Source of the DNA: Zygnema circumcarinatum SAG 698-1b | Lineage: Eukaryota; Plantae; Zygnematophyceae | NCBI GenBank assembly: GCA_037447605.1 | Contig: CM074822.1 | Location: 581,492-645,491 of the forward strand | Length of the DNA stretch: 64,000 nt | Direction: 5' to 3' | In this document: piece by piece, positions 1 through 64,000 of the stretch | How the letters are laid out: every line of letters begins with the position of its first letter | How positions within the stretch are numbered: the first letter of the stretch is position 1 | Position numbers and translations under genes: made by a program | The notes under the pieces: model-generated | What the model saw: the letters and a program-made list of their open reading frames with translations, nothing else | What the model was told of the DNA's origin: nothing | Database searches by the model: none

Positions 1-2085
1 AAGGGAAACCCTAATTCAGTCAAAGGCATAGTGCAGATGCTTATGAATGGAAGGGGAACCCTAATTCAGTCAAAGGCATAGTACAGGTGCTTAGGAATGG
101 AAGGGGAACCCTAATTCAGTCAAAGGCATAGTACAGATGCTTATGTGCTTAGGATAGTGGTGCTTAGGGGAAGGGGAACCCTAATTCAGTCAAAGGCATA
201 GTACAGATGCTTATGAATGGAAGGGGAACCCTAATTCAGTCAAAGGCATAGTACAGGTGCTTAGGAATGGAAGGGGAACCCTAATTCAGTCAAAGGCATA
301 GTACTTATGAAGGGGAACCCTAATTCAGTCAAAGGCATAGTACAGGTGCTTAGGAATGGAAGGGGAACCCTAATTCAGTCAAAGGCATAGTACAGATGCT
401 TATGAATGGAAGGGAAACCCTAATTCAGTCAAAGGCATAGTACAGATGCTTATGAATGGAAGGGGAACCCTAATTCAGTCAAAGGCATAGTACAGATGCT
501 TATGAATGGAAGGGGAACCCTAATTCAGTCAAAGGCATAGTACAGATGCTTATGAATGGAAGGGGAACCCTAATTCAGTCAAAGGCATAGTACAGGTGCT
601 TATGGAAGGGGAACCCTAATTCAGTCAAAGGCATATGGAAGGGGGGGACCCTAATTCAGTCAAAGGCATAGTACAGGTGCTTAGGAATGGAAGGGGAACC
701 CTAATTCAGTCAAAGGCATAGTACAGATGCTTATGAATGGAAGGGGAACCCTAATTCAGTCTTATATGAAGGGAAGGGGAACCCTAATTCAGGCATAGTA
801 CAGGTGCTTAGGAATGGAAGGGGAACCCTAATTCAGTCAAAGGCATAGTACAGATGCTTATGAATGGAAGGGGAACCCTAATTCAGTCAAAGGCATAGTA
901 CAGGTGCTTATGAATGGAAGGGGAACCCTAATTCAGTCAAAGGCATAGTACAGGTGCTTAGGAATGGAAGGGGAACCCTAATTCAGTCAAAGGCATAGTA
1001 CAGATGCTTATGAATGGAAGGGGAACCCTAATTCAGTCAAAGGCATAGTACAGATGCTTATGAATGGAAGGGGAACCCTAATTCAGTCAAAGGCATAGTA
1101 CAGGTGCTTAGGAATGGAAGGGGACAGGTGCTTAGGAATGGAAGGGGAACCCTAATTCAGTCAAAGGCATAGTACAGATGCTTATGAATGGAAGGGGAAC
1201 CCTAATTCAGTCAAAGGCATAGTACAGGTGCTTAGGAATGGAAGGGGAACCCTAATTCAGTCAAAGGCATAGTACAGATGCTTATGAATGGAAGGGGAAC
1301 CCTAATTCAGTCAAAGGCATAGTACAGGTGCTTAGGAATGGAAGGGGAACCCTAATTCAGTCAAAGGCATAGTACAGATGCTTATGAATGGAAGGGGAAC
1401 CCTAATTCAGTCAAAGGCATAGTACAGATGCTTATGAATGGAAGGGGAACCCTAATTCAGTCAAAGGCATAGTACAGATGCTTATGAATGGAAGGGGAAC
1501 CCTAATTCAGTCAAAGGCCTAATTCAGTCAAAGGCATAGTACAGATGCTTATGAATGGAAGGGGAACCCTAATTCAGTCAAAGGCATAGTACAGATGCTT
1601 ATGAATGGAAGGGGAACCCTAATTCAGTCAGGTGCTTAGGAATGGAAGGCATAGTACAGATGCTTATGAATGGAAGGGGAACCCTAATTCAGTCAAAGGC
1701 ATAGTACAGGTGCTTAGGAATGGAAGGGGAACCCTAATTCAGTCAAAGGCATAGTACAGGTGTTTAGGAATGGAAGGGGAACCCTAATTTAGTCAAAGGC
1801 ATAGTACAGGTGCTTAGGAATGGAAGGGGAACCCTAATTCAGTCAAAGGCATAGTACAAGGCATAGTACAGATGCTTATGAATGGAAGGGGAACCCTAAT
1901 TCAGTCAAAGGCATAGTACAGGTGCTTAGGAATGGAAGGGGAACCCTAATTCAGTCAAAGGCATAGTACAGATGCTTATGAATGGAAGGGGAACCCTAAT
2001 TCAGTCAAAGGCATAGTACAGGTGCTTAGGAATGGAAGGAGAACCCTAATTCAGTCAAAGGCATAGTACAGATGCTTATGAATAA
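1..2085. repeat. Tandem satellite/minisatellite, 50-bp unit (about 40 copies, truncated by window start)
   Basis: Unit AAGGGGAACCCTAATTCAGTCAAAGGCATAGTACAG(A/G)TGCTTA(T/G)GAATGG recurs with 50-bp period (e.g. 51, 101). It lies after the GT donor at 2154 of the minus-strand NAC gene, so it is probably intronic. Confidence 0.95.
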
Positions 2086-2154
2086 TTCAGTCAAGGGTAG
2101 GTAGGCTTGTCCAATCTAGACAAAGGCAAATAGAAAAGACAGAATTTGATGTAC

Positions 2155-3020
2155 CTTCTTTAGGAGAAGAGGACCCCCCCCCATCATCTCCCCCTCTCCA
2201 TTCGCTCTTTTCAAAATAGGAGAAGGACCTTTTGTGACCAATAAGGTTTTTATCCTGGTCGTATACTTCCATTGCAATTCCTTGCTGCTTCCAACGGCCA
2301 CCAGGAGTGATCCGTGACCTTCTCCCACAATTACCTTTCTCCTTGGGAGCTTCGTGAAAGAAGAAGAAAACACTTCTCGATTTGTCGTCGTCCTTCATCA
2401 ACGACTGCTGTACCCCTGCACTTGGCAGCCATGGCGAACATCTTCACAAGGTCAGCCATGTGCTTGAGGTACAAAAGTAACAATACCGAGGACTCTTCTT
2501 CACACTTGATGAATGGTGCAAGGTTTTGAATACGGAACCCTAAGAAAGATTGGCAGACATATCTGCGTAGTCCTTTTCTGTAGCTAGTAGAAGCTCTGTA
2601 TTTGAATCTTCATCAAATGCGAGAAGGTAGATTGCGCATGCCATTGCAACAGTACGGTCAATAGGGCCGATAACAAAGGATGGAGATAGAGTTGATCATA
2701 CCACTGAGCTCCCATGGATGGCACCTGTACACGTTCTCATTAGATTGTATCCAGGGGGGAAGCTCAGCGCCTTCAGCTAACACGTTCTCGAGCATCATAC
2801 AAGAACTTTGATCATCCATGCCCAAAGCCTGCAGCTCACAAATTTAAAGTCAACCATTCAACATTGATCAAAAACTTGCCGGAGGAAAGAGGAACAGGCC
2901 GCTCCCGCTCCCGCTCCCGCTCCCGCTCCCGCTCCCGCTCCCGCTCCCGCTCCCGCTCCCGCTCCCGCTCCCGCTCCCGCTCCCGCTCCCGCTCCCGCTC
3001 CCGCTCCCGCTCCCGCTCCC

Positions 3021-3073
<53 letters not shown>

Positions 3074-3165
3074 CGCTCCCGCTCCCGCTCCCGCTCCCGC
3101 TCCCGCTCCCGCTCCCGCTCCCGCTCCCGCTCCCGCTCCCGCTCCCGCTCCCGCTCCCTCTCCCT

Positions 3166-3197
<32 letters not shown>

Positions 3198-3913
3198 CCA
3201 CCCTTCCCCCACTCTCTCTCGAAGCTGATGTTCTTTTGGGGAGACTAACTCTTCATACCTCTTGAAGGGCCTTTGGAGATGTCGCCGACCGCGGATGCAA
3301 ACCGCGAGCAGCTGCTTCTAGCGCGTGTCTTTTCCCGCAGTAGTCATGAACTTTTCCATTCAGTTCGACGAATTTGTGCTGAACACATTCCGGAATGTTA
3401 CACTTCTTGGAGGCGTCAACTCGTTCTAGGGAAGCCCTTTCTCGATGGAGCAGGACATGACTGAAACTGCAGAAGTCGTGCTGACGCCCTTCACAATGCG
3501 CATAACATGCAGAGAGTACACATGAAGTTTAATTCATTCGGGAATCCACTTGTTCCAGAATCGGTAGAGTTGCCCCCTTATCCCTAAACAGGTCCAATCT
3601 TGATGCAGGCTTCATGTGCCAGTTGAGTATTGCATTGCTATAATCAAGTATCCTATAGATTTTTGCAAGGTATTCCATACAAGAAACAGCTAACAAGCTC
3701 CCAAAAATCTTGTGATGGATGCCAAACTATTCGAATTCTGAGGCCAACTTATCCAGATTAGGGTTATGACTCACCGCCTTCCTCAACAAATGCTGTTCTG
3801 CTGCACGTGCTCAGCCGACAGACAGAAAGTATCTGAGAGCTCCCACTGAGCGGTTTATCGATTCCATGGTTGCTCCCCCCTTCCTCTGCATGCGCAGCCT
3901 CCCTGGCTTCCAT
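2155..3913 (-). CDS. NAC-domain protein with two N-terminal C-x4-C-x12-HD[FY]-C-x3-H repeats; 3' end continues beyond the satellite/window
   Basis: Manual splicing: exons 3913-3775, 3488-3259, 2828-2702, 2415-2155, all GT-AG and phase-compatible (1,0,1), with no stops. NAC motifs: ENVYRCHPWELS|G with the phase-1 intron typical of NAC genes, VFFFF, RRSRITPGGRWKQQG, NLIGHKRSFSYFE. Confidence 0.75.
2899..3198. repeat. (GCTCCC)n hexamer microsatellite with an internal (GCTCCT)n block and a (CT)n tail
   Basis: Direct reading; lies in intron 2 of the NAC gene. Confidence 0.95.
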
Positions 3914-4129
3914 GACGGCCTTTTTAGGGTTTCGGAACCTCCCGGTGCAGGGCTGCCCGCCCATGCACGCCCTTGCAGGACGCCGGGCCGCTCCGGTCCT
4001 CGGAAACAATGGCTTCTGAACGGACACATGCTCTCAGTTCGCATGATTCTCCAATTAAAACGGTTCCATGTATGCATGATGTCATACGCCTTTCCATGGA
4101 GTCATTTGAACGCTTTCAGTTACTCTTTC

Positions 4130-4360
4130 TAGATTCGATCCTCCAGTTATAAACCACCACGTGGCAGCGTTTTGACCGCGTGCTTTTCCAGACGGTGCAA
4201 GGTGGCATGTCTATATGACGTCAATGCAGTTATATGACGTCACTTTACTACATGTGACGAAAGTCATCTGAAGCATGCAATTCGTGTTTTTTTGAATCTA
4301 ATCCTCCAATATTAAACCGCCACGTGGACAAGTGTCACCACGTGGTGCCCGTTCGGATCG
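4130..4360. promoter_or_regulatory. G-box/ACGT-core cluster upstream of the NAC gene
   Basis: Several CCACGTGG and TGACGTCA motifs about 200-450 bp upstream of the ATG at 3913. Confidence 0.4.
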
Positions 4361-4964
4361 ACCCAGACGGAAGGTCAACCGTTCACGCACGATCCAAAAC
4401 AGTGGACCCGCTTGGTGAGTGGGCCGTACAATGATCGATGACCGTACACCTTCATACTATTTTGTCCGCATTTGTCTGCTCAGCTGACCGCACGTCCACC
4501 GTTCGTTGGTGTCCGTACATGTCATACCGTACGGATCGGCGCCCACTAGGCGCCGAAATTTCTGCCGAGGTTTGTCGACTGCCACAATGGCCCTGAGGTG
4601 TCATGCGTTCATTGGGCCTCGTGGCGCCGCCCACCGACACCGAATCTCGGGAAGGTTTTGGAAGGTAGGGAAGGGAACGGTCGGGGGTGCCGTTAGCGGA
4701 CCGTTGAACGGTCAGTCGGACCGTTGGACGGGAAGCGTCTTGTGTAACGGAACTGATCGCATGGAACGGTTGTGCTGTTAACAATAGCTGGGAAGCGCAA
4801 GCTTTGGTGCAGCCGAGCCCAAACGACTTCAATTAAAAAAAAAAAAAAAAAAAAATTAAAAATTAGGAATTGGGGTAAGCTGCAATTTAGGATCATCGAT
4901 TTTGTATGAGACATAGGTTAAGGTAGAAGAAGGAGTTTAAATTGATCTCACTATGTAAGGAGAG

Positions 4965-5222
4965 CCTTGGGGGGTGGTAGAGATTCGACCCATCGAGCCT
5001 CGCGAGCCTAAGAAGGTGAAGGCGGAGAAAGAGAGGGAGGAGAGGGAGAGGGAGAGGGAGAGGGAGAGGGAGAGGGAGAGGGAGAGGGAGAGAGAGAGGG
5101 AGAGGGAGAGGGAGAGGGAGAGGGAGAGGGAGAGGGAGAGGGAGGGAGAGGGAGAGGGAGAGAGGGAGAGGGAGAGGGAGAGGGAGAGGGAGAGGGAGAG
5201 GGAGAGGGAGAGGGAGTGGGAG
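4965..5222 (+). repeat. Inverted partial copy of the 5951-6724 ORF with an expanded (GAGAGG)n tract
   Basis: About 63 bp (CTTGGGGGGTGGTAGAGATTCGACC...GGCGGAGA) identical to the reverse complement of about 6262-6324; encodes [20 protein letters not shown]. Confidence 0.85.
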
Positions 5223-5950
5223 TCTTCAAGCCTTTCCCTCGCAGTTCGCTTTGTTGCATTCGAATTAATAAAAAGAGCGATTGAGAACGAAAGAATTTTC
5301 CTCGTTCAACAGCAACTGTTAAAGAAGCATCTCATCTCATGACATCCCATGAAAAGAAAGACGCAAAGGCGTGCATGTTTAACAACAAGATGGATCATCG
5401 ATTCGTGTTGTGTATGCAATCCCAATTGAATTTTGAGTAAAAAAATAATAATGATGATTCCACAGCTTGTCGTTCACTGCCTACTTCTATTCTAGTACTA
5501 GTGTACAGGTTAAGGTCGGTCTCCGTCATCTCATCTCAAAACTAAGTTCCTAAACGTCGCCAAACTCCTTACACTAACTCTAAACCAAACCAGCTTTTGT
5601 ACAAACCCCTCCCCCCCTGCTCGATAATCAAATTCTATGCAACTACAAAAAAGAATGGGACCCTCTCTCTGATCTCAAAGTAAAGCAGAGAACCTAAAAT
5701 CTGAAGAAGTAAGTTGGCGACTTCAATCTTAACCTAAACTCATCGATGCTTCTTCCTACTCAAGCTTGAAGCTGCCTGCTGCTGCAGCTGCTATCTGCGC
5801 ATTAAACCCTTAGGAACAAGCTGCATTCCAGCTACATTAATCCGTCTGAACCCATCTCCTTTAAAAGCTTCTTTTTTACAGAACCCTAAAAACTTTTAAA
5901 CTAACTTTCAAACTTCTCCTTTTCTCCTTCTCTCCTTCTCTCCTAAACTG

Positions 5951-6724
5951 TCAGCAAGTAACAGAGAACTGCGAGTTTCTGTTCGACGAAATCATTGAAG
6001 GGAGCTGCTGATGAGTGAGTCCACATCTTTGCGACGAAGCTCCCATTTTCGAGCTCCCAACACTCAAAACCGTGTAACCTTTCACCTCCTTCAAGAACAC
6101 CTTTGGAGTAGGAGGGATCCCTCTCTTGCTGACAGGCACTTGAGGAGGAAGCCCTCGAAGCAGGCGGCTCTTTTCAAGGGGAGGAGACCGAGCAAGCTCG
6201 CTCCGCTCGTTCACTGCCCCCCTCTCCCTCTCCATCTCCCTCTCCCACTCCTCCCTCTCTCTCTCCGCCTTCACCTTCTTAGGCTCGCGAGGCTCGATGG
6301 GTCGAATCTCTACCACCCCCCAAGTCACCCTCTTCTTTGCTCTCCGTCTCCCGCTCAGCTCCGAAGCCAAGGCGGATCGCAGACAGCCTCTGGCACCCGG
6401 AAAGGTCCGCGTCCGCCATGAATCCCTCTCCCACTGCGCCTCCCTGCCCTCCTCCTCCGCCTTCAGATCCATGGCGGCCTGGGCCTGCATGTCCGCCGGG
6501 TCCCTCAGTCCTTCAATTGCCACGCGCCACTTGTCATTCATCTCCGCCACCAGCCACTCCATGCGGTCCATCTCCACCGGCAGCGCCACGGGGATGAACT
6601 CGTCCTCCATGTCCTCTGCGACCTCTTGGGCCTCCACCGCCTCCGCCTCCACACACTTCCCCATCCGCCATAGCCACTCGGCTCTCATGCTCTCTTCCGG
6701 CCCCTCTCCTCTGTATGGCGCCAT
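5951..6724 (-). CDS. Orphan acidic/coiled-coil-like ORF of unknown function (possibly TE-derived or spliced)
   Basis: 257-aa ATG-initiated ORF that is not low-complexity, preceded by a CT-rich leader; no recognisable domain. Confidence 0.35.
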   Translation of the reverse strand: MAPYRGEGPEESMRAEWLWRMGKCVEAEAVEAQEVAEDMEDEFIPVALPVEMDRMEWLVAEMNDKWRVAIEGLRDPADMQAQAAMDLKAEEEGREAQWERDSWRTRTFPGARGCLRSALASELSGRRRAKKRVTWGVVEIRPIEPREPKKVKAEREREEWEREMERERGAVNERSELARSPPLEKSRLLRGLPPQVPVSKRGIPPTPKVFLKEVKGYTVLSVGSSKMGASSQRCGLTHQQLPSMISSNRNSQFSVTC

Positions 6725-8539
6725 AATTCCCTCTCCCTCTCTCTCTCTTCTTCTTCTTCTCTCTCTCTCTCAGTCTCTCTCTCTCTCTCTCCCTCTGTCT
6801 CTCTCTCTCTCGCTCCCTCTCTGTCTGTCTCTCTGTCTCTCTCCCTCTCTATTCCTCTCGCCTTTTCGAGCTCGTCGTCAACCTGAGAGAGTCTTCCCTT
6901 CCGAGGCCCCTAATATGGTGGCGGAACCCGTACGGATTCGTACAATTTCCGACTGTACGAACAGCCAAACGGATGTCGGCGGCCTCAAGCCTGTCCCTCG
7001 AGTCCCCTCCTCAGAGGGGACGTACGAACCGTACGGCATGTACGGTTCGGCCGGCTCGGCGCGCGGAATAGGTGGCACGAGCCGGGCGGTTTGACCGAGT
7101 CAATAGGCTCTGGAAAACGACAAAACTGGGGCCGAAATGGGCCGGAATGAGCAGCCGGAAAATGACAAAACTGGTCGGCGGAGGGTCGCTCCCATTGGCC
7201 CAGAGGGGCGTACGAACGGCGGCGGGGGGCCGAACTTTGACCGGTATTCGGCGGCTCCGGGTTTTGCGGGAGGAAGAGGTAGGGTTGGGGTGACGTCAAT
7301 TAGGTTTCTGGTGACGTTAGTTAGGAGGCGGTTCAAGATTTGGGACGTTATAGCAGAATCTTTTGGGGAACGGTAGGGTGTACGGCGTTTTGTCTTTTAT
7401 AGCATGCGGGGTAGATTTCTGTACGAATGAGTTGTCTTTTAGAGACTGGAAGCTCCCTCGGTTGTACGAACTGTTGTAGGCCGTTCAATCATAAGACGCA
7501 TAAAACGATTATTGGGATAGCTGGAGCGGAGCGTATTTTCCACGTGGATCAATGGGTGGCGAGCTTGAGTCGCGCAATTGGATTCTGGATTTTTCTAATT
7601 GGATTTCTGTACAGTCACTTTTGAACACGTGTATTGGTACCGTACGGTCCATCGCTGCCGAATTCGCAGATTTCGTAGAGTCATGCTTGAACACGTGTAT
7701 TGGTACTGTACGAACCACCGCCGTCGGATTCTCCGTACCTTATACTGTAGATTGATGTCGGTTGTCGTTAGCGTTAAAGCATGCCCTGTCGTCCGTACGG
7801 ACATTTCTGTCTGTAGCGCAAGGAAGCGCACGCGTGTTTGTCGTATAAGGGAAAGAATTGGCTTTCGATGAAGCTGCAACTGGCAGTCACTGACAGTCCA
7901 GATTCGGTCCTTTGTTCCTTACGAAGATTTTCCAGAAAATCAGCGAATGGGAACACGCCACGTAAGTGGTGTAATGACGTGGCGAGCAGCCATTGGTGTA
8001 TGCTTCTCCATCGTAGACAATTTTAACTGTCGCGAATCGGGTCGGTGCCGGGATTCGGACTAAGAGCATCCTCGGAGCGAACTAAAAATCTGGAAGGGTC
8101 AGAAAGGACAGGAACAGTATCCCGAGCGGTCAGAAAGATTCGCTCCACAAGAAAGATTTGCGTCTCGGGCACCAGCCTGGCTCGCTCTCATTCGTCTAGC
8201 TGTCATCGGATTTTTTTTCACCTGCCCAAGAATTCTGTCCGAAAACAATCCGGAGCGAACTAAATATCTCCGGAAAGCTCCCCTTCCAGCACGCGCAGAA
8301 AATATCAGAAATTTTAGATTTTTGTGACCCACGTGGCGGCCGCCGGATAGAGGATTTCCACTGACTTTCACGAAATTTCACGATTTTTGAAGCGCGCTGA
8401 TTGGCTTTCAGGAAAAAGTCCAGATTCTTCCGAATCTGTAGCTGTCTCAAGATTCGCCTCGGGATCGAATTCCGGGCGGACACATTTTCGGAGCGAACTA
8501 AAAACAAAAATATCTCGTCGACAAGCGGGAGAATCGGGA

Positions 8540-9230
8540 CAGGAGGGAATCTAATCTGTGGTTCGGATCGAAGGGATATTTACGCCCAATCATGGTATGC
8601 CATGTCAGGATTTGTGTACACGTGGAGTTTCACTATTGGGACACGTGGTTTTGCGTGTGTCCCTAATGGATCTCGCCCTAAAGATCTTGTCAAGTGGTTG
8701 GATATTTGTTGCCATTGAGCAATGTCTGGTCGAGAACAATTGACGGCCGGCGGCCGCTTGTAGACCCGAGTCGTGTTGTTGTTGTTGTTTTTGGGCCTAG
8801 AAGCAAGTTTCATTCATGGCTTCATACTTTCGTCCATAAGTCAATGTTTGTACCCATTCCTCGTGGTTCCTTCCCCATATTGTGGTTGTTAGCCATGTTG
8901 TCCATTTCATGCAATCACCATTGCGGGATCAATGCAGGAAAGTATGGTTCATTTCTCCATCCTTTCGTCCATCGGTCAATGTGTGATCAATTTATCGTGG
9001 TCCTTATCCCATGTTGTTGATGCTGTTCATGCACATGCGAGACCAATGCCAATCCTATTCTCCTAGGTCCTCTGTGACCAATTCCTCGTGGTTCCTTCCC
9101 CATGCTGTTGTTGTTGTTCATGCTACAGAACATGCCATCGCCATCGCGAGATCAAGGGATGTGATGCATGGGGGCCTGGTGGGGTGGGGGCCGTACAGCA
9201 TGGGGCCCCCATGCCTCCCCATGAGCCCTC
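8540..9230. repeat. Dispersed repeat family copy (unclassified, probably decayed TE)
   Basis: Shares TCCTCGTGGTT and GCCATCG(C/T)GAGATCAA motifs with about 12400-13110 and 38440-38560. Confidence 0.45.
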
Positions 9231-9441
9231 GTGACGATGTCATGCATGCATAGCCCCATGGTCGCATGGGCGCAAAAAAATAGGGCTACGCTCGTTAGGG
9301 TTAGCTCAGGAAAGGCAGCTCAGGAAGAACTGTTTTCGTTCTTTTCTTTTGTTTTTGTTGTTAAAGAGTTTCTAATCTCCGGCGCAAGAGTTTCCTGCAA
9401 CGTGCAGACAGGAGGAGGAGGAGGAGGAGGAGGAGGAGGAG

Positions 9442-9513
<72 letters not shown>

Positions 9514-9515
9514 GC

Positions 9516-12117
9516 ATGAGGAGGGAGGGAGCATGCAGCGAGCGGGCAGCAAAGAGGAGGAAGGCGTGCAGAGCAGAAGATGGAAGTGCTTTCGGAGAAT
9601 GCCCTCTATGCCAAGTGTGGCTCCCTGTCTGTATGAAGTTTGTTGGATGATGTATGACGTTTTTTGTTCAAAACTGAGTGAGGAATGAGTCCTGATGATG
9701 ATGGAGGTTGACGATTGAAGCTTTCAAACTTCAAAGACTTGTAGCATTGTATGTTCAATGTAGATATTGTGCCAGGATCACGGTTGGGATTAGTTTGAAA
9801 GTTTGAAGCATCAAGTTCTGGAGGAGGTGCATAGGGCTCTTAGAAATGCCATCGTCTATCTTGTCTCTTTATTTGAACCGTGGAGTCCAAATAAAGCACG
9901 AAAAGGCTCCAATGGTGTCCTCTCAATGCCCTGTTTTTTATTTCTCTTTTCGCAGGCTACAATTGCGTTGGTACATATTAACTATCATATCGACAATGTA
10001 TGTTCTCTAACGTCTCGAACTTCTGATGGTGCATTGAGCATCATCGCAGAAGTGAGAGCACCTCTGAATGCAATGGCACCTTCGGGCACGACATTGAAAC
10101 CAATCAACTCGAGCTTGGTTGAAACCTCTGAAAATTTTAAAAAGCTAGAGAGGTCTGAAAACGTCAACAATATTGGAGAAACAGAGGAGACAGATTTTAG
10201 CAACTGCTCACATGACCATGAACGAAAACCATCTTTCCTTGAGAGCAGTCTTCATGCACCGACATCGTTTATTTTGCAACGGGAAGTGTCCCAGTTGCCA
10301 GTTAATTCGAATGCAAAGCTGCAGAGAGACTCCAATATGCCAGATGGGGGTCAAAGCTGCCTCTCTGAATGCTCCTCCTCCCTCTCACGGAGCCTCATCG
10401 AAACTGCAGGCACTGACGGATTGGATGGAGCGGCTTCTAACTGGCCTCTACTGCACGATTGCAGTATAGGAGAAGTTGAAAATGTGGGATCGAAGACAGG
10501 CAGAGGAAATTTTAGTACCGGATTGCCGAAAACATTGGAGATAACAAATGAGATGAGCGGTAATCCTGACAAGCATGTACGTAGAGCCTTCATGAATCTT
10601 GCGAACAAGATTGAGCTCAAAGCCCCCCAGGGTCTGGAGGTACTGGAAGATTTCATTACAACACAGGTGGGGGCTCTTTTGTGACCTTTCGCTCTCTCCA
10701 CTTTCACTGTACTCTCCCTCATCTCTCTCTCTCTCCTGAAATGTCACCATCTCTCCTCTTTCCCTGTTCCCTCCCTCCTCTCTCTCTCTCTCCCCCCCTC
10801 TCTCTCTTCTGAACTTTCACTCTCTTTCCTCTTTCTCTGTTCCCTCCCTCACTCTCCCTCGCTCCCCCTCTCTCTTACTCTCTCGTTATCTTTCTCCTTC
10901 ATTGCAGTTGAATGTGTTTAGATCGCCATTTTGAAGCGGTTTGAAAAGGTTCGTCGTTCCTGTGTTGTGAATCCATTCTTCGTCCGACCCTTTGCTTCGT
11001 CCTTCGCTTCAGGAAGAAGAATTTCTCCTCTTATGGCTTGATTCGGATCAGAGGCATCCTTGGAAGCCTTCTCAGTTCAACGGAACGCACAACAGCAAAG
11101 CATGGGGCGTTGTTACCGACCTCCGTCGAAGGTAACAACTCTCAGACTGCTCTGTGTGAACATGTGCTATGCCTTCCTGTTTCACAGCATACATTCAAGC
11201 ATACTTCTCATGCTCAGCAAGCTCCCACATTTAAAAAGTTCGGGAATGCCAATTTCATTGTTCTTATCATTAAAGTACACTCCATTCTTCTCCTTCCCAG
11301 TTCAGATATGGATATGTGATGGCAGGAGGGTAACAGGAGTAGTACATCCCATGCCAAACTCCTTGGAGCCCTTCATTCTCCGAATGCAACAGAAAGTTGA
11401 GAGGTTGTGCCACTTTGAGCCCAACGATGCGAATGCGATGGATTATTGGACTTCCAAAGGGCATTGGCTCAAACCTCATGTGGATGACCGACAGGTACAC
11501 CTTAACATCAATCAAATGTATCTTGACATGGGTTGACAGAGGGGATCGAGAGAGAGAGTGACAAGAGAGAGGAAGACAAAGCAAGCTCCTCCTCTTTGAG
11601 ATCATGGATGCCAATGAACATTCAAGCAACATCTTACAAGCTCTGTTAGTTGTCAATTCAAGAGTCAGTTTAATGTACTCAGATGTAAACGCATACTGGT
11701 TTTTGCGAGTGTTTGGCAGCTTTCAGGAGAGGTGCTGGTGAATCTTAGTCTTTCGGGTCGCTGTTTCATGACATATGAGAGGCAGACGGGACGAAAGGAG
11801 AAGTATCGCGTGCTCTTAAAGCCGCGCTCTCTGCAGGTATGCCGCATCATGCTCGGAGTCCTGATTCAAATATATTCAAAATAAAATGGGCATGGCTTCC
11901 CCCATCGATCTCTGCATTGAACATTATGTAAATCTGCGTCAATTGGGCTCTAGTGGAGTTAAGCTTTCAGCTTTCCTAATTACAAATTTGGTGACTTTCG
12001 ACTGCTCAGATCTTGGCGGGGCCGAGCCGGTACAGCTTCACGCATGCCATATATAATGAGGACTTTCTTGATTCTCGTCGAGTTAGCCTCACATTCCGCC
12101 AAACTCTTGTGCGATAA
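9516..12117 (+). CDS. AlkB-family 2OG-Fe(II) dioxygenase with N-terminal UBZ-type zinc finger
   Basis: Exons 9516-9614, 9956-10666, 11013-11131, 11326-11494, 11720-11836, 12010-12117. Splicing joins CPLCQ|ATIALVHINYHIDNVC. Catalytic motifs: PHVDD (HxD), FTHAI (distal H), RRVSLTFR (RxSxTxR). Confidence 0.85.
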
Positions 12118-12399
12118 AAGGTCGTCCTTCCTTCCAGGACTTAGCCTGATCACGTGCCGACCTTCTAAACGAAAAAGCGGCTGACCTCATTGATGGCTGA
12201 AATGACAAAGTTCTCAATTCCCATCTTACAATTTACGATTCATAATAACATAACGTCATTATACCATCATCAAAATTAGCAGTCCCCACAAGATGTAGCC
12301 CCCTCCTATTGTCTCAACTACGAGTTTCTCCTGTCCTGCCAGGATAGGCTCCTCAGAGCCACCCATCTCATCCGCCATGCAAATGGCAATCTTTAAGGG

Positions 12400-13110
12400 T
12401 GATTGATACTGTTGGCAAAAGTCAGTTATTATGATTAGACTTAGCATGCGGCCCTTTGTTGTTCCGAGCTGCCTGCCGCCCATGACAGCAACATTCTTGC
12501 ACAAGTGATCGCAGACGGCCGCGAATTTCGCTCTTCGTTATTTCACAGAAAGGCGCTGCTTCAATTGCACACCTTATGATGGCAAGAATCTCGCTATGTG
12601 AGAGGGAACATCCCTCCATCCCTCTGGGCAAAGCTGTCGAAATCGCTCCAAGTTCTTCGGGCACATGTGGTCTAGAATAATCCAGAGGCCTAAAAACTGG
12701 TCTATGCCCATACCATTGGTGGTGCGCGAAAGCTGGAACCGTGTGCGCATAGACAAGTGCCTCCATGGAATCCTGAAGAGCGTAATGTCGTCTAGACCAA
12801 GGCTGAATCTTCCAGAAGAAAGCTTTCACCACCTCCCTGACTGGGTCCCTAGACTCAGCAAGTGCGTTCAATGAGCTTGATAGCTTATCGACAAGGTCTC
12901 CCGTGTATAGAAAGGTCCTTGGAGGCTGCAGCTATCCTGCGAAATGCACAAGATCCCAGTTGTGACGAACCATGCAAATGTTCCTTTTTTTCCTTTGTGC
13001 TTGGGTCATTTGAGACCAGTTCCTCGTGGTTTCCCATGCTGGTTTTGGCCATGTACATTTGATGGCATCATCGCCATCGTGAGATCAATGCCACTTCCCT
13101 CCCTCATATG
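12400..13110. repeat. Second copy of the unclassified dispersed repeat, containing a minus-strand reading frame (12422-about 12930)
   Basis: Motifs shared with 8540-9230; the 149-aa ORF has no recognisable domain. Confidence 0.4.
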
Positions 13111-13399
13111 ATACATTGTGTATATGCTATTGAAAAAGAAGTGGCATTGGTCTCACAACATTGTGCACCACATCACTTGGATTGCTGCAAACAGTGTGCA
13201 GGCTCATCATGCGACATGTGGCAGTTCCCAACTCTGTGAAACACCCGCCCGCCTTTGAACGGAGCATGGAACGGGGAGCTGGCGATGTCCAGTTGCAAAT
13301 TCCCAGACGGAACTCCCAGTCGAATTTTCCATGGAACGCTCTTGAAGAGTGGAACCGCGCGCATGCCCATACCCATGTCCATCCCCACAACCATGTCCA

Positions 13400-13510
13400 T
13401 GTTCATGTGACCATGTGCATGTTCATGTGACTGTGTCCATGTTCGTGTGACCATGTCCATGTTCATGTGACCATGTCCATCTTCATGTGACCATGTCCAT
13501 GTTCTTGTGA
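13400..13510. repeat. Short minisatellite, about 20-bp unit CATGTCCATGTTCATGTGAC
   Basis: Direct reading. Confidence 0.8.
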
Positions 13511-14138
13511 ATATGCAGTTATTCATGCCACAAATTGCCACACATCCATTTAAAGCAGCATCAGGTCTCAAATGGTTCAGACGATGTGGCACTGACATTG
13601 ATCTGGCGATGGCTGCACCATGACACGTGTACATGGACAAAGGCAATGTGAATGAAGCAATGTGATCGGGCCACAGGTGATGATGATATATGACAGAAAA
13701 GAAAACAAAAGGCTGTGAGCGGATCATCCCATAGCAGGACTCCCATGGCGACATCATCCTCTGCGCTTCCGCCATGGGAAGGCAGCAGCCAGGAGGCAGA
13801 GCTGCACATCGCCAACTAATCCCAACCCTAACCCTAATCCTAACCCTAACCCTAACCCTAACCCAACCCGCGTTGCAGTCAAAGCCTGCAACTCTAAGAG
13901 CGCCATGACGACGTCTGTCTACTCCTTTCAGACAGCCTCGTCTTTCACTTCCCTCAACCCTCTCTACTTCTGCAGGACGCAGCAAAAGACATCTCAGCGG
14001 ACCAATGTTCAACGACCAATGTGAATTTCCGGAGGGGCATCATCATCGCCAACTATAAAAGAATGCAGGTTTGCTACAGCGATGCTTTTCAACAACAAAT
14101 GGCAAAGTCTCTATGCTGTCAATAACACTTGATATACG

Positions 14139-16953
14139 CTAAGCTGCCTCCTTTCGCCATTCTTCCTTCGTGACAAGCCCTAATTCAGCGTTCACAGCCT
14201 GGCGAAGTTCCTGCCCAGCATATGATGTCTCATCAATGTCAAGTATTACAGCAACTCTGTGCATGGCGTCATCCCACTGCGTCCTCTGCGGCGGAGAGCT
14301 CTGCTTAAAAGTTGAGGTGAAAGACCTAGAAAATGTATGGGAACCCAAACCAGATAGTATATCCGTAGAAGGTGGTCTGAAGCCTGACTTGAATGCCTCA
14401 CAGACGGACTCACTAGCGGAAGCAGTCAGATTGAAAGTATTCTTCGGCAGTCCGCCTGCTGATGATCCTTCATTTTTCTCGAAATATGGCAGTTTCTGCA
14501 AGTCGCCGGTTCTCTGAGGCAGGTTTCCCAAAGGTAGGGCAGGAAGCTGAGCTGTTCCAACAGATATCTCTCTCTCTCTCCCTCCTACATTCTCTTCCAC
14601 CTCTTCCTCTTCCCGGCACGGAATCTCTTGTGTATGGACCCATCCCCAGCTCACTCTTTTGCTTTTGCTAGACGTTCGTTCAATCACAGTTGTTGGCGCA
14701 CTTGTTTCTCCCTCTTCTGAGTTGGAGGGACTCGGTTTTTCAATGCGTAGAATGGGGCTAGGTTTCGGACTGCAACTTCTGACAGGACTCAAAATTCTTG
14801 TGGTGATTTCACTCCTTTCCAGCAGTGGCAGAGGCAGCTTCGCGAAGCTCTCCATCATGTCTTCCCTAATTTTTAGGGTTTGCTGAGAATTGAGAGATCT
14901 CGTTGTTGAAGTTTTCACATCCTGCTCAATGTTTAGAAGGTCATCCACATTCCTCGTCCTAATTGTAATGGTTTCTCCATTCTCCACATTTGCCGTGCCC
15001 TTTTTTTCAACAATAACGCTCTCCTCCATCCTTTTCTCCTCTCCTTCCTGTACTTCATTTCCTGCAGCTTTTTGAGGCACCCTCGCTTTCACTATTGGTG
15101 GACTACTCGCCCCTGTTGCAGTAAAGTCACTTCGGAACTCAGAAGCCGAAATTGCAAAAGAGGTACGCCTTGTCCTGTGGCTGTAGTGCCCTGATCGGGT
15201 ATAGGCACCCACCTCTCCTCCACCTTGTGTCACTACCTCCTCTCTCCCACCAGCTACCCCAACCTTCGTTTGCGTAACTTCAAAAGTCTGTCCACGTATG
15301 GCAATGTTTCTTCCATTGCCTTCCATTCCTTGAGCAAATTCATTCTGCATTTTCCCTTCCTCCCCATCCTCGACATCATCCATGCTAACGCTAATTTCAA
15401 ACTTGCTTTCCTTTAAAAGAACCTCCCTCCCTCTCTCCTCTTCTTCTTCCAAACTTTCCCTCTCCGATTCAACCCTGACCTTTGCATTAAACTCAGCCAT
15501 TCTCTGCTCCGATCCATTCACCAGAGCAGTAGACATTTCTGCTTCAGACTCTTCTCTTTTCTCTGCAGAGACCTGCACTTCAGCCTCTTTATGAGATGCT
15601 AAATTCTGCTGATTCCCGGATTGCTTCAACATCCAAGTACTGCTGGTTTTTATATACATTCTTGCCCCTGCCCGGCCTACCCCTTCCAATATCCTGCCTT
15701 TAAAGCAGGGCCTTGATTGCCGAGCCCTCTCTTTGACCCACCTGGGAACAACAACTGCATACTTATCAAAGCTCTCATCTACTCTATGCTGATCCATCTC
15801 CTGCTCAATTTCATTCCCACGTTGAATATGAGCATTAGGGCTATGTGGTGTGCAGCTACTCGAGGTCGGAGTAACCCTTGATGAAGTCATTGGAGAACCC
15901 TCCGAAGCTCTCAGAAACCTCTTTGGCATGACTTTAACGAGACGCTGCCAGCTTGCATAGGACTGGGCTATGACCACCATAGCGAGTGCTCTCTCTGCCA
16001 CGTGCTCGTTCAGACCGAACAAATTTTCTGGCTCTCCTGCATACAAACAAACACAGAGAGAAAGGTGAAATTTTTGACTCAGAACACGAACAAAACACTC
16101 GTTCTCAGTCATCTTCAATCACTCAGAGCCTTATTCAACAACTACAAGTACTAATTAGAACAATAATACTATATATACTTCAAAAGAGCCCTAATCTGCT
16201 GCTGCTGCTGCTCTTTAAGCATATACCTCGCTTCACGCATCGGCAGACTCGCAGCCATTCCCGAACCTCCTCAAGCCTGAAAGGCATCTCCCTATGCACA
16301 TCATCCACATCATGCAGCCTCTCTGCCGCCACATCGTCCAATGGGATCGCGAGAATCTGCCACGTCAGCTCCGCCTGCACGGGGTCCACCACAGCAAAGG
16401 CCCCCAACACCTTCACATTGTAGACCTCCCCTCTCTCCCTCCCCGCCGCCCCTATCTCCACCACCTCCATGGCCTGCCCCCGGTAAGGGAGCCCTCCGAA
16501 CTCAGAATTGACCTGCTTGGGATCGGCCCATGTCTGCGGAAGGATGCCAATGTTCCATGGAGCTGGATGTGCCAGGACTCCCTCCTCCTCTCCCTCTCCC
16601 CCCTCCTCTCCCACCCCCCCTCGCTGCTTCACCTTCAACAGAGGCTCCTCCTTTGCAAACATGCGATTCTCCCGAGTGCCACGTGGCGTCTTACAGATCA
16701 GATTGAGCCCTCCCCGAGAGCTGTAGAGAGGGATGACATGCCATGGCGATGTGGGCTCTCGCCCTCCTCCTCCTCCTCCCCCTCCTCCACCTCCCCATCC
16801 TCCACCTCGTCCTCCTCCTCTTTCTCCCCCTCCTCCTCCTCCTCTTTCTCCTCCCCCTCCCCCCCCCCTCCCTCGTCCTCTCCCTCCTCCTCTTTCTCCT
16901 CCCCTTCCTCCCCCCCCTCCTCCTCCTCCTCCTCCTCCTGCTTTCCCATCCAT
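14139..16953 (-). CDS. Family I soluble inorganic pyrophosphatase-like protein (catalytic residues lost) with a long disordered C-terminal extension
   Basis: Exons 16953-16227 and 16036-14139 (phase 1, GT-AG). Colinear with eukaryotic/plastid sPPase: SPWHVIPL, WNIGILPQTWADP, EVVEIG, LAIPLDD, GEPENLFGL, SWQRLV. Confidence 0.85.
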
Positions 16954-17762
16954 TGAAGGGCTTCTCCTCCTCGTTGCCCGCCAAAGACGAGGCTCTATGG
17001 CTCCTTACGGATTTATAATTACGTTTTTGAATGGGAAGTGTTTTTATCTAAAGTGGGTTCTTGTTGAATGGCCGTTGAAGGGAAGATTAAACGGACTGAG
17101 ATTTTGGGGTGTCTTCCACGAATTAGGGAAGGCAAGGGAGAGGGAGGGGGAGAAGGAGTGTGAGGAAGAGACAAGGAGAGGGAGAAGGAGAGGGAGGAGA
17201 GAGAGAGTGGAAGAGGGGGAGGCGACGGAGAGGGAGGAACGGAGGGGAGGGAGAGGGGGAGGATATGAGAGAGAGAGAAAGAAAGAGAGAGAGGGAGGGA
17301 GGGGTGGTGGAGTGGGAGATAGAGAGAGATAGAGAGAGAGGGAGGGAGGGGAAGGGGAAGAGGAGATAGAGATAGATAGAGAGAGAGGGAGGGGAGGGGG
17401 AGGGGGAGGGGGAGAGAAAGAGAGAGAGGAAGGGAAGGCAGGGGGAGAAAGTGATAGAGAGAAATAGAGAGAGAGGGGAAGGGAGAGTGAGAGAGAGATA
17501 AATAAAGAGAGGGAGGGAAGAGAGGGGAAGAGAGGGAGAGATAGTGAGAGAGGGAGTGAGGGAAGTGAGCGGGAGGGAGCGATAGAGAGAAATAGAGAGA
17601 AAGGGAGGAAAAGTGAGAGAGAAATTAAGTTATAGTGGGAAGGGAGGGGGAGGGATAGAGAGATAGGGAGGGAGAGAAGGGAGTGGGAGAGAGCAAGAGA
17701 GTGAAAGACTTAGGGATAGAGAGGGAGGGAGGGAAGGGAGAGGGAGAGAGAGAGAGCGATTT

Positions 17763-17801
<39 letters not shown>

Positions 17802-17849
17802 GGAGGAGGCGGCTGACGCCGTCGGACCCTCGGCAACTGCAGCGCGCCA

Positions 17850-18310
17850 AACAGCGCGTGACGTGACATCATCGTAGTCCACGGAGTTGCCACGTGGCGT
17901 CGCGGCAGCCGAGGACTGCCATGTCGGCAGAAAGCGACAACCGGCCCGGTCGGTGGCGCGCCACGTGGCAGTGGCTGAGACGAGAGTACGAATTTCAATG
18001 ACACGTCCCGACAAAGTCCCGATATTTTGTCGTTTTCTGAACTACCGTACCGTACCGTACAAATCGCACGAGAAAATTTTAAGCAATAAGTACGTGCCAC
18101 GTGGACGCGGACTTGTGGCTGCACCGATGGGCGCCACGTTCGTTTTCTGTCGTCTAGTGCCTTAGCGAGCTAACTTTCCGGTACCAAGGGTACGGACGAT
18201 TTCTGTTTTTCAGATAGACAAAATAATCGTTTCCAAATCGTAATTTTTTTTTTCAACTGGCCAATGGAGGTGCCCCACGTGTGCAATCGTGCCGACGTGG
18301 CCGATCCATG
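17850..18310. promoter_or_regulatory. Divergent promoter region (PPase-like / MiaB) with a G-box cluster
   Basis: Multiple CCACGTGG/CACGTG motifs between two head-to-head start codons. Confidence 0.4.
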
Positions 18311-18705
18311 GTGAGATTATGGAGAATCTTGAATATGGCTCGCATCTCAAGAAAGACCCAAAAAAAAAAAAATCGAATTTTGGGAGTCATTTCGTTGGTC
18401 GTTTCAGCCAATGAAGACACGACACCTGTGCATTTTTAAACGTTCCAAGGAGGTTTATTTGTCTGGAAAACCGTCCCAGTTGCAGTTGAACGCGTTTCTT
18501 GAATTTTTATGTGAGTAGTTACATGCGGTTGATTACGCTAAACAGAACTGTTGGTTCATCATAGATTAATTGTTAACTGCGCTGTAACTGTAACTAAGAC
18601 AAAATTTTGGCACGGAAACAGTTTGCCTCCCTCCGGGGCCCAAGTAAAATTTGAAAATATCTCTCTTATCTGTCTCTTGCTCTCCTCCATCCCCAGCTCT
18701 CAGCC

Positions 18706-21700
18706 ATGGCGGCTGTCAAGGCGGGCAGCCATGGCTTCCAGCTTGAAGCAGCTCTCGCTCCCTCTCCACCTCCTCTCTCTCCCTCTCTCCGCCTCCCCTC
18801 ACATCCGAAGCTCATATCAGCCTCAGTCGCTACCCGCGACCTCTCCACATCTCCATATCTCTATAAACACAGACATTCTGAGGGCCTCACATCACCCCAT
18901 ATGTCTTCTGAATTCCTAAAAAGCTGCACCTATTTAGGAAAAGAGAATGTTTCGACTAGAGGTTCAGTAATTCGTCGAAGAAGAGCAGGTTTTAGGGTCT
19001 CTGCCTCTGTGGTTCATGAAGAAACCCTAGAAATGGCTCCAGCAGGAGCTTCGTCTGCAGACTTTTGTGGGCCGGAAGGCGTTGTTTTGAACCGGCCGAA
19101 AATTGGGACAGTTCAAGAGAACAACGGAAAGCTTTATCACGTGCACACATTTGGGTGTCAGGTGAAGGAATGCTTGCGTTCTTCCTGTTCAAACATTTCT
19201 ATGCCTTTCAGAGATTTTATGGTTTTTAGGGTTGTCTCTAACACTGATTTTGATTCAAATTCTTATAATTGAATGCGGACTGAATGATGGACCATGCACG
19301 TGCAGATGAACATGGCAGACTCAGAGCGCATGGCTGGCATTTTGGAGAACTTGGGGTATGTACATTCGGAAGATGCGAACAAGGCGGACCTCCTCGTCTA
19401 CAACACGTGCAGTATACGCGATAGATCGGAGCAGAAGGTGAAGTTTGTGAGCGGAGCTGGGAGAGAGAGAGAGAGAGAGCGAGAGAGAGAAGAGAGAGAG
19501 AGAGGGAGGAAAAGTGTGAGAGAGGGAGCGGGGGGCGGAGGGGGAGGGAGAGTGGGAGGGAGGGAGAAGGGGGTGGAGGGGGAGTTGGGGATCAGGTGAT
19601 GTCCATGGGCAAAGGTCGGTTCATTAGAGGAGTTCCTTATTGGCCTATAAAAGCTTGGGGGTATATTTTGGCTCTTGTATGAAAGATCACTTGCTTTCTA
19701 CATGCAGATGGTAATCCTGTACTCTTTCATATAGTATTGGGCCGCTTTTGTATATGCTTGTTCTGTGTTGAGTGCATCGCCTATAAGCATCAAGATATCA
19801 ATAGACAGATATCAAGATATCATAAGATATCAATGCCATTGGTTGGCTCGATGTTACAGTGTCTAGATACAGGCAATATCAATCAACTTCGGCGGTTTAA
19901 AGAAGATGTCCAGGAAGTAAAAGCTGGCTTTGAGTACCAAGTTTAAAGTGGGGTCCATTATGGAGAGCTGAAATTGGTTCAACATTCTCTAAACTCATGC
20001 ATTGACGCTTTTGGGTTGAGAGGGGCTAGTCACAATCGCCACCCTTTTATACTTTGAGATACGCCTTCCTCTGCATACAACGAAGCTGCCTAGAAATGCC
20101 TACCCCTAGACTACTCTGCAGTCCCAACTTTCGGAATCTTGTACCTTGCTTTGCTTGACACTTGCGAAGTTTCTCCAATGGCTGTCTGCCAGGTGTACTC
20201 GGCTTTGGGTCGCCAAAGAGCGCGAAAGCGGCGAGATCCGAATCTTCGCATTGTCGTCGCGGGGTGTGTGGCGCAGCAGGAGGGGGAGGCGCTGCTCCGG
20301 AGAGTGCCGGAAGTGGACCTTGTGATGGGGCCACAGCATGCCAACAGACTGCATGAGCTTTTAGAGCAGGTGGGGGGTATTATGATCACACACAATACTA
20401 TCAGTTACAGCCATATAAGCTTTGTTTTTCCAAGCTGTAATAGCAACTACAGAACGGGCAGCAGCTTCCTGCATTTAATAGTAGGAGAGAGTGAGGGAGA
20501 GAGGGAGAGAAAGGGAGCGAGGGAGAGAGAGAGGGAGAGAGAGGGACCGAGGGAGAGAGAGGGAGAGATAGAGAGGGAGAGGAGGGGAGAGAGAGGAAGG
20601 GAGAGAGAGGAGAGAGGGAGAATGAGGGAGGGAGAGAGGAGAGAGAGAGGGAGAAAGAGAGAGGGAGAGATGGAGGGAGAATGGGAGGGAGGGCGAGAGA
20701 GAGAGAGAGAAAGCGAGAGAGAGGGAGAGAGGGGGGGAGGGGGAAGCGGGGAGAAAGAATCGCAGAGTGCTCCTCTTTCTTCTTCCGTCAAGGGTCTGTA
20801 AATGTAGATTTCAGTACACGGGTATATGATACCAATACCTGCTTTGGTTTAACACCTTTTAACTTAGGTTTCCGCTTCTCACGAAAGCTTGTCAGCGCAC
20901 GTTTGTTACATACATATTATTGAATAATTCAAGCTGTGAACGGAAGAACTTGAACTTGATAGCTGACTCATGTGTATTACACTGTTCCTATAGGTCGACC
21001 TGGGAAGCCAAGTTTGTGCCACAGAACCAATTCACATCATGGAGGATATTGCGAAGCCTCGGAGGCAAGGCTTTTCTTTTGCCAGCTCTTTGTGAATATT
21101 CCAAGTATTGACTTTCTAGACATAGAGAGTGAGAGGGAGGGGACGAAGAGCGAGGGCAGGGAGATACGAACGGAGGGAGAGGGTGAGTCTGTAAAGGGAA
21201 ACGAGCGGTAGAGAGAAAGAGTGAAGGGGCAGAGAGAGAGAGAGAGAGGAAGGAGAGCGACGGAGAGAGAGGGGGGAATGAGTAAGAGGGAATGGGAGAT
21301 GAGGATGGTGTCAGTATTTGAAAATTGAGGTGGACCTGATCGGATTTTAGGGTTTGTCTGTTCACAGAGACTCGCAGGTGACCGCATGGGTGAATGTAAT
21401 TTATGGTGAGTGGGTTGCTTTTCAGGAAATCGCTTTCCTGTGCATAAAAAGCTCCAATAATATGCTTTACTTGGCATGTCATGTATGCATTCAGCATCTA
21501 GTTATGAATTTGAGAAGCTAAAACACGTCGTTTACATGTACCCTAAGAACCCTAAATACCCTTAAGCTCCTCTATAAGTTATTCTTCTTCTTCTTCTTCT
21601 CTTTCACGAATGCTTATTTTGCTTATTTTTTTTTTTCCTTAACTCTCACTGTTGGGGAGGCTGGTCCTGGTGAAGGCTGCAACGAAAGGTGCTCCTATTG

Positions 21701-23376
21701 CGTCGTGCCAGCTGTCAGGGGTGTGGAGCAATCCCGGGAACCGGATGCCATTCGCCGCGAAATGTTAGCACTTGGAGAAGCAGGGTGTGTGCTCCTATCC
21801 TCATTCACATTTGAAGACTAAGAAGTGAACAATTTGTGCCCATAATTCTGCATATCCAAAGATATAGGTTTTACCTCTGCAGGTGACCTTTTCTATGAAC
21901 ACAGTTCATCGTCTTTAGTGAGGGCATGCAAATTTGTGTGGTGAAGGGAACGCATACCCATGGAACCCTAGTAGTTCCCAAACTAATTAGAAGAACCCTA
22001 CCCTGACCCTAACCTTTACCCTAGCCCTAACCCTAACCCAAACCCTAACCCTAATCCCAACCCTAATCCAAACCCTAACCCTAACCCTAACCCTAACCCT
22101 AACCCTAACCCTAACCCTAACCCTAACCCTAACCCTAACCCTAACCCTAACCCTAACCCTAACCCTAACCCTAACCCTAACCCTAACCCTAACCCTAACC
22201 CATGTCTAGGCGATTCATCACTTAGTGCATGGGCGCATTATGCGGTTGCAGAATAGTAGGGTCCACACTATTGGAGATAAACCGGGTGAAGAAATAGAAA
22301 TAGCAAAGCAATTAGAGTAGCCTCCACTAAACACAATGAAGAGTGTGGCTTTCTTCTCACTTTCAGCAAGGATTTCTGATCAAGCGCCAGTCCATTTCCT
22401 TTTTCCCTCCTCCTCCCCCTCCCCTCCCCTCCCCCCTCCCTCCCCTCCCCTCCCTCCCTCCCTCCCCCTCCCTCCCCTCCCTCCCCTCCCTCCCCCCCTC
22501 CCTCCTTCCCTCCCCCCCTCCCTCCCCCCCTCCCCCCCTCCCCCTCCCTCCCTCCCTCCCTCCCTCCCTCCCCCTCCCTCCCCCTCCCTCCCTCCCTCTC
22601 CCTCCTCCTCCCTCCCCCCCCCTCCCCCTCCCTCCCTCCCTCCCTCCCCCTCTCCCCCTCCCTCCCTCCCTCCCTCCCTCCCCCCCTCCCTCCCCTCCCT
22701 CCCTCCCCTCCCTCCCTCCCTCCCTCCCTCCCTCCCCCCCTCCCCCCTCCCTCCCTCCCCTCCCCTCCCCCTCCCTCCCCTCCCTCCTCCCCCTCCCCCC
22801 CTCCCTCCCTCCCTCCCTCCCTCCCCTCCCTCCCCCTCCCTCCCCCCCTCCCTCCCTCCCTCCCCCTCCCTCCCCTCCCCCTCCCCCTCCCTCCCTCCCT
22901 CCCTCCCCTCCTCCCTCCCTCCCTCCCCCCCTCCCCTCCCTCCCTCCCCCTCCCTCCCTCCCTCCCTCCCCTCCCCCCCTCCCTCTCCCCCTCCCCCCTC
23001 CTCCCCTCCCCCCCCCCCTCCCTCCCTCCCTCCTCCTCCCCTCCCTCCCTCCCTCCCTCCCCTCCCCCCCTCCCTCCCCTCCTCCCTCCCTCCCTCCCTC
23101 CCTCCCTCCCTCCCCTCCCCCCTCCTTCCCTCCCCCTCCCCTCCCTCCAGGTACAAGGAGGTGACCCTCCTCGGTCAGAACATCGACGCGTACGGCCGCG
23201 ACCTGGGCGGGTCCGCCCTGGACGGCTCCCCGCGGCGGCGATGGACGCTCACGGACCTCCTCCGGCACGTGCACGATGTGCCCGGAATAGAACGGATACG
23301 CTTCGCCACATCGCATGTATGTATGTATGTGTGCAGGGAAGGGAAGGGAACCATCTCTCTCTCTCTCTCGCTCTCT

Positions 23377-23430
<54 letters not shown>

Positions 23431-26147
23431 CCCCCATTCCTCCCAACCACACCCTCCCCAGCAGTCCTGCCCCGACTTCCCCCTTTATCTCTCTCGCACT
23501 TTCTCTTCCTTCCCCATCTCCTTCCCCACCCCCTCTCCCTCTCTCTCCCTCCCTCTCTCTCTCTAAGCTTAGCGGCAGTTTCTCACCGTGAGTGTCATGA
23601 GGGAGGAGGAGGGGGTTCAGCCGCGATACTTCACCGAGAGATTGATTCGAGCCTGCGCAGAACTGCCCAAAGTGTGCAAATATTTTCATATTCCGTTTCA
23701 ATCCGGCGACAATGACATCCTCAAGGTCCTTATTATTGCATCCCTTTTGTATTTTATTGTTAAATTGGCCGCGGTGAATCATAAATCCTGGCAGAAAATC
23801 TTTTTTTTTGTTCGCCGCCATTGATTAGCCCTCTGCAGTTTTTTAGAGTTTTTAGGGTTTAGGGTTTGAGCGGAAATTGCAGGCCATGCTGCGCGGCTAC
23901 TCGCGGGAGCGGTACGCTGACGTCATCGCGATGGTACGGAGCTACATGCCGGATGCAGCCGTCAGTGCTGACGTCATAGTGGGCTTTCCAGGTGAATGCT
24001 GACGCCACTACGTGCTTCTCAGATAGTTCATGCGTGTGCTGGAACTGGATTCTGATTCTTACGTATCTTAAATTGTAAGAAACATAAAAAATATATTATT
24101 ATTAGTATTATAATTAAGGTATTCCAAAGGTTTTGAGTGGTGCGGGGAGGTTGGGAGCACAGGGGAAACGGAGGAGCAGTTTCAGAACACGCTCAGACTC
24201 ATGGAAGGTAAGGTGATGATGGCCCCCATTGCATCCAAAAAAAGAAAAAATAAATAAAAGGGAAAGAGAAAGGGAATGTCACCTTTGTAGCATTCTTATT
24301 CTACTTTCCTTAAAGCAAAACCGTTGTTGAATTTCATCGCAGCATAGGGAGAGAGAGAGTTGGAGCAGCATGATGTAAAAATAGACACAATGGCGCATAT
24401 TATAGGCTATTTTGTATATTGCAGGGTTTTTAGGGATAATTGGGTTATTAGGGTTGTTATTTTATATATATTACAGGCCATGCATTTTCTGCTCACATTC
24501 TTAATCGTCCATGCTCATATGTTCATTTTCTGTGTTGTGTGTTCTATTTATTTTATGTTTGTTTGTTTTTGTGTTATACTTTATATATATATATATATAT
24601 ATTTTTTTTTTTTTCAGATATCCGGTTCGACCAAGTGAACACGGCGGCATACTCTCCTCGGCCCAATACGCCCGCGGCTCTGCTCGAAAATCAGGTAAGC
24701 AGGGGGCTCATACCTCGATAAAGTCAATGCATGGGAACACCTTGATGGAGTCAATGCACGAAACTGTATTGATAAAGTCAACACATGGGAAGCACTTTGA
24801 TAAAGTCAAACGCGTGGAACTATAATGATAAAGTCAACGCACCTTGATAAAGACAACACACGAGAATACATTGATGGAGTCAACGCATGAGAATACTTTG
24901 CTAGAGTAAACGCACGAGACTTTGATTGTGTCAACGCATGAGACTGTCATGATAAAGTCAATGATTTTTTTTGCTAAAGTCAACGCATGAGAATACATTG
25001 ACCCTAAAAACGCACGAGATTTTGGTAAAATGGACACATGAAACTATACTGATAAAGTCAACACATTTTGAAGTCAATGCATGAGACGATCTCCGCAACG
25101 CACGGGACTTTTGATAAAGTCAACGCAAGCGACCATCTCGACAATGTCAACACACGACCGGCACGAGACTATCTTGATAGAGTCAACGCACGAGACTACC
25201 TCGATAAAGAAAACACACAGGGCAAGATTGAGGTCAGTTGGGAGTAGTAGGGATCTTAGGGCTGACGTGGCGCTTGGAGGGGTTGCCAGGTGGCAGAGCT
25301 TATAAAAATGGATAGGCTGCANNNNNNNNNNGGAGAGGAGGAGGGAGGGAGGGAGGGAGAGGAGGAGGGGGGAGGGGAGAGGAGGGAGGGGCGAGGAGGA
25401 GGGAGGGGAGAGGAGGAGGAGGGAGGGGAGAGGTGGGAGGGGAGAGAAAGGAGGAGGGAGGGAGGGATAGGAGGGACAGAGAACGGGAGGGATGGGAGCA
25501 GAGGGAGGGGGGGAAGGAGAGAGAGGAAAGGAGGGAGGGAGGGAGAGGACGGAGGGAGGGAGGGAGAGGAGGGAGAAAGGGAGGGAGGGGAGCAGAGGGA
25601 GGGAGGGAGGGAAGAAGGGAGGGAGAGAGGAATGGAGGGAGAGGAGCAGTGGGAGGGAGTCAGAGAGAGAGGTAGACCCAAAGTGAGAAAAGGAGGGGGG
25701 TGGAGAGGAGGGAGGGAGAAAAGGGGGGAGAGACAAAGGAAGGGGAGGAGAGGGAGGGGAAAGGAGAGAAATTCCTCCCTTTTGGACCTTCATGATGGCA
25801 TTCCAAGGCTTTAGTGCTAATCTGTTCGAGTTGGCAACAGCAGGAGGGAGGGAGAGGAGGGCTGAGGGAGTGGAGTGAGGGAGGGAGAGGAAGGAGGGAG
25901 GGTGGGAGGGAGGGTGGGAGGGAGGGTGAGGGAGTGTTTGAGGGCAATCCTTGACTACCAAATGCTGTGCCCTTAATGTTTGCTGTGTGAGAGTAACCGA
26001 GATGTTCCATGTCCTTTGCAGATGATGGGCCGTACGGACACAAACCGCCTTGTCTTCTTCCCGGGAGGGCCCGAGCTCGTGAAGGAAATCGTGGATGTGC
26101 GCATAACGGAAACGCGCTCTGTCAGCCTCTCGGGGGTGCTCGTGTGA
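18706..26147 (+). CDS. miaB: tRNA-2-methylthio-N6-dimethylallyladenosine synthase MiaB, plastid-type, with N-terminal transit-peptide-like region
   Basis: Exons 18706-19161, 19306-19437, 20193-20369, 20994-21064, 21368-21405, 21676-21784, 23151-23316, 23621-23725, 23883-23991, 24163-24207, 24618-24694, 25290-(gap 25322), 26022-26147. Motifs: TFGCQMN, NTCSIR, VAGCVAQ, radical-SAM [48 protein letters not shown] domain [12 protein letters not shown]. Part of one late exon falls in the N gap. Confidence 0.95.
22010..22200. repeat. Interstitial (CCCTAA)n / TTAGGG telomere-like array
   Basis: About 20 perfect hexamers at about 22075-22200 with degenerate copies upstream; inside MiaB intron 6. Confidence 0.9.
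22400..23147. repeat. CCCT/CCT-rich low-complexity intronic tract
   Basis: Direct reading; ends at the acceptor of the MiaB exon at 23151. Confidence 0.95.
24715..25210. repeat. Degenerate minisatellite of about 30 bp (core ATAAAGTCAACGCATGAGA)
   Basis: Repeated GATAAAGTCAA/GGAGTCAA and CACGAGA cores in a MiaB intron. Confidence 0.75.
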
Positions 26148-26156
26148 AGCACTGAC

Positions 26157-26255
26157 CTGGCACATTCCTATTGGAGGCCAGTTTGAGGTGTGCTGAGCTG
26201 GCACATTCCTATTGGAGGCCAGTTTGAGGTGTGCTGAGCTGGCACATTCCTATTG
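26157..26255. repeat. 41-bp tandem duplication in the MiaB 3' UTR
   Basis: CTGGCACATTCCTATTGGAGGCCAGTTTGAGGTGTGCTGAG, about 2.4 copies. Confidence 0.85.
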
Positions 26256-26775
26256 AAGAAGCGCATTCAGGTTTTTACTGTGACATGTATTTTGATCAAA
26301 TGTATGAAGGCGAGGTCTCAAGGGCATCTTAAGGGGTTGGTTCTTGTACTTCTCATTTAGTTGCTTTCTTGTTGAAAATTGCAGTCACATAAGGTTGGTT
26401 TTTGGGTTTCGGTTTTTACTCTCCCTTTCTTTCACTTTCCCTTTCTTTTTGTGGAATAAACTGTGGACCCATCGTCTGTTTTTGTCTAGATGCAAAAACC
26501 TTTTTCGCTGGTCAGATATTTTTTTAGGGTTTTATGGTATTGGGGGCTTCTTCTGCTACAAGGAGGCAGTGCATTCCAAATTTAGCTTTTTGGCTGCTAC
26601 ACGATCTTGAGAGAAAGAGGTCAGGACATGTGAGAAGGATATGCGAGGGAACTTTTCCTTTTTTTTTCATTTTATTGAAACTGTATTGGCACCCATTCCG
26701 AAAGGCCCATCTTTTGTAGCCCAAAAACCCTAATCTGACTCTCTATCAGCTCTCTCCGCTAAAAGGTGTTCTCTG

Positions 26776-31599
<4,824 letters not shown>

Positions 31600-32164
31600 G
31601 GCTGCCCTGTCTGTGCGAATCCACTTCACCGACCCAGGGTCTTCTAAACCCTAAACCCTAAACCTAACCCTAAACCGAAACCATGAACCCTAAAAGCCAA
31701 AAGAGGGAGAAAAGGACAGCCTGGCGCTTAGGCTTGCGTTACTTTGATTCCAAAGGAGGGCCAGGGCGCCGCCTTCGCCCTCTTCTTGCGCGATAGTGTG
31801 TGTGTGTGAGAGAGAGAGGGGGGGAGGAGAGAGAGAGAGAGGAAGGAGAGGGGGGAGAGAGACAGAGAGGCGGGATGAGAGGGAGAGAGAGGGGGGGAGA
31901 GATGGAGAGAGGAGAGGAAGAGACAAAAGGGGGGAGCGAGAGAGAGTGAGAGAGAGAGTTGAGAGAAATGCTCACGCAGAAGATTCTAAAATTTAGGGTT
32001 GTGGTTGTGTCTCCGCGGTTGTAGGGTTTCTAAGGGTTCAGAGAGCAGCAGATATGCAGGCGAGGGCGGGCCTGCAGCGGGGGAAGCTGACAGGGGCAGT
32101 ACGGCCCTCCCAGACTCTCTCAAGAGGTGGTGGTCAAGTGCGGGAGGGAGCGGGGTCGAGGGCT

Positions 32165-32217
32165 CAGGGTTTAGGGTTAGGGTTTAGGATTAGGGTTAGG
32201 GTTAGGGTTTAGGGTTG

Positions 32218-32253
<36 letters not shown>

Positions 32254-32895
32254 TAGGGTTGAGGGGTTTAGGGTTCAGGGTTCAGGGTTTGCGGTGTACG
32301 GTGAGGGTTTAGGGTTTACGGTTAGGGTTTAGGGTTGAGGGGTATAGGGTTTAGAATTTAGGGTTAGGGATTGGACTGTAGAGTGTAGGTTAGGGTTGAA
32401 AATTTTGAGAATTAAGTAGGGTTTGGGTTAAGGAATTGATGGTTTAGGGTTTTAGAATTTGTGGTTGAAAATTTAGAGCTTACGTTTACGGTTCAGGGTT
32501 TAAGGTTTGAGATTTAGGGTTAAGGGTTAGAGTTTAGGGTTTGAAATTTGAGTTTAGTTTTAGAGTTAGGGTTTAGGAGTTTTAGGGTTTATCGAAATAA
32601 GGTTTAGGGTTAAGTGTTTAGGGTTCTACGATCTATGGTTTAGGATGGGATATTTGATTTTAGGGTTTAGGCTGAAGGGTTTAAGGTTTTGGGTTTAGCG
32701 TTTAGGAGTTTAGGGTTTAGGGTTTAGGGATTAGGGTTTAGGGTTTAGAGTTTAGGGTTTAGGGGTTTAGGATTTAGGGAGAAGGGTCTAGGGTTTAGGA
32801 TTTAGGGAGAAGGGTTTAGGATTTAGGGTTTAGGGTCTAGGGGTTTAGGGTTTAGGGTTTAGGATTCAGGGTAAAAGGTTTAGGTTTAGGGTTTA
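32165..32895. repeat. Degenerate telomere-like array (mixed TTAGGG/TTTAGGG) upstream of the RPC34 CDS
   Basis: Dozens of GGGTTTA/GGGTTA units with variants. Confidence 0.85.
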
Positions 32896-33724
32896 AGGTT
32901 TGACTGCTTCGGCCCTTCAGGGTTCAGGGCTCCGATCTCTGGTTGAGCACATTTGGATGTGCGCTGATCGGCGTACGCGCACACCCGTAGGGCTATTTCC
33001 ACCCCTGAGGCGAGTTTTGACCAATCAGGAGCCGCCACGTGTACAAAAAACCGGCCATTTGGCGGCGAATGCCGGACAGGCAGGCGACTTTGTCGTTTGC
33101 GGGCGGCAATATCGCCATATCGCCGGCGGGAACGCAACTCACCGCCGGCCGGCGCCGGCCGTTTTCGCCGGCCGGCAGAGGGGCCATGCCTTCCTCGGCC
33201 TCTGCTACCTGTGCGGCTGTAATCGAAGGCATAAAATGTTTTTATTTTTATTAATAAAATGACAATAGATAATTTATTTATTTGATTATCAATTGGGGTG
33301 GAAAGGAAGGTGTCAAAATAACCGCGAACGCATGAAACTAAAACGAGCGAGTTCCCATCTCTTTTTTATTCTTGAATCAAACATTCACTACTTTGCCAAG
33401 TTCAATGTTAAACATGGAAACAGTCCAAGAATCAAAAACTTCACCGAACAGTAACTGAACTGGAACTGAACTGGAACCACAAAATTCCTCAAGGTACGCT
33501 CCATAAAGTCAAGTCCACACATCCCTACTTCCTCATAGCTCCTTTACAAACGCCCCACCCCCCTCTCTCTCTCATTCTTTTTTTTGTTCTCTCTCTCTCT
33601 CTCTCTTTCTTTTTTTTGTTCTCTCTCTCTCTCTCTCTCATGCTCTCGCCAACATCTGACGATTCTGAAACGAAAACAGAAACGAAAAGGGCTTCTTCAT
33701 GACAAGGAGGACAGACGTGCAAAA

Positions 33725-36700
33725 CTATTTCTTTTTTATCCTCGAAAATGTGCCCGTCTCTGAAAAGTACGTGCTCTGAGTCCCGCTTCCGAGATGTGCT
33801 TGAGCCTGCGCCTGCGGATTGCTCAGCTCAATGCCCTGCACGCCCCGCAACCCTAATCAATACCTTCACATACATGCATACATAACATTCAATCAATCAA
33901 TCAATCAATCAATCGATCTCGCGCCTTCACATCCTTCAAAAAGAGCGTGTCAACAACATTAGGGTTGCTGTTGCAAAGGCATAATCTACACCAGTTTCTA
34001 TTTCGGTTCAGTTTGACCGTACGACGGCTTTAAAATCGCTAATACTAATAGATACTAATAGATACTAATAGATGAGCTTACTGTGCAGTTGCCCCCCCCC
34101 CCCCCCCCCNNNNNNNNNNCCCCCCCCCCCCCCCCCTGTTTAAGCAGAAATCGCAGAACTCATAGAAGGAAGAGAGAGGTCTACCATATTACAAGTGGCT
34201 GAAAAGATAAGCAGGCGGGGGGGGGCACTGACCTGCACTGGAGTGAAGGCTAAGCTGGAGGACAGTCCGGATGTGTTCCCACTGCTGCCATAATGCTTCT
34301 CCTTGAACCTGCATCCCAACATAAGCACTCAGAATCTGCCAATTTCAGACACATTTCATATATATAAGAACATGGAAAGAAGTTCGTCATTGCTTTCAAA
34401 GATAAAACAGAAAAAAAACAACAAATCTTCACTTCTGAAGGGCACACTTTAGGCCCTGCTTTTAGGGATGTTTGGTAGTTACTACGACAGGTCATAGGAC
34501 CAAAAAGAGGAAAGAACAAGATGCAGTCCAATACAACCGCAGATTCTCACTTCTTTGTTTTGACTGTAATTTTTTTCTGGCTCTGTGCGACTCGCAGCTT
34601 GCCACTTCCTGCTTGTCCGAGCATTCCGTAGCCCTCTCCAATACCATCACCTGCATACACCTCCTCCCCACATATCTCACATGCATGAGCCATTTGCTAG
34701 GTCTGACCATGCCTAGTTATAAGTCCCAACATGCCTTGGTCATCCTCCATGGTTAGTCTCCTTAGTCACCCACCCAGTGAGCTCTCCTCCGGAACTCCAA
34801 ACATCATCCTGTTCGCCAGCTTCCTCATATCCGTCATAGCATACCTGCTCTCCCATATGCAGATATCCACCCACAACTCTCTAAGACATTAGGTAGAGCA
34901 GAGGTAGAGGTTTAGAGCAGAAGCTCCCTGCTTCATCAAAACGGACAGCAGACTACATAGAACCTCGATCATTCTGCTGCGAAAGCGAGGAGGATGTGAG
35001 CTAAGAACGTATCATTATTTCCAGGAACTCAGTAAGGGAAGGGACTTAAAAACTAGGAGACCAAGAGTGTTATAGAGCCTCTCTGCCACATTATCCCCTC
35101 TCTCTGCCACATTATCCCCTCTCTCTGCCACATTATCGACTCTCTCTGCCACATTATCGACTCTCTCTGCCACATTATCCCCTCTCTCTGCCACATTATC
35201 CCCTCTCTCTGCCACATTATCGACTCTCTCTGCCACATTATCGACTCTCTCTGCCACATTATCCCCTCTCTCTGCCACATTATCCCCTCTCTCTGCCACA
35301 TTATCCCCTCTCTCTGCCACATTATCCCCTCTCTCTGCTACATTATCCCCTCTCTCTGCCACATTATCCCCTCTCTCTGCCACATTATCCCCTCTCTCTA
35401 AAGCTACACCTCCCACCTCTCTTTCTGCTTCCGAAGACGCAATCCTCCTCTCTTCTTCTTCGGATCAGCATCCGGGACAGGAAGAGGTTTTGGCTGCTTT
35501 GGAGGAGGGGGCTCCTGCCATTTCTCAATTTTACGCTTTATTTCATCCCGTAAAGTCTTCCCATGTTTGCCTCCAGTATCACTTCCTGCTGAATCAACCC
35601 TAGCAGCCAAACTACACTTTCCTGCCACAAGTCTGCAAGCTCGCATTCGGAGAGCAGGGGGTGTACTTTGCACAATTTCACTATTGAATATGAAGCCTGT
35701 ATGCTGAAGGGTGGTTGCTGTAGAAAAGCCTGCAAGATTCTTTTTCTTTGCTCCCAATACGAGGACATTTGCTGCAGGCATATTGGCTAAGTTCGGAAGA
35801 CCCCCTGCAACTCCCATCAGTTGTGCGGCTATTGCACTACCGACTATTGCTGACAAATTAGGGGCGATATATCCCATTCTACTCTCCACAAAAGCAAGGA
35901 CCGTCTTTTTTGTCTCGTCAAGATTTAGGGCTCTCTCGCAAGCCTCCAATGTTTTTTGAAGATTTTCTTCAGTCAAAGGCTTGCCGTTTGTAGTCGATGC
36001 AGTTACCGATACAACCATAATGGTAGCAGAGGGGAGGAGGCCCTCCAAGTCTACTAGGGTTAAGTCCATTTCATTGGCAATTCTTTTCACAACTCGCGCG
36101 TAATCTATGGGATGCAGAACAAGCGACTCGAGCTCTGGAAACTTGAGACGATACTTGTCTCGGATGAAGTTGTGAACGATTACAACCTCGTTGTCAATAT
36201 CGACCATGAGTTGGTTGCAGTCAACAATGAGCTGATAGTTCGGATCATCGATAGATATAGACTCTTGGCTGGCCATTGCATCCCCACCTGCCATTGCCTC
36301 GTCTACTTTCTGCAATCACCATTGCAAAAAAGTTCTTTTTCAAACAAGTATTATTGATCATAGTTGTATTGACGTCTTAGAAGACAAGAAAGTGTACTAA
36401 GCCATCTTTCAATAGCATACACAGTTAATTCCTTATGGTAAGGATGTAAGGATTGTTTCATTCAGTTAGTCCCTCCTCACATCCTGCTCCTTGCCCTAAT
36501 CCGACAATGAACATCACTAGAGATAACCAGGAAAGGTTACCAGTAACATCTGCTTATTATGCAGTGACTTAAGTGAGTGCAAAATCTAAGAGGGTGATAG
36601 CAAATGGCGGTTAAGAGGAGCAACCTTACCTTCATTATCTCGTGATATCGAGCCGAGTTCTGCAGCTTTGCAACGGAGTCAAGATCGTCGTAGTTGAGCG

Positions 36701-37234
36701 CTTCAATGTCGAGCATTTCGTCGTCTCCCCCATCGCCCTCTCCCCCGGGCTCCACATTCTCCTGCAGACCCCGTAGACCTGTTCAGATGCCGCCATGTGT
36801 TAAGGATGCGATGATTCATTTCTGCAACTATAGGTACTATTTGAATGAAGTCTACTCAAAACAAAGTACTNNNNNNNNNNGGGAGGGAGGGAGGGAGGGA
36901 GGGAGGAAGGGAGGGAGGGAGGGAGGGAGGGTGAGAGGGAGAGAGGGAGGGAGGGAGGGTGAGAGGGACGGAGTGAGGGAGGGAGGAAGGAAGGGTTCAC
37001 TATTCCTCTAGCACAAATCTTCAGTCTCCTCACCTGAATCTGGTCCTCATTATCGGAAAGATCATCGAGATCAGCGAGGAAGGAGTCTGCCAAAGTAGCC
37101 TGCAGGCAAGCATGCATTTCCCTCATCAAGAACCATCACAAAGGCTTTTGCAACTCATGTACTCAAAATTTTAATCCTTTCAAAGCCAAGCCTCAGAATC
37201 TCCAAAAACAGCAGAAAGGGGGTAGCTTTACCAT
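33725..37234 (-). CDS. PRP31: U4/U6 snRNP protein Prp31
   Basis: ATG micro-exon 37234-37232, then ATLADSFLADLDDLSD, NOSIC/Nop domain (HNFIRDKYRLKFPELESLV...KKKNLAGFS...ARVDS...KIEKWQEPPPPK), YAMTDMRKLANRMMFGVPEESSLG|DGIGEGYGMLGQAGSGKLRV, SGLSSSLAFTPVQ|GIELSNPQ...YFSETGTFSRIKKK*. Confidence 0.95.
35079..35400. repeat. 21-bp intronic minisatellite CCACATTATC(C/G)(C/A)CTCTCTCTG
   Basis: About 15 copies in a PRP31 intron. Confidence 0.95.
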
Positions 37235-37504
37235 CTTAGACGTGAGAAAAACTCCCTGTTGTGCTTTCGCCTTTGCGAGTGTGCACCTCCAACACCTTCC
37301 TGAAAAACACTCTTAAAAGATCTTCCAAGTAGTTGAATTTGCCTAAGTTCTGAAGTCAATACTCAATCAAAATTTTGCTCTTGCTCGGCCCCAGTTGCAA
37401 ACCTGCACAGAGCAAGCGCACTCTGAATTGCCGACTGATGTCCAGGCAAGGAAACATAGGGCCACTACATAGCAAATTCCAAGGTTTCTACAAGGAGGTC
37501 CACC

Positions 37505-37592
37505 TAGAATTAGGGATCCGCCCTTACTTAGAATTAGGGTTAAGGCCCTACTTAGAATTAGGGTTAAGCCCCTGCTTAGAATTAGGGTTAAG
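37505..37592. repeat. 21-bp tandem repeat containing telo-box-like TTAGGGTT, upstream of PRP31
   Basis: CTTAGAATTAGGGTTAAG(G)CCC, about 4 copies. Confidence 0.8.
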
Positions 37593-39220
37593 CACTTTCG
37601 AGAAGGTTTTGATGTTATTTCAGAACTCTTATCAGAGTTAAATGCTTCACCATAAATTCAGATTCCATGTAGAAACAAGGCTTCCTTTTTCAGGATGGCG
37701 ACTCCGCGGGCCATCGTTGGATTTCTAAGACTACTAAGGTTCAGTGTAAGCATTCAAAGCCAAAGTACTTATCTAGGGATTCGGTTTCAAGCAAAAAAAA
37801 CTTCAGCAACGTTAGATTTGAAGATCTTTCGAGAATTTAGACTCTGCTTGAGTTCAAACTTCCACTTGGGTTATGGAAAACCAAAACTGAGTTTCCTGAA
37901 AACCACTCTTAAGTAAAAAGGAAAAGGAAGTATTGATCGCACACCTGCAGCAGGATTCTAAATATATTCCTTAACAGTATCAAACTGTATGCTGACTCAA
38001 TCGCCCTCCCCTTGCGGCGCCTTCTTAAGCACTGGAGCTCACCGCCATAGCTATGGACTCTCTGAAGAGGAGAGGACGAACCCAAATATGGTGAATCTAA
38101 CTCTTGAAACTCCGCTAAAAACACCATATTCAAAAGCAAACGAATTACGGTATGCCACGTGTTACACTTTGCTGACATGGTAGACTGTGATTGGCGGAAC
38201 TATTAGGGTATCTTTTTACGAATTCCAATATTCCGACAGCTCAGAGTATTTTGAACCAATTAAGAATTGACACGTGGTCCATTTAAATCTCGTCACGTGT
38301 CATACCCTATTTTTCTATTCGGGCACGAAAGCGAGACCCCGAATTATTTAGCGTCCCCGTAGGCTTAGAAATGGCCATCGACATTTTATCGGGTCCGTTC
38401 GCACCTGCGAGTTGACATCAGCAATGTTGAACCACTTCAGCATTCAAGGCTTTCTCTCTGTCCTTATGTCCGTTGTGACCGCTTCTTTTGGTTCCTTATG
38501 TCGATTTTATCCATGTACATTTGATGGCCTTGCCATCGTGAGTTCAATCAAACATCTTTTTTCTTCAGCATTCGTTCAACTAAATTGACGAAGTTGAACC
38601 ATGAAGACGCACCGTATTTATGTAAAAGTGGAACAGCAATTTCCTCGGGATACTGTACATATCTACAAAAAATTTCTATTCAGTGAAACTGGCATTTTTG
38701 TAGTTTGTCCACTATCCAGTAGAACTGGTGAATTTCCAGTTTACCCTATCTCCAGTACAGTTGGAGTTTTCCCAGTTTAACCTACCGGACTCGAGCATAG
38801 AGCAGGATGCATAGGTGCACAGCCCTGCCAAGATTCCGTACAAACCCAAATCCAGGTGACGGAATTCGATTTCAGAAAACCAGATCGCACAAAATCTGTA
38901 TTTGTACGGACCTCGTGCGGTCCAATAGGAAGCGACCGCGAGGGGACTCCCGAGGACCACTCTGTCACGTAGACCAATTGAAGTTTACACTGTACGGACA
39001 CGTGGCATGTAAACATTGGCGGCTGGATCTCTTGTGAAGGTATCGGAAAAACGAACCAATCAAAGATTTCCACGTCTGCTCCTAGACACGTGTCATACCG
39101 TGACTGGTCAGAGTAAACGGGCGCAGCGCGCGCGCGCGGAATGAAGGCGGCGCGCGCTCTCCCTCCCGCACTCCTCCCTCTCCCTCCCATACCCTCCGTC
39201 TCCCTCTCTCCACATCTCTC

Positions 39221-39253
<33 letters not shown>

Positions 39254-39333
39254 CCTCGCCCTCTCTTTCACATCTCCCCCTCTCTCTCTCTCATCCCTCT
39301 CACCTCTCTCCCCTCCCTCGCACATTCCGAACC

Positions 39334-40468
39334 ATGTCGACTCTCAGAGAGGGCACCTCTCTGCTCATGGCGAAGAACTATGGCTACTCTGCCGTCAATA
39401 CCCACCCCTGGGACGAATGGGAAGCCGGCTTGGCACGTGCGAGCGACTCCAAGTCCCGTGAAAGAGCAATGAAGGCCCGCATGGTGGCCCTAGCCGCGAC
39501 CCTCACATTGGCCTGCATGGCCGCCGGCTTCTTCTTCTGCTTCCTCCCGGCAGGGCCCGGCTCTCATTCCCACCATGGAAGGCGGCGGCTGAAAGGGGCG
39601 ACCGCGGTCACAGTTTCGGTTACAGACTTGGAGGCTCTCCGGGCGGCAAAAGTGATTCCTGATGTTCTGGACGAGTTCACGCCCACCGTTGAGATCTCCG
39701 TCGTGTACAAAGATCGGACGGTTAAGAATGGAGATGAGCTTACGGCTCACGATCTGACGCCTTTCTTTGTGGGTTCAGGGCCGAACTTCACCGTTGGGGG
39801 TTCAAGCTCGTCACTGTACTCTCTGGTATGGGATACTTTACTTAGCTTTAAAAAAAAAGTAATACTTATTATTGATGATTTATTTGATTTGCAATCTTAA
39901 TTTTTTAAAAAGAATAGTTATGAGTGCTTAATTTCAATGAGATCAGGCTGTTAACTACCATACAGGCACTATAAACTCTGCTATTTTACGGTTTTTTTGC
40001 ATGCTATTAGAGCTATCTATCTTTCTTTGTGCCAAGGCATGGAGAAGAATAGAGGAAGGTTTGCGAACAGAGTACAAAAAGAGAGTTTTTAATCAACTTT
40101 CAGCGAATTCTGAAAGAAAACTGAATTGTTTTTTGCAGGTGCTTGTCGACCCCGATGCTCCAAGTCCTGATTCCCCGACGGCTGCACAGTACCTTCACTG
40201 GTATAGGCTCTTCCCGCTACCTACTCTCTCAATTGTATAATTAATATAATAAATTCGCATCAAAGTCCTCTATTTGTGATGATAATGACTGCGAGAATTC
40301 GCCTCTCGAGTGCGCGCTCACTCAAGTACTGCTCATTCATTCGAATGAATTCAGCCTTCGAGCATTTGTTTCTTTGAGATCATCCTTTAGCTTTACGTAT
40401 TTCTTTCTGCGCTTGCAGGATGTGGGTGAATGTTCCCGGTCAGAGCGTTGTCCCAGGCAGTGGTGAGT

Positions 40469-40554
<86 letters not shown>

Positions 40555-41030
40555 CCTCTCTTCGCCTCCTATTTTCCTCTCATCCTCCACCTCGCCCTTC
40601 CTTCCTCCTCCCGCAACCCCCTCTCGTCTCTTTCCCCCCCCCCCACCCTCCCCCTCTCGCCCTCTCCCCCATCTTCTCCCTCACCCCCCTATCTCTCCCC
40701 TCCCCCTCTCTCCTCCTCCCCCAACCCCTCTCTCACCCCCTCTCTCCTACCTCTCCCTCTCCCGCAGGCGACGAGCTTGTGAAGTACACCGCTCCCAACC
40801 CCCCCTCCGGCCTCCACCGCTACGTGTTCGCCCTCTTCCTTCAACCCGCCGCCGTGGCTGCCTCCGCGCCCTCCTCTTTCTCCCTCTTCAGCACGAGGGA
40901 GTTCGCCTCCTCCTTCTCCCTCACCCCCGTCGCCTCCCTCTTCTTCCTCGCCCAGCGAGCCGAGGGGGTCATTGACGAGCTCGGCTCCGAACCCAAGGAC
41001 GAAGATACACTGAATGCGGTCGTGGTTTGA
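39334..41030 (+). CDS. PEBP (FT/TFL1/MFT-family) protein with N-terminal transmembrane anchor, paralogue 1
   Basis: Exons 39334-39825, 40139-40200 (62 nt), 40419-40462 (44 nt), 40768-41030. Motifs: VIPDVLD, VLVDPDAPSP, QYLHW, PNPPSGLHRYVFALF. Hydrophobic segment MVALAATLTLACMAAGFFFCFL. Confidence 0.92.
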
Positions 41031-41049
41031 GACGTGGAATCAGATCAAC

Positions 41050-41187
41050 CTGTGTGTCAACTTGTGGATCAACTTGTGGATCAACTTGTGGATCAGCCTG
41101 TGGATCGACTTGTGAATCAACTTGTGGATCGACTTGTGGATCAACTTGTGGATCGAGTTGTGGATCGAGTTGTGGATCGAGTTGTGG
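41050..41187. repeat. 12-bp tandem repeat TGTGGATC(A/G)A(C/G)T in the PEBP1 3' region
   Basis: About 11 copies. Confidence 0.9.
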
Positions 41188-43061
41188 GTAAATTATGTGT
41201 AGAAGTTAGAGCAATTGTGAGGTAGATCAGAAGTTAAATGCTTGCGTGAGATTCGCAGTGAGGATCCACTTGCTTCAAGTGAGTGCAGAGGTAACAAAGT
41301 TAGTTCATAGAGTGGATCCAAAAGCTAAACTTTTTTGATGGCTATTTAGATTTTTGTACAAATGTTTGTTTAGATCATCCTTTGTGTTTAGCACTCAACT
41401 AATTTTATTTCTCTGTGAGAATATGACGCCCTTTTTTTTTCCGGCAAAATTAAAATGAGGGGACCCTTTTGTGATTTATGGGCTTCATCGGAGGGCTTTT
41501 TCTCTACTAGTGATGGTGGCAATTTTTCATTTAATCATTTTCAATATTCAAAACTTTGAATATTGAATATTCTCAGAGCTTTCAAATACTTTTTCAAAAA
41601 GCTGTTGTGAGTTACTGATCGATCGCCTTTGAAACTTTGAATAGCAAAAATACAGACTCGAATTTCAGGTTTCTTTTTTTTTGTTTCACCCGAGTCATTG
41701 GTCAGCCCATCTGAACTTAAAGCCCTCCTGGATCCGCTTAACTGGCCTAACCCTAAACCCCAAACCCTAAAGCTTATACCCTAAACCCCAAACCCCAAAC
41801 CCCAAACCCTAAAGCCTTTACCCCAAACCATAAAACCTATACCCCAAAACCCTAAACCCCAAACGCCAAACCCTAAAGCCTATACCCCAAACCCTAACCC
41901 CAAAGTATACAGGTTTCTTGAATTTGCAACACCCCCCCCCCCCCNNNNNNNNNNCCCCCCCCCCCCCCCCCCCCCCCCCTGGAATAGCACGTATAGAAGA
42001 AATAAACTGAAAACTGACGCTTTCAGTCACTAGTTACAAGGCCAGTTCCACATGGAACAAGAGTGACACATGGCTGTTAACAGTAACGGAGCCTCAGTTT
42101 GGCAGCATTATGAGGCTTGCAGGCAACTCTTTTCCTTCTTGGTGCAAACTTTTACAGTACATCACATAGTGAGTTTTGATGCTCTACACTGAAAAAAAAC
42201 CCTTAAGGCCCTCCACACCCTAAAAACCCCAACAACCCTCAAGCCCAAAACCACCCTTATATCCCTAAAGCCTCTACCAACCTAACAGCCCTAAAGCCCC
42301 AAACAACCCTAAAGTAGGAAAGAAATCTGCATTGGTCCCACGATGACATGAAATGTACATGTTCAACAACAAAATGGGAAGAACAAAGAGGAAGCAACCG
42401 CTCACAAAGCACCTATGGACATTAGAAAAAAGCCATGAGCTGAAATGAGCCATGAGCTAACTCCTTCACCAAACTCTAACAACCCTAAAAACTAGGCTTA
42501 GTTCACAAACATCTTCATCAACATCACAAACATAGACTGGTGAAGGTTCAAAGCCTTTCTTAAGCATATCTCAAGCAGCATAAGAAAAAATCTTTGAGTC
42601 ATGGAATCAAGGACAAGTTGATTCATAAGTTTTACATCCTTCCTTGAGACAGGAGGGACCGGAGCTTACAATATGTACACTATATCTACAACTAAGCTCG
42701 AGCCTTTCAAAACGTGAGAAAGCACTGCCAGCAAAAAGCTTGATGCTATTCACACACTAAGGACCTAAGGTCTGCTAATTACAACTTTGAGAGGTACAAT
42801 GCCCAGCAGGGGCATTACTTTTCTTGCCATAAAAAAAGAAAAAGGTTGCGAGTTATAAGGCCACCTTTCTACAGTCCCTCTCTTCAGAATCTTAAGGATA
42901 AGAGCCATGAGAGAAGGAAAGGGGAGGGAGGGAGGGAGGGAGGGCTTGGTACAAGCAGGACCTTTTCTTGCCTTCAAAATTGGACCCTCCTGAGAGCTGA
43001 TGAAGAAAAGTTGAGATTAAAGAAATCCTAAACCCTAACCCTAAACACTAAACCCTAACCC

Positions 43062-45265
43062 TCACTCGTCTTCGTCTTGACTAGCTACAATATACACTGC
43101 CGCTGCGGGCTCTCCGAAGCCCATATATAAGGCGAATTTTTTTGTATGGAAGCCAATACGATGACCGGATACAGGCTCGTTGAGGATGGTCGGCTGCTTG
43201 AACAATACCAGAAGCAGTTTTTGCCCTTCTTGAATGAAACTTGGAGGTTTGTAAGAGACCACTTCCCAACCTGTATAGGGGAAGCAATCGACAGAGGCAG
43301 GCTTTTCAAAATGGTCAGAAAATCTTGCTATTTGGAGAGGTATAACAGAACATCATGCTCATTAGAATCTATCAATTGAGTGAGGGGTAATAGATAGACT
43401 CCAAAAATGCCAAAATTGAACTGTTTTGGTTCAATCAAACTTCTCGGTATATATCCAAATAAGAAAAGAAGCAAATGGAGGGGAGATGAGTGCAAAACAA
43501 AAGGAAGGAAAAGAAGAGAAGAGAAGGGAAGGGAAGGGAAGTTAATGACATAGTTTAGATCAGAGCAGAGCAGGAATATCTACGCTTATCACAGTGAAGC
43601 CAAACCCTTTCAGGATATGTTCAGACAGTTTCCAAAAAACAGCAGAAGCAAGTTTCAACTATTGGGCTGCTCCTTGTGTCTCATCAACAAAAGTATTTCT
43701 TCTTTTTGTCATAAAATTTCATCTCTTTAAGCATTTAAGCACCTCAAACTCGGAAGGGCAAAACGAAGCAGGAGAGGGCAAGTTAAGGAGCCTCTTTATT
43801 CAGCAGTAAAAGTTGAATGAAAAAAACTCTATCAGTATGCTCATGCTGGTTTGGATGCAGGCCGTACCGTCACGAGCAGAGCCGCCGCCAGGAATATTCA
43901 TCACATTCCTGTTGCAATAGAACAGTACAGAGGTGGCTCAGACACAAGAAAAGAAAAAAAACTCACAAAACCCTAAAAACTTGAACCAAGCATCTCGGTT
44001 GAAACTTTCTTAGTTTTGTCTTAAGAGTATAGAAGTTAACGATCAGAGACATTCAAGAAAAGAGAGAGTAGCCAAGGAAAGAGATTGAGATTAGGGAAAC
44101 GTTTAATGAAACATACCAGCAAGAAATAAGTTTTCTTTCACTTCCAAAAATTGTATCTCACATAAAAACCCTAAAAACCGAAAGTTCGATCGATGACTTA
44201 CCACATAAGAGTGCTAGGTTTTCGATCCTTGTGAGACTCGGGAACATCCAGGTCAATCATCAGCTGTAAGAACAGGTAAGAAATGCTTTAGATAGACAGA
44301 TTCTAAGTAGAAGGCTGTGAAGACAGCTGGAATTAAGCTATGTCTACATTATTTGTGGTTCTGCAATGTTCTCAACAAAATGCTCACCGTGCAACATTTT
44401 AAAAAAGCATTCACTAGATGCGTCGTCCTGAAGCAAATTATACTCAGTTATGCATTGCAAAGAAAAGAGTGCCTGCCTTCGTAAGCATGTGTGTGTGTGC
44501 GAGAGAGAGAGGGAGAGAGAGAGGGAGAGAGAGAGGAGAGAGAAACAGAGAAAAAAGAGAGAAAGAGGGAGAGAGAGAGAAAGAGCGGGAGAGAGAGAGA
44601 GAAAAACAGAGAAAAAAAGAGAGAGAGGGGAGATAGAGAGAGTGGGAAAGAGAGAGGGGAGAGAGAGTGGGAAAGAGAGAGAGAGGAGAGGGGAGAGAGG
44701 GGAGGGAGAGAGAAAGGGAGAAAGAGAGAGAGAGAGAGAAAGAGAGGAACAGAGAAAAAGAGAGGGAGAGTGAGAGGGAAAAAAGAGCGAGAGAGAGAGA
44801 GAGAGATTTTACCAAGGTGTACAAATCACTGTTGTTTCCTCTAACTCCGACCACTGGCGAAATGGCCAAATCAGAGACAGGCACTCGAGTTCCATCCATT
44901 GCCCTCCCGCCGCTGTAATGCACTTCCATGTCCACCGTCGGCGAAAACTCATCCAAAGCATCCTCAAAAACAGCGCCGTGTTGCATCCAATACGCGGAGG
45001 AGCCCTTCCTCTCCACTTCAAAAAGGTGCCGACGATGATGCAGGAAGCTCTTTGGATGAAAGATAAGAAAGGCGAGTGCCACAACGGCGATAGTCAGCAC
45101 AGTCCCGAGCCCGACCAGCATCACCTGCTTCCTCCTCTTCTCCTGCTTCACCTCTTGGTCCGTTAAGGGCGCCGAAATGGACCATGCGTGGACGGGCACA
45201 GACAGAGATACGCTTCCCTCTGCCGCCGCCATAAGCAAGCCCGTGCTCTCGCGCATGGTCGCCAT
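43062..45265 (-). CDS. PEBP-family protein with N-terminal transmembrane anchor, divergent paralogue 2
   Basis: Exons 45265-44813, 44263-44202 (62 nt), 43908-43868 (41 nt), 43270-43062. Motifs: DALDEFSPTVDMEVHY, LYTL|LMIDLDVP, MW|NVMNIPG, EVVSYKPP, LLVLFKQ. TM segment VMLVGLGTVLTIAVVALAFLIF. The 3' end could instead splice at GA|GTGAGG near 43066. Confidence 0.85.
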
Positions 45266-45569
45266 GGCGGCTACTGCTGCTGAGAGCAGGCTTTGCAGGA
45301 GAGCCCCTCCTTCTTGCGGAGAAAGGGCCTCTACTTCTTCCTCCTTCCTCTTGCTTCGTCCTCTCTGCCTCCGCTTGGTATGGTGTAGCTCTCTCTCTCT
45401 CTCCCTCTCTACCTCTCTCTCTCTCTCTTTCTCTCTCTCTGGCGGCTGAGAGATAGGAGGGAGTCGTCGACAGAGAGGAGAAGCTATGGCTGGCGGGGGA
45501 GAGAGGTAGGGAGGCCACGTCCCGACAAGCGGCGCCGCTCGCGCGCGCGCGCGCAATGGTGGAACCAAT

Positions 45570-45970
45570 GGAAGTGTGTCACGTGGCGGTTGGTGATTGG
45601 ACGAGATAAGAACGAGGTTCTATGAAGTGTCTTAGCGTAGTGTGTGACGCGTTTCAGGGTTCCATGTAGGGGGTGAGATGACATGGTACCCACGTGGCAA
45701 GTGCAATAATTTCAGCCAATAGTAAGAAAACACGTGTAAATTCGAGGTGGTCTGGATGCCACGTCAAGTGGTGTTGCCACGTTGGCTCGAGACCATCGAC
45801 CGCGGTGACCGCCGGTCAAGGTCATTTTTTGCAGAACGTTGGCGATGGCCGAGTCCGTGACCCGCGGTGGGCCACGGCGGACGCTTACGGACGGCCACGT
45901 GGATTGGAAAAAGCGGGTTATGATAGGCCCACATTGGTTCTAACAAATCGTGGCATCTGACGTGGCATGT
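45570..45970. promoter_or_regulatory. Divergent promoter (PEBP2 / DExH helicase) with ACGT/G-box cluster
   Basis: TCACGTGGC, CCACGTGGC, ACACGTGT, GCCACGTGG and GACGTGGC motifs. Confidence 0.4.
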
Positions 45971-46198
45971 TGTACTTCCGCAGCGCGGAGGTGACCGTTG
46001 CATGTGAGAGCCATGCCATAGGCCCATGGCTCCGCCCGGCCCGGCATGCCGTTGGGCCATGCGGCATGGCTTTGCCATGCATGGGGCAATCATGAGAGAG
46101 AGGGTGAGGGGAGAAGCAGGACTCTCGTTAGAGCGGGAAGGGCCCGTGGAAACCCTAATTTTGCAGGTGCGGGCAGCGCAGCACTGCGGGCAGGCGCC

Positions 46199-49100
46199 AT
46201 GGAGGGAGGAGGAGGAGTGGGGGGAGGAGGAGGGCGAGGGGGAGGGGGAGGGGGAGGGGGAGGGGNNNNNNNNNNGGAGGGGGAGGGGGAGGGGGATGGG
46301 AAGGGGGAGGGCGAGGGCGGGGCCGTGGGCGGGGGCGAGGACAGCTGGCGCCCGGCATGAGGCCCGTCTCTGAGGCAGATCGCATCAGCATTGCCGAGCG
46401 CTTGGAGAATTTCAGGGGAAGCCAGGATACAGGTGAGAGAGAGAAAGAGAGAGAGAGCAACACTCAACTTGGGAAGAAACTAACTTCTATGACTAAGTTT
46501 GAAGGTTTTTGCGGCTTGAAAGGGACGGGGATTCCTGATTGTTAAGGAAATCCTAGTTCAATGGAATGCTTGCAGCTTATACCGCTGCTGGATTGTACTT
46601 TGCAACGAACTCCTGTGACGAACCTTTTGCTAGCTGAAAGGGAAAGGGATTCCTGATTGTTGAGGAAACCTAATTAGGGTTCCGGGATGCCGGTTCTGCA
46701 TATCAAACCACCGGTGGATTGTACTCTGCTTGAATATTTTGTAGTGCAGGCGTTTCATCGGCTTGCGGATTGTTCAGTGGCCTTTGAAAGGATGCAGGTG
46801 GCTCTTCTCTTAAGGATTGGCTGTGGTTGTGTGGAGGATGGGGGCAATAGAAATGACCTTTGAAGCGGGTTTGTCGAATCACGATAGGGCCATTGTGCAC
46901 GACCTGTGCAGAAAGCATGGGTTGGTATCCAAGAGTCAAGGGTAAGCACATCCCCCTCCCGATTTTGCTTATAAAATTCCGCATTTCATGGACAAGAGGA
47001 GTATTAGTATTAGAGATGGCTTTACTAACAATGGCACGAGCCTCGCAATTGGTACATATATTTATTGACGAAAGCGAACTACTGTATGCACAAATTTGTT
47101 GGTTTCCGAAGACTCGCCGGTTTATTTGTGCACAACATTCCTATGGTGCCGTATGTTGTGTTTTACCTTTGTAGATGTTGTTAGAGAACGAACGAAAGTA
47201 GAAAGTGCTAATTGCTTGCAACATTTTCTCTCTCTCTCTCACTCTTTCGCTCCCTCTCTCCCCTTATGCAATGCAGCAAGGGTGATGAAAGGCGTGTGAC
47301 GGTTTCCAAACCACGAGATCATCTTACGCAGACATCCTCCGGCACCTTGTTATCTTTCTCTCCTGAATCACAAGTGGCCATCTATGAGCTTATGCTGCAC
47401 TTTCCGCCAACAGAACTGGAGTTAACCTCTGCTCTTGGAGAAGCAGGAGCAAAGTCAGAAGTCGTGACTTTTAGGGTTATTTCTAAATCTGCACTCAGCA
47501 AGCCTAAACAGATCCGTTCTGGAGTAAACGAAACCAACAATCAAGCATTAGCTCTTGCTTCACGGCTTCAGAAAATGCCTGCTCTCCAACAGGTTTGCTT
47601 ACACTCCAATACTTGTACTTCAGTTCAGTTTGCAGATGTATGGGATATTTCTGGTTCTAAATTCCTCATTCTTGTATCGTTCTGAATTGCTTATCCTATG
47701 CAGTTTTAGTTTGTTGTGCGTCTGTATCTGTCAGACGACGTTGCCATAGTTTGTTTTTCTTAACATTTTGTATATTGGATGTTTCAGCTGCTTCCAAGTG
47801 TGCTCTTGTTTGGTTCGTGGTTTGTTGGAGACAGATGGCGAAGGAAAGGTCCAAACTGCCTATTGCCTGCTTCCGTGAGATGATCACTCAAGCAGTCGAC
47901 AACAACCAGGTCAGAATGCCCCTCTGCTCACATCTCCTGCATCTCATCTCTCCATCTCTCAATTCATGTTTTCCTTACAGTTTTGAAAAAACAGCAGTGG
48001 CATCCCGCGGGAAGTTGGATTAGATACCCCTTTTTTTTTCAGTAATGACTAGTTTTTCTATGCAGTGATTGGCAGACTCATGTGAGGAGAAGTGGTCTTT
48101 TGCGCTGCCTTTTGATATGTGCGTTTGTGTTGTGCCTTTGGCGGTGCAGGTGGTGCTCATAGCGGGGCAGACCGGCTGCGGCAAGACCACGCAGGTCGGA
48201 CTGTCTGCCTCCCTCCATATGTACGAACGACCTTCTGCCTTCGTCTGGTTAGGGCTGACTAACTGACTAACCTCGGCCGGTTACTTCTCACTTTTAGGGT
48301 TTTTAGGGTTCGTAGGGTTTTAGGGTTTTCGGCTGCTAGGTCTGACTAGAATTGGCCGGTCAGTTCTGACTAACCTTTGGCCGGTAGGTCCTTTGGCCGG
48401 TTAGATCTTACTAACCGACGAACCTTTGATCGGTTAGGGCTGACTAACATGACTTAATTGAAATATGCGTTGCTGACCATAAATGTCAGCCGCTAGATTT
48501 GACTAACCTTCAGCCGCTAGATTTGACTAACCTTCAGCCAAGAGATTTGACTAAGCTTCAGCCGCTAGATTTGACTAACCTCCAGCCGCTAGATTTGACT
48601 AAGCTTCAGCCGCTAGATTTGACTAAGCTTCAGCCGCTAGATTTGACTAAGCTTCAGCCGCTAGATTTGACTAAGCTTCAGCCGCTAGATTTGACTAACC
48701 TTCAGCCGCTAGATTTGACTAACCTTCAGCCGCTAGATTTGACTAACCTTCAGCCGCTAGATTTGACTAACCTTCAGCCGCTACATTTGACTAACCTTCA
48801 GCCACTAGATTTGACTAACCTTCAGCCGCTACATTTGACTAACCTTTAGCCACTAGATTTGACTAACCTTCAGCCGCTAGATTTGACTAAGCTTCAGCCG
48901 CTACATTTGACTAACCTTCAGCCGCTAGATTTGACTAACCTTCAGCCGCTAGATTTGACTAAGCTTCAGCCGCTAGATTTGACTAAGCTTCAGCCGCTAG
49001 ATTTGACTAACCTTCAGCCGCTAGATTTGACTAACCTTCAGCCGCTAGATTTGACTAACCTTCAGCCGCTAGATTTCTCTAACCCTCAACCCTAAAAACC

Positions 49101-52100
49101 CACTAACCCTAAAAACCCTTAAAACCCTTCGGCTGGTTGGTTCTGTCTGACTTACCTCAAATGTGGAACAATACTTCAGAAGAGATGACAGGGCTTTTGG
49201 AAATTTTGAGATTCCAACTGTACACTTGATTGCTGATGTGTGTGAAATTCTGATCATGATTCTGAAAATGTGATTTCTCTGAAAGCCCCCCCTTCAGTTG
49301 CTGGGTCGAACGGACATATAGAGATATAAGAAGGCGGGCAAACAGTTGATGCCATCCTCTGCTCTTCAGCTGAACCTACTTCTGCATATGAGATAATCCC
49401 GTATTTGACCGATGAACCTGGAAACTTTCACCTGCAAATTAAGCCAATTATGCTTGTAAAGCGATGAACACAGCGTATTCATGAGGAGCTGTTGCTTATG
49501 CTTAGAACAAAAGCAGTATTATTATATTGTAAAATTCTTACTGATTGTTACATTGCTTTCTTTCTAAGCAGATGCATGTTAGAATTTTTCTAAGCACGCG
49601 TAGTTTTGGAGAATTACGGGTGTTCAGGTTCCGCAGTTTATCCTAGACCATGCCTGGGAGCAGGGGAAGCCCTGCCGTGTCCTTTGTACTCAACCACGTC
49701 GAATCTCTGCGACTTCCGGTAAGGCGGAGCTGATTCGAAAGAGGGAGGGAGGGAGGGAGGGAGGGAGGGAGGGAGGGAGGGATGGGGGGAGGGAGGGAGG
49801 GAGGGGAGGGGGGGAGGAGGGAGGGAGGGGAGGGGAGGGGGAAGGAGGGGGGAGGGGAGGGAGGGAGGGGGGGAGGAGGGAGGGAGGGAGGGAGGGAGGG
49901 AGGGAGGGAGGGAGGGGGAGGGGAGGGGAGGGGGGGAGGGAGGGAGGGAGGGGAGGGAGGGGAGGAGGGAGGGAGGAGGGGGGAGGGGAGGGGAGGGGAG
50001 GGGGAGGGGAGGGGGAGGGGGAGGAGGGGGGGGAGGGAGGGGAGAGGGAGGGAGGGAGGGATGGGGGAGGGGAGGGAGGGGGGGAGGGAGGGAGGGGGGG
50101 AGGGGAGGGGAGGGAGGGAGAGAGGGAGGGGAGGGGAGGGGGGGAGGGAGGGGAGAGGGAGGGGAGGGAAGGAGGGGAGAAGGGAGGGAGGGAGGGGAGG
50201 GAGGGAGGGAGGGAGGGAGGGAGGGGCGGAACTGATTTAAAATGAGGGACTCTTCCTCTCCTTTAATAGTGTTTGGTTGGATTCTGAGGTTTGGTTTGTT
50301 GTGAGATTAGTGTAGGACTAGATTATAAAAATTGGTGGCTTACCAATATTGATGCCATAAAGCAAAGCACCAAGAAGCCCCAAAATGACTTTCTAGAACG
50401 GTTATTAAATGTTCTCGCATGCTCCACCTGTTGGTCTAATCCTGACTCTGTCAACTTCACACTTCTACATACATCATTTTTGCCCTTCGAACATCAACAG
50501 TTTGTACGGAAGAAATGGAATAGTTGTGGACACTGCTTGAATGTTCGAACTGCATCATTAAACTCATGCTTGCGATTGTCTTTCTTCACTGCAGTGGCTG
50601 AAAGAATTGCGTCAGAAAGGGGAGAACCCATTGGCCAAACAGTAGGATATCAGGTAAACATTCAATGCTTTAATGCTTTGGACCACTTCGAAGCAAGCAA
50701 ACAAGCAAGCAACAACTTCTTACTTTCCCCTCCTCTCCTTTCCTCCAAATCGACCTGTTTTAACTTTCATGCTTGTTTTTGCTTCTGCAGATTCGGTTGG
50801 AATCCAAGGGTGGGCCCCACTCCTCCCTCATGTTGTGCACTACGGGAGTGCTACTTCGGAAACTCGTGCAATTGGGCACTTTAGAAAGCGGCTCTGCCTT
50901 TGGGGAAGATGACGATGTGGGATTGGATGCCACCCACATCATTGTGGTAAGACGTTTGCCCTAACCACATGAATCGATTGCATTGGGTAAAAAAGAATAC
51001 TTGAGTTTGGGAGTCAATTTCTATGATTTAAAGCAATTACTGGCTCGTTTACAACCAGATTACTTATTAACACTGCAGAACAGTTATAACAACGAAACGT
51101 TTTGAGATAGTGTAGCTAGATGACCTCTTATGATCGATAACGGGTTTGCTTGTACTTTCGCCACTGGCAAAAGCTTTTCTCTGAAACAAACGAAAACTTT
51201 GATTAGCTTAGAGGAGGTTCTAATCAAACAGCGGGAGAGTTCTGGCAAATTTGGTACTTGAGTTTTATATTTATTAGCGCAATGAAAAGAAGAAACTTTG
51301 CTTTTGCGCCAAGTTAGAGTAGAAAATATAGCTGCTTCCTTGGTTTTAGAAAAAGACAAAGGAGAAGAAAAAATTCAAAGTTGGTGAGCAAATAAACTAG
51401 TTTTCGATTTTAAAAAAGAAGAGCCAGTGCGCTTGCTAAGAAAAGCCTTAGAAAGGAAAGGACTATGGGTGTGTGAAATGTATTGGACTTTTTGCATGGG
51501 TTGGATGGGTTTGTTGCATGCTGTAGGGACCTGTTGAAAGTCTAAGTAATCCAAATGAAGAAAATGATTGCAGAAGATTGTGTTAGTATTGCTACTTGGA
51601 AAGGGTTTTGCTGCTATAGCAAAACACTTTTTAGGGTTAAACTTTGTCATGTTTTAGTCTTGAACAATCGCAGGAACAGATGTGACTATAATACCTGAAA
51701 GCCAATTTGCCCAATCTGCCCAATGATCTTATGGGACATGGGACAACGGCTCCGTCACTTCCAGGAAAACCATGAAATTTAGTGCTTACATTTTGTAGTG
51801 AAGATTCAATATGTGAATGTCGCGAGAAGGCCGACTGTATTTACGGATTTAACTTCTACCTTCTTTGCTGATTTTCTCTGTCTGAATTTTGAGTCAATCT
51901 GCATTTCTCGGGAGCTCACTGGCTATCTGCAATTGTTTAACTATTCCCAATATTTGGCTGTTGTGAAAAGAGAATGCATAAGCAGGACCATACATTTCCG
52001 TTTTCCATTATTTGCCCGAAATTGACTGGTACTGATTCTTATGTCCATGCAGGACGAGATCCATGAACGTGACCGATACGCAGACTTTATGCTTATCATC

Positions 52101-55100
52101 CTCAGGTGATAAAAGCCACCCTTTTCTTATATACATTGAGTTGCTTAGGTTACAGTAGCGAGTTAAGTTTTTTTTACTAGTAGTAAATTTACCAATATTA
52201 TTGCCCTCCTCCTTGGATGTCCAGCCAGTTATTTTGAGCATCTGAGGGTACGAAATCAAACTTTTAATAGAACGAGTAATTGCTGATAATCAGCAAACAA
52301 AAGGGCTGAGGTATGAGAAGTCACAGTGTTAGATCACTCTCCCCCACTCCCCCTTTCCCCGTTCCCCCTCCCCCCTCTCCCCCCTCTCCCGTCCCCCATC
52401 CCCTCTTTCCCCCCCACCCTCCCCCTCTCTCCCTCTCCCCTTCCCTCTCCCCCTCCCTGTCCCCCTCCCCTCTCCCTTCTATTCCCTCTCCCCCTCTCTC
52501 TCCCTCCTCTCCCTAAAGCTACTTTTTTCTTTCCTATAGGCTTTACTGACATGCTTAATTTGGACTTTCTTTTGTGCAGGGATTTGCTCCCGAAGTTGCC
52601 CGATCTTCGACTGGTAATTTCTTTTTTTTTTATAGTTCTAAACAAGCCATAAGCCTGCATGAAGATTTTATTTTGAAATTCTGCTGCAAATAGCCTTTTG
52701 GCCATAGAACCCATTTTATCCATTGAATTTGAATCATACACTAGTCTTCTGCTGCCCTCTCCCAGCATCCATTTAAGCTGCCTCTTACTATTGTCAGGAA
52801 ATGGTATTTTTTTTCAGATTTTGATGAGTGCAACCCTAAATTCGGAGCTCTATTCGGACTACTTTGGAGGTTGCCCTATTGTGGAAGTGCCCGGCTTCAC
52901 TCATCCTGTAAGATTCTTTTGTTGTTTTTGTTTTTTTATTTTTTTGTTATTGTTCGATGAGATTCATACGTCAAAAACATGAGTGAACAACTGCGAAGGT
53001 CTCAGTTCAAAACTGAGAATCAACATCGTATTCTCACAGATAGAAAAAGTGGCAGAAAACAGTGGGAGAATGCAAGGCGAAAGTGTTAAAAATATAGTGT
53101 ATGCAGTTTGGGCATTTAAAAACTATCTAACTATCTTAAAGGATCGATTGAAAAGGATAGATCTTTTGTGGGGCTATTCGTGAGAGCAGGTGAAGTCATA
53201 TTACCTTGAAGATGTTCTGAACTTCACTGGGTATGGAGTTAATGGGAGGGAGACTCCCACAAATGTGAGAGCGGAAAAGGATGGAGTCAATGGTGAGGCA
53301 GAGGAGGTGAGAGAGGATTGGACGGGGGAAGATGCGGCAGCCATGGATGATGCCATAAGCAGAGCATGGATGGGAGAGGACTTTGATCTCCTCATGCTGG
53401 TAGTGGGAGGGGGAGGTTCGAAACTCTGCAACTATGGCCATTCAGAAACAGGCTCTACTCCTCTTATGGTTGCGGCTGGTAGGTCCACTTACCATGATGG
53501 AAGGTGCTTTTATGATGGTGGGTAGTGCTCTTATCATGGTGGGTAGTGCTTTTGTGATGATGGGTAGTGCTCTTATCATGGTGGGTAGTGCTTTTATGAT
53601 GCTGGGTAGTGCTCTTATCATGGTGGGTAGTGTTCTTATCATGGTGGGTGGTGCTCTTATGACGTGGGTATTAGTAAGGGGAATGTGGTGTAGGTTTTGG
53701 ATTTCATCTCTTTGTTTAAGGGACTCTTTTGTCCTATGGCTGCGTGGTCAGTGTTGAGATAAGCAGAAACCTTTAATTTTGGAATTTTGTGAAGAAATTT
53801 TTACTTTCTTTGACTGAGCTAGGGAGCATGAGTTTGTATGTATTGCAGGAAAAGGTCGGAAAGAAGAAGTGGAAGAGCTTTTAGCCATGGGGGCAGATCA
53901 CGAGCAGAAAGCTTTTGATGGAAGTTGTGCCATGGATTGGGCTCAACATTTCCAGCAGGTATACCCCCTATGATGTTGAGGATAGTATTCACCCAGTTAA
54001 GCTTATTTGGGTAAATCTGAAATGTTCCAACTTTTGGGTATCTCTCCAGCTTGCATACTTCTTCTCTATCCGTATCTATTTGAAGCTTTGGACCTCTGCT
54101 ACATCTCTCTTTCTTGCCTGCCAACTTCATAACTAAGGCATATGCCTAAATCATTATAACTGTATGACTAAGCCATTTACGTTCTTACGATTTGCAGGAG
54201 GAAATAGTTGCAATTTTACAAAGGCATGCAGAGAAGAAGGAGAAAGAAGCAGCTGATGTGGCCGAAGCAGCAGTCCTTAAAAAGTATCAAATGTCAACCG
54301 ACCAAGAGGAAACAGATATAGTACTCATCGAAGGTCTTTTGCAGTACATTTGCAGCCCCACAAATACTGATTTCACCGACCTCGCAGACGGAGCAATTCT
54401 CGTATTCGTGCCAGGATGGGACGACATTTCTCGTCTCCGGGAAAAGCTCCAATCCTCTCCTCTCTTTGGAAATTCGTCTAAATTCACAATCTTACCACTC
54501 CACTCTCAAGTCCCTTCTTTAGAGCAACGCAAAGTTTTTCAACGCCCTCCCAAAGGAGTGCGGAAAATTGTCTTAGCCACAAACATTGCAGAAACAGCAA
54601 TCACAATTGATGATGTTGTGTTTGTTATCGATACCGGAAGAGCGAAAGAAAAGAGCTATGACCCATATAGCAATGTTTCAACACTACAAATGACATGGAT
54701 TTCTAGGGCCAGTGCTCGGCAGAGAGAGGGAAGAGCAGGGAGAGTCCGACCCGGAGTTTGTTATCATCTTTTTTCAAAGACGAGAGCAGCAGCTTTGCCT
54801 GAATTTCAAGTGCCGGAAATCAAAAGGACTCCTTTGGAAGAGCTTTGTTTGCAGGTGAGAGCTGTGCAGGGGGAGAGGTGTTTAGGATTGAGAAAAATAA
54901 ACGTTTCATTTAGTACTGTTTGCTTGCTTTATGGTCTTGTCTGTAAGAGCTCTGTTTGCAGGTGAGAGCTGTGCAGGGGGATAGGGGTTTAGGGTTGAGA
55001 AAAATAAACGTTCCATATAGTACTGTTTGCTTGCTTTATGATCTTGTCCGTAAGAGCTTTGTTTGCAGGTGAGAGCTGTGCAGGGGGATAGGGGTTTAGG

Positions 55101-57549
55101 ATTGAGAAAACGAAAAGTTCCATTTAGTACTATGGTGGGGAAGATCAGGGAACAGGGGAGGGGGGAGGGGAAGAGGGGGTGTGACTACAAAAAAGATCAG
55201 TAGAAAGGAGTATTTATTCGAGCATTCCAAGGAAAAATATGCATTTACAATAATCAGTGTTGTAGAGTAACTGATATAAGTTGAAAGTGGAACTTGTGGA
55301 AGCCTCTCAGTTCTCTCACCTTCATTATTTTTACCTTCTACAAGCTTCTGATCTTTTTGAGCCATTGATCAGCTTGTTTAGTGCTTGTACTAAAGTATCC
55401 ATCAACAATTTCACTTGCACCCATTGAAAACAAACAGGCGTTTCGTATATGCGTTAAAGAATCCCCTCTTCTTTGCAGGTGAAATTGTTGAACCCAAATC
55501 TTGAAATCAGGGAATTCATCGGCAAAGCTATTGAAGCTCCCGTAGATGCAGCTGTGAAGAATGCTATCGAGCTTCTGCAGGATATTGGGGCTCTAAGTAC
55601 TAATGAAAAACTGACAGAACTTGGGCAGCAACTTGGCTCTCTCCCACTCCACCCCACAGTCAGCAAAATGCTCCTTCATGCTGTTTTGCTCAATTGCTTA
55701 GACCCTGCTCTTACAATAGCTTCGGCTACAACCTACAGAGACCCCTTTGTTCTTCCCATGAGCCCTATGCAAAAACAGAGAGCATTAGATCTGAGGCAGC
55801 AATTGGCAAATATGTATGGGGGAGGAAGCGATCATTTGGCACTTATCGCTGCTTTTGAGATGTGGGAGGGAGCGAGACGCAAAGGGAAAGAGCAGGAGTT
55901 TTGCTCCCAGTACTTTGTTTCTGGGGGGACTATGAATATGCTGGCAGGAATGCGAAGGCAATTGCAAGGAGAGCTTTGCAGAAAGGGCTTTATTTCTAGT
56001 GAGGATCATGCATGTAGTTCGAATGCACAAAACCCAGGCATTATTAGGGCAGTTTTAGCTGCAGGAATGTACCCAATGGTTGGTAGTTTGCTCCCTCCCT
56101 TACCCGGAGGGGGAGGGAGGAATACCCTAGTACAAACTGCGAGAGGAGAGAAGGCTCGTATTCATCCACATTCTACAAATTCTAGGTTTCTCCATCAAGG
56201 AGGGCTTTCTGAGGGGGGATCTAAGGAAGCTTCTGCCCAGCCATTACTTGTGTTTGATGAGGTTACAAGGGGGGAGTCCTTAGTAACTATTCGGTCTTCC
56301 ACAGTGGTGAAACCCCACTCACTTGTACTCATTGTAGCGGAGATGGTGGTCTGCGCTATAAAGAATTCTGAGGACGATGCAGAAGAGGGAAAGAAGGCAG
56401 AGGAAGAACAAAAAGCTCAAGCTCAAACAGCACCTCCTGAAGCGGTAGAAGAAGAAGAAGAAGAAGAGGAAGAGGAAGAGCCGGAGAGTGATGATGATGC
56501 TCCATTGAAACCCAACCCTTTGAGCAAAGAGGAGAGAGCTAAGAGGGAGCAGGATGAGCTTATGAGTGATCCGGAGAGGAGAGTTGTGGTCGTATTGGAC
56601 CGATGGCTGCGCTTTGAAACGACGGCGTTTGAAGCAGCGCAGCTGTTCTGCCTCAGAGAGCGATTGGCAGCTGCTTTTGCTTTTCGGGTAAGCCTTTTTA
56701 AATCACTTTCGTCATCTCCTAAATTTGACATGTTAGAGGTGTTCAAACTTACACAAGTTTCATACATGTGGATTTCTAAATCAGGAATGATTTCGGGTAA
56801 AATTTGTAGTAAAGGTGAAACTTTTAAGAGGTGCTGTTTTTAACCAGATTCTGTATAGCAACAGGCTAACTCTGAACCCCCTATCGCTTTCTGTTATGAA
56901 TTTGAAATGGGATTTTAGACGTGGACTCTCTCTCTCTCTTTCTCAACACCCCCACCCCCCCTCCCCTCCTTCCCCACTCTCTCTCTCTCTCGTTCTGTAG
57001 GTGAAGTACCCGAAGGAGCCGTTTCCTCCCATCTATGCGGTCTCTCTTTACACCATTGCCTGCATGCTTTCATATGAGGGTGTCCTTAACATCCCTCCTC
57101 CAGTAGCCCTCAGCTCAATGCCCCCAATGGGCTCCCCTATGGGGACAGCCCACTGGCAACCTCCCCTTTTAAAAGCCGCCCCATCTGCACATATCCTCCC
57201 CAATACAAGCCGTGGGTCTGTTCAAGCAGGCCCTTCTAGAGGAGGTCTACCTTCACAGGGAAGGGGCCAATTTCCTGCAGGGTCTGTGAGAGGAGGCAGA
57301 CAGGGGACTGGACGGGGGTCAAGTGATGAGGCTAGTCAGGGGCTCCATGGTTCAAGAGAGGATGGGAGTGAGAGAGGGAGAGGGAGAGGGAGAGGGAGCA
57401 ACGTGTATAGCAGAGGGGCGTTTGCCCAGTCTAGAGGTAGTGGTGGTGGGAGAGGATCTTCAATCAATCCAAGGGACCTTCAAGGAGGGACTTCTGAAGG
57501 TGGTAAACAACAAAGCAGTTCCTTTGATGCGAAGCGGCATCGGCGATGA
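46199..57549 (+). CDS. DExH-box RNA helicase with R3H domain, ankyrin insert, HA2 and OB-fold (YTHDC2/DExH6-like, no YTH domain)
   Basis: About 15 exons: RGG-rich start, R3H (DRAIVHDLCRKHG), GQTGCGKTTQ, CTQPRRISA, DEIHERD, MSATL, ankyrin STPLMVAA|GKGR...LLAMGAD, ILVFVPGWDDI, ATNIAETAITIDD, QREGRAGRV, HA2 (LGSLPLHP), OB_NTP_bind (IHPHS), RGG-rich C-terminus. An N gap lies in exon 1. Confidence 0.93.
48485..49077. repeat. 24-bp intronic minisatellite GACTAA(C/G)CTTCAGCCGCTAGATTT
   Basis: About 24 copies between the helicase GKTTQ and VPQ exons. Confidence 0.95.
53490..53662. repeat. 21-bp intronic minisatellite CTTATCATGGTGGGTAGTGCT
   Basis: About 8 copies after the ankyrin exon donor. Confidence 0.9.
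54838..55130. repeat. 107-bp tandem triplication spanning a helicase exon end and 5' splice site
   Basis: Copies start at 54838, 54945 and 55052; each contains TTTGCAG|GTGAGA. Confidence 0.9.
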
Positions 57550-57779
57550 AGGGAGGATATGGTTTTCAGGGAGCAGAGGATGGCTACCTTAGTGGAAATA
57601 CCGATGACACGGAAAGTAAGGAAGTTTTTTTAGGGGAAAACTGGTTCTTGGGGGTATGTCAATGAATAATTAGGGTTTCATGATTTGAGATGAGAAGCAT
57701 GGTGAAAAATAATGGGTTCATGTTTACTGAACTTCACACGCCCTGTTAAAAAGGTTTGACAGCCCAATCTGTTGTTGAT

Positions 57780-58280
57780 GTTTGGATCCATTGGTTCAAA
57801 GCAATGGAATTTTTGTAAACCATCAGATTGAATGTTTGACAACCATTGCCAGCACAGTTCCAACCACGGTTAGGATCATTGAATGGCAGACAAAATCAAT
57901 CAGCATGAGTTGAACTGGCCAACCATTGAAATGGCTGACTGAGCCAACCGTTGCCATTGCCATGGCTGGAAGCATTGAATGGCTGACCCAGATAGCCATC
58001 GCTAGTGATTGGAAGTTTGGAACCATTGGACGCCAAACCAAACCTTGTCGCATCCATTGAATGGAATTCAGCCAGCCATTGGCAATTGTTGGAACCATTG
58101 GATGGCGGACCTAACCAACCATTGTCAACGGTTGAACCCATTGAATAGCGGATCCATGCAAACCATTGCTAACGGTTGGAACGATTGAATAGCAACCCTA
58201 GCCAACCATTGGCATGTGTTCGAACCATTCAGTGGTAGACCAGCCAACCATTGGCCATAACTGTCAACCATTGGCAATTC
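57780..58280. repeat. Degenerate CCATTGG/AACCATTG-rich repeat related to the 60540-60970 family
   Basis: Repeated AACCATTGG/CCAACC motifs. Confidence 0.5.
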
Positions 58281-59407
58281 AGTGGTTCAACCTTAGCACT
58301 GCATTGTGATATCAACTTCAACTTCAACTTCATCCACATCAACTTCAAGTGATGAGTTTTTTTAGGGTTGCAAGTTAAGTACCCAAAGCATAACCAGGAA
58401 CCAACAGAGGAACGAGAATCACCTACAATGGAGGTTCACAGCATGTCAGACACAGACCGACATACCGACTGACAGACTAAAGAGACAGACTAAAGTAAAT
58501 TTACACAAGGCTGTGCAGTAATTGCAAGATATAATCACAACAACCATACCATCCTGCTGTGCAGGTCAAGCACCGACTCAAGAAGACCAACGTAGATCCA
58601 TGTTTCGTTTCTAATTTGAAGTTGTAAAACCTGCATACAAGTTTGCTTCTGTACGAGCCTGTGCCCAGACCGGGCTGGCTCGGCTGGAGACAACTGACAG
58701 GTGGGAGAGACTTAAGAATAAGGGAGCTGAATAAAGGAAAGCTAACGCTCCCATTCTGCAAATTGGCGCTGCCATGATGGACACAAGGGATCGAATTGGC
58801 TGACTTTACCCTAATTTCCTGAACTCTCAGTAATCAAAATCCCTACATTCTGAAAGACCTCCGTTGCCGCACGTCCACTGTCCAAAATCGATAGACGAAT
58901 AGTCGTTCAAGTAGAGAGCGAAACCCTAATTGAAGCAAAGCCTCTAAGTTGCCTCTGACTCAAACTTGCTCACTGCATCTGCCTCCTTAACGCAAAAGGG
59001 CAGCTTATTGCCGCCTGATGCACTCCTCAAAATTCTCCACAGCTTAAAAAGCCAGCCACAAAGTAGCTCGACCAGCTCTCGTTCCCTCTCTCTCTTCCCC
59101 CTTCTCTCTCCCCCTCCCTCTCTTACACAAACAACTGGGAGATAAGCCGAGGCTGAACATTAGCTGAAGCCCAGAACTCTGCAAAAAGTAATATAGAGGC
59201 CCTGGGTCCCCATCCTTCACAATTGCACTCTCATCCTGAACCCCCCACAACAAGCCTACCTCCTCTCTTAATTCTGAGATAAGCCCATCACAGATCGCAC
59301 CGCTTCTCCCCATACCCTAAACACCCTAAAGCAAGCCGAGCCCCTCCTTCCTCCGCAACGACATTTCAAGCCTTTCCCTTTCCCTTTCCTTTTCCTTTAC
59401 CTTTTCT

Positions 59408-59863
59408 TTAACTCAAGTATCCCGGAACCTTGATGCGCAGAAAAAGCATGACCATGCTGTAAGCCACGACGATGAGGCAAAACCCCGTGATCATAAAAAT
59501 GCTCCGAAGGTTCCTCGCGCGGCTCTTATCGCACCCAAAGTCGAGCAAGATGAGTCCAACGCCCCCCATCACAAACATAAAGCCCGAAGACAGCCCCTCT
59601 ATAATGTACTGCCCATTGAGCCGCCCCGACATGAAGACCTCCGGAACAAAGGCCCCCGTCGCGGGGTCCTGCCGGCCACCAATGCCGGGGGGGGCGGTAA
59701 TGACGTCGTAGACGAAGCCAGAAACCACGAGGAAGTAGCTGCCCAGGAGGAGGCAGAAGACGGTGGTGAGGCTCGGGGGGGGAGGGAGGGCCACGCGCAG
59801 ACGGAGGCGGGGGACGCGGAGGGCGCGGAAGGGGAGGGAGACGAGGGGGTAGAGGGGGTCCAT
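59408..59863 (-). CDS. OSTC: Oligosaccharyltransferase complex subunit OSTC (DC2)
   Basis: Intronless 151 aa: SYFLVVSGFVYDVITAPPGIG, RLNGQYIIEGLSSGFMFVMGGVGLILLD, FLRIKVPGYL; three TM segments. Confidence 0.95.
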   Translation of the reverse strand: MDPLYPLVSLPFRALRVPRLRLRVALPPPPSLTTVFCLLLGSYFLVVSGFVYDVITAPPGIGGRQDPATGAFVPEVFMSGRLNGQYIIEGLSSGFMFVMGGVGLILLDFGCDKSRARNLRSIFMITGFCLIVVAYSMVMLFLRIKVPGYLS

Positions 59864-60659
59864 GGCGGAGGGAGAGGGATGGAGGGAGGGAGAGGGAGGG
59901 AGGGAGGGAGAGGGGAGGGAGAGGGGAGGGTAGGGAGGGAGGGAGGGAGGGAGAGAGAGAGGGAGGGAGGGGGGGAAGGGAGGGAGGGAGGGAGGGAGCG
60001 AGGGACGGAGAGGGAGAGGGAGAGAGGGGGCGAGGGGGAGAGGGGGGGAGGTGAGGGAGCGAGGGAGGGGGGAAAAGGAGGGAGAGAGGGAGAGGAGCTG
60101 TGGGCTGATACGAAACGGCGAACCGAATTCTCCGTCGAATTTCTGAACATCGAAAGTGAACTGAACTGGTCACTAAAATGTGACCAGAATTAGTCAAACC
60201 AAAAGAGGACTAGACTGAAATTAACTTTAACCAGCACTCAAAAAAATACAGTTACAGCTACTAATTAGACTTGACTAAAACTAACTAGGCTAATGGTTAT
60301 TGCGCCAAAACCTTAACTGAAATAGGAAAGAAAGAGGTCATGCTCCATGGGTGGTCCAGTTCCGTTACGTTTCAACAACTGCCCACCGCAACTGTCAACT
60401 GGACAACACGGTCTTACGCAATCAATTCGCTGACGTGTCGGTCCATTATTGCCTGCCGACATACTCTGACAACAAGCTTGTTACGGAGTCCGGTTCAACG
60501 GTTTTATGAGTCTCCTTCGCTGTTAAGCGTTCTGTGTCTCGTTCTAGCCAACCATTGGAATGCTACCAAGCATTGGCAATGGCGCCAACCATTGGATTCA
60601 ATAGATTTAGCCATTGCGAACCACTGGGCGGCCAACCATTAGTTTTTAGGGAACAAGGT

Positions 60660-62970
60660 CGCTGCAATATCTTCACAGTTTGGACCAGTGGATCGGCAAC
60701 CATTGGACAACCATTGGATGGCAATGGTTGGACGTCTACTGGTTGGCAACCAGTCGAATGGTTGTTTCGGTCCGCAACCACTGGTTGGCAACCAGTCGAC
60801 TGGTTTGGAACCAGTGGATGCCACTGGTTGGCAACCAGTCGAATGGTTGTTTCGGTCCGCAACCACTGGTTGGCAACCAGTCGACTGGTTTGGAACCAGT
60901 GGATGCCACTGGTTGGCAACCAGTCGAATGGTTACATCCATTAAATCAAATGGTTGGCAACCATTAAATCACTAGTTGTAGCGAACTGAACGCTACAGCT
61001 ACCAAAATGCCGTCGGCGTTTCGGAGAAAACTATTAAGGTACGGCCGTACAGAATCTCCGTACAGTCGTACGACTTGTCTGTACGAATCCGTACGCATCT
61101 GTACGCATCAGGCTTGTTACACTAGTTGTCAACGGTTGGCAACCCACCAAAAAACACATACGAGCAGGCCTCTTCAAATAGGGGATTTCGGCTTAAGATA
61201 GGGGACTGTCCCCTAACTTGGTTTTGTAAAAGGAAAATTCTATTCTCACACCTTTTTTGTCTACACACAGACCTTTTTTCGCTGGGCAGATTTTACAATA
61301 GTAAAAAAAGGATTAACAGCAGAAAATGCTCCTTCCACACTTTTTTTGGAATCGGCACACACCCGTTTTCCGTCGGGCAGATTTTTTTTACAATCCGCTC
61401 GGAGCGGAAGATCCGTCCGCCACGAGATCGGTCGCGGGTGTGCGTCCTTCACACTTGCAGTTAATCTCAGCCGTCGATCGTCTCACAGATCGCACCACGG
61501 CAGATCACCGTTCGATCTGCAGCCGGGCTCGGTCCCAGCGAATGGCACGCGCCCACGTGTCACACACAAGCCGGCTCAAAGGTCCTTGGCGCGTGCCATT
61601 CGCTGAGACCGAGCCCGGCTGCAGATCGAACGGTGTATCTGCCGTGGTGCGATCTACGAAAGAATCGACGGCTGAGATTAACCACACGTGTGAAGGACGC
61701 ACAGCCGCGACCGATCTCGTGGCGCGCTTCGAGCGGATTTTAAAAAAACTCTGCCCGACGGAAAACGGGTGTGTGTCGATTCCAAAAAAAGTGTGAAAAG
61801 AGCATTTTCTGTTATTAATCTTTTTTTACTATTTTAAGATCTGCCAGGCGAAAAAAGGTCTGTGTGTAGACAAAAAGGGTGTGAGAATAGAATTTTCCTT
61901 GTAAAAACACGTAAATATGGGTTGTACGGACGAAACCGTGCACGTACGGACGAGAATTTTGTGGAGACCTTGCTTCATCATTTCCCAACACTGCTGCCGT
62001 CGAGTCTGATTTTTCAGTAATTGGATGGGAGAAAGACGAGTTTCGAAAGAGGTTGACAGACTTTTCATTGGAAGGCATTCTTCACTGCAAACAGTTTGAT
62101 AGTTTGACCGCTCTTTGAGGGTCTCTTTGAGTAGTTTATCACTTTTATAGCTGTCTTGATCAACCTAAAACTCCTAAGGGAGTGAGACCATTTTTCATTT
62201 CATTTCTAATTTTAGTTCCTATTTCAGTTTCTCTTTTGTGACTACACCTAGAATTTCAAAGGTTATGATTTGGAATAGAGTTTTTGTGAGGAAATTTCAA
62301 GACTATGATGGATTCTAAAGTGATACTTGGAGTAATTAATGATGGATGGAAAAAGAAATAGAGAGCTTAGGATTGGATCTACAAAGTTTCAGTGCAATTG
62401 GGTTTTTGAATAAGCAACTGTATGTTGTGATTGCCAAATGCACAGTTGTTCTAATTGATTGGTAAAATTTATCAATCTATAAGAGTCGAAGAGGTTGCAC
62501 CAGTTTCTAAAGCCGTGTTGTTATACCAACAAGTAAAGTTCATATACATCATTGTTATCGTGGTTGCAAATGCAATTCATTTCCTTTTTGTTTTTAACCA
62601 AAAAAATGCTTTTTTGGGGCTTGTGTGGTATTTAAGTTGAAATCACGTAAACTAATCTCAAAATCTTACATAAATAAGCTATTTACGATATTTAGGGGAT
62701 CTCCCCTATTTGAAGAGGCCTGCATACGACCCATTTTTGCAAAAATGCATAATTTCAGAAATTCAATGGATGCCAACCATTGGATCACTGGTTCCGAACC
62801 AGTCGAATGGTTGTTTCAGTCCTGCGCCACTGGTTCGCAACCAGTCGAATGGTTGTTTCGATCCGGCGGCACTGGTTGGCAACCAGTCGAATGGTTGTTT
62901 CGGGTCGCAACCACTGGTTGCCAACCAGTCGACTGGTTTGTCTAATGGTCCGATCTGTGAATATCTTCAA
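60660..62970. mobile_element. Putative old non-autonomous DNA element with palindromic subterminal repeats (AACCAGTCGA[A/C]TGGTT) at both ends
   Basis: Repeat arrays at 60740-60935 and 62790-62940; weak inverted terminal similarity (ATCTTCACAGTTTGGACCA vs the reverse complement near 62945-62965). No TSD found. Confidence 0.35.
61232..61898. mobile_element. Mutator-like (MULE) foldback element / MITE, 667 bp
   Basis: Arms of about 320 bp in inverted orientation (GGAAAATTC...GGCACGCGCC / GGCGCGTGCC...GAATTTTCC), roughly 90% identical by eye, with a 34-bp spacer. Flanked by direct repeat TTGTAAAA at 61224-61231 and 61899-61906. Confidence 0.8.
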
Positions 62971-63034
62971 CCGCCAAACACCGGCCGTACACTCCGTACG
63001 CGACAAGGCAGTCGCCGCCGCCAAGCATTCGACC

Positions 63035-63463
63035 TAGGGTTGGGGGCACGGTCCCCCTCCGACCCGTGCCCAGGGGCGCGTGCCCCCCCCCCCCCCTTGG
63101 GGGGGGGGCATGCCCCTTTTTCGTGCCCCGTGACGTGACTGCATTGAGCAATTCAAATCGGACCAAAAAAGAATATAATATTTTTAAAAACGGTACGGAT
63201 GAAGGTACGGAAAGTACAGATGAACGTACTAAACGTACGGATAAAGGTACAAATGTACGGGAAAACACTGAACGCTGAACGCGGTCTTCAATCGTCACCG
63301 GCCCGGGCCCTGTCGTACGAGGTAAGCGTCACGTGACAGGGGGCACGGGGGGGCACGAAATATATGGGGAAAATTTTTGGAGGCGTGCCCCGGGCACGGA
63401 CGGTCAAAAATGGGGGGCATGCCCCCCCCCGGGCATGCCCGTGCCCCCGTGCCCCCAACCCTA
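63035..63463. mobile_element. hAT-type MITE, 429 bp
   Basis: TIR TAGGGTTGGGGGCACG at both ends; perfect 8-bp TSD ATTCGACC (63027-63034 and 63464-63471); subterminal GGGGCACG/CGTGCCCC repeats. Confidence 0.9.
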
Positions 63464-63504
63464 ATTCGACCGACTCTATCTGCACGGCTCCGTCAGCGGG
63501 ACGG

Positions 63505-64000
63505 AGAGGGAGGGAGAGGGAGGGAGAGGGAGGGAGAGGGAGAGGGAGAGGGAGAGGGAGAGGGAGAGGGAGGGAGAGGGAGGGAGAGGGAGAGGGAGGA
63601 GGGAGGAGGGGAGGAAGGGAGGGAGAGGGAGGGAGAGGGAGAGGGAGGGAGGAGGGGAGGAGGGAGAGGAGGAGGAGGGAGGAGGAGGAAGGAGGGAGAG
63701 GGAGGAGGGAGGAGGAGGAGGGGAGGAGGGAGGAAGGGAGGGAGAGGGAGGAGGGAGGAGGGAGGAGGGAGGGAGAGGGAGGAGAGGGAGGGAGAGGGAG
63801 GGAGAGGGAGAGGAGGGGAGGAGGGAGGAGGGAGAGGAGGGAGAGGAGGAGGGAGGAGGAGGGAGGGAGGGAGGAGGGAGGAGGGAGGAAGGGAGGGAGA
63901 GAGGGAGGAGGGAGGAGGGAGGAGGGAGGAGGGAGGAGGGGGAGGAAGGGAGGGAGAGGGAGGGAGGGAGGAGGGAGGGAGGAGGAGGGAGGAGGGAGGA
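63505..64000. repeat. GGA/GGGA-rich low-complexity tract
   Basis: Direct reading; runs off the window end. Confidence 0.95.

Follow-up and report, generated by a model that had tools for sequence, protein, structure and literature searches.

A transcribed gene of Zygnema circumcarinatum links a pair of FCS-related fingers to a NAC domain

The locus described here raises the question whether a tandem pair of cysteine- and histidine-containing fingers and a NAC domain, encoded by consecutive exons of Zygnema circumcarinatum SAG 698-1b, are parts of one protein, and what kind of module such fingers would be. The DNA analyzed, hereafter "the window", is a stretch of 64,000 nucleotides (GCA_037447605.1 CM074822.1:581492-645491). 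A preliminary description had proposed four phase-compatible exons, splicing without stops, and this is borne out: on the minus strand, exons 3913-3775, 3488-3259, 2828-2702 and 2415-2155 feature GT-AG borders throughout and are stop-free over 757 nt, the spliced frame running for 252 codons without stop or frameshift. The features are listed below, in window coordinates.

3775..3913, minus strand: exon 1; ATG at 3913-3911, 46 codons, C-x4-C knuckle of finger 1 from 3820
3259..3488, minus strand: exon 2; rest of finger 1 (HDFCSFSH, 3480-3457), linker, complete finger 2 (3402-3325)
2829..3258, minus strand: intron 2; (CCGCTC)47 microsatellite at 2899-3180, (CT)n run at 3154-3198; removal seen in an X17 contig
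2702..2828, minus strand: exon 3; apparent degenerate NAC subdomain A, and subdomain B (..LPPWIQSNENVYRCHPWELSG)
2416..2701, minus strand: intron 3 (proposed); GT-AG, kept in all contigs examined
2155..2415, minus strand: exon 4; NAC subdomains C-D (VFFFF..RRSRITPGGRWKQQG..LIGHKRSFSYF)
1..2154, minus strand: start of intron 4; 50-bp satellite (at least 41 copies) from 2083 to the window edge

The GT donor of exon 1 is at 3774-3773, and a second in-frame ATG is present upstream of the exon start, at 3964-3962. Along the protein, 31 residues precede finger 1 (CRLSTC-x15-C-x3-H, split by intron 1); a 16-residue linker leads to finger 2 (CNIPEC-x15-C-x3-H), which bears an HA..A..G helix within exon 2 and is followed by the NAC-like exons. 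A fifth exon lies beyond the window: it starts with AGTTTCAAGAAAGCACAGG, and its known part consists of nine codons, EFQESTGWR, read from a contig overhang. The window locus is read as the 5' two-thirds of a gene, whose 3' end falls outside the window.

Two identically spaced fingers with an HD[FY]-C core had been reported, and both are found as stated, with the core and all eight predicted zinc ligands intact. When the spliced protein is compared with a profile built from 144 fingers of the family described below, the window's own being left out, finger 1 scores 41.8 bits (E 7e-12) and finger 2 54.2 bits (E 9e-16). The window contains two copies of the half motif H-[DE]-[FYW]-C-x3-H, each within one of these fingers, against 0.03 occurrences expected per shuffled window; in the six-frame translation of the window, no further profile match exceeds 12 bits. 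Two other candidates were rejected: a third finger in a different frame, C-x4-C-x16-C-x3-H at 4043-3963, shortly before exon 1, which scores 2.2 bits against the family profile, and an unspliced finger 1, using an intron-encoded CVLSAC, which scores 22.1 bits versus 41.8 for the spliced form.

The window fingers escape detection by Pfam and PROSITE: for the fingers, the window exons give no Pfam match at E <= 10, zf-FCS, zf-FLZ and zf-CCCH included. When a sequence profile is compared with the solved structures of the PDB, the best E is only 0.19; Foldseek reports no PDB match below E 1, and the wide VIA comparison reaches at most Z = 3. A language-model search with exon 2 returns weak CCCH-like matches only, at 0.73 or below.

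Splicing was followed in the assembled contigs of runs X15, X16 and X17, compared with positions 2100-2898. The run type is not on record; the runs are treated as RNA because spliced forms are present. For the joint 3259/2828, exon 3 directly adjoins the final 29 letters of exon 2 in an X17 contig (record 9); by script comparison, the contig equals the expected spliced sequence letter for letter, in frame. One RNA thus carries both the finger exon and the first NAC exon; the gene is transcribed, and its mRNA connects a pair of FCS-related fingers with a NAC domain. Use of the donor at 2155 is seen as well: X15 record 2 leaves exon 4 exactly there, and continues with 28 letters which occur nowhere in the window. 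Translated in frame, these letters give E-F-Q-E-S-T-G-W-R, in keeping with the W-x-M-x-E-Y end of subdomain D and matching the W-R-M-x-E-Y part of the L001 homologue. Since exon 4 is spliced to a sequence absent from the window, the gene extends past the 50-bp satellite filling 1-2083.

The joint between exons 1 and 2 (3775/3488) is supported by the profile score: the separate halves of finger 1 reach 22.1 and 11.6 bits, and joining the two exons lifts the finger to 41.8 bits. Once joined, finger 1 aligns across the junction with finger 2 of a Marchantia protein, described below.

Of the junctions originally put forward for checking, 3259/2828 is thus present in the contigs, while 2702/2415 is not seen in those of the three runs. 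Intron 3 is read through in X15 record 3, X16 record 6 and X17 records 8 and 9; its retention leads to a stop 14 codons on, and the predicted product is truncated, containing the fingers only. As contigs lose rare isoforms, these data indicate retention, rather than absence of splicing. Acceptor 2415 is used solely in a short contig, X15 record 4, which skips exon 3. The same record also includes 19 letters from within intron 2 and two foreign letters, which are unexplained. A low-depth unspliced contig across intron 2 is found as X15 record 5.

The NAC part had been described as comprising subdomains B-D. For exon 4 this is confirmed: the exon alone matches Pfam NAM at 35.4 bits (cut-off 27; E 1.7e-8; profile positions 47-108 of 122; window 2204-2395). 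It aligns with residues 65-116 of the solved ANAC092 (7xlj), with conservation of the [WF][YF]FF strand, of R-x-x-R-x-T, of the G-x-W-K-x-x-G strand and of L-[VI]-G-x-K; within the DNA-contact elements of subdomains C-D, RRSRITPGGRWKQQG from exon 4 aligns with LRTNRATEAGYWKATG of ANAC092. The description needs amending for exon 3, where subdomain B is apparently accompanied by a degenerate subdomain A. Taken alone, exon 3 has no Pfam match; it is collinear with residues 178-227 of P0110, another finger protein discussed below, where NAM profile positions 6-47 match. Its start, ALGMDDQSSCMMLENVL, aligns loosely with KPGFELKDEEAIRLIE of P0110, and the dimer-interface motif of subdomain A, LPPGFRFHPTDEEL, appears degenerate.

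The core beta-sheet motifs and the intron after subdomain B are common to the window gene and to canonical NAC genes (PF02365, e.g. ANAC092/ORE1, 7xlj). The differences are in the position of the domain, which is not at the extreme N-terminus, as about 123 residues, including the two fingers, are ahead of it, and in subdomain A, where the motif is barely recognizable. Word-based searches found no canonical NAC protein as a near relative, the exon 4 query matching nothing, and no orthologue above 50% identity is present among 15 billion proteins.

These features bear on the possibility that the locus is a decaying or functionally reduced copy, giving rise to intron-3-retaining transcripts and to a short two-finger protein, or to nothing useful, with the NAC part left as a relic. 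Such a copy would be in keeping with the persistence of intron 3 in all contigs, where the joint 2702/2415 is missing, with the one contig that takes the exon 4 acceptor yet skips exon 3, with the degenerate subdomain A, and with the repeats that have invaded two introns, a satellite exceeding 2 kb in intron 4 and a 280-bp microsatellite in intron 2. Decay is nevertheless held to be quite unlikely: none of the eight predicted zinc ligands has been lost, nor has either HD[FY]C core or any of the NAC DNA-contact motifs; 252 codons are open, and contigs show the proper excision of introns 2 and 4. As rare isoforms are dropped from contigs, the missing joint is not proof of absence.

The same combination of domains is found elsewhere. 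Among 146 proteins carrying fingers of this type, NAM is also present in two, P0072 and P0110. P0072 is Mp5g17870/MARPO_0084s0034 of Marchantia polymorpha (BBN12159.1, PTQ33945.1), a protein of 487 aa with three fingers and a NAM domain at 265-356, to which UniRef gives the automatic name "NAC domain-containing protein", and NCBI "hypothetical protein". Its orthologue in M. paleacea, Mapa_006808, is 73% identical and is also named "hypothetical protein"; a word-based search with the Marchantia protein finds M. paleacea only. The two window fingers and their linker align, nearly without gaps, with Marchantia fingers 2 and 3, at 46% identity. The NAC parts of the two proteins are, in contrast, very divergent, and the Marchantia one scores 25.9 bits with NAM, below the cut-off, versus 35.4 for window exon 4.

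The exon layouts can also be compared. Two introns of the Marchantia gene, one immediately ahead of NAC subdomain A and one immediately behind PW-E-I-V-P-G (PW-x-L in the window), fall at the positions of window introns 2 and 3; in both genes, thus, finger exons precede a normal NAC exon layout. The three Marchantia fingers are contained in one exon, while the window gene has two, the first of which is split by an intron, and an additional intron is present in its subdomain D.

In P0110, three fingers and NAC subdomains A-B are encoded by one uninterrupted ORF; past a single in-frame TAA, subdomains C-E follow in the same frame. Its NAC part is the closest to that of the window. At the DNA level, no similarity is found between L001 and the window. 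The PRP31 exon of the window is 79% identical to that of Riccia, 78% to that of Sphagnum and 76% to that of Diphasiastrum, roughly the same distance from liverworts, mosses and lycophytes; its nearest matches, at 88% and 82%, are transcriptome contigs.

The original claim that the fingers are fused to NAC therefore holds, as the contig links finger and NAC exons and the same arrangement recurs in two Marchantia species and in P0110. It might be objected that two adjacent genes, one for a small finger protein and one for a NAC protein, were linked by read-through or by mis-joined contigs, and the low-depth unspliced contig over intron 2 (X15 record 5) could be read in this way. This is considered extremely improbable: the junction of 3259 with 2828 in the X17 contig is exact and in frame, exon 2 is stop-free up to its donor, the Marchantia protein is encoded by a single annotated gene with the same domain order, and in P0110 the fingers and subdomains A-B share one uninterrupted ORF. 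The like architecture of the Marchantia genes and P0110 excludes a read-through artefact. The finger-NAC architecture is conserved in at least three lineages.

The best explanation, regarded as likely, is that the locus is a spliced, transcribed gene for a divergent NAC-family protein, with an N-terminal HD[FY]C finger pair as an accessory module. On this reading, the window gene and Mp5g17870 have a common origin, one or more finger exons having been put before an otherwise ordinary NAC exon structure in both. The closest design described so far is that of VOZ, a DNA-binding protein of plants, whose zinc finger sits immediately in front of a NAC-like basic region (PMC6321167). VOZ has one finger, within its "domain B", while the window protein has two; the two proteins are likened here from published descriptions. 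VOZ is reported to be absent from Marchantia (PMC6204039). When protein-language features are compared, the Marchantia homologue goes with NAC clusters in 97 cases out of 100, VOZ appearing first at rank 79.

The fingers themselves belong to a larger family. An exhaustive phmmer search with exon 2 as query, carried out on 1.84 billion cluster representatives (E <= 1e-3), identified 146 proteins, each representing a cluster at 50% identity, with a best E of 8e-22; the finger repeat defines a real family. Tandem matches within each protein are mostly two or three, usually three, and can be as many as seven. From these proteins 242 units were extracted (alignment A2), with consensus C-x-L-P-G-C-x14-16-H-D-[FY]-C-G-R-x-H-A-x2-A-x3-G: the three cysteines are invariant, and the histidine is present in at least 90% of the units. 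The window fingers conform to the family definition, C-x4-C-x14-16-H-D-[FY]-C-x3-H followed by an A-x2-A-x3-G helix, in tandem. No Pfam model covers the finger units, and no solved structure is available for them.

Family members are distributed among cryptophytes, haptophytes, stramenopiles, dinoflagellates, amoebae and fungi; those with a name include Hanusia phi, a pavlovalean haptophyte, Discosporangium, Tribonema, Polarella, Balamuthia, MMETSP protists and one Parachlamydiales MAG. The most common partner is a PARP catalytic domain (25 of the 146 proteins), followed by RING (17), NADAR (5) and CCCH (2); TruD, RNase H/RVT_3 and 3'-5' exonuclease domains are also found. The likeness to HD[FY]C repeats in PARP/ADP-ribose-related proteins outside plants, raised in the preliminary description, is confirmed by the PARP and NADAR counts. 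Protist and fungal triple-finger PARP, NADAR and RING proteins, such as Polarella glacialis CAE8641545.1, Tribonema minus KAG5189803.1, Hanusia phi EP00960_P009331 and a basidiomycete PARP cluster, resemble window exon 2 in spacing and helix, at 35-46% identity. They differ from the window protein in usually having three fingers, and in their effector, which is an ADP-ribosyl transferase/hydrolase, an E3 ligase or an RNA enzyme, not NAC.

A model obtained by AlphaFold2 from the unit alignment (pLDDT 82.6) features a knuckle, a hairpin and a helix (29-38) starting at the third ligand, in a treble-clef layout. In shape, the model comes closest to a basidiomycete PARP cluster (TM 0.86, rmsd 1.5, over all 45 residues), and the same HD[FY]C unit is found, among AlphaFold DB clusters, in fungal and oomycete NADAR, PARP and TruD proteins. 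Weak structural neighbors, all below significance, include solved ribosomal L24e, MYND and A20 structures, along with YacG: they are treble-clef folds, several of them from the TRASH clan, whose membership list has been published (PMC4047054).

A more direct connection is provided by P0131, a NADAR protein with four fingers: its residues 177-211 match Pfam zf-FCS at 28.7 bits (cut-off 22.4), while residues 189-219 match the HD[FY]C profile at 29.5 bits. In some family members, the core V-x-x-x-N-G-K-V-H-D-F-C-G-K is combined with C-x2-C and C-x3-C spacing. Bridges of the P0131 type, together with the weak TRASH/treble-clef neighbors, are the reason why the fingers are read as a ligand-spacing variant of the FCS/MYM type (TRASH clan); membership of zf-FCS proper is not claimed, as the link of the window fingers to zf-FCS is transitive, through P0131 only. 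With zf-FCS/MYM (PF06467, CL0175, including plant FLZ/DUF581) they share a single predicted zinc site, an aromatic-Cys-[Ser/Gly] core followed by a helix, and the tandem arrangement; the aromatic-Cys-Ser form of the core is kept in window finger 1 (HDFCS). They depart from it in having C-x4-C and C-x3-H in place of C-x2-C and C-x2-C, and a conserved H-D ahead of the aromatic residue: the window pattern, C-x4-C...[FY]-C-[SG]-x2-H, does not fit the zf-FCS pattern, C-x2-C...[FY]-C-S-x2-C. Proper zf-FCS fingers are reported to be absent from plants (PMC4047054).

CCCH fingers, against which the pair had initially been set, were considered and rejected: their spacing is C-x7-8-C-x5-C-x3-H, versus C-x4-C-x15-C-x3-H in the window, no zf-CCCH match is found, and the language-model likeness of 0.7 is not meaningful. 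The fingers are not a CCCH variant and, given the P0131 bridge, are better described as an FCS/MYM-type (TRASH-clan) offshoot.

As to how such a protein may work, each finger would be a small treble-clef-like module binding a single zinc ion: three cysteines and one histidine, provided by the C-x4-C knuckle and by the C-x3-H where the helix begins, would be its ligands. The NAC beta-sheet, which keeps R-x-x-R and G-x-W-K-x-x-G, presumably binds DNA, and the fingers would most likely act as an accessory targeting module, adding a second recognition function. Two options may be envisaged for the latter: in the first place, sequence-nonspecific nucleic-acid binding, as for some FCS fingers, and, in the second, docking of a partner protein. 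Both find precedents, since FCS fingers are reported to bind RNA/DNA or proteins: those of the Polyhomeotic type bind RNA and DNA, while plant FLZ fingers and the FCS fingers of Scm/Sfmbt make protein-protein contacts (PMC4047054). Non-specific RNA/DNA binding is the favored option, and the analysis puts it a little short of evenly balanced, because the fingers recur on PARP, NADAR, TruD, RNase H, exonuclease and CCCH proteins, whose action is on nucleic acids or in their vicinity, and because of the Polyhomeotic-type precedent (PMC4047054).

The option of protein docking corresponds to a different account of the same real gene, in which the fingers would read a protein or a modification (ubiquitin, SUMO, ADP-ribose or a specific partner), thereby recruiting or regulating the NAC factor. 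The RING (17), PARP (25) and NADAR (5) partners point to ubiquitin/ADP-ribose signaling, the weak structural neighbors include ubiquitin-binding A20 fingers and peptide-binding MYND, and the protein-protein contacts of FLZ and Scm/Sfmbt fingers fit as well. Yet the same fingers are found on TruD, RNase H, 3'-5' exonuclease and CCCH proteins, all acting on nucleic acids, and the structural matches behind a protein-reading role are all below significance: this account, the main alternative, is put forward tentatively, as a possible one.

By way of speculation, the fingers might take over the dimer contact normally made within NAC, given the apparent degeneration of subdomain A. A broader, and unlikely, reading would see finger-NAC proteins as an old NAC-related lineage, retained in bryophytes and possibly sister or ancestral to VOZ, where a finger inherited from the protist PARP/NADAR/RING toolkit, acting as a nucleic-acid or ADP-ribose/ubiquitin-linked sensor, would gate or target NAC DNA binding. 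If true, this would offer a first handle on the assembly of NAC-type domains before the land-plant radiation.

The architecture had been put forward as undescribed. This stands as far as the literature is concerned, no paper having been found that deals with Mp5g17870/Mapoly0084s0034/MARPO_0084s0034, with this family of fingers or with finger-NAC proteins as a class; homologues, however, are already in the databases, as "hypothetical" or under the automatic name "NAC domain-containing". In a survey of 18,774 NAC proteins, no chimeric NAC is listed for Marchantia (PMC7147800). The architecture is undescribed rather than unseen. It represents a conserved class of plant transcription factors, in which NAC is accompanied by an accessory finger of an uncharacterized, widespread family; it is not a new kind of system.

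The window locus and the Marchantia genes thereby define a conserved NAC class with an N-terminal module, predicted to bind zinc. They also bring out a widespread eukaryotic finger family, of at least 146 clusters, which marks PARP, NADAR and RING proteins of protists and fungi. As Marchantia is genetically tractable, what this architecture and its fingers do is open to direct test.

Two of the introns of the finger-NAC gene, the minus-strand gene coding for two HD[FY]C fingers and a NAC domain, contain long tandem repeats, which are listed below along with the other features of the window.

Repeats, upstream elements and other genes (positions in the window)
1-2083: satellite, 50-bp unit approximately AAGGGGAACCCTAATTCAGTCAAAGGCATAGTACAGATGCTTATGAATGG, at least 41 copies, reaching the window edge
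2899-3198: microsatellite (CCGCTC)47 and, directly behind it, a stretch of (CT)n, within intron 2 of the finger-NAC gene
4125-4165 and 4290-4330, minus strand: two copies of an element of about 35 nt, spotted by eye
33731-36725, minus strand: PRP31 (U4/U6 snRNP) gene
54192-56843: C-terminal region (HA2, OB) of a DEAH-type helicase

The 50-bp satellite is hosted by intron 4. The intron-2 microsatellite probably accounts for the matches to marine metatranscriptomes, where 5-6% of the sampled words are present. The PRP31 gene includes a 303-codon exon (35404-36315).

At the 5' end of the finger-NAC gene, an extra in-frame ATG (3962-3964) is found 17 codons 5' of the proposed start at 3913, and both are candidate starts. 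The two copies of the short element, whose sequence is CCACGTGG[CT]GGTTTA..TGGAGGAT.., are situated between 210 and 420 nt 5' of the ATG; each contains a CACGTGG core, similar to a G-box/ABRE. The pair is not among the repeats reported by the repeat-finding tool.

One 61-letter contig from a run taken as RNA (X15, record 4) connects 2880-2898 to 2387-2416: 19 letters of intron 2 and two non-genomic letters are followed by the exon-4 acceptor, and exon 3 is absent. No GT donor is present at the break. The contig could stem from an alternative first exon, from a different allele or from chimeric assembly.

The closest homologue of the NAC part of the gene is contig L001, coding for three fingers and a NAC domain. 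A single in-frame TAA, in the 5095-5110 segment, separates its subdomains B and C, the frame being otherwise continuous; a nonsense mutation, an error in the reads or a variant genetic code could account for this stop.

The HD[FY]C finger family is eukaryotic with the exception of one member, MBN2479086.1 (P0019), annotated in a metagenome-assembled genome of Parachlamydiales. This assignment to a chlamydial genome may reflect either a host-derived transfer or contamination.

Follow-up and report, generated by a model that had tools for sequence, protein, structure and literature searches.

The minus-strand gene at positions 14139 to 16953 of the window, i. e. of the 64,000-nucleotide stretch of Zygnema circumcarinatum DNA that was analysed, encodes a protein that retains the fold of a family I inorganic pyrophosphatase (PPase) and has lost all but one of the catalytic residues. 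Our analysis suggests that this protein is probably a non-catalytic PPase paralogue that belongs to a zygnematophyte family and serves as a scaffold with a putative docking site for the protein phosphatase PP1. According to the explanation that we favour, the head would keep the PPase barrel and be unable to bind the three to four Mg ions and pyrophosphate, and the disordered tail would bear short linear motifs, the best conserved of which is a patch of the RVxF type. If this patch docks the catalytic subunit of PP1, the protein would act as a targeting or regulatory subunit of this phosphatase.

Gene structure

The gene is covered by two open reading frames on the minus strand, 16953-16180 and 16118-14139, and the in-frame stop codon between them lies inside a GT..AG intron. 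The frame is thus not uninterrupted, as a preliminary description of the locus had assumed: A phase 1 intron of 190 nt (16037 to 16226; GTATAT...polypyrimidine...CAG, GC content 0.36, in-frame stops inside) with canonical splice sites separates exon 1 (16227 to 16953) from exon 2 (14139 to 16036), and the spliced product of this two-exon gene comprises 874 amino acids. Exon 1, as defined by the open reading frame and the DNA sequence, begins with the start codon at 16953-16951, upstream of which an in-frame stop codon is found at 17007-17005. It codes for a Gly/Arg-rich N-terminus and for most of the PPase-like domain, and its last base is the first base of a split glycine codon. Exon 2 supplies the final helix of this fold, followed by about 598 tail residues and the stop codon at 14141-14139. 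In its 631 codons, the frame of exon 2 contains no stop, as compared to 13 to 48 stops in each of the other five frames; the chance of such an open frame is 5e-17.

The relatives of the gene agree with this structure. In L001, a relative from another alga and the single one for which genomic DNA was compared, the intron is located at the identical position and has the same phase. This corresponds to the gene layout proposed for the family, with a phase 1 intron just after the C.C...G segment that is followed by a long tail exon. After splicing, the first cysteine of this segment is 12 residues away from FGLNE, exactly as in the transcript-derived P0013, and the same spacing is found in P0022 if it is counted from the aligned position, which is an arginine there. 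A second PPase-like copy was not detected in the window, Rfam gave no match in it, and NCBIfam yielded no match.

A pyrophosphatase fold with a single catalytic residue left

There is good support for the view that the protein is a pseudoenzyme that has kept its fold intact. The exon-1 part of the PPase-like domain (residues 65-242, positions 16228 to 16761 on the minus strand) matches the Pfam profile PF00719 with 46.3 bits at a cut-off of 23.5 (E 5.3e-12), and phmmer searches against the structures of human PPA1 and yeast IPP1 gave E values from 1e-21, obtained with PPA1, to 1e-18. Modelling with AlphaFold, which the preliminary description had proposed as a check, resulted in a confident model of these 178 residues (pLDDT 89.2, pTM 0.85) with the OB-like beta-barrel that is typical of PPases, and all of the top 50 PDB matches to this predicted structure in Foldseek are PPases. 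Moreover, the structural motifs that had been listed before, i. e. PWHxIPL, LPQTWxDP, VVEIG, LDD, FGL, and SW, are all present. The fold is completed by a C-terminal helix encoded by exon 2 (residues 244-276, FGLNE...SWQRLV, 15936 to 16034, minus strand; pLDDT 84-91), which BLASTP aligns to the corresponding helix of both active and dead PPases and in which the residues G, N, E, W, and Q do not vary among four relatives. The two exons were searched and folded separately rather than as a joined model of 874 residues.

Two regions of the head depart from the canonical structure. The N-terminal beta-hairpin of the eukaryotic PPases is absent, and the only matches in a search for an upstream exon that might encode it (16960-21000) were at chance level. 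Instead, the protein starts with a stretch of 60 Gly/Arg-rich residues of low complexity (about residues 5-64, 16762 to 16941, minus strand) that is encoded by a GGA-type repeat, resembles RGG/GAR sequences, and, owing to its composition, weakly matches the GAR domain of the H/ACA subunit GAR1 (E 1e-4). In addition, the alignment to human PPA1 shows a Gly/Glu-rich low-complexity insertion in place of the hairpin that carries R78 (16576 to 16641, minus strand). Within the domain model, confidence is low only for this insertion (pLDDT 56, with model residues 48-52 below 50).

The catalytic residues of these enzymes were compared at 13 positions (in yeast numbering E48, K56, E58, R78, Y93, D115, D117, D120, D147, D152, K154, Y192, and K193), and here these positions read K88, N96, M98, G125, I135, R158, Q160, E163, D190, T197, Q199, C237, and R238. 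Only D147 is retained, and two of the 12 replacements, D120E and K193R, are conservative. Among the active proteins in the same table most have all 13 residues, and a few read 11 to 12 or are truncated. The earlier statement that nearly all catalytic residues are replaced is therefore correct, and the substitutions of VEIP by CKTP, WNYG by WNIG, GDNDPxD by YRGQAME, DEGExDWK by DPVQAELTWQ, and DYK by VCR are real on the alignment. The proposed exchange of KME by RMF was placed one residue out of register, since in both alignments the residue opposite K56 is N and the one opposite E58 is M; both residues are nevertheless lost. As judged from these replacements, the protein is highly unlikely to possess PPase activity, and the label "inorganic pyrophosphatase" that is automatically assigned to such genes is almost certainly wrong. 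With 12 of the 13 catalytic side chains replaced and the summed charge over these positions changed from -3 to +1, the head would most likely function as a binding module.

A large family of dead pyrophosphatases in conjugating green algae

The gene had been regarded as a one-off, and this is clearly not the case. A search of 1.84 billion proteins resulted in 1233 matches, and among the best 150 representatives that were analysed, 59 have dead domains. In the phylogenetic tree, a single branch separates these 59 sequences from the rest (SH-aLRT 88; this branch is not starred), and a core of 56 is set apart with a value of 96; the Zygnema gene groups with P0015 and P0108 (SH-aLRT 91). All family members with a species name come from conjugating green algae, namely Mesotaenium endlicherianum and the Closterium strains NIES-53, NIES-54, and NIES-64. 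Many other members are Trinity transcripts, indicating that the relatives are transcribed. The gene is a typical member of a large dead-PPase family of single origin that has expanded in the Zygnematophyceae. It has kept 37 of the 43 columns that are conserved in at least 70% of the family, which is the family median, it contains the family-specific patterns C.TP.G, G.VY.VK, AF, S/T-W-K, and WLR.C, and its terminal branch of 0.72 is ordinary within the family. The active site is another matter: With one remaining residue out of 13 it is the most degenerate in the table, together with four others, and it lacks even E58, D115, and K154, three residues that are still present in most of the family. 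This could mean that the constraint on the former active site has been relaxed.

Close orthologues of the gene were not found in the databases searched. A word search with the tail exon of 631 residues did not reveal any homologue at E <=1e-3, which means that the protein itself and any close orthologue are absent from that collection. Similarly, an exact look-up of the product of the exon-2 reading frame returned no record, and there was no relative among 160 pattern matches in a metagenome scan with the domain.

It had been proposed that the gene is under purifying selection, and maintenance by selection does indeed seem likely to us. The support for this is indirect: the intact frame including the stop-free codons of the tail exon, the canonical splice sites, the shared position and phase of the intron, the conserved family residues, and the single-origin family with its transcript-derived members are all in agreement with it. 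The pair of relatives with available DNA, P0101 and P0156 from Closterium NIES-53 and NIES-54, is too similar to be informative on this point (dS 0.015, with one synonymous and no non-synonymous difference in the domain), and L001 has diverged too much from the Zygnema gene to yield a meaningful dS.

A candidate PP1-docking patch in the disordered tail

The long tail of about 590 residues that had been described is confirmed in its length, and apart from two conserved islands it is predicted to be disordered. In the AlphaFold model of exon 2, which is based on a tail alignment of four rows and is correspondingly weak evidence for disorder, the mean pLDDT is 41.6, and 518 of the 631 residues are below 50. 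The tails of the relatives do not align with this tail outside the conserved islands. The two islands have been preserved among proteins the heads of which are only about 45% identical; L001, for instance, is about 46% identical to the Zygnema protein.

The more conspicuous island is an RVxF-type patch, KSKRVSWGWVHTQEIPCR (residues 700-717, 14613 to 14666, minus strand), which was identified by a pattern match and by its conservation in relatives. The stringent RVxF pattern [HKR][ACHKMNQRSTV]V[CHKNQRST][FW], which reportedly goes back to Meiselbach 2006, a reference also given in PMC6544628, is matched just once in the tail, by the K-R-V-S-W segment of this patch (residues 702-706). The patch is flanked by basic residues on the N-terminal side and by acidic residues on the C-terminal side, and the residues around it mostly have pLDDT values below 50, with isolated residues just above. 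By an arithmetic estimate, about 7% of the tails of this size and composition would contain a stringent RVxF match by chance, so that the case for docking rests on conservation. The patch (KRVSWGWV...EIP) recurs in P0015, P0022, and L001 with invariant V, W, G, W, V, E, I, and P, and the matches in P0015 and P0022 were not reached in any of 300 shuffles of each tail. Moreover, RVxF-type motifs are present in nine of the 31 long tails of the family, as compared to 2.1 expected (none of 500 shuffles reached nine), i. e. in only about a third of the long-tailed members, and in other branches of the family a hydrophobic V.V stretch comes after a canonical RVxF (RRVHFKDTVQV, PRVKFNEEVNV). We consider it possible, at somewhat less than even chances, that the patch docks PP1. 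The scaffold function that had been suggested before thus gains a conserved candidate docking site that had gone unnoticed, with the docking itself deduced from the motif.

The second island (residues 338-354, VPRWV..RA..SRPCF, 15702 to 15752, minus strand) emerged from the four-tail alignment, in which A, R, and P are invariant; it is predicted to form a weak helix (pLDDT 53-60). Two further features were noted in the tail. A candidate basophilic serine site in the translation (residues 529-539, HRTRRTSFAIS, 15147 to 15179, minus strand) is not conserved in the four-tail alignment and does not fit canonical 14-3-3 mode I. The last 45 or so residues (14142 to 14276, minus strand) may form a C-terminal module of three short predicted helices (pLDDT 63-80); no counterpart was found in the relatives compared, in the word search, or in Pfam, and the module is so far particular to this copy. 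Neither canonical 14-3-3 mode I motifs (R[SFYW].[ST].P or R..[ST].P) nor SILK, MyPhoNE, KEN, D-box, PxIxIT, or LxVP patterns occur in the tail.

Taking these features together, one may venture a broader and rather doubtful scenario: In the conjugating green algae, the sister group of the land plants, a housekeeping PPase might have given rise to a large, fast-diversifying family of regulatory subunits of PP1, in which the barrel recognizes a substrate or ligand, perhaps as a sensor of phosphate-rich compounds that it does not hydrolyse, and the RVxF motif recruits the phosphatase. The RGG-type N-terminus and the private C-terminal helical module would then be additional targeting devices of this copy.

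Alternative explanations

Eukaryotic family I PPases are homodimers and pseudoenzymes often regulate their active paralogues, and with a barrel as well preserved as the AlphaFold and Foldseek results indicate, the dead head might use the normal dimer interface to pair with an active PPase and might modulate or relocate this enzyme. Such a regulatory role, which had also been put forward in the preliminary description, is unlikely. The position of yeast Trp52, which we take to be a dimer-contact residue, is occupied by glycine here and in 88% of the family members, the N-terminal hairpin is missing, nothing in the tail indicates a PPase as the partner, and dozens of fast-diverging paralogues in one genome are hard to square with one or two housekeeping targets. 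It seems similarly improbable that the gene is a young, decaying duplicate, i. e. that it arose in an expanding family, has ceased to be under selection, and is merely unbroken so far. The extreme degeneration of the active site including the loss of E58, D115, and K154, the GGA/GAG low-complexity expansions in both the N-terminus and the domain, and the failure to find a close orthologue would all fit this idea, but it has to contend with 874 intact codons and their stop-free tail, canonical splice signals, a median share of conserved family residues, an unremarkable terminal branch, and two tail islands that have outlasted the divergence of the heads.

The conserved patch can also be read differently. 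WGWV fits the WxxV core ([WFY]xx[LIV]) of an Atg8-interaction motif and is followed by an acidic run, and the WG and GW dipeptides that it contains are invariant in four relatives and recall an Argonaute hook; the protein would then be an adaptor in autophagy or in small-RNA pathways. However, the N-terminal flank is not acidic but basic, the WG/GW unit occurs once and not as a repeat array, and the RVxF motifs of other branches have a phenylalanine and lack Trp and Gly at these positions (RRVHFKDTV, SRVRFNDEV), so that they fit the PP1 reading only. We therefore give little credit to these adaptor functions. Finally, the primary function might reside in the head, if its pocket, which is now neutral to basic and has Cys-x-Cys where Tyr-Lys used to be, had acquired a new chemistry or bound an anion, a metal, or a redox signal. 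The position of Y192 is a cysteine in 34 of the 59 dead domains, 19 of the 59 contain Cys-x-Cys, including the CRC of this gene, the charge of the pocket is reversed, and the family has conserved residues of its own (T25, G28, Y114, F122, and L170). Yet the pocket residues vary widely among the members, unlike those of a conserved catalytic or ligand site, and a second set of invariant polar residues was not found among the family columns. This makes a new ligand improbable as the primary function, and a PP1-docking scaffold remains the explanation that we prefer.

Relation to known systems

Among kinases and phosphatases, pseudoenzymes are a familiar phenomenon. In the searchable literature, we did not find a paper describing a natural pseudoenzyme family derived from a soluble pyrophosphatase, and the only trace was a remark in the Zygnema genome paper that "pyrophosphatase activity" is an enriched GO term among the orthogroups specific to the Zygnematophyceae (PMC11096116). 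This enrichment may in part result from the annotation of these dead proteins as enzymes. If PP1 docking holds true, the algae closest to land plants would have expanded a lineage-specific set of phosphatase-targeting subunits, which would bear on the elaboration of signalling networks before plants moved onto land.

With the eukaryote-type family I PPases (yeast IPP1, human PPA1, and the plant plastid PPa6 type), the protein shares the fold (29-32% identity in the Foldseek alignments, TMq 0.78-0.81 to 5wrt, 6c45, and 2ik4), the SPWH..PL, PQTW.DP, and VEIG motifs, W at position 153, DD.D, and the C-terminal helix. It differs from them by the replacement of the catalytic residues, by the lack of the N-terminal hairpin, and by the Gly/Glu insert at the R78 hairpin, and it adds the Gly/Arg N-terminus and the long tail. 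The dead PPases of the Zygnematophyceae (Mesotaenium ME000565S08349, Closterium CAI5973334.1, EukProt P0015 and P0022) belong to the same clade and have the same family residues and the same architecture of a head and a long tail; the intron position is common with L001, the RV.WGWV...EIP patch is shared, and the hairpin is absent from P0015 as well. These relatives typically keep three to five residues at the old active site, whereas this copy has one, and its Gly/Arg N-terminus and C-terminal helical module were not seen in them. A precedent for the proposed function is provided by the pseudo-tyrosine-kinase-like protein pTKL of Plasmodium, which docks PP1 via an RVxF motif (PMC6544628). Although its fold and lineage are unrelated and PP1 binding was experimentally shown there and is only inferred here, pTKL likewise has a dead enzyme fold and, within a low-complexity region, an RVxF motif, and it has been proposed to be a scaffold.

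Gene structure and splicing

The preliminary description had assumed an uninterrupted reading frame on the minus strand at 14139-16953. This does not hold: two long ORFs are present rather than one, i.e. 16953-16180 (minus, 257 aa) and 16118-14139 (minus, 659 aa), and they are split by a segment of 190 nt that contains in-frame stops. This predicted minus-strand intron begins with GTATAT, ends with a pyrimidine tract followed by CAG, and has a GC content of 0.36. Joining 16227 to 16036 in phase 1 restores the reading frame, and the predicted splice also restores the pyrophosphatase (PPase) sequence: exon 1 ends in ...WLRVCRCVKR-G and exon 2 goes on with EPENLFGLNE...SWQRLV, the final helix of the fold, which in BLASTP matches the C-terminal helix of active PPases as well as of dead ones (domains keeping at most 6 of the 13 catalytic residues). 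The predicted spliced product has 874 aa. The splice is supported by relatives: the locus L001 of another alga (Logan run SRR9302961) has an intron identical in position and phase, and the spacing from the first Cys to FGLNE is 12 residues both here and in the transcript-derived relative P0013, as it is in the relative P0022 when counted from the aligned position, there an Arg. The exons were searched and folded separately, and all domain, structure and tail results are given per exon. Third-position GC is 0.69 in the head exon (16228-16761) as compared to 0.45 in the tail exon (14142-16034).

Eukaryotic PPases have an N-terminal hairpin (YRV.L...G...SPWH) that is missing here and replaced by about 60 Gly/Arg-rich low-complexity residues. 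No upstream exon encoding this hairpin was found within 16960-21000, ahead of the start codon, and the closest relative, P0015, likewise begins directly at the barrel. The upstream DNA contains a long CT/GA-rich low-complexity tract (16960-17400 and 17630-18124); the ORFs in this tract and antisense to the Gly-rich N-terminus (e.g. 16733-17332, plus strand, poly-Pro/Ser) look like repeat artefacts. Just downstream of the stop codon, the ORF at 13173-14012 (minus) consists of repeated VRVRV and HGHMNMDMV units without any Pfam match, and is probably non-coding tandem-repeat DNA. Further away, the ORF at 20139-20798 (plus) matches Pfam UPF0004 (PF00919; E 5e-11). Methylthiotransferases of the MiaB/CDKAL1 type carry this domain at their N-terminus, and the ORF is thus probably a single exon of an adjacent gene.

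A pyrophosphatase fold with a replaced active site

Exon 1 encodes a PPase-like domain, the head, that scores 46.3 bits against Pfam PF00719 (gathering score 23.5) and matches the solved human, yeast, Schistosoma, Toxoplasma, kinetoplastid acidocalcisomal and Plasmodium PPases with E values of 1e-21 to 1e-14. The AlphaFold model of the head (84-row alignment) has a pLDDT of 89.2 and a pTM of 0.85, with a Gly/Glu-rich insert as its sole weak segment, and Foldseek retrieved PPases exclusively (TMq 0.78-0.81). To place the 13 catalytic positions, 165 domain segments were aligned with MAFFT, the positions were taken from an active reference in this alignment, and the placement was cross-checked with a HMMER alignment. 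In the present protein, the positions read K N M G I R Q E D T Q C R as compared to E K E R Y D D D D D K Y K in active enzymes: only D147 is retained, D120E and K193R are conservative, and the summed charge shifts from -3 to +1. The motif replacements listed in the preliminary description are right overall, except for the register of 'KME', as the alignments place N at K56 and M at E58. In active PPases, the 13 residues hold three to four Mg ions and PPi. Since all but one of these residues are replaced, the sequence suggests that the PPase activity of the head has been lost.

The dead domains form a family

A search with the 178-aa domain against 1.84 billion representative proteins gave 1233 matches, 18 of them with E <=1e-30. 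Among the best 150 matches, 59 proteins have domains that keep at most 6 of the 13 catalytic residues, and many of these proteins are 700-2000 aa long. In a maximum-likelihood tree, one branch separates the 59 dead domains from 25 active PPases (SH-aLRT 88), with a core of 56 at SH-aLRT 96; the gene studied here clusters with P0015 and P0108, two proteins from the search (SH-aLRT 91). Named members come from Mesotaenium endlicherianum and Closterium NIES-53, -54 and -64. Trinity transcriptomes contributed many further members as complete ORFs, and relatives of the gene are therefore transcribed. In the Zygnema genome paper, an enrichment for 'pyrophosphatase activity' was reported among orthogroups specific to Zygnematophyceae (PMC11096116), which may reflect this family. 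Our literature search retrieved no description of a naturally occurring PPase pseudoenzyme.

The deposited gene model of a dead-PPase relative from Closterium sp. NIES-54 (CAI7737114.1) also has a C-terminal Reticulon domain (PF02453) that its NIES-53 orthologue lacks; this fusion may be a merged gene model. Giant proteins of tandem PPase-like domains were also among the matches. P0005 (5113 aa, NCBI source, 18.7-kb contig) has 19 matched stretches, the aligned ones keeping 2-5 of the 13 catalytic residues. In P0006, P0017, P0023 and P0123, the tandem domains number 2-4 and retain 10-12 of the 13 residues, Y192 being changed to Leu or Phe.

A putative PP1-docking patch in the tail

All 631 codons of the tail exon are free of stops, whereas the other five frames contain 13-48 (chance about 5e-17). 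No homologue of the tail was detectable by word search, and it contains no Pfam domain. With a shallow four-row alignment, AlphaFold gave a mean pLDDT of 41.6 and values below 50 for 518 of the 631 residues. Confidence is higher in the PPase C-helix, in residues 338-354 (a weak helix) and in the last 45 residues, which are modelled as a three-helix module. Besides the PPase helix, alignment with the tails of P0015, P0022 and L001 revealed two conserved islands only: VP.W...RA..SRP.F and a patch that reads KRVSWGWVHTQEIP here and PRVQWGWVETLEIP, RRVSWGWVEEREIP and RKVSWGWVEEVEIP in the relatives. For P0015 and P0022, shuffling each tail 300 times never gave a score as high as that of the patch.

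This patch is the tail's sole match to the stringent RVxF pattern of protein phosphatase 1 (PP1) docking motifs, and lies in a low-confidence region; its flank is basic on the N-terminal side and acidic on the C-terminal side. By chance, about 7% of such tails would be expected to contain one stringent match. Canonical RVxF motifs with Phe occur in other family branches, where a hydrophobic V.V stretch comes after them. The strict motif occurs in 9 of 31 long family tails (2.1 expected; none of 500 shuffles reached 9), only about a third of the long-tailed members. We suggest that the protein is a non-catalytic scaffold, in which the head would serve as a binding module and the tail would recruit PP1 via the putative RVxW docking patch. 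Speculatively, the Ser in the x position could serve as a phospho-switch.

Other readings of the tail patch, as an Atg8 or Argonaute motif, seem less likely than PP1 docking. The same holds for a decaying duplicate: the gene retains 37 of 43 family-specific conserved residues, exactly the family median. Its old active site is nevertheless more degenerate than in most members, which usually keep E58, D115 and K154. The dN/dS analysis was confined to the sole pair of relatives with DNA, whose sequences are too similar to give a meaningful ratio. The head might also have acquired a new ligand site; Cys-x-Cys replaces the Tyr-Lys pair in 19 of the 59 dead members, including this one. Both this idea and the regulation of an active PPase through heterodimerisation appear less probable than a PP1-recruiting scaffold.

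For the head, one report describes mammalian PPA1 as acting via JNK dephosphorylation (PMC3633968). A direct effect would imply that the PPase fold is able to interact with phosphoproteins, which could hint at what a dead head might bind. For the proposed scaffold as a whole, a functional analogue is a Plasmodium pseudokinase that docks PP1 through an RVxF motif (PMC6544628).

What the first reader, a model, noticed from the sequence alone, without database searches (positions are those of the whole stretch)
39334..45265. Convergent pair of membrane-anchored FT/MFT-structured PEBPs
Seen: both genes have the four-exon layout with 62-nt exon 2 and 41/44-nt exon 3. Each adds an N-terminal extension of about 90 aa with a hydrophobic helix of about 22 aa preceded by basic residues (RERAMKAR; KQEKRRKQ). 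Established: the 62/41-nt exons are diagnostic of plant FT/TFL1/MFT genes, which encode soluble proteins of about 175 aa; by the positive-inside rule the PEBP domain would face the lumen or apoplast. Inference: an undescribed type II membrane-tethered branch of the florigen family, duplicated and diverged locally.
Basis: partly seen in the sequence, partly recalled or inferred. Interest (0 to 1): 0.85.

Follow-up and report, generated by a model that had tools for sequence, protein, structure and literature searches.

The report
Membrane-anchored florigen-family (PEBP) gene pair
Two neighbouring genes of a plant-lineage alga encode relatives of the flowering-hormone (FT/MFT) protein that carry an added tail and membrane anchor at the front; the same layout is found in transcripts of other algae, so this normally soluble family has a conserved membrane or secretory branch that I could not find described.

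Summary
Both genes are intact four-exon GT-AG models. g1 lies on the + strand at 39334-41030 (exons 492/62/44/263 nt, 286 aa). g2 lies on the - strand at 45265-43062 (453/62/41/209 nt, 254 aa). The N gap (41945-41954) sits in an intergenic poly-C run and touches neither coding sequence.

Each protein has about 47 residues of tail, a 22-residue hydrophobic helix, a linker and a PEBP domain of the plant type.

The layout is not private to this genome. A profile of the two first exons found four full-length relatives in other transcriptomes (257-287 aa). They share the first 13 residues (M-x-T-x-R-E-x-T-x-L-L-M-A, an acidic dileucine), the helix and an R-x-L-[KLF] motif after it. g1 and g2 each have their own orthologue (51% and 40% identity), so the duplication is old, not recent. 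g1 keeps DPDxP and GxHR. g2 and its orthologue have lost both and the pocket histidine, but keep the fold.

The type II reading, with the PEBP domain facing the lumen, is plausible but not proven. Net charge is equal on both flanks of the helix. Support comes from basic residues next to the helix, the dileucine tail and shorter relatives with plain signal peptides.

I found no published description. I rate it a new variant of a known kind, interest about 0.6.

The parts
39334..39825 (+). g1 exon 1 (492 nt, 164 aa): N-terminal tail, membrane helix, linker and first third of the PEBP domain in one uninterrupted frame
   Evidence: residues 99-161 match TFL1/CEN/Hd3a/FT; the only Met codons are 1, 12, 46, 50, 62 and 186, so no start codon is available for a soluble domain
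39334..39372 (+). g1 conserved N-terminal 13-mer MSTLREGTSLLMA (acidic dileucine E-x-x-x-L-L)
   Evidence: the same motif starts g2, P0002 and the true starts of the L001 and L002 transcripts
39481..39546 (+). g1 hydrophobic helix, residues 50-71 (MVALAATLTLACMAAGFFFCFL)
   Evidence: the aligned helix in relative P0002 is modelled with pLDDT about 90
39580..39594 (+). g1 post-helix basic motif RRRLK (fits Rx[LIT][KL])
   Evidence: the aligned position holds RQLK, RRLL and RHLL in relatives; consensus from PMC9237531
40139..40200 (+). g1 exon 2, 62 nt (VLVDPDAPSPDSPTAAQYLHW)
   Evidence: 62-bp rule in PMC7151754; the same 62-nt exon is present in Spirodela and Closterium genes
40419..40462 (+). 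g1 exon 3, 44 nt (41 plus one codon)
40768..41030 (+). g1 exon 4 with GLHRY and a conserved C-terminal tail (GSEPKD), stop at 41028-41030
   Evidence: (Pfam PBP 19.5 bits on this piece alone)
41945..41954 (.). assembly gap inside an intergenic poly-C run between the two stop codons
43062..43270 (-). g2 exon 4 (209 nt); GxHR replaced by E-G-Q-K
43868..43908 (-). g2 exon 3, 41 nt
44202..44263 (-). g2 exon 2, 62 nt (LMIDLDVPESHKDRKPSTLMW; DPDxP and pocket His lost)
44813..45265 (-). g2 exon 1 (453 nt, 151 aa): tail (MATMRESTGLLMA at 45227-45265), helix (45059-45124), RRHLF (45020-45034), start of the PEBP domain

Best explanation
g1 and g2 are two old paralogues of a small, conserved family of plant-lineage (streptophyte) PEBP genes. 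In this family the MFT/FT-type domain is preceded, in the same first exon, by four elements: a tail of about 47 residues that begins with an acidic dileucine motif, one 22-residue membrane helix with basic residues just before it, and a linker carrying an R-x-L-[KLF] motif. The most likely working is a signal anchor that inserts at the endoplasmic reticulum with the tail in the cytosol and the PEBP domain in the lumen (type II). The tail motif would then steer post-Golgi sorting towards vacuole, endosome or cell surface. The linker motif may let a site-1-protease-like subtilase cut the domain free. g1 keeps the anion-binding pocket and would be the ligand- or protease-binding form. g2 keeps the fold but has lost the pocket, so it would be a partner or decoy. 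Shown here: the gene models, the homology, the conservation of tail, helix and linker in other species, the pocket loss in g2, and RNA-run support for the full g1 coding sequence. Inferred: topology, sorting, cleavage and biochemical role.
For: Gene models and exon sizes. Plant-type domain: PDB phmmer hits to TFL1/CEN/Hd3a/FT. In the tree, green-plant PEBPs form a clade at 100/99 that contains g1 and g2. The model of relative P0002 matches Arabidopsis MFT at TM 0.92. The model of the g2 orthologue P0003 matches TFL1 at TM 0.77. The 62-nt exon is shared with Spirodela and Closterium genes but not with the Coccomyxa gene. Conservation of the extension: the exon-1 profile finds P0001, P0002, P0003 and P0005 (257-287 aa), matched from residue 1 or close to it. 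g1 is 51% identical to P0001 and g2 is 40% identical to P0003. Transcript contigs L001 and L002 carry 5' untranslated sequence and open with MSTMRETTSFLMA and MATMRESTSLLMA. Expression of the whole g1 coding sequence: run X1 holds 0.45 of the sampled words of 39334-41030, against 0.444 expected for four spliced exons with the extension and 0.27 without it. g1 has no Met between residues 62 and 186. Topology: basic residues lie within four positions before every helix, while the first basic residues after it lie three to ten or more positions away. The E-x-x-x-L-L motif can only act on the cytosolic side. Shorter relatives (Mesotaenium, a 1KP sample, Coccomyxa, Colocasia, Symplocarpus, Spirodela, Iris) carry plain N-terminal signal-peptide-like segments. 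The linker motif fits the S1P consensus Rx[LIT][KL] in 4 of 5 sequences.
Against: Net charge over 15 flanking residues is equal on both sides in g1, g2, P0002 and P0003, so the classical rule is silent. There is no disulphide pattern: g1 has only two Cys, both in the helix, and g2 has none. There is only one N-x-S/T sequon per protein. The S1P-type motif is short and common in background proteins (PMC9237531), and g2 has RHLF, which misses the consensus. The signal-like extension of soybean MFT did not change its nuclear and cytoplasmic location (PMC4059689). No trained topology predictor was available.
Confidence: 0.6

Rival explanations
1. The helix anchors the protein with the opposite orientation: the tail is in the lumen or outside and the PEBP domain is in the cytosol. 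This would make it a membrane-parked MFT-like regulator that could be released by cleavage at the basic linker, in the manner of membrane-bound transcription regulators.
For: Net flank charges are balanced, and the C-side flank carries a dense basic/His cluster (HHGRRRLK, HHRRH). All studied plant PEBPs act in cytosol or nucleus. Calmodulin-like proteins AtCML4/5 show that an N-terminal signal anchor can hold a cytosolic domain (PMC4915527, listed).
Against: A 47-residue tail with basic residues right before the helix is a poor candidate for translocation. The conserved E-x-x-x-L-L tail motif would be useless in the lumen. Related proteins have ordinary signal peptides, which place the domain in the lumen.
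Confidence: 0.17
2. The proteins are signal-anchored in the outer membrane of plastids or mitochondria, with an N-terminal helix followed by a positively charged flank and the PEBP domain in the cytosol.
For: A basic cluster follows the helix in five of six sequences. From general knowledge, such a cluster is a hallmark of outer-membrane signal anchors.
Against: The helices are strongly hydrophobic (Kyte-Doolittle 2.1-2.7) and start at residue 46-50, not at the extreme N-terminus. The tail is acidic in places and carries a sorting motif typical of the endomembrane system.
Confidence: 0.08
3. The extensions are not part of the working product. The real products would be soluble PEBPs made from downstream starts, or the extension would be removed as a long signal peptide, leaving an ordinary secreted or soluble MFT-like protein.
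For: g2 has a Met at residue 94, right at the start of the domain, and P0001 has one at 91. The gene caller itself picked later ATGs in L001 and L002.
Against: g1 has no Met between 62 and 186. The first 13 residues and the helix are conserved at protein level in five sequences from at least two organisms, and probably more. Transcript contigs include the full extension plus 5' UTR. The word share in run X1 fits the full g1 coding sequence. A 22-residue uncharged segment starting at residue 48-50 is too long and too far in for a cleaved signal peptide.
Confidence: 0.1

Closest known systems
Plant MFT-like / 'proto-MFT' PEBPs of streptophyte algae and land plants (EuPEBP family; PMC8408984)
   Same: Same fold: the relative's model matches AtMFT at TM 0.92. 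Same four-exon structure with a 62-nt exon 2 and 41-nt exon 3. g1 has the DPDxP and GxHR motifs. Both genes fall in the green-plant PEBP clade.
   Different: Canonical members are about 175 aa, soluble, and cytosolic or nuclear. These carry about 95 extra residues with a conserved tail motif, a membrane helix and a basic linker. g1 has Tyr, not the Trp typical of MFT, at the FT-Tyr85 position, plus a 5-residue insert (LTAHD) shared with P0001 and P0002. g2 has lost the pocket.
Angiosperm MFTs with short N-terminal signal-like extensions (GmMFT, PMC4059689; SrMFT, PMC4937424; also Colocasia, Spirodela and Iris proteins)
   Same: An MFT-type domain preceded by a hydrophobic N-terminal segment. 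The Spirodela gene keeps the 62-nt exon.
   Different: Those extensions are 18-40 residues and start at the N-terminus, like cleavable signal peptides. They have no cytosolic tail, no conserved 13-mer and no RxL linker. The soybean one did not change localisation in protoplasts.
Animal PEBP4 and secreted invertebrate PEBPs (Onchocerca Ov16, Toxocara TES-26, Drosophila A5)
   Same: A PEBP domain behind an N-terminal hydrophobic targeting segment, so a PEBP in the secretory or lysosomal route. The feature search of P0002 put a PEBP4 cluster among its nearest hits (score 0.83, a lead only). Ov16, TES-26 and A5 appear in the fold search.
   Different: They are not orthologues: the tree separates animal and fungal PEBPs from green-plant ones at 100/99. 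The animal proteins lack the long tail, the tail motif and the plant exon structure.
Type II membrane proteins processed by site-1 protease (ATF6, plant bZIP17; consensus Rx[LIT][KL], 'RRIL'; PMC9237531)
   Same: A cytosolic N-terminus, one helix, then a basic R-x-L-[KL] motif 11-17 residues into the presumed lumenal side. P0003 reads RHLL, which I recall as the ATF6 site.
   Different: In those proteins the released, active part is the cytosolic N-terminal transcription factor. Here the folded domain is on the other side of the membrane. No cleavage has been shown and the motif is weakly specific.

Membership tests
Plant EuPEBP (FT/TFL1/MFT) family | PEBP fold / Pfam PF01161 | tested here: met
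   g1 could be scanned only in pieces: exon 4 alone scores 19.5 bits, under the 24-bit cut-off, and exon 1 matches TFL1/CEN/FT in PDB. The g1 orthologue P0001 scores 46.4 bits and P0002 scores 51 bits. The g2 orthologue P0003 has no Pfam hit, but its model matches TFL1 at TM 0.77, E 4e-10.
Plant EuPEBP (FT/TFL1/MFT) family | Four exons with a 62-nt exon 2 and 41-nt exon 3 (PMC7151754) | tested here: met
   g2 is 62/41 and g1 is 62/44 (one extra codon). Spirodela is 62/38 and Closterium has the 62-nt exon. The chlorophyte Coccomyxa gene has other intron positions.
Plant EuPEBP (FT/TFL1/MFT) family | DPDxP and GxHR pocket motifs | tested here: met
   Met for g1 (DPDAP, GLHRY). Not met for g2 (DLDVP, L-M-W, E-G-Q-K) or its orthologue P0003.
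Plant EuPEBP (FT/TFL1/MFT) family | Small soluble protein of about 175 aa without targeting sequence | tested here: not met
   The proteins are 286 and 254 aa, with a 22-residue hydrophobic helix at 50-71 and 48-69.
Plant EuPEBP (FT/TFL1/MFT) family | Groups with green-plant PEBPs in a tree | tested here: met
   In the domain-only ML tree the green-plant clade has 100/99 support and includes g1 and g2. Deeper order is unresolved.
MFT subclade | Trp at the position of FT Tyr85 / TFL1 His88; branching with MFTs | tested here: inconclusive
   g1 has Tyr and g2 has Thr, while Closterium, Mesotaenium, P0005 and SrMFT have Trp. The tree does not resolve MFT against the others with the few references obtainable.
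One TM-PEBP clade (g1-type plus g2-type) | Common origin of the tail-helix-linker module | tested here: met
   The shared 13-mer, helix and RxL motif align in g1, g2, P0001x, P0002 and P0003x. The AU test does not reject one clade (p 0.285). Adding P0005 is borderline rejected (p 0.04).
Type II signal-anchor proteins | Cytosolic N-terminus, lumenal C-terminal domain | not testable with these tools
   Only indirect evidence is available: basic residues adjacent to the helix on the N side, the dileucine tail, and signal-peptide relatives. Net flank charge is equal.
Site-1-protease substrates | Lumenal Rx[LIT][KL] site near the membrane that is actually cleaved | tested here: inconclusive
   The motif is present in g1 (RRLK), P0001x (RQLK), P0002 (RRLL) and P0003x (RHLL). 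g2 has RHLF. Cleavage is untested.
Mitoribosomal protein mL38 (PEBP fold with N-terminal extension) | Best structural and sequence match to mL38 | tested here: not met
   mL38 chains score TM 0.32-0.53 by target, against 0.66-0.77 for TFL1/FT/CEN/Hd3a. g2 shares the tail, the helix and the plant exon structure with g1.

The most novel reading that the evidence does not exclude
A tether-and-release secretory branch of the florigen family. An MFT-like domain is made as a type II membrane protein, sorted by an N-terminal acidic dileucine, and cut free at an S1P-type site into the vacuole or apoplast. There it would act as an extracellular or lumenal ligand or as a serine-protease or carboxypeptidase inhibitor, with a pocket-less paralogue as its partner. 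This would mean that MFT-like proteins had a secretory-pathway role in the algal relatives of land plants, alongside or before the cytosolic and nuclear role known from land plants.
Probability: 0.25. Interest if true: 0.8.

Novelty: new variant of a known kind. Interest (0 to 1): 0.6.

Why it matters
Plant PEBPs (FT, TFL1, MFT) are studied as small soluble regulators that act with 14-3-3 and bZIP partners in cytosol and nucleus. The broad evolutionary survey I read (PMC8408984) compared a trimmed core of about 172 residues and mentions no signal peptide or extension (my term search of it). A conserved family in streptophyte algae in which the same domain is fixed behind a cytosolic sorting tail and a membrane helix, together with a paralogue that has lost the ligand pocket, shows that the family explored a membrane or secretory setting early. 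It also gives a context for the unexplained signal-like extensions on some angiosperm MFTs. The idea is directly testable with fusions and topology assays. It does not change what is known about flowering control.

Tried and rejected
No splice joints or transcript ends could be read.

g2 therefore has no RNA support from this organism.

3. The spliced proteins g1 and g2 have no reference, so I did not type them into any tool. Pfam, PDB, database, Atlas and structure steps used exon pieces or the orthologues P0001, P0002 and P0003 as stand-ins. The whole proteins were handled only in scripts.

4. The search for homologous proteins with g1 exon 1 found nothing. With P0001 and with a 9-sequence profile it returned only 14 and 35 proteins. 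The tree therefore lacks Arabidopsis MFT/FT/TFL1 and bryophyte MFTs and does not resolve the deep order.

5. The feature search of the N-terminal 95 residues gave nothing above 0.57.

6. The species of SRR8128907/8, of ERR2041121 and of the two EukProt transcriptomes could not be identified (one search found no paper).

7. ABRE-like ACGTGGC boxes upstream of both genes looked like a link to ABA-regulated MFT. The box occurs 29 times in the window against 2.2 expected and sits in many promoters, so it is not specific. Rejected.

8. P0006 of Closterium (821 aa) looked like a larger fusion. It is a Cdc6 gene merged with an ordinary soluble PEBP gene.

9. mL38 and prokaryote-type YbhB/'SMFT' PEBPs were rejected on fold ranking and exon structure.


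Full report
**What is in the sequence.** I rebuilt both genes by script from the window. g1 is on the + strand. Its exons are 39334-39825, 40139-40200, 40419-40462 and 40768-41030 (492, 62, 44 and 263 nt). All introns are GT-AG and the frame is open for 286 aa. g2 is on the - strand. Its exons are 45265-44813, 44263-44202, 43908-43868 and 43270-43062 (453, 62, 41 and 209 nt), also all GT-AG, giving 254 aa. The 62-nt exon encodes V/L-x-x-D-P/L-D...L-H/M-W. Exon 1 ends at L-Y-S/T-L; by my recollection these are the intron positions of FT/MFT genes. A survey of pear PEBP genes states that exons 2 and 3 are exactly 62 and 41 bp (PMC7151754). tblastn of both proteins against the window finds no third copy.

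**The gap.** The Ns at 41945-41954 lie between the two stop codons (41030 and 43062), with C-runs on both sides. The gap touches no exon and no frame. The flanks suggest one long C homopolymer that the assembler could not size. Only the statement that the two genes are neighbours depends on this join, and I could not check it with reads.

**The extension.** phmmer of g1 exon 1 against PDB aligns residues 99-161 to residues 8-70 of TFL1, CEN, Hd3a and FT. About 95 residues therefore precede the domain. The hydrophobic segments are g1 50-71 and g2 48-69, with Kyte-Doolittle means of 2.1 and 2.7 over 19 residues. g1 and g2 align over their full length, extension included (E 2e-25, 29% identity; exon 1 alone 35%). 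The invariant positions are M1, T3, R5, E6, T8, L10, L11, M12 and A13, parts of the helix, and H-H-x-R after it.

**Relatives.**
- A profile of the two first exons was searched against 1.84 billion representative proteins. It gave 15 hits at E 0.001 or better.
- Four of these are full-length proteins of 257-287 aa that match from the N-terminus or near it: P0001, P0002, P0003 and P0005.
- P0001 and P0003 come from RNA-type contigs of runs SRR8128908 and SRR8128907. P0002 and P0005 come from EukProt Trinity transcriptomes.
- In contigs L001 and L002 the gene caller took a later ATG. The frames in fact open with MSTMRETTSFLMA and MATMRESTSLLMA, behind 142 and 64 nt of CT-rich leader. P0002 begins MATLRETTSILMA.
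- g1 is 51% identical to P0001 over 261 residues. g2 is 40% identical to P0003 over 257 residues. g1 and g2 are only 29% identical to each other.
- The split into a g1 type and a g2 type therefore predates the separation of these organisms.
- Shorter relatives carry signal-peptide-like N-termini. They are P0009 (Mesotaenium endlicherianum), P0007 (run ERR2041121), P0023 (Coccomyxa viridis), and the Colocasia, Symplocarpus ('MFT'), Spirodela and Iris ('ZCN10') proteins.

**Family placement.**
- Pfam PBP is found in P0001, P0002, P0005, P0007 and P0009, but not in P0003.
- The AlphaFold model of P0002 (pLDDT 80) has a helix at 46-69 and a domain at 91-266. That domain matches Arabidopsis MFT best (TM 0.92), then FT, TFL1 and CEN proteins.
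- The model of P0003 (pLDDT 77) has the PEBP fold. Its best matches are TFL1 (TM 0.77), then FT, Hd3a and CEN, all ahead of animal PEBP1 and mitoribosomal mL38.
- A domain-only maximum-likelihood tree puts all green-plant sequences in one clade (100/99) apart from animal and fungal ones. Within it, g1+P0001x+P0002 has 97/89 support and g2+P0003x has 100/98. The deeper order is a polytomy.
- The AU test does not reject g1 type plus g2 type as one clade (p 0.285). Adding P0005 is borderline rejected (p 0.04).
- Exon mapping gives 300/62/38/212 nt for the Spirodela gene and a 62-nt exon in the soluble Closterium gene. The Coccomyxa gene has introns at other positions. The 62-nt exon therefore ties g1 and g2 to the streptophyte PEBP lineage.

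**Pocket.** g1, P0001x and P0002 keep DPDAP and G-x-H-R-Y. g2 reads DLDVP, L-M-W and E-G-Q-K. P0003x reads DIGPS, L-L-W and V-K-N-A. The g2 type has therefore lost the conserved Asp-Pro-Asp-x-Pro, the pocket His and the GxHR motif in both organisms while keeping the fold. The g1 type shares a 5-residue insert (E-L-T-A-H-D-L) and, in g1 and P0001x, a conserved C-terminal tail (GSEPKD). It has Tyr where MFTs have Trp.

**Is the extension translated?**
- For g1, run X1 (labelled 'RNA?') holds 0.45 of the sampled 31-letter words of 39334-41030.
- The share expected if it holds exactly the four exons, extension included, and no intron is 0.444. Without the extension it would be 0.27.
- g1 has no Met between residues 62 and 186, so no soluble domain can start downstream.
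- The protein-level conservation of the first 13 residues in five sequences, and the two foreign transcripts with leaders, point the same way.
g2 has a Met at residue 94, so a soluble product from a shorter transcript cannot be excluded.

**Topology and mechanism (inference).**
Net charge in 15 residues before and after the helix is +4/+4 (g1), +2/+2 (g2), +4/+4 (P0002), +3/+3 (P0003x), +3/0 (P0001x) and +3/-1 (P0005).
- Three other observations favour a cytosolic tail.
  - Basic residues sit within four positions before every helix, whereas the first basic residues after it lie three to ten or more positions away.
  - The tail opens with E-x-x-x-L-L, a motif read by cytosolic adaptor complexes. 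Acidic dileucines work in plants (PMC9366067, title and abstract).
  - The shorter relatives have ordinary signal peptides.
- After the helix, the aligned motif reads RRLK, RQLK, RRLL and RHLL, with RHLF in g2.
- This fits the site-1-protease consensus Rx[LIT][KL] quoted in PMC9237531. The same paper warns that the motif is too short to be specific.
- I take type II insertion as most likely (about 0.6), sorting by the tail as likely, and cleavage as possible.

**Literature.** The EuPEBP survey (PMC8408984) reports MFT-like 'proto-MFT' proteins in Klebsormidiales, Coleochaetales and Zygnematales, compared over a 172-residue character set. My term searches of it found no mention of signal peptides, extensions or secretion. 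Soybean MFT has an 18-residue signal-like extension that did not alter localisation (PMC4059689). The skunk-cabbage MFT extension is noted without follow-up (PMC4937424). Four full-text searches for a membrane-anchored or transmembrane PEBP in plants or streptophyte algae found nothing relevant. The prokaryote-type 'SMFT/YY-PEBP' is a different protein. Absence from this library is not proof that the layout is undescribed.

**Verdict.** It needs correction on the age of the duplication, the strength of the topology argument, the pocket loss in g2, and the existence of relatives elsewhere. I confirmed that both are conserved in the relatives, but could not test their function.

Noticed in passing
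window, 29 sites, e.g. 39000-39006, 45514-45966, 16359-18301: The G-box/ABRE-like heptamer ACGTGGC occurs 29 times against 2.2 expected from shuffles. It is clustered in presumed promoter regions, including a dense cluster just upstream of g2. It looks like a general promoter element of this genome.
   Followed up: partly
window 41043-41187: A 12-nt tandem repeat (GATCAACTTGTG, 12 copies, 87% matches) starts 13 nt after the g1 stop codon, so probably in its 3' UTR.
   Followed up: no
window 41749-41904, 42231-42308, 43023-43062: Degenerate telomere-like AACCCTA/AACCCCA arrays fill the space between the two genes. One of them runs right up to the g2 stop codon.
   Followed up: no
window 39157-39319, 40470-40761, 44501-44680: Long CT/GA microsatellites and C-rich low-complexity tracts occupy the g1 leader, g1 intron 3 and g2 intron 1. 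The leader of the foreign transcript L001 is CT-rich in the same way.
   Followed up: no
L006 (Closterium sp. Naga37s-1, protein P0006): The deposited 821-aa protein joins a Cdc6/ORC-like ATPase to a PEBP. The PEBP part starts with its own Met and has its own exons, so this looks like two neighbouring genes merged by annotation.
   Followed up: partly
proteins P0004, P0008, P0019, P0024: Several database proteins carry two to four PEBP domains in tandem (393-1783 aa; Eragrostis and unnamed sources).
   Followed up: no

What the first reader, a model, noticed from the sequence alone, without database searches (positions are those of the whole stretch)
39334..39600. Both PEBPs conserve an acidic dileucine sorting signal and a post-TM RRxL motif: a candidate tether-and-release system
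Seen: in otherwise dissimilar N-termini, the only conserved blocks are MSTLREGTSLLMA / MATMRESTGLLMA (E-x-x-x-L-L) and HHGRRRLK (39571-39594) / HHRRHLF (about 45040-45020), just after the TM helix. Established: [DE]xxxL[LI] binds AP adaptors and directs plant membrane proteins to the tonoplast/endosome; RRxL/RxxL is the Site-1 protease (SBT6.1) motif in pro-PMEs, RALF23 and bZIP17/28; yeast PEBP Tfs1 inhibits vacuolar carboxypeptidase Y. Inference: the proteins are sorted to the vacuole/endosome and cleaved to release a luminal PEBP acting as protease inhibitor, lipid binder or signal.
Basis: partly seen in the sequence, partly recalled or inferred. Interest (0 to 1): 0.75.

Follow-up and report, generated by a model that had tools for sequence, protein, structure and literature searches.

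The report
Membrane-anchored PEBP pair with conserved motifs
Two neighbouring plant genes of the florigen (PEBP) family carry a membrane anchor flanked by two short motifs that are also kept in the only two relatives found elsewhere. This suggests, without proving, that the normally soluble protein is tethered to a membrane and cut loose by a protease.

Summary
Both genes splice cleanly into 4-exon plant-type PEBPs: A at 39334-41030 (+) and B at 45265-43062 (-). Each has about 100 extra N-terminal residues holding one hydrophobic helix.

Only two relatives with this extension turned up in 1.84 and 5.8 billion proteins, both from transcriptomes. All four proteins start M-[AS]-T-[LM]-R-E-x-T-x-[LFI]-L-M-A. 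This block is 73% identical on average, against 39% for the PEBP domain and 18% for the rest of the tail. All four also have R-R-x-L 9-14 residues after the helix, in a linker that is otherwise unconserved and predicted to be disordered.

RRxL matches the plant S1P/subtilase processing motif. The strict acidic dileucine does not hold, because the first Leu is L, L, F and I, and the conservation reaches well beyond that motif.

Topology is only weakly predicted (N-terminus in the cytosol). My best reading is a type II-anchored, MFT-derived PEBP released by RRxL cleavage, at about 0.4.

The scan had already noted a third membrane-anchored PEBP on another piece of this genome.

The parts
39334..39825 (+). 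PEBP-A exon 1 (164 codons): N-block, tail, membrane helix, linker and first part of the PEBP domain
   Evidence: ATG-to-GT donor model gives a 286-aa ORF over 4 GT-AG exons. It aligns without gaps across the junctions to the cDNA-derived orthologue L001.
40139..40200 (+). PEBP-A exon 2 (62 nt, holds DPDAPSP)
   Evidence: 62 nt is the classical size of plant PEBP exon 2.
40419..40462 (+). PEBP-A exon 3 (44 nt)
   Evidence: It has the same protein length as cDNA orthologue P0001x over this stretch.
40768..41030 (+). PEBP-A exon 4 with GLHRY and the stop codon
   Evidence: Pfam PBP hit on this piece alone has E 0.0013, below the gathering cut-off.
39334..39372 (+). A N-block MSTLREGTSLLMA
   Evidence: mean pairwise identity 0.73 across the four proteins.
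39484..39546 (+). A hydrophobic helix, residues 51-71
   Evidence: Mean Kyte-Doolittle 2.2 over 21 residues. The orthologue's equivalent segment is an AlphaFold2 helix.
39580..39591 (+). A RRRL (R83-L86), candidate subtilase/S1P-type site
44813..45265 (-). PEBP-B exon 1 (151 codons)
   Evidence: 254-aa ORF over 4 GT-AG exons.
44202..44263 (-). PEBP-B exon 2 (62 nt; DPDAP replaced by DLDVPES)
43868..43908 (-). PEBP-B exon 3 (41 nt)
43062..43270 (-). PEBP-B exon 4 (GxHRY replaced by EGQKLL) with the stop codon
45227..45265 (-). B N-block MATMRESTGLLMA
45062..45124 (-). B hydrophobic helix, residues 48-68
   Evidence: Mean Kyte-Doolittle 2.7.
45023..45034 (-). B RRHL (R78-L81)
38997..39094 (.). 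Cluster of 4 ACGTG[GT]C (ABRE/G-box-like) sites upstream of A
   Evidence: The motif is enriched across the whole window, so specificity to this gene is unproven.
45514..45966 (.). Cluster of 7 ACGTG[GT]C sites upstream of B

Best explanation
A and B are paralogues of a small, previously undescribed clade of MFT-derived plant PEBPs whose first exon grew upstream by about 100 codons. The extension makes a single-pass signal anchor, most likely type II. In that layout a disordered cytosolic tail of 45-50 residues begins with a strongly constrained 13-residue peptide, then comes one membrane helix, then a disordered luminal 'stem' of about 30 residues, and then the PEBP domain in the lumen of the secretory pathway. 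The invariant R-R-x-L in the stem is the recognition site of a Golgi or post-Golgi subtilase (S1P/SBT6.1-type or SBT3.5-type). Cleavage would release a soluble PEBP domain into the lumen or apoplast, much as membrane-anchored pro-pectin-methylesterases are released at RRLL/RKLL. The N-terminal peptide is a cytosolic short linear motif that controls trafficking or turnover of the precursor. It could be a dileucine-like adaptor signal, possibly regulated through the conserved R-x-x-T. Shown here: the gene models, the PEBP homology, the hydrophobic helix, the conservation of both motifs, and the predicted disorder around them. Inferred: the topology, the cleavage, the protease, the compartment, and the role of the N-block.
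For: Both genes give 4-exon GT-AG models with the plant PEBP exon sizes. For orthologue P0001x the best solved relatives are Hd3a, FT and TFL1 at E 1e-31 to 5e-33 over residues 85-252, and nothing matches the first 84 residues. Pfam PBP hits have E 7e-12 and 2.5e-13. Only two relatives carry the extension. A, P0001x and P0002 form a clade with support 98/95 and 85/79. The N-block averages 0.73 identity, against 0.39 for the PEBP domain, 0.18 for the tail, and 0.13 for the linker without RRxL. It is retained even in B, whose PEBP domain sits on a branch of 2.8 substitutions per site and has lost the pocket residues. RRxL is present in 4 of 4, 9-14 residues after the uncharged run. Synonymous codon differences show the selection acts on the protein. 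AlphaFold2 gives a helix at 46-63 and low-confidence coil for the tail and the stem, including RRQL at 74-77. K/R lie directly against the N side of the helix in all four proteins; summed over 10-residue flanks the count is 16 versus 11. The basic residues on the N side drift in position as a generic topogenic flank would, whereas R-R-x-L is fixed, which argues for specific recognition. RRxL/RxxL is the documented S1P/SBT3.5 motif (PMC13082318). Pro-PMEs with a transmembrane domain are processed at RRLL/RKLL (PMC13477033). Secreted PEBPs exist in animals (PMC9369291, PMC8793217).
Against: The charge rule over 15-residue flanks is a tie for three of the four proteins, and His residues add positive character on the C side. 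The residue before the Leu (P2) is R, H, Q or L, whereas documented plant S1P sites mostly have a hydrophobic P2 such as RRIL or RRLL (PMC13082318). Sequons and cysteine counts do not favour a luminal domain. All other plant PEBPs act in the cytosol or nucleus. The conclusion rests on four sequences, two of them paralogues from one genome.
Confidence: 0.4

Rival explanations
1. Opposite topology or an organelle signal anchor. The helix inserts N-out/C-in, or into a plastid or mitochondrial outer membrane, so the PEBP domain stays in the cytosol like every other plant PEBP but is pinned to a membrane. The conserved RR (with His/Lys) after the helix is then the positively charged C-flank that sets orientation or targeting, not a protease site.
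For: C-side flanks carry 3-5 K/R plus up to 4 His within 15 residues, and the 15-residue charge difference is zero in A, B and P0002. Plant PEBPs are otherwise cytosolic, and the literature lists no secreted plant PEBP (PMC8793217, PMC8408984). From established knowledge, signal-anchored outer-membrane proteins use a basic region C-terminal to the helix.
Against: K/R abut the N side of the helix in all four proteins, whereas the first residues on the C side are neutral or acidic in A and P0001x. A purely electrostatic flank would not hold R-R-x-L fixed, including the Leu, while the N-side charges drift. The helices are strongly hydrophobic, with Kyte-Doolittle 2.2-2.7, as expected for ER insertion. 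A 45-50-residue tail with a basic cluster is a poor candidate for translocation.
Confidence: 0.2
2. Anchored but not cleaved. The protein is a stable type II membrane protein. The N-block is a partner-binding or phospho-regulated peptide (R-x-x-T followed by a hydrophobic pair) or an N-terminal stability element. RRxL is a docking or stem-structure element, so nothing is released.
For: The N-block's invariant T3, R5, T8, M12 and A13 go beyond any dileucine consensus, and its first Leu varies as L, L, F, I. P2 of RRxL is not the usual hydrophobic residue. The N-block is the best-conserved part of the whole protein, which suggests the cytosolic tail itself, not a released domain, carries the key function. 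This holds even in B, whose PEBP pocket is gone.
Against: In a luminal disordered stem the only well-known reader of RRxL is a subtilase (PMC13082318). No alternative partner can be named.
Confidence: 0.25
3. The shared blocks are leftovers of common descent with no function, or the N-terminal extension is an annotation artefact and translation really starts downstream.
For: Only four sequences are available. No read evidence could be laid for this locus.
Against: An independent mRNA contig (L001) and a Trinity transcript (P0002) both carry the extension in frame, starting with the same block. Internal Met residues are not conserved. The blocks stand at 73% identity, and 100% at R, R and L, amid 13-18% surroundings, with synonymous codon turnover.
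Confidence: 0.04

Closest known systems
MFT-like / FT / TFL1 plant PEBPs (Pfam PF01161, 'EuPEBP')
   Same: Same fold and the same 4-exon gene structure (62-nt exon 2, 41/44-nt exon 3). A keeps DPDAPSP and GLHRY. About 40% identity to MFT-like proteins, and Hd3a, FT and TFL1 are the best solved relatives.
   Different: About 100 extra N-terminal residues with a membrane helix and two conserved motifs. B has lost the anion-pocket residues. Surveys report only soluble MFT-like proteins in bryophytes and lycophytes (PMC8408984).
Type I (pro-)pectin methylesterases with N-terminal transmembrane anchor and RRLL/RKLL processing motif
   Same: Both have an N-terminal anchor, a spacer, a dibasic-Leu motif, and a C-terminal domain that subtilases release in the secretory pathway (PMC13477033). 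P0002 even reads RRLL.
   Different: There is no PMEI-like pro-region. The motif lies only 9-14 residues from the helix, and the cargo is a PEBP domain. Cleavage has not been shown here.
S1P/SBT6.1 and SBT3.5 substrates (RALF23 RRIL, GLV1/CLEL6 RRLR and RRAL, PROSCOOP12 RRLM)
   Same: An RRxL / RxxL motif in a disordered luminal segment (PMC13082318).
   Different: Known sites mostly have a hydrophobic or small P2. Here P2 is R, H, Q or L. Those substrates are small secreted propeptides, not anchored globular domains.
Secreted animal PEBPs (mammalian PEBP4 and insect PEBPs)
   Same: A PEBP domain routed into the secretory pathway by an N-terminal hydrophobic signal (PMC9369291, PMC8793217).
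   Different: Those carry a cleavable signal peptide and have no long cytosolic tail, conserved N-block or RRxL. They arose independently.
Acidic dileucine [DE]xxxL[LI] tonoplast/endosome signals (VIT1, NRAMP3/4)
   Same: Glu at -4, a hydrophobic pair, and a position in a disordered N-terminal tail (PMC8905187).
   Different: The first Leu is not conserved (F and I in the orthologues). Five further invariant residues are not part of that motif. AP binding is untested.
Yeast Tfs1 (carboxypeptidase Y inhibitor)
   Same: PEBP fold only.
   Different: Tfs1 is a soluble cytosolic protein (PMC8793217). Nothing in these data bears on protease inhibition.

Membership tests
PEBP (PF01161), plant FT/TFL1/MFT type | Significant match to the PBP profile or to solved plant PEBPs | tested here: met
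   Orthologues P0001x and P0002 hit PF01161 at E 7e-12 and 2.5e-13. Hd3a, FT and TFL1 match at E 5e-33 to 4e-31. A is 66% identical to P0001x over the domain. A's exon 4 alone scores E 0.0013, below the cut-off. The spliced A and B proteins could not be submitted by reference.
PEBP (PF01161), plant FT/TFL1/MFT type | Anion-pocket signatures D-P-D-x-P and G-x-H-R | tested here: met
   Met in A (DPDAPSP, GLHRY), P0001x and P0002. Not met in B (DLDVPES, EGQKLL). B is a pocket-less derivative.
PEBP (PF01161), plant FT/TFL1/MFT type | Four exons with a 62-nt exon 2 and a 41-nt exon 3 | tested here: met
   B has 62 and 41 nt. A has 62 and 44 nt, and the extra codon is also present in cDNA orthologue P0001x.
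Type II signal-anchor membrane protein | One internal hydrophobic helix of about 20 residues and no N-terminal signal peptide | tested here: met
   Mean Kyte-Doolittle 2.2-2.7 over 21 residues at positions 47-71 in all four. AlphaFold2 places a helix at 46-63 in P0001x.
Type II signal-anchor membrane protein | More positive flank on the N (cytosolic) side | tested here: inconclusive
   In 10-residue flanks K/R are 16 (N side) versus 11 (C side), and net charge is +13 versus +8. Over 15-residue flanks the sides tie in three of the four proteins.
S1P/SBT6.1-type subtilase substrate | RRxL / RxxL motif | tested here: met
   RRRL, RRHL, RRQL and RRLL in 4 of 4. The motif definition comes from PMC13082318.
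S1P/SBT6.1-type subtilase substrate | Motif lies in an exposed, unstructured segment | tested here: met
   AlphaFold2 of P0001x gives coil with pLDDT 55-61 for residues 64-84. This is a prediction only.
S1P/SBT6.1-type subtilase substrate | Motif faces the Golgi or secretory lumen | tested here: inconclusive
   This depends on topology.
S1P/SBT6.1-type subtilase substrate | Actual Arg-dependent cleavage | not testable with these tools
   It needs immunoblotting or N-terminomics.
Acidic dileucine sorting signal [DE]xxxL[LI] | Acidic residue at -4 and Leu at position 0 followed by L or I | tested here: not met
   The sequences are EGTSLL, ESTGLL, ETTSFL and ETTSIL. Glu and the second Leu are invariant, but position 0 is L, L, F, I. 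The motif is met in A and B themselves but not across the clade.
Acidic dileucine sorting signal [DE]xxxL[LI] | Binding to the sigma/large-subunit hemicomplex of AP-1, AP-3 or AP-4 | not testable with these tools
   It needs yeast three-hybrid or pull-down experiments.

The most novel reading that the evidence does not exclude
A land-plant lineage has turned a florigen-family (MFT-type) PEBP into a membrane-tethered precursor. A subtilase cuts it at a conserved juxtamembrane RRxL and releases a soluble PEBP into the apoplast or an endomembrane lumen. That would be a secreted, proteolytically activated PEBP signal or inhibitor, controlled from the cytosol through an ultra-conserved 13-residue N-terminal peptide.
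Probability: 0.3. Interest if true: 0.75.

Novelty: new variant of a known kind. Interest (0 to 1): 0.55.

Why it matters
Plant PEBPs (FT, TFL1, MFT) are textbook soluble cytosolic and nuclear regulators. Surveys state that bryophyte-grade plants have only ordinary MFT-like proteins (PMC8408984), and a family-wide review lists secreted PEBPs only in animals and bacteria (PMC8793217). A clade with a membrane anchor would therefore be a new cell-biological mode for this family. Its best-conserved part is a 13-residue cytosolic peptide, not the PEBP domain. It also carries a canonical subtilase motif in the stem. The two motifs give precise, cheap mutational handles (RR to AA, and changes in the N-block), so localisation and processing can be tested directly. 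Paralogue B keeps both motifs while its ligand pocket has decayed, which suggests the anchor module carries function of its own.

Tried and rejected
The filter is stated to be no evidence of anything. No letters of 44685-44770 were sent to any search tool afterwards; I worked beside them, using exon 1 of B at 44813-45265.
- The word-based search with A exon 1 found nothing. It missed even P0001, so that blank is uninformative.
- Two profile searches and the exhaustive representative search found no family members beyond P0001 and P0002.
- A metagenome scan with the exon-1 profile matched 16 pattern stretches, and none was confirmed.
- An exact look-up of the genomic exon-1 ORF was not on record. 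P0002 has no contig on record.
- An ESM Atlas search with residues 1-95 gave no usable hit.
- Pfam on single exons was too weak to be useful.
- N-glycosylation sequons (1, 1, 1 and 3 on the C-terminal side, none in the tails) are at chance density. Cysteine counts do not differ from soluble plant PEBPs. Neither separates a luminal from a cytosolic domain.
- A twin-arginine (Tat) signal was rejected because the RR follows the hydrophobic segment instead of preceding it.
- A downstream start that would make a cleavable signal peptide was rejected because internal Met residues are not conserved, while the block at residue 1 is.
- A GOLPH3/Vps74-type (F/L)(L/I/V)xx(R/K) tail motif fits A only.
- The placement of B from its PEBP domain is unresolved because of its long branch. 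I assign it to the clade on the shared N-terminal module.
- The organism is coded. An SRR accession search in papers found nothing.

Full report
**What is there**

The window is eukaryotic, plant-type DNA. Around the finding lie two convergent genes.

- **Gene A (+ strand).** Exons are 39334-39825, 40139-40200, 40419-40462 and 40768-41030. All introns are GT-AG. The product has 286 residues.
- **Gene B (- strand).** Exons are 45265-44813, 44263-44202, 43908-43868 and 43270-43062. All introns are GT-AG. The product has 254 residues.

Exon 2 is 62 nt in both genes, and exon 3 is 41 nt in B and 44 nt in A. This is the classical gene structure of plant FT/TFL1/MFT PEBPs. A keeps the pocket signatures DPDAPSP and GLHRY. 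B has DLDVPES and EGQKLL instead. The two proteins are 29% identical over their whole length (E 2e-25). tblastn finds no further copy in the window.

**Checking the observation**

| Feature | A | B |
|---|---|---|
| N-terminal block | MSTLREGTSLLMA, 39334-39372 | MATMRESTGLLMA, 45265-45227 |
| Hydrophobic segment | residues 51-71, mean Kyte-Doolittle 2.2 | residues 48-68, mean Kyte-Doolittle 2.7 |
| Post-helix motif | HHGRRRLK, 39571-39594 | HHRRHLF, 45040-45020 |

Exon-1 identity between A and B is 32%, against 9/13 in the first block.

**Relatives**

- An exhaustive HMMER search of 1.84 billion representatives with A exon 1 returned only two true relatives, P0001 and P0002.
- Two profile searches of 5.8 billion proteins added none. 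The next-best hits were ordinary soluble MFT-like proteins at about 40% identity over the PEBP domain only.
- A metagenome scan found nothing.
- P0001 lies on a 1745-nt intron-less transcript contig, L001. Reading that contig shows the gene caller started at the second in-frame ATG. The first ATG, at L001:143, gives MSTMRETTSFLMA..., for a protein of 270 residues that I call P0001x.
- P0002 is a Trinity transcript product from EukProt and begins MATLRETTSILMA.
- In a tree of the PEBP domains, A groups with P0001x (support 98/95) and then with P0002 (85/79). B sits on a branch of 2.8 substitutions per site and cannot be placed from that domain.

**Conservation of the two motifs**

- All four proteins begin M-[AS]-T-[LM]-R-E-x-T-x-[LFI]-L-M-A.
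- All four have R-R-x-L (RRRL, RRHL, RRQL, RRLL) ending 9-14 residues after the uncharged run.
- RR.L is the only 3-of-4 residue pattern shared by the four linkers. None of 20,000 composition-preserving shuffles produced any shared pattern. That null ignores common descent, so it speaks to constraint and is not a true probability.
- Conserved residues are encoded by different synonymous codons in A, B and L001 (for example R5 as AGA/CGC/AGA and L11 as CTC/CTT/TTA). Selection therefore acts on the peptide, not on the RNA.
- B keeps both motifs although its ligand pocket has decayed.

Mean pairwise identity by region:

| Region | Mean identity |
|---|---|
| N-block | 0.73 |
| Rest of the tail | 0.18 |
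| Helix | 0.20 |
| Linker without RRxL | 0.13 |
| PEBP domain | 0.39 |

**Structure and topology**

AlphaFold2 on P0001x, with a 20-row alignment, gave a confident PEBP fold from residue 85. It gave a helix at 46-63 and low-confidence coil for the tail (1-45) and for the stem (64-84) that holds RRQL. Mean pLDDT was 77 and pTM 0.67. The N-terminal 84 residues match nothing in the PDB or Pfam.

Lys and Arg abut the N side of the helix in all four proteins, and the first C-side residues are neutral or acidic in A and P0001x. Summed over 10-residue flanks, K/R are 16 against 11. Over 15 residues three of the four proteins tie, and His residues add positive character on the C side. An N-in, type II topology is therefore favoured only modestly; I put it at about 0.65. 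Sequon density and cysteine counts do not help.

- **RRxL holds up.** It is the motif named for RALF23 processing by S1P/SBT6.1. RxxL/RxLx is also cut by SBT3.5 (PMC13082318). Membrane-anchored pro-PMEs are processed at RRLL/RKLL (PMC13477033). An invariant RRxL in a disordered stem right after a signal anchor fits that scheme well.
- **RRxL caveat.** P2 is R, H, Q or L, whereas most documented sites have a hydrophobic or small P2.
- **The strict dileucine does not hold up.** The consensus is [DE]xxxL[LI] (PMC8905187). Here position 0 is L, L, F, I. Five other invariant residues (T3, R5, T8, M12, A13) lie outside that motif. The block is clearly functional, but it is either a larger or a different linear motif. 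R-x-x-T next to a hydrophobic pair could be a phospho-regulated element; that is inference only.
- **P0001x has a second candidate.** It carries an ETPLL nearer the helix.
- **The model has an ordering problem.** S1P works in the Golgi, upstream of adaptor sorting at the TGN. If S1P is the protease, the released PEBP would follow default secretion to the apoplast and would not follow the tail to the vacuole. A post-Golgi subtilase would remove this conflict.
- **The Tfs1/carboxypeptidase idea is untouched by any result here.**

**Most likely mechanism and rivals**

| Reading | Confidence |
|---|---|
| Type II-anchored, MFT-derived PEBP precursor; the cytosolic N-block controls trafficking or turnover; a subtilase cuts at RRxL and frees the PEBP domain into the lumen or apoplast | about 0.4 |
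| Opposite or organellar topology, with a cytosolic PEBP and RR as a topogenic flank | 0.2 |
| Stable anchored protein, with both motifs serving as binding elements and no release | 0.25 |
| Artefact or phylogenetic inertia | 0.04 |

**Comparison with what is known**

- By homology these are members of the plant PEBP family. B is a pocket-less member.
- By mechanism they most resemble TM-anchored pro-PMEs and other S1P/subtilase substrates, but substrate status cannot be claimed.
- Searchable literature describes only soluble MFT-like PEBPs in bryophyte-grade plants (PMC8408984).
- It lists secreted PEBPs only from animals and a bacterium (PMC8793217, PMC9369291).
- I found no description of membrane-anchored plant PEBPs.
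- I rate this a new variant of a known kind.

**Limits**

- The organism is coded. I did not test that.
- Runs holding about half of the sampled words in 30-45 Mb contig sets look like transcriptomes. That is not proof of expression.
- The spliced A and B proteins could not be passed by reference. Family-level tests were therefore run on exon pieces and on the orthologues.
- The scan had already noted a third membrane-anchored, pocket-less PEBP on another piece of this genome (s1-390323).

Noticed in passing
window 38997-39094 and 45514-45966 (also 15997-18301): ACGTG[GT]C (ABRE/G-box-like) occurs 39 times in the window against 4.2 expected. It forms clusters of 4 and 7 sites upstream of PEBP-A and PEBP-B, and another dense cluster lies near 16-18.3 kb. 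This may indicate ABA or bZIP control as for MFT genes, but the enrichment is window-wide.
   Followed up: partly
window 13826-13861, 22025-22198, 31649-32857, 43033-43045: Interstitial arrays mix TTAGGG and TTTAGGG telomere-type repeats. A short one lies just 3' of the PEBP-B stop codon.
   Followed up: no
window 41040-41190: About 12 tandem copies of a 12-nt unit (CAACTTGTGGAT-like) lie immediately after the PEBP-A stop codon, in the presumed 3' UTR.
   Followed up: no
window 39160-39330, 40465-40765, 44500-44810, 45270-45480: Long CT/GA-rich low-complexity tracts fill the 5' leaders and one intron of both paralogues. The 5' UTR of the orthologous cDNA L001 (1-140) is CT-rich too. One such tract (44685-44770) tripped the reads filter.
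   Followed up: no
P0015 (Spirodela intermedia, 203 aa) and P0013 (metaclust, 244 aa): Two angiosperm-type MFT-like PEBPs begin with signal-peptide-like hydrophobic N-termini. They share the VIPDV start of the domain with the anchored clade, whereas soluble MFTs have VIGDV. Secretory-pathway PEBPs may be more widespread in plants than is described.
   Followed up: no
L001:143-175: The automatic gene call for P0001 starts at the second in-frame ATG and so cuts off the conserved N-terminal block. Database copies of this family may be systematically truncated.
   Followed up: yes
window 25322, 31135, 31478, 34110, 36871, 41945, 46266: There are seven 10-N assembly gaps in the window. Two of them flank the PEBP pair.
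   Followed up: no
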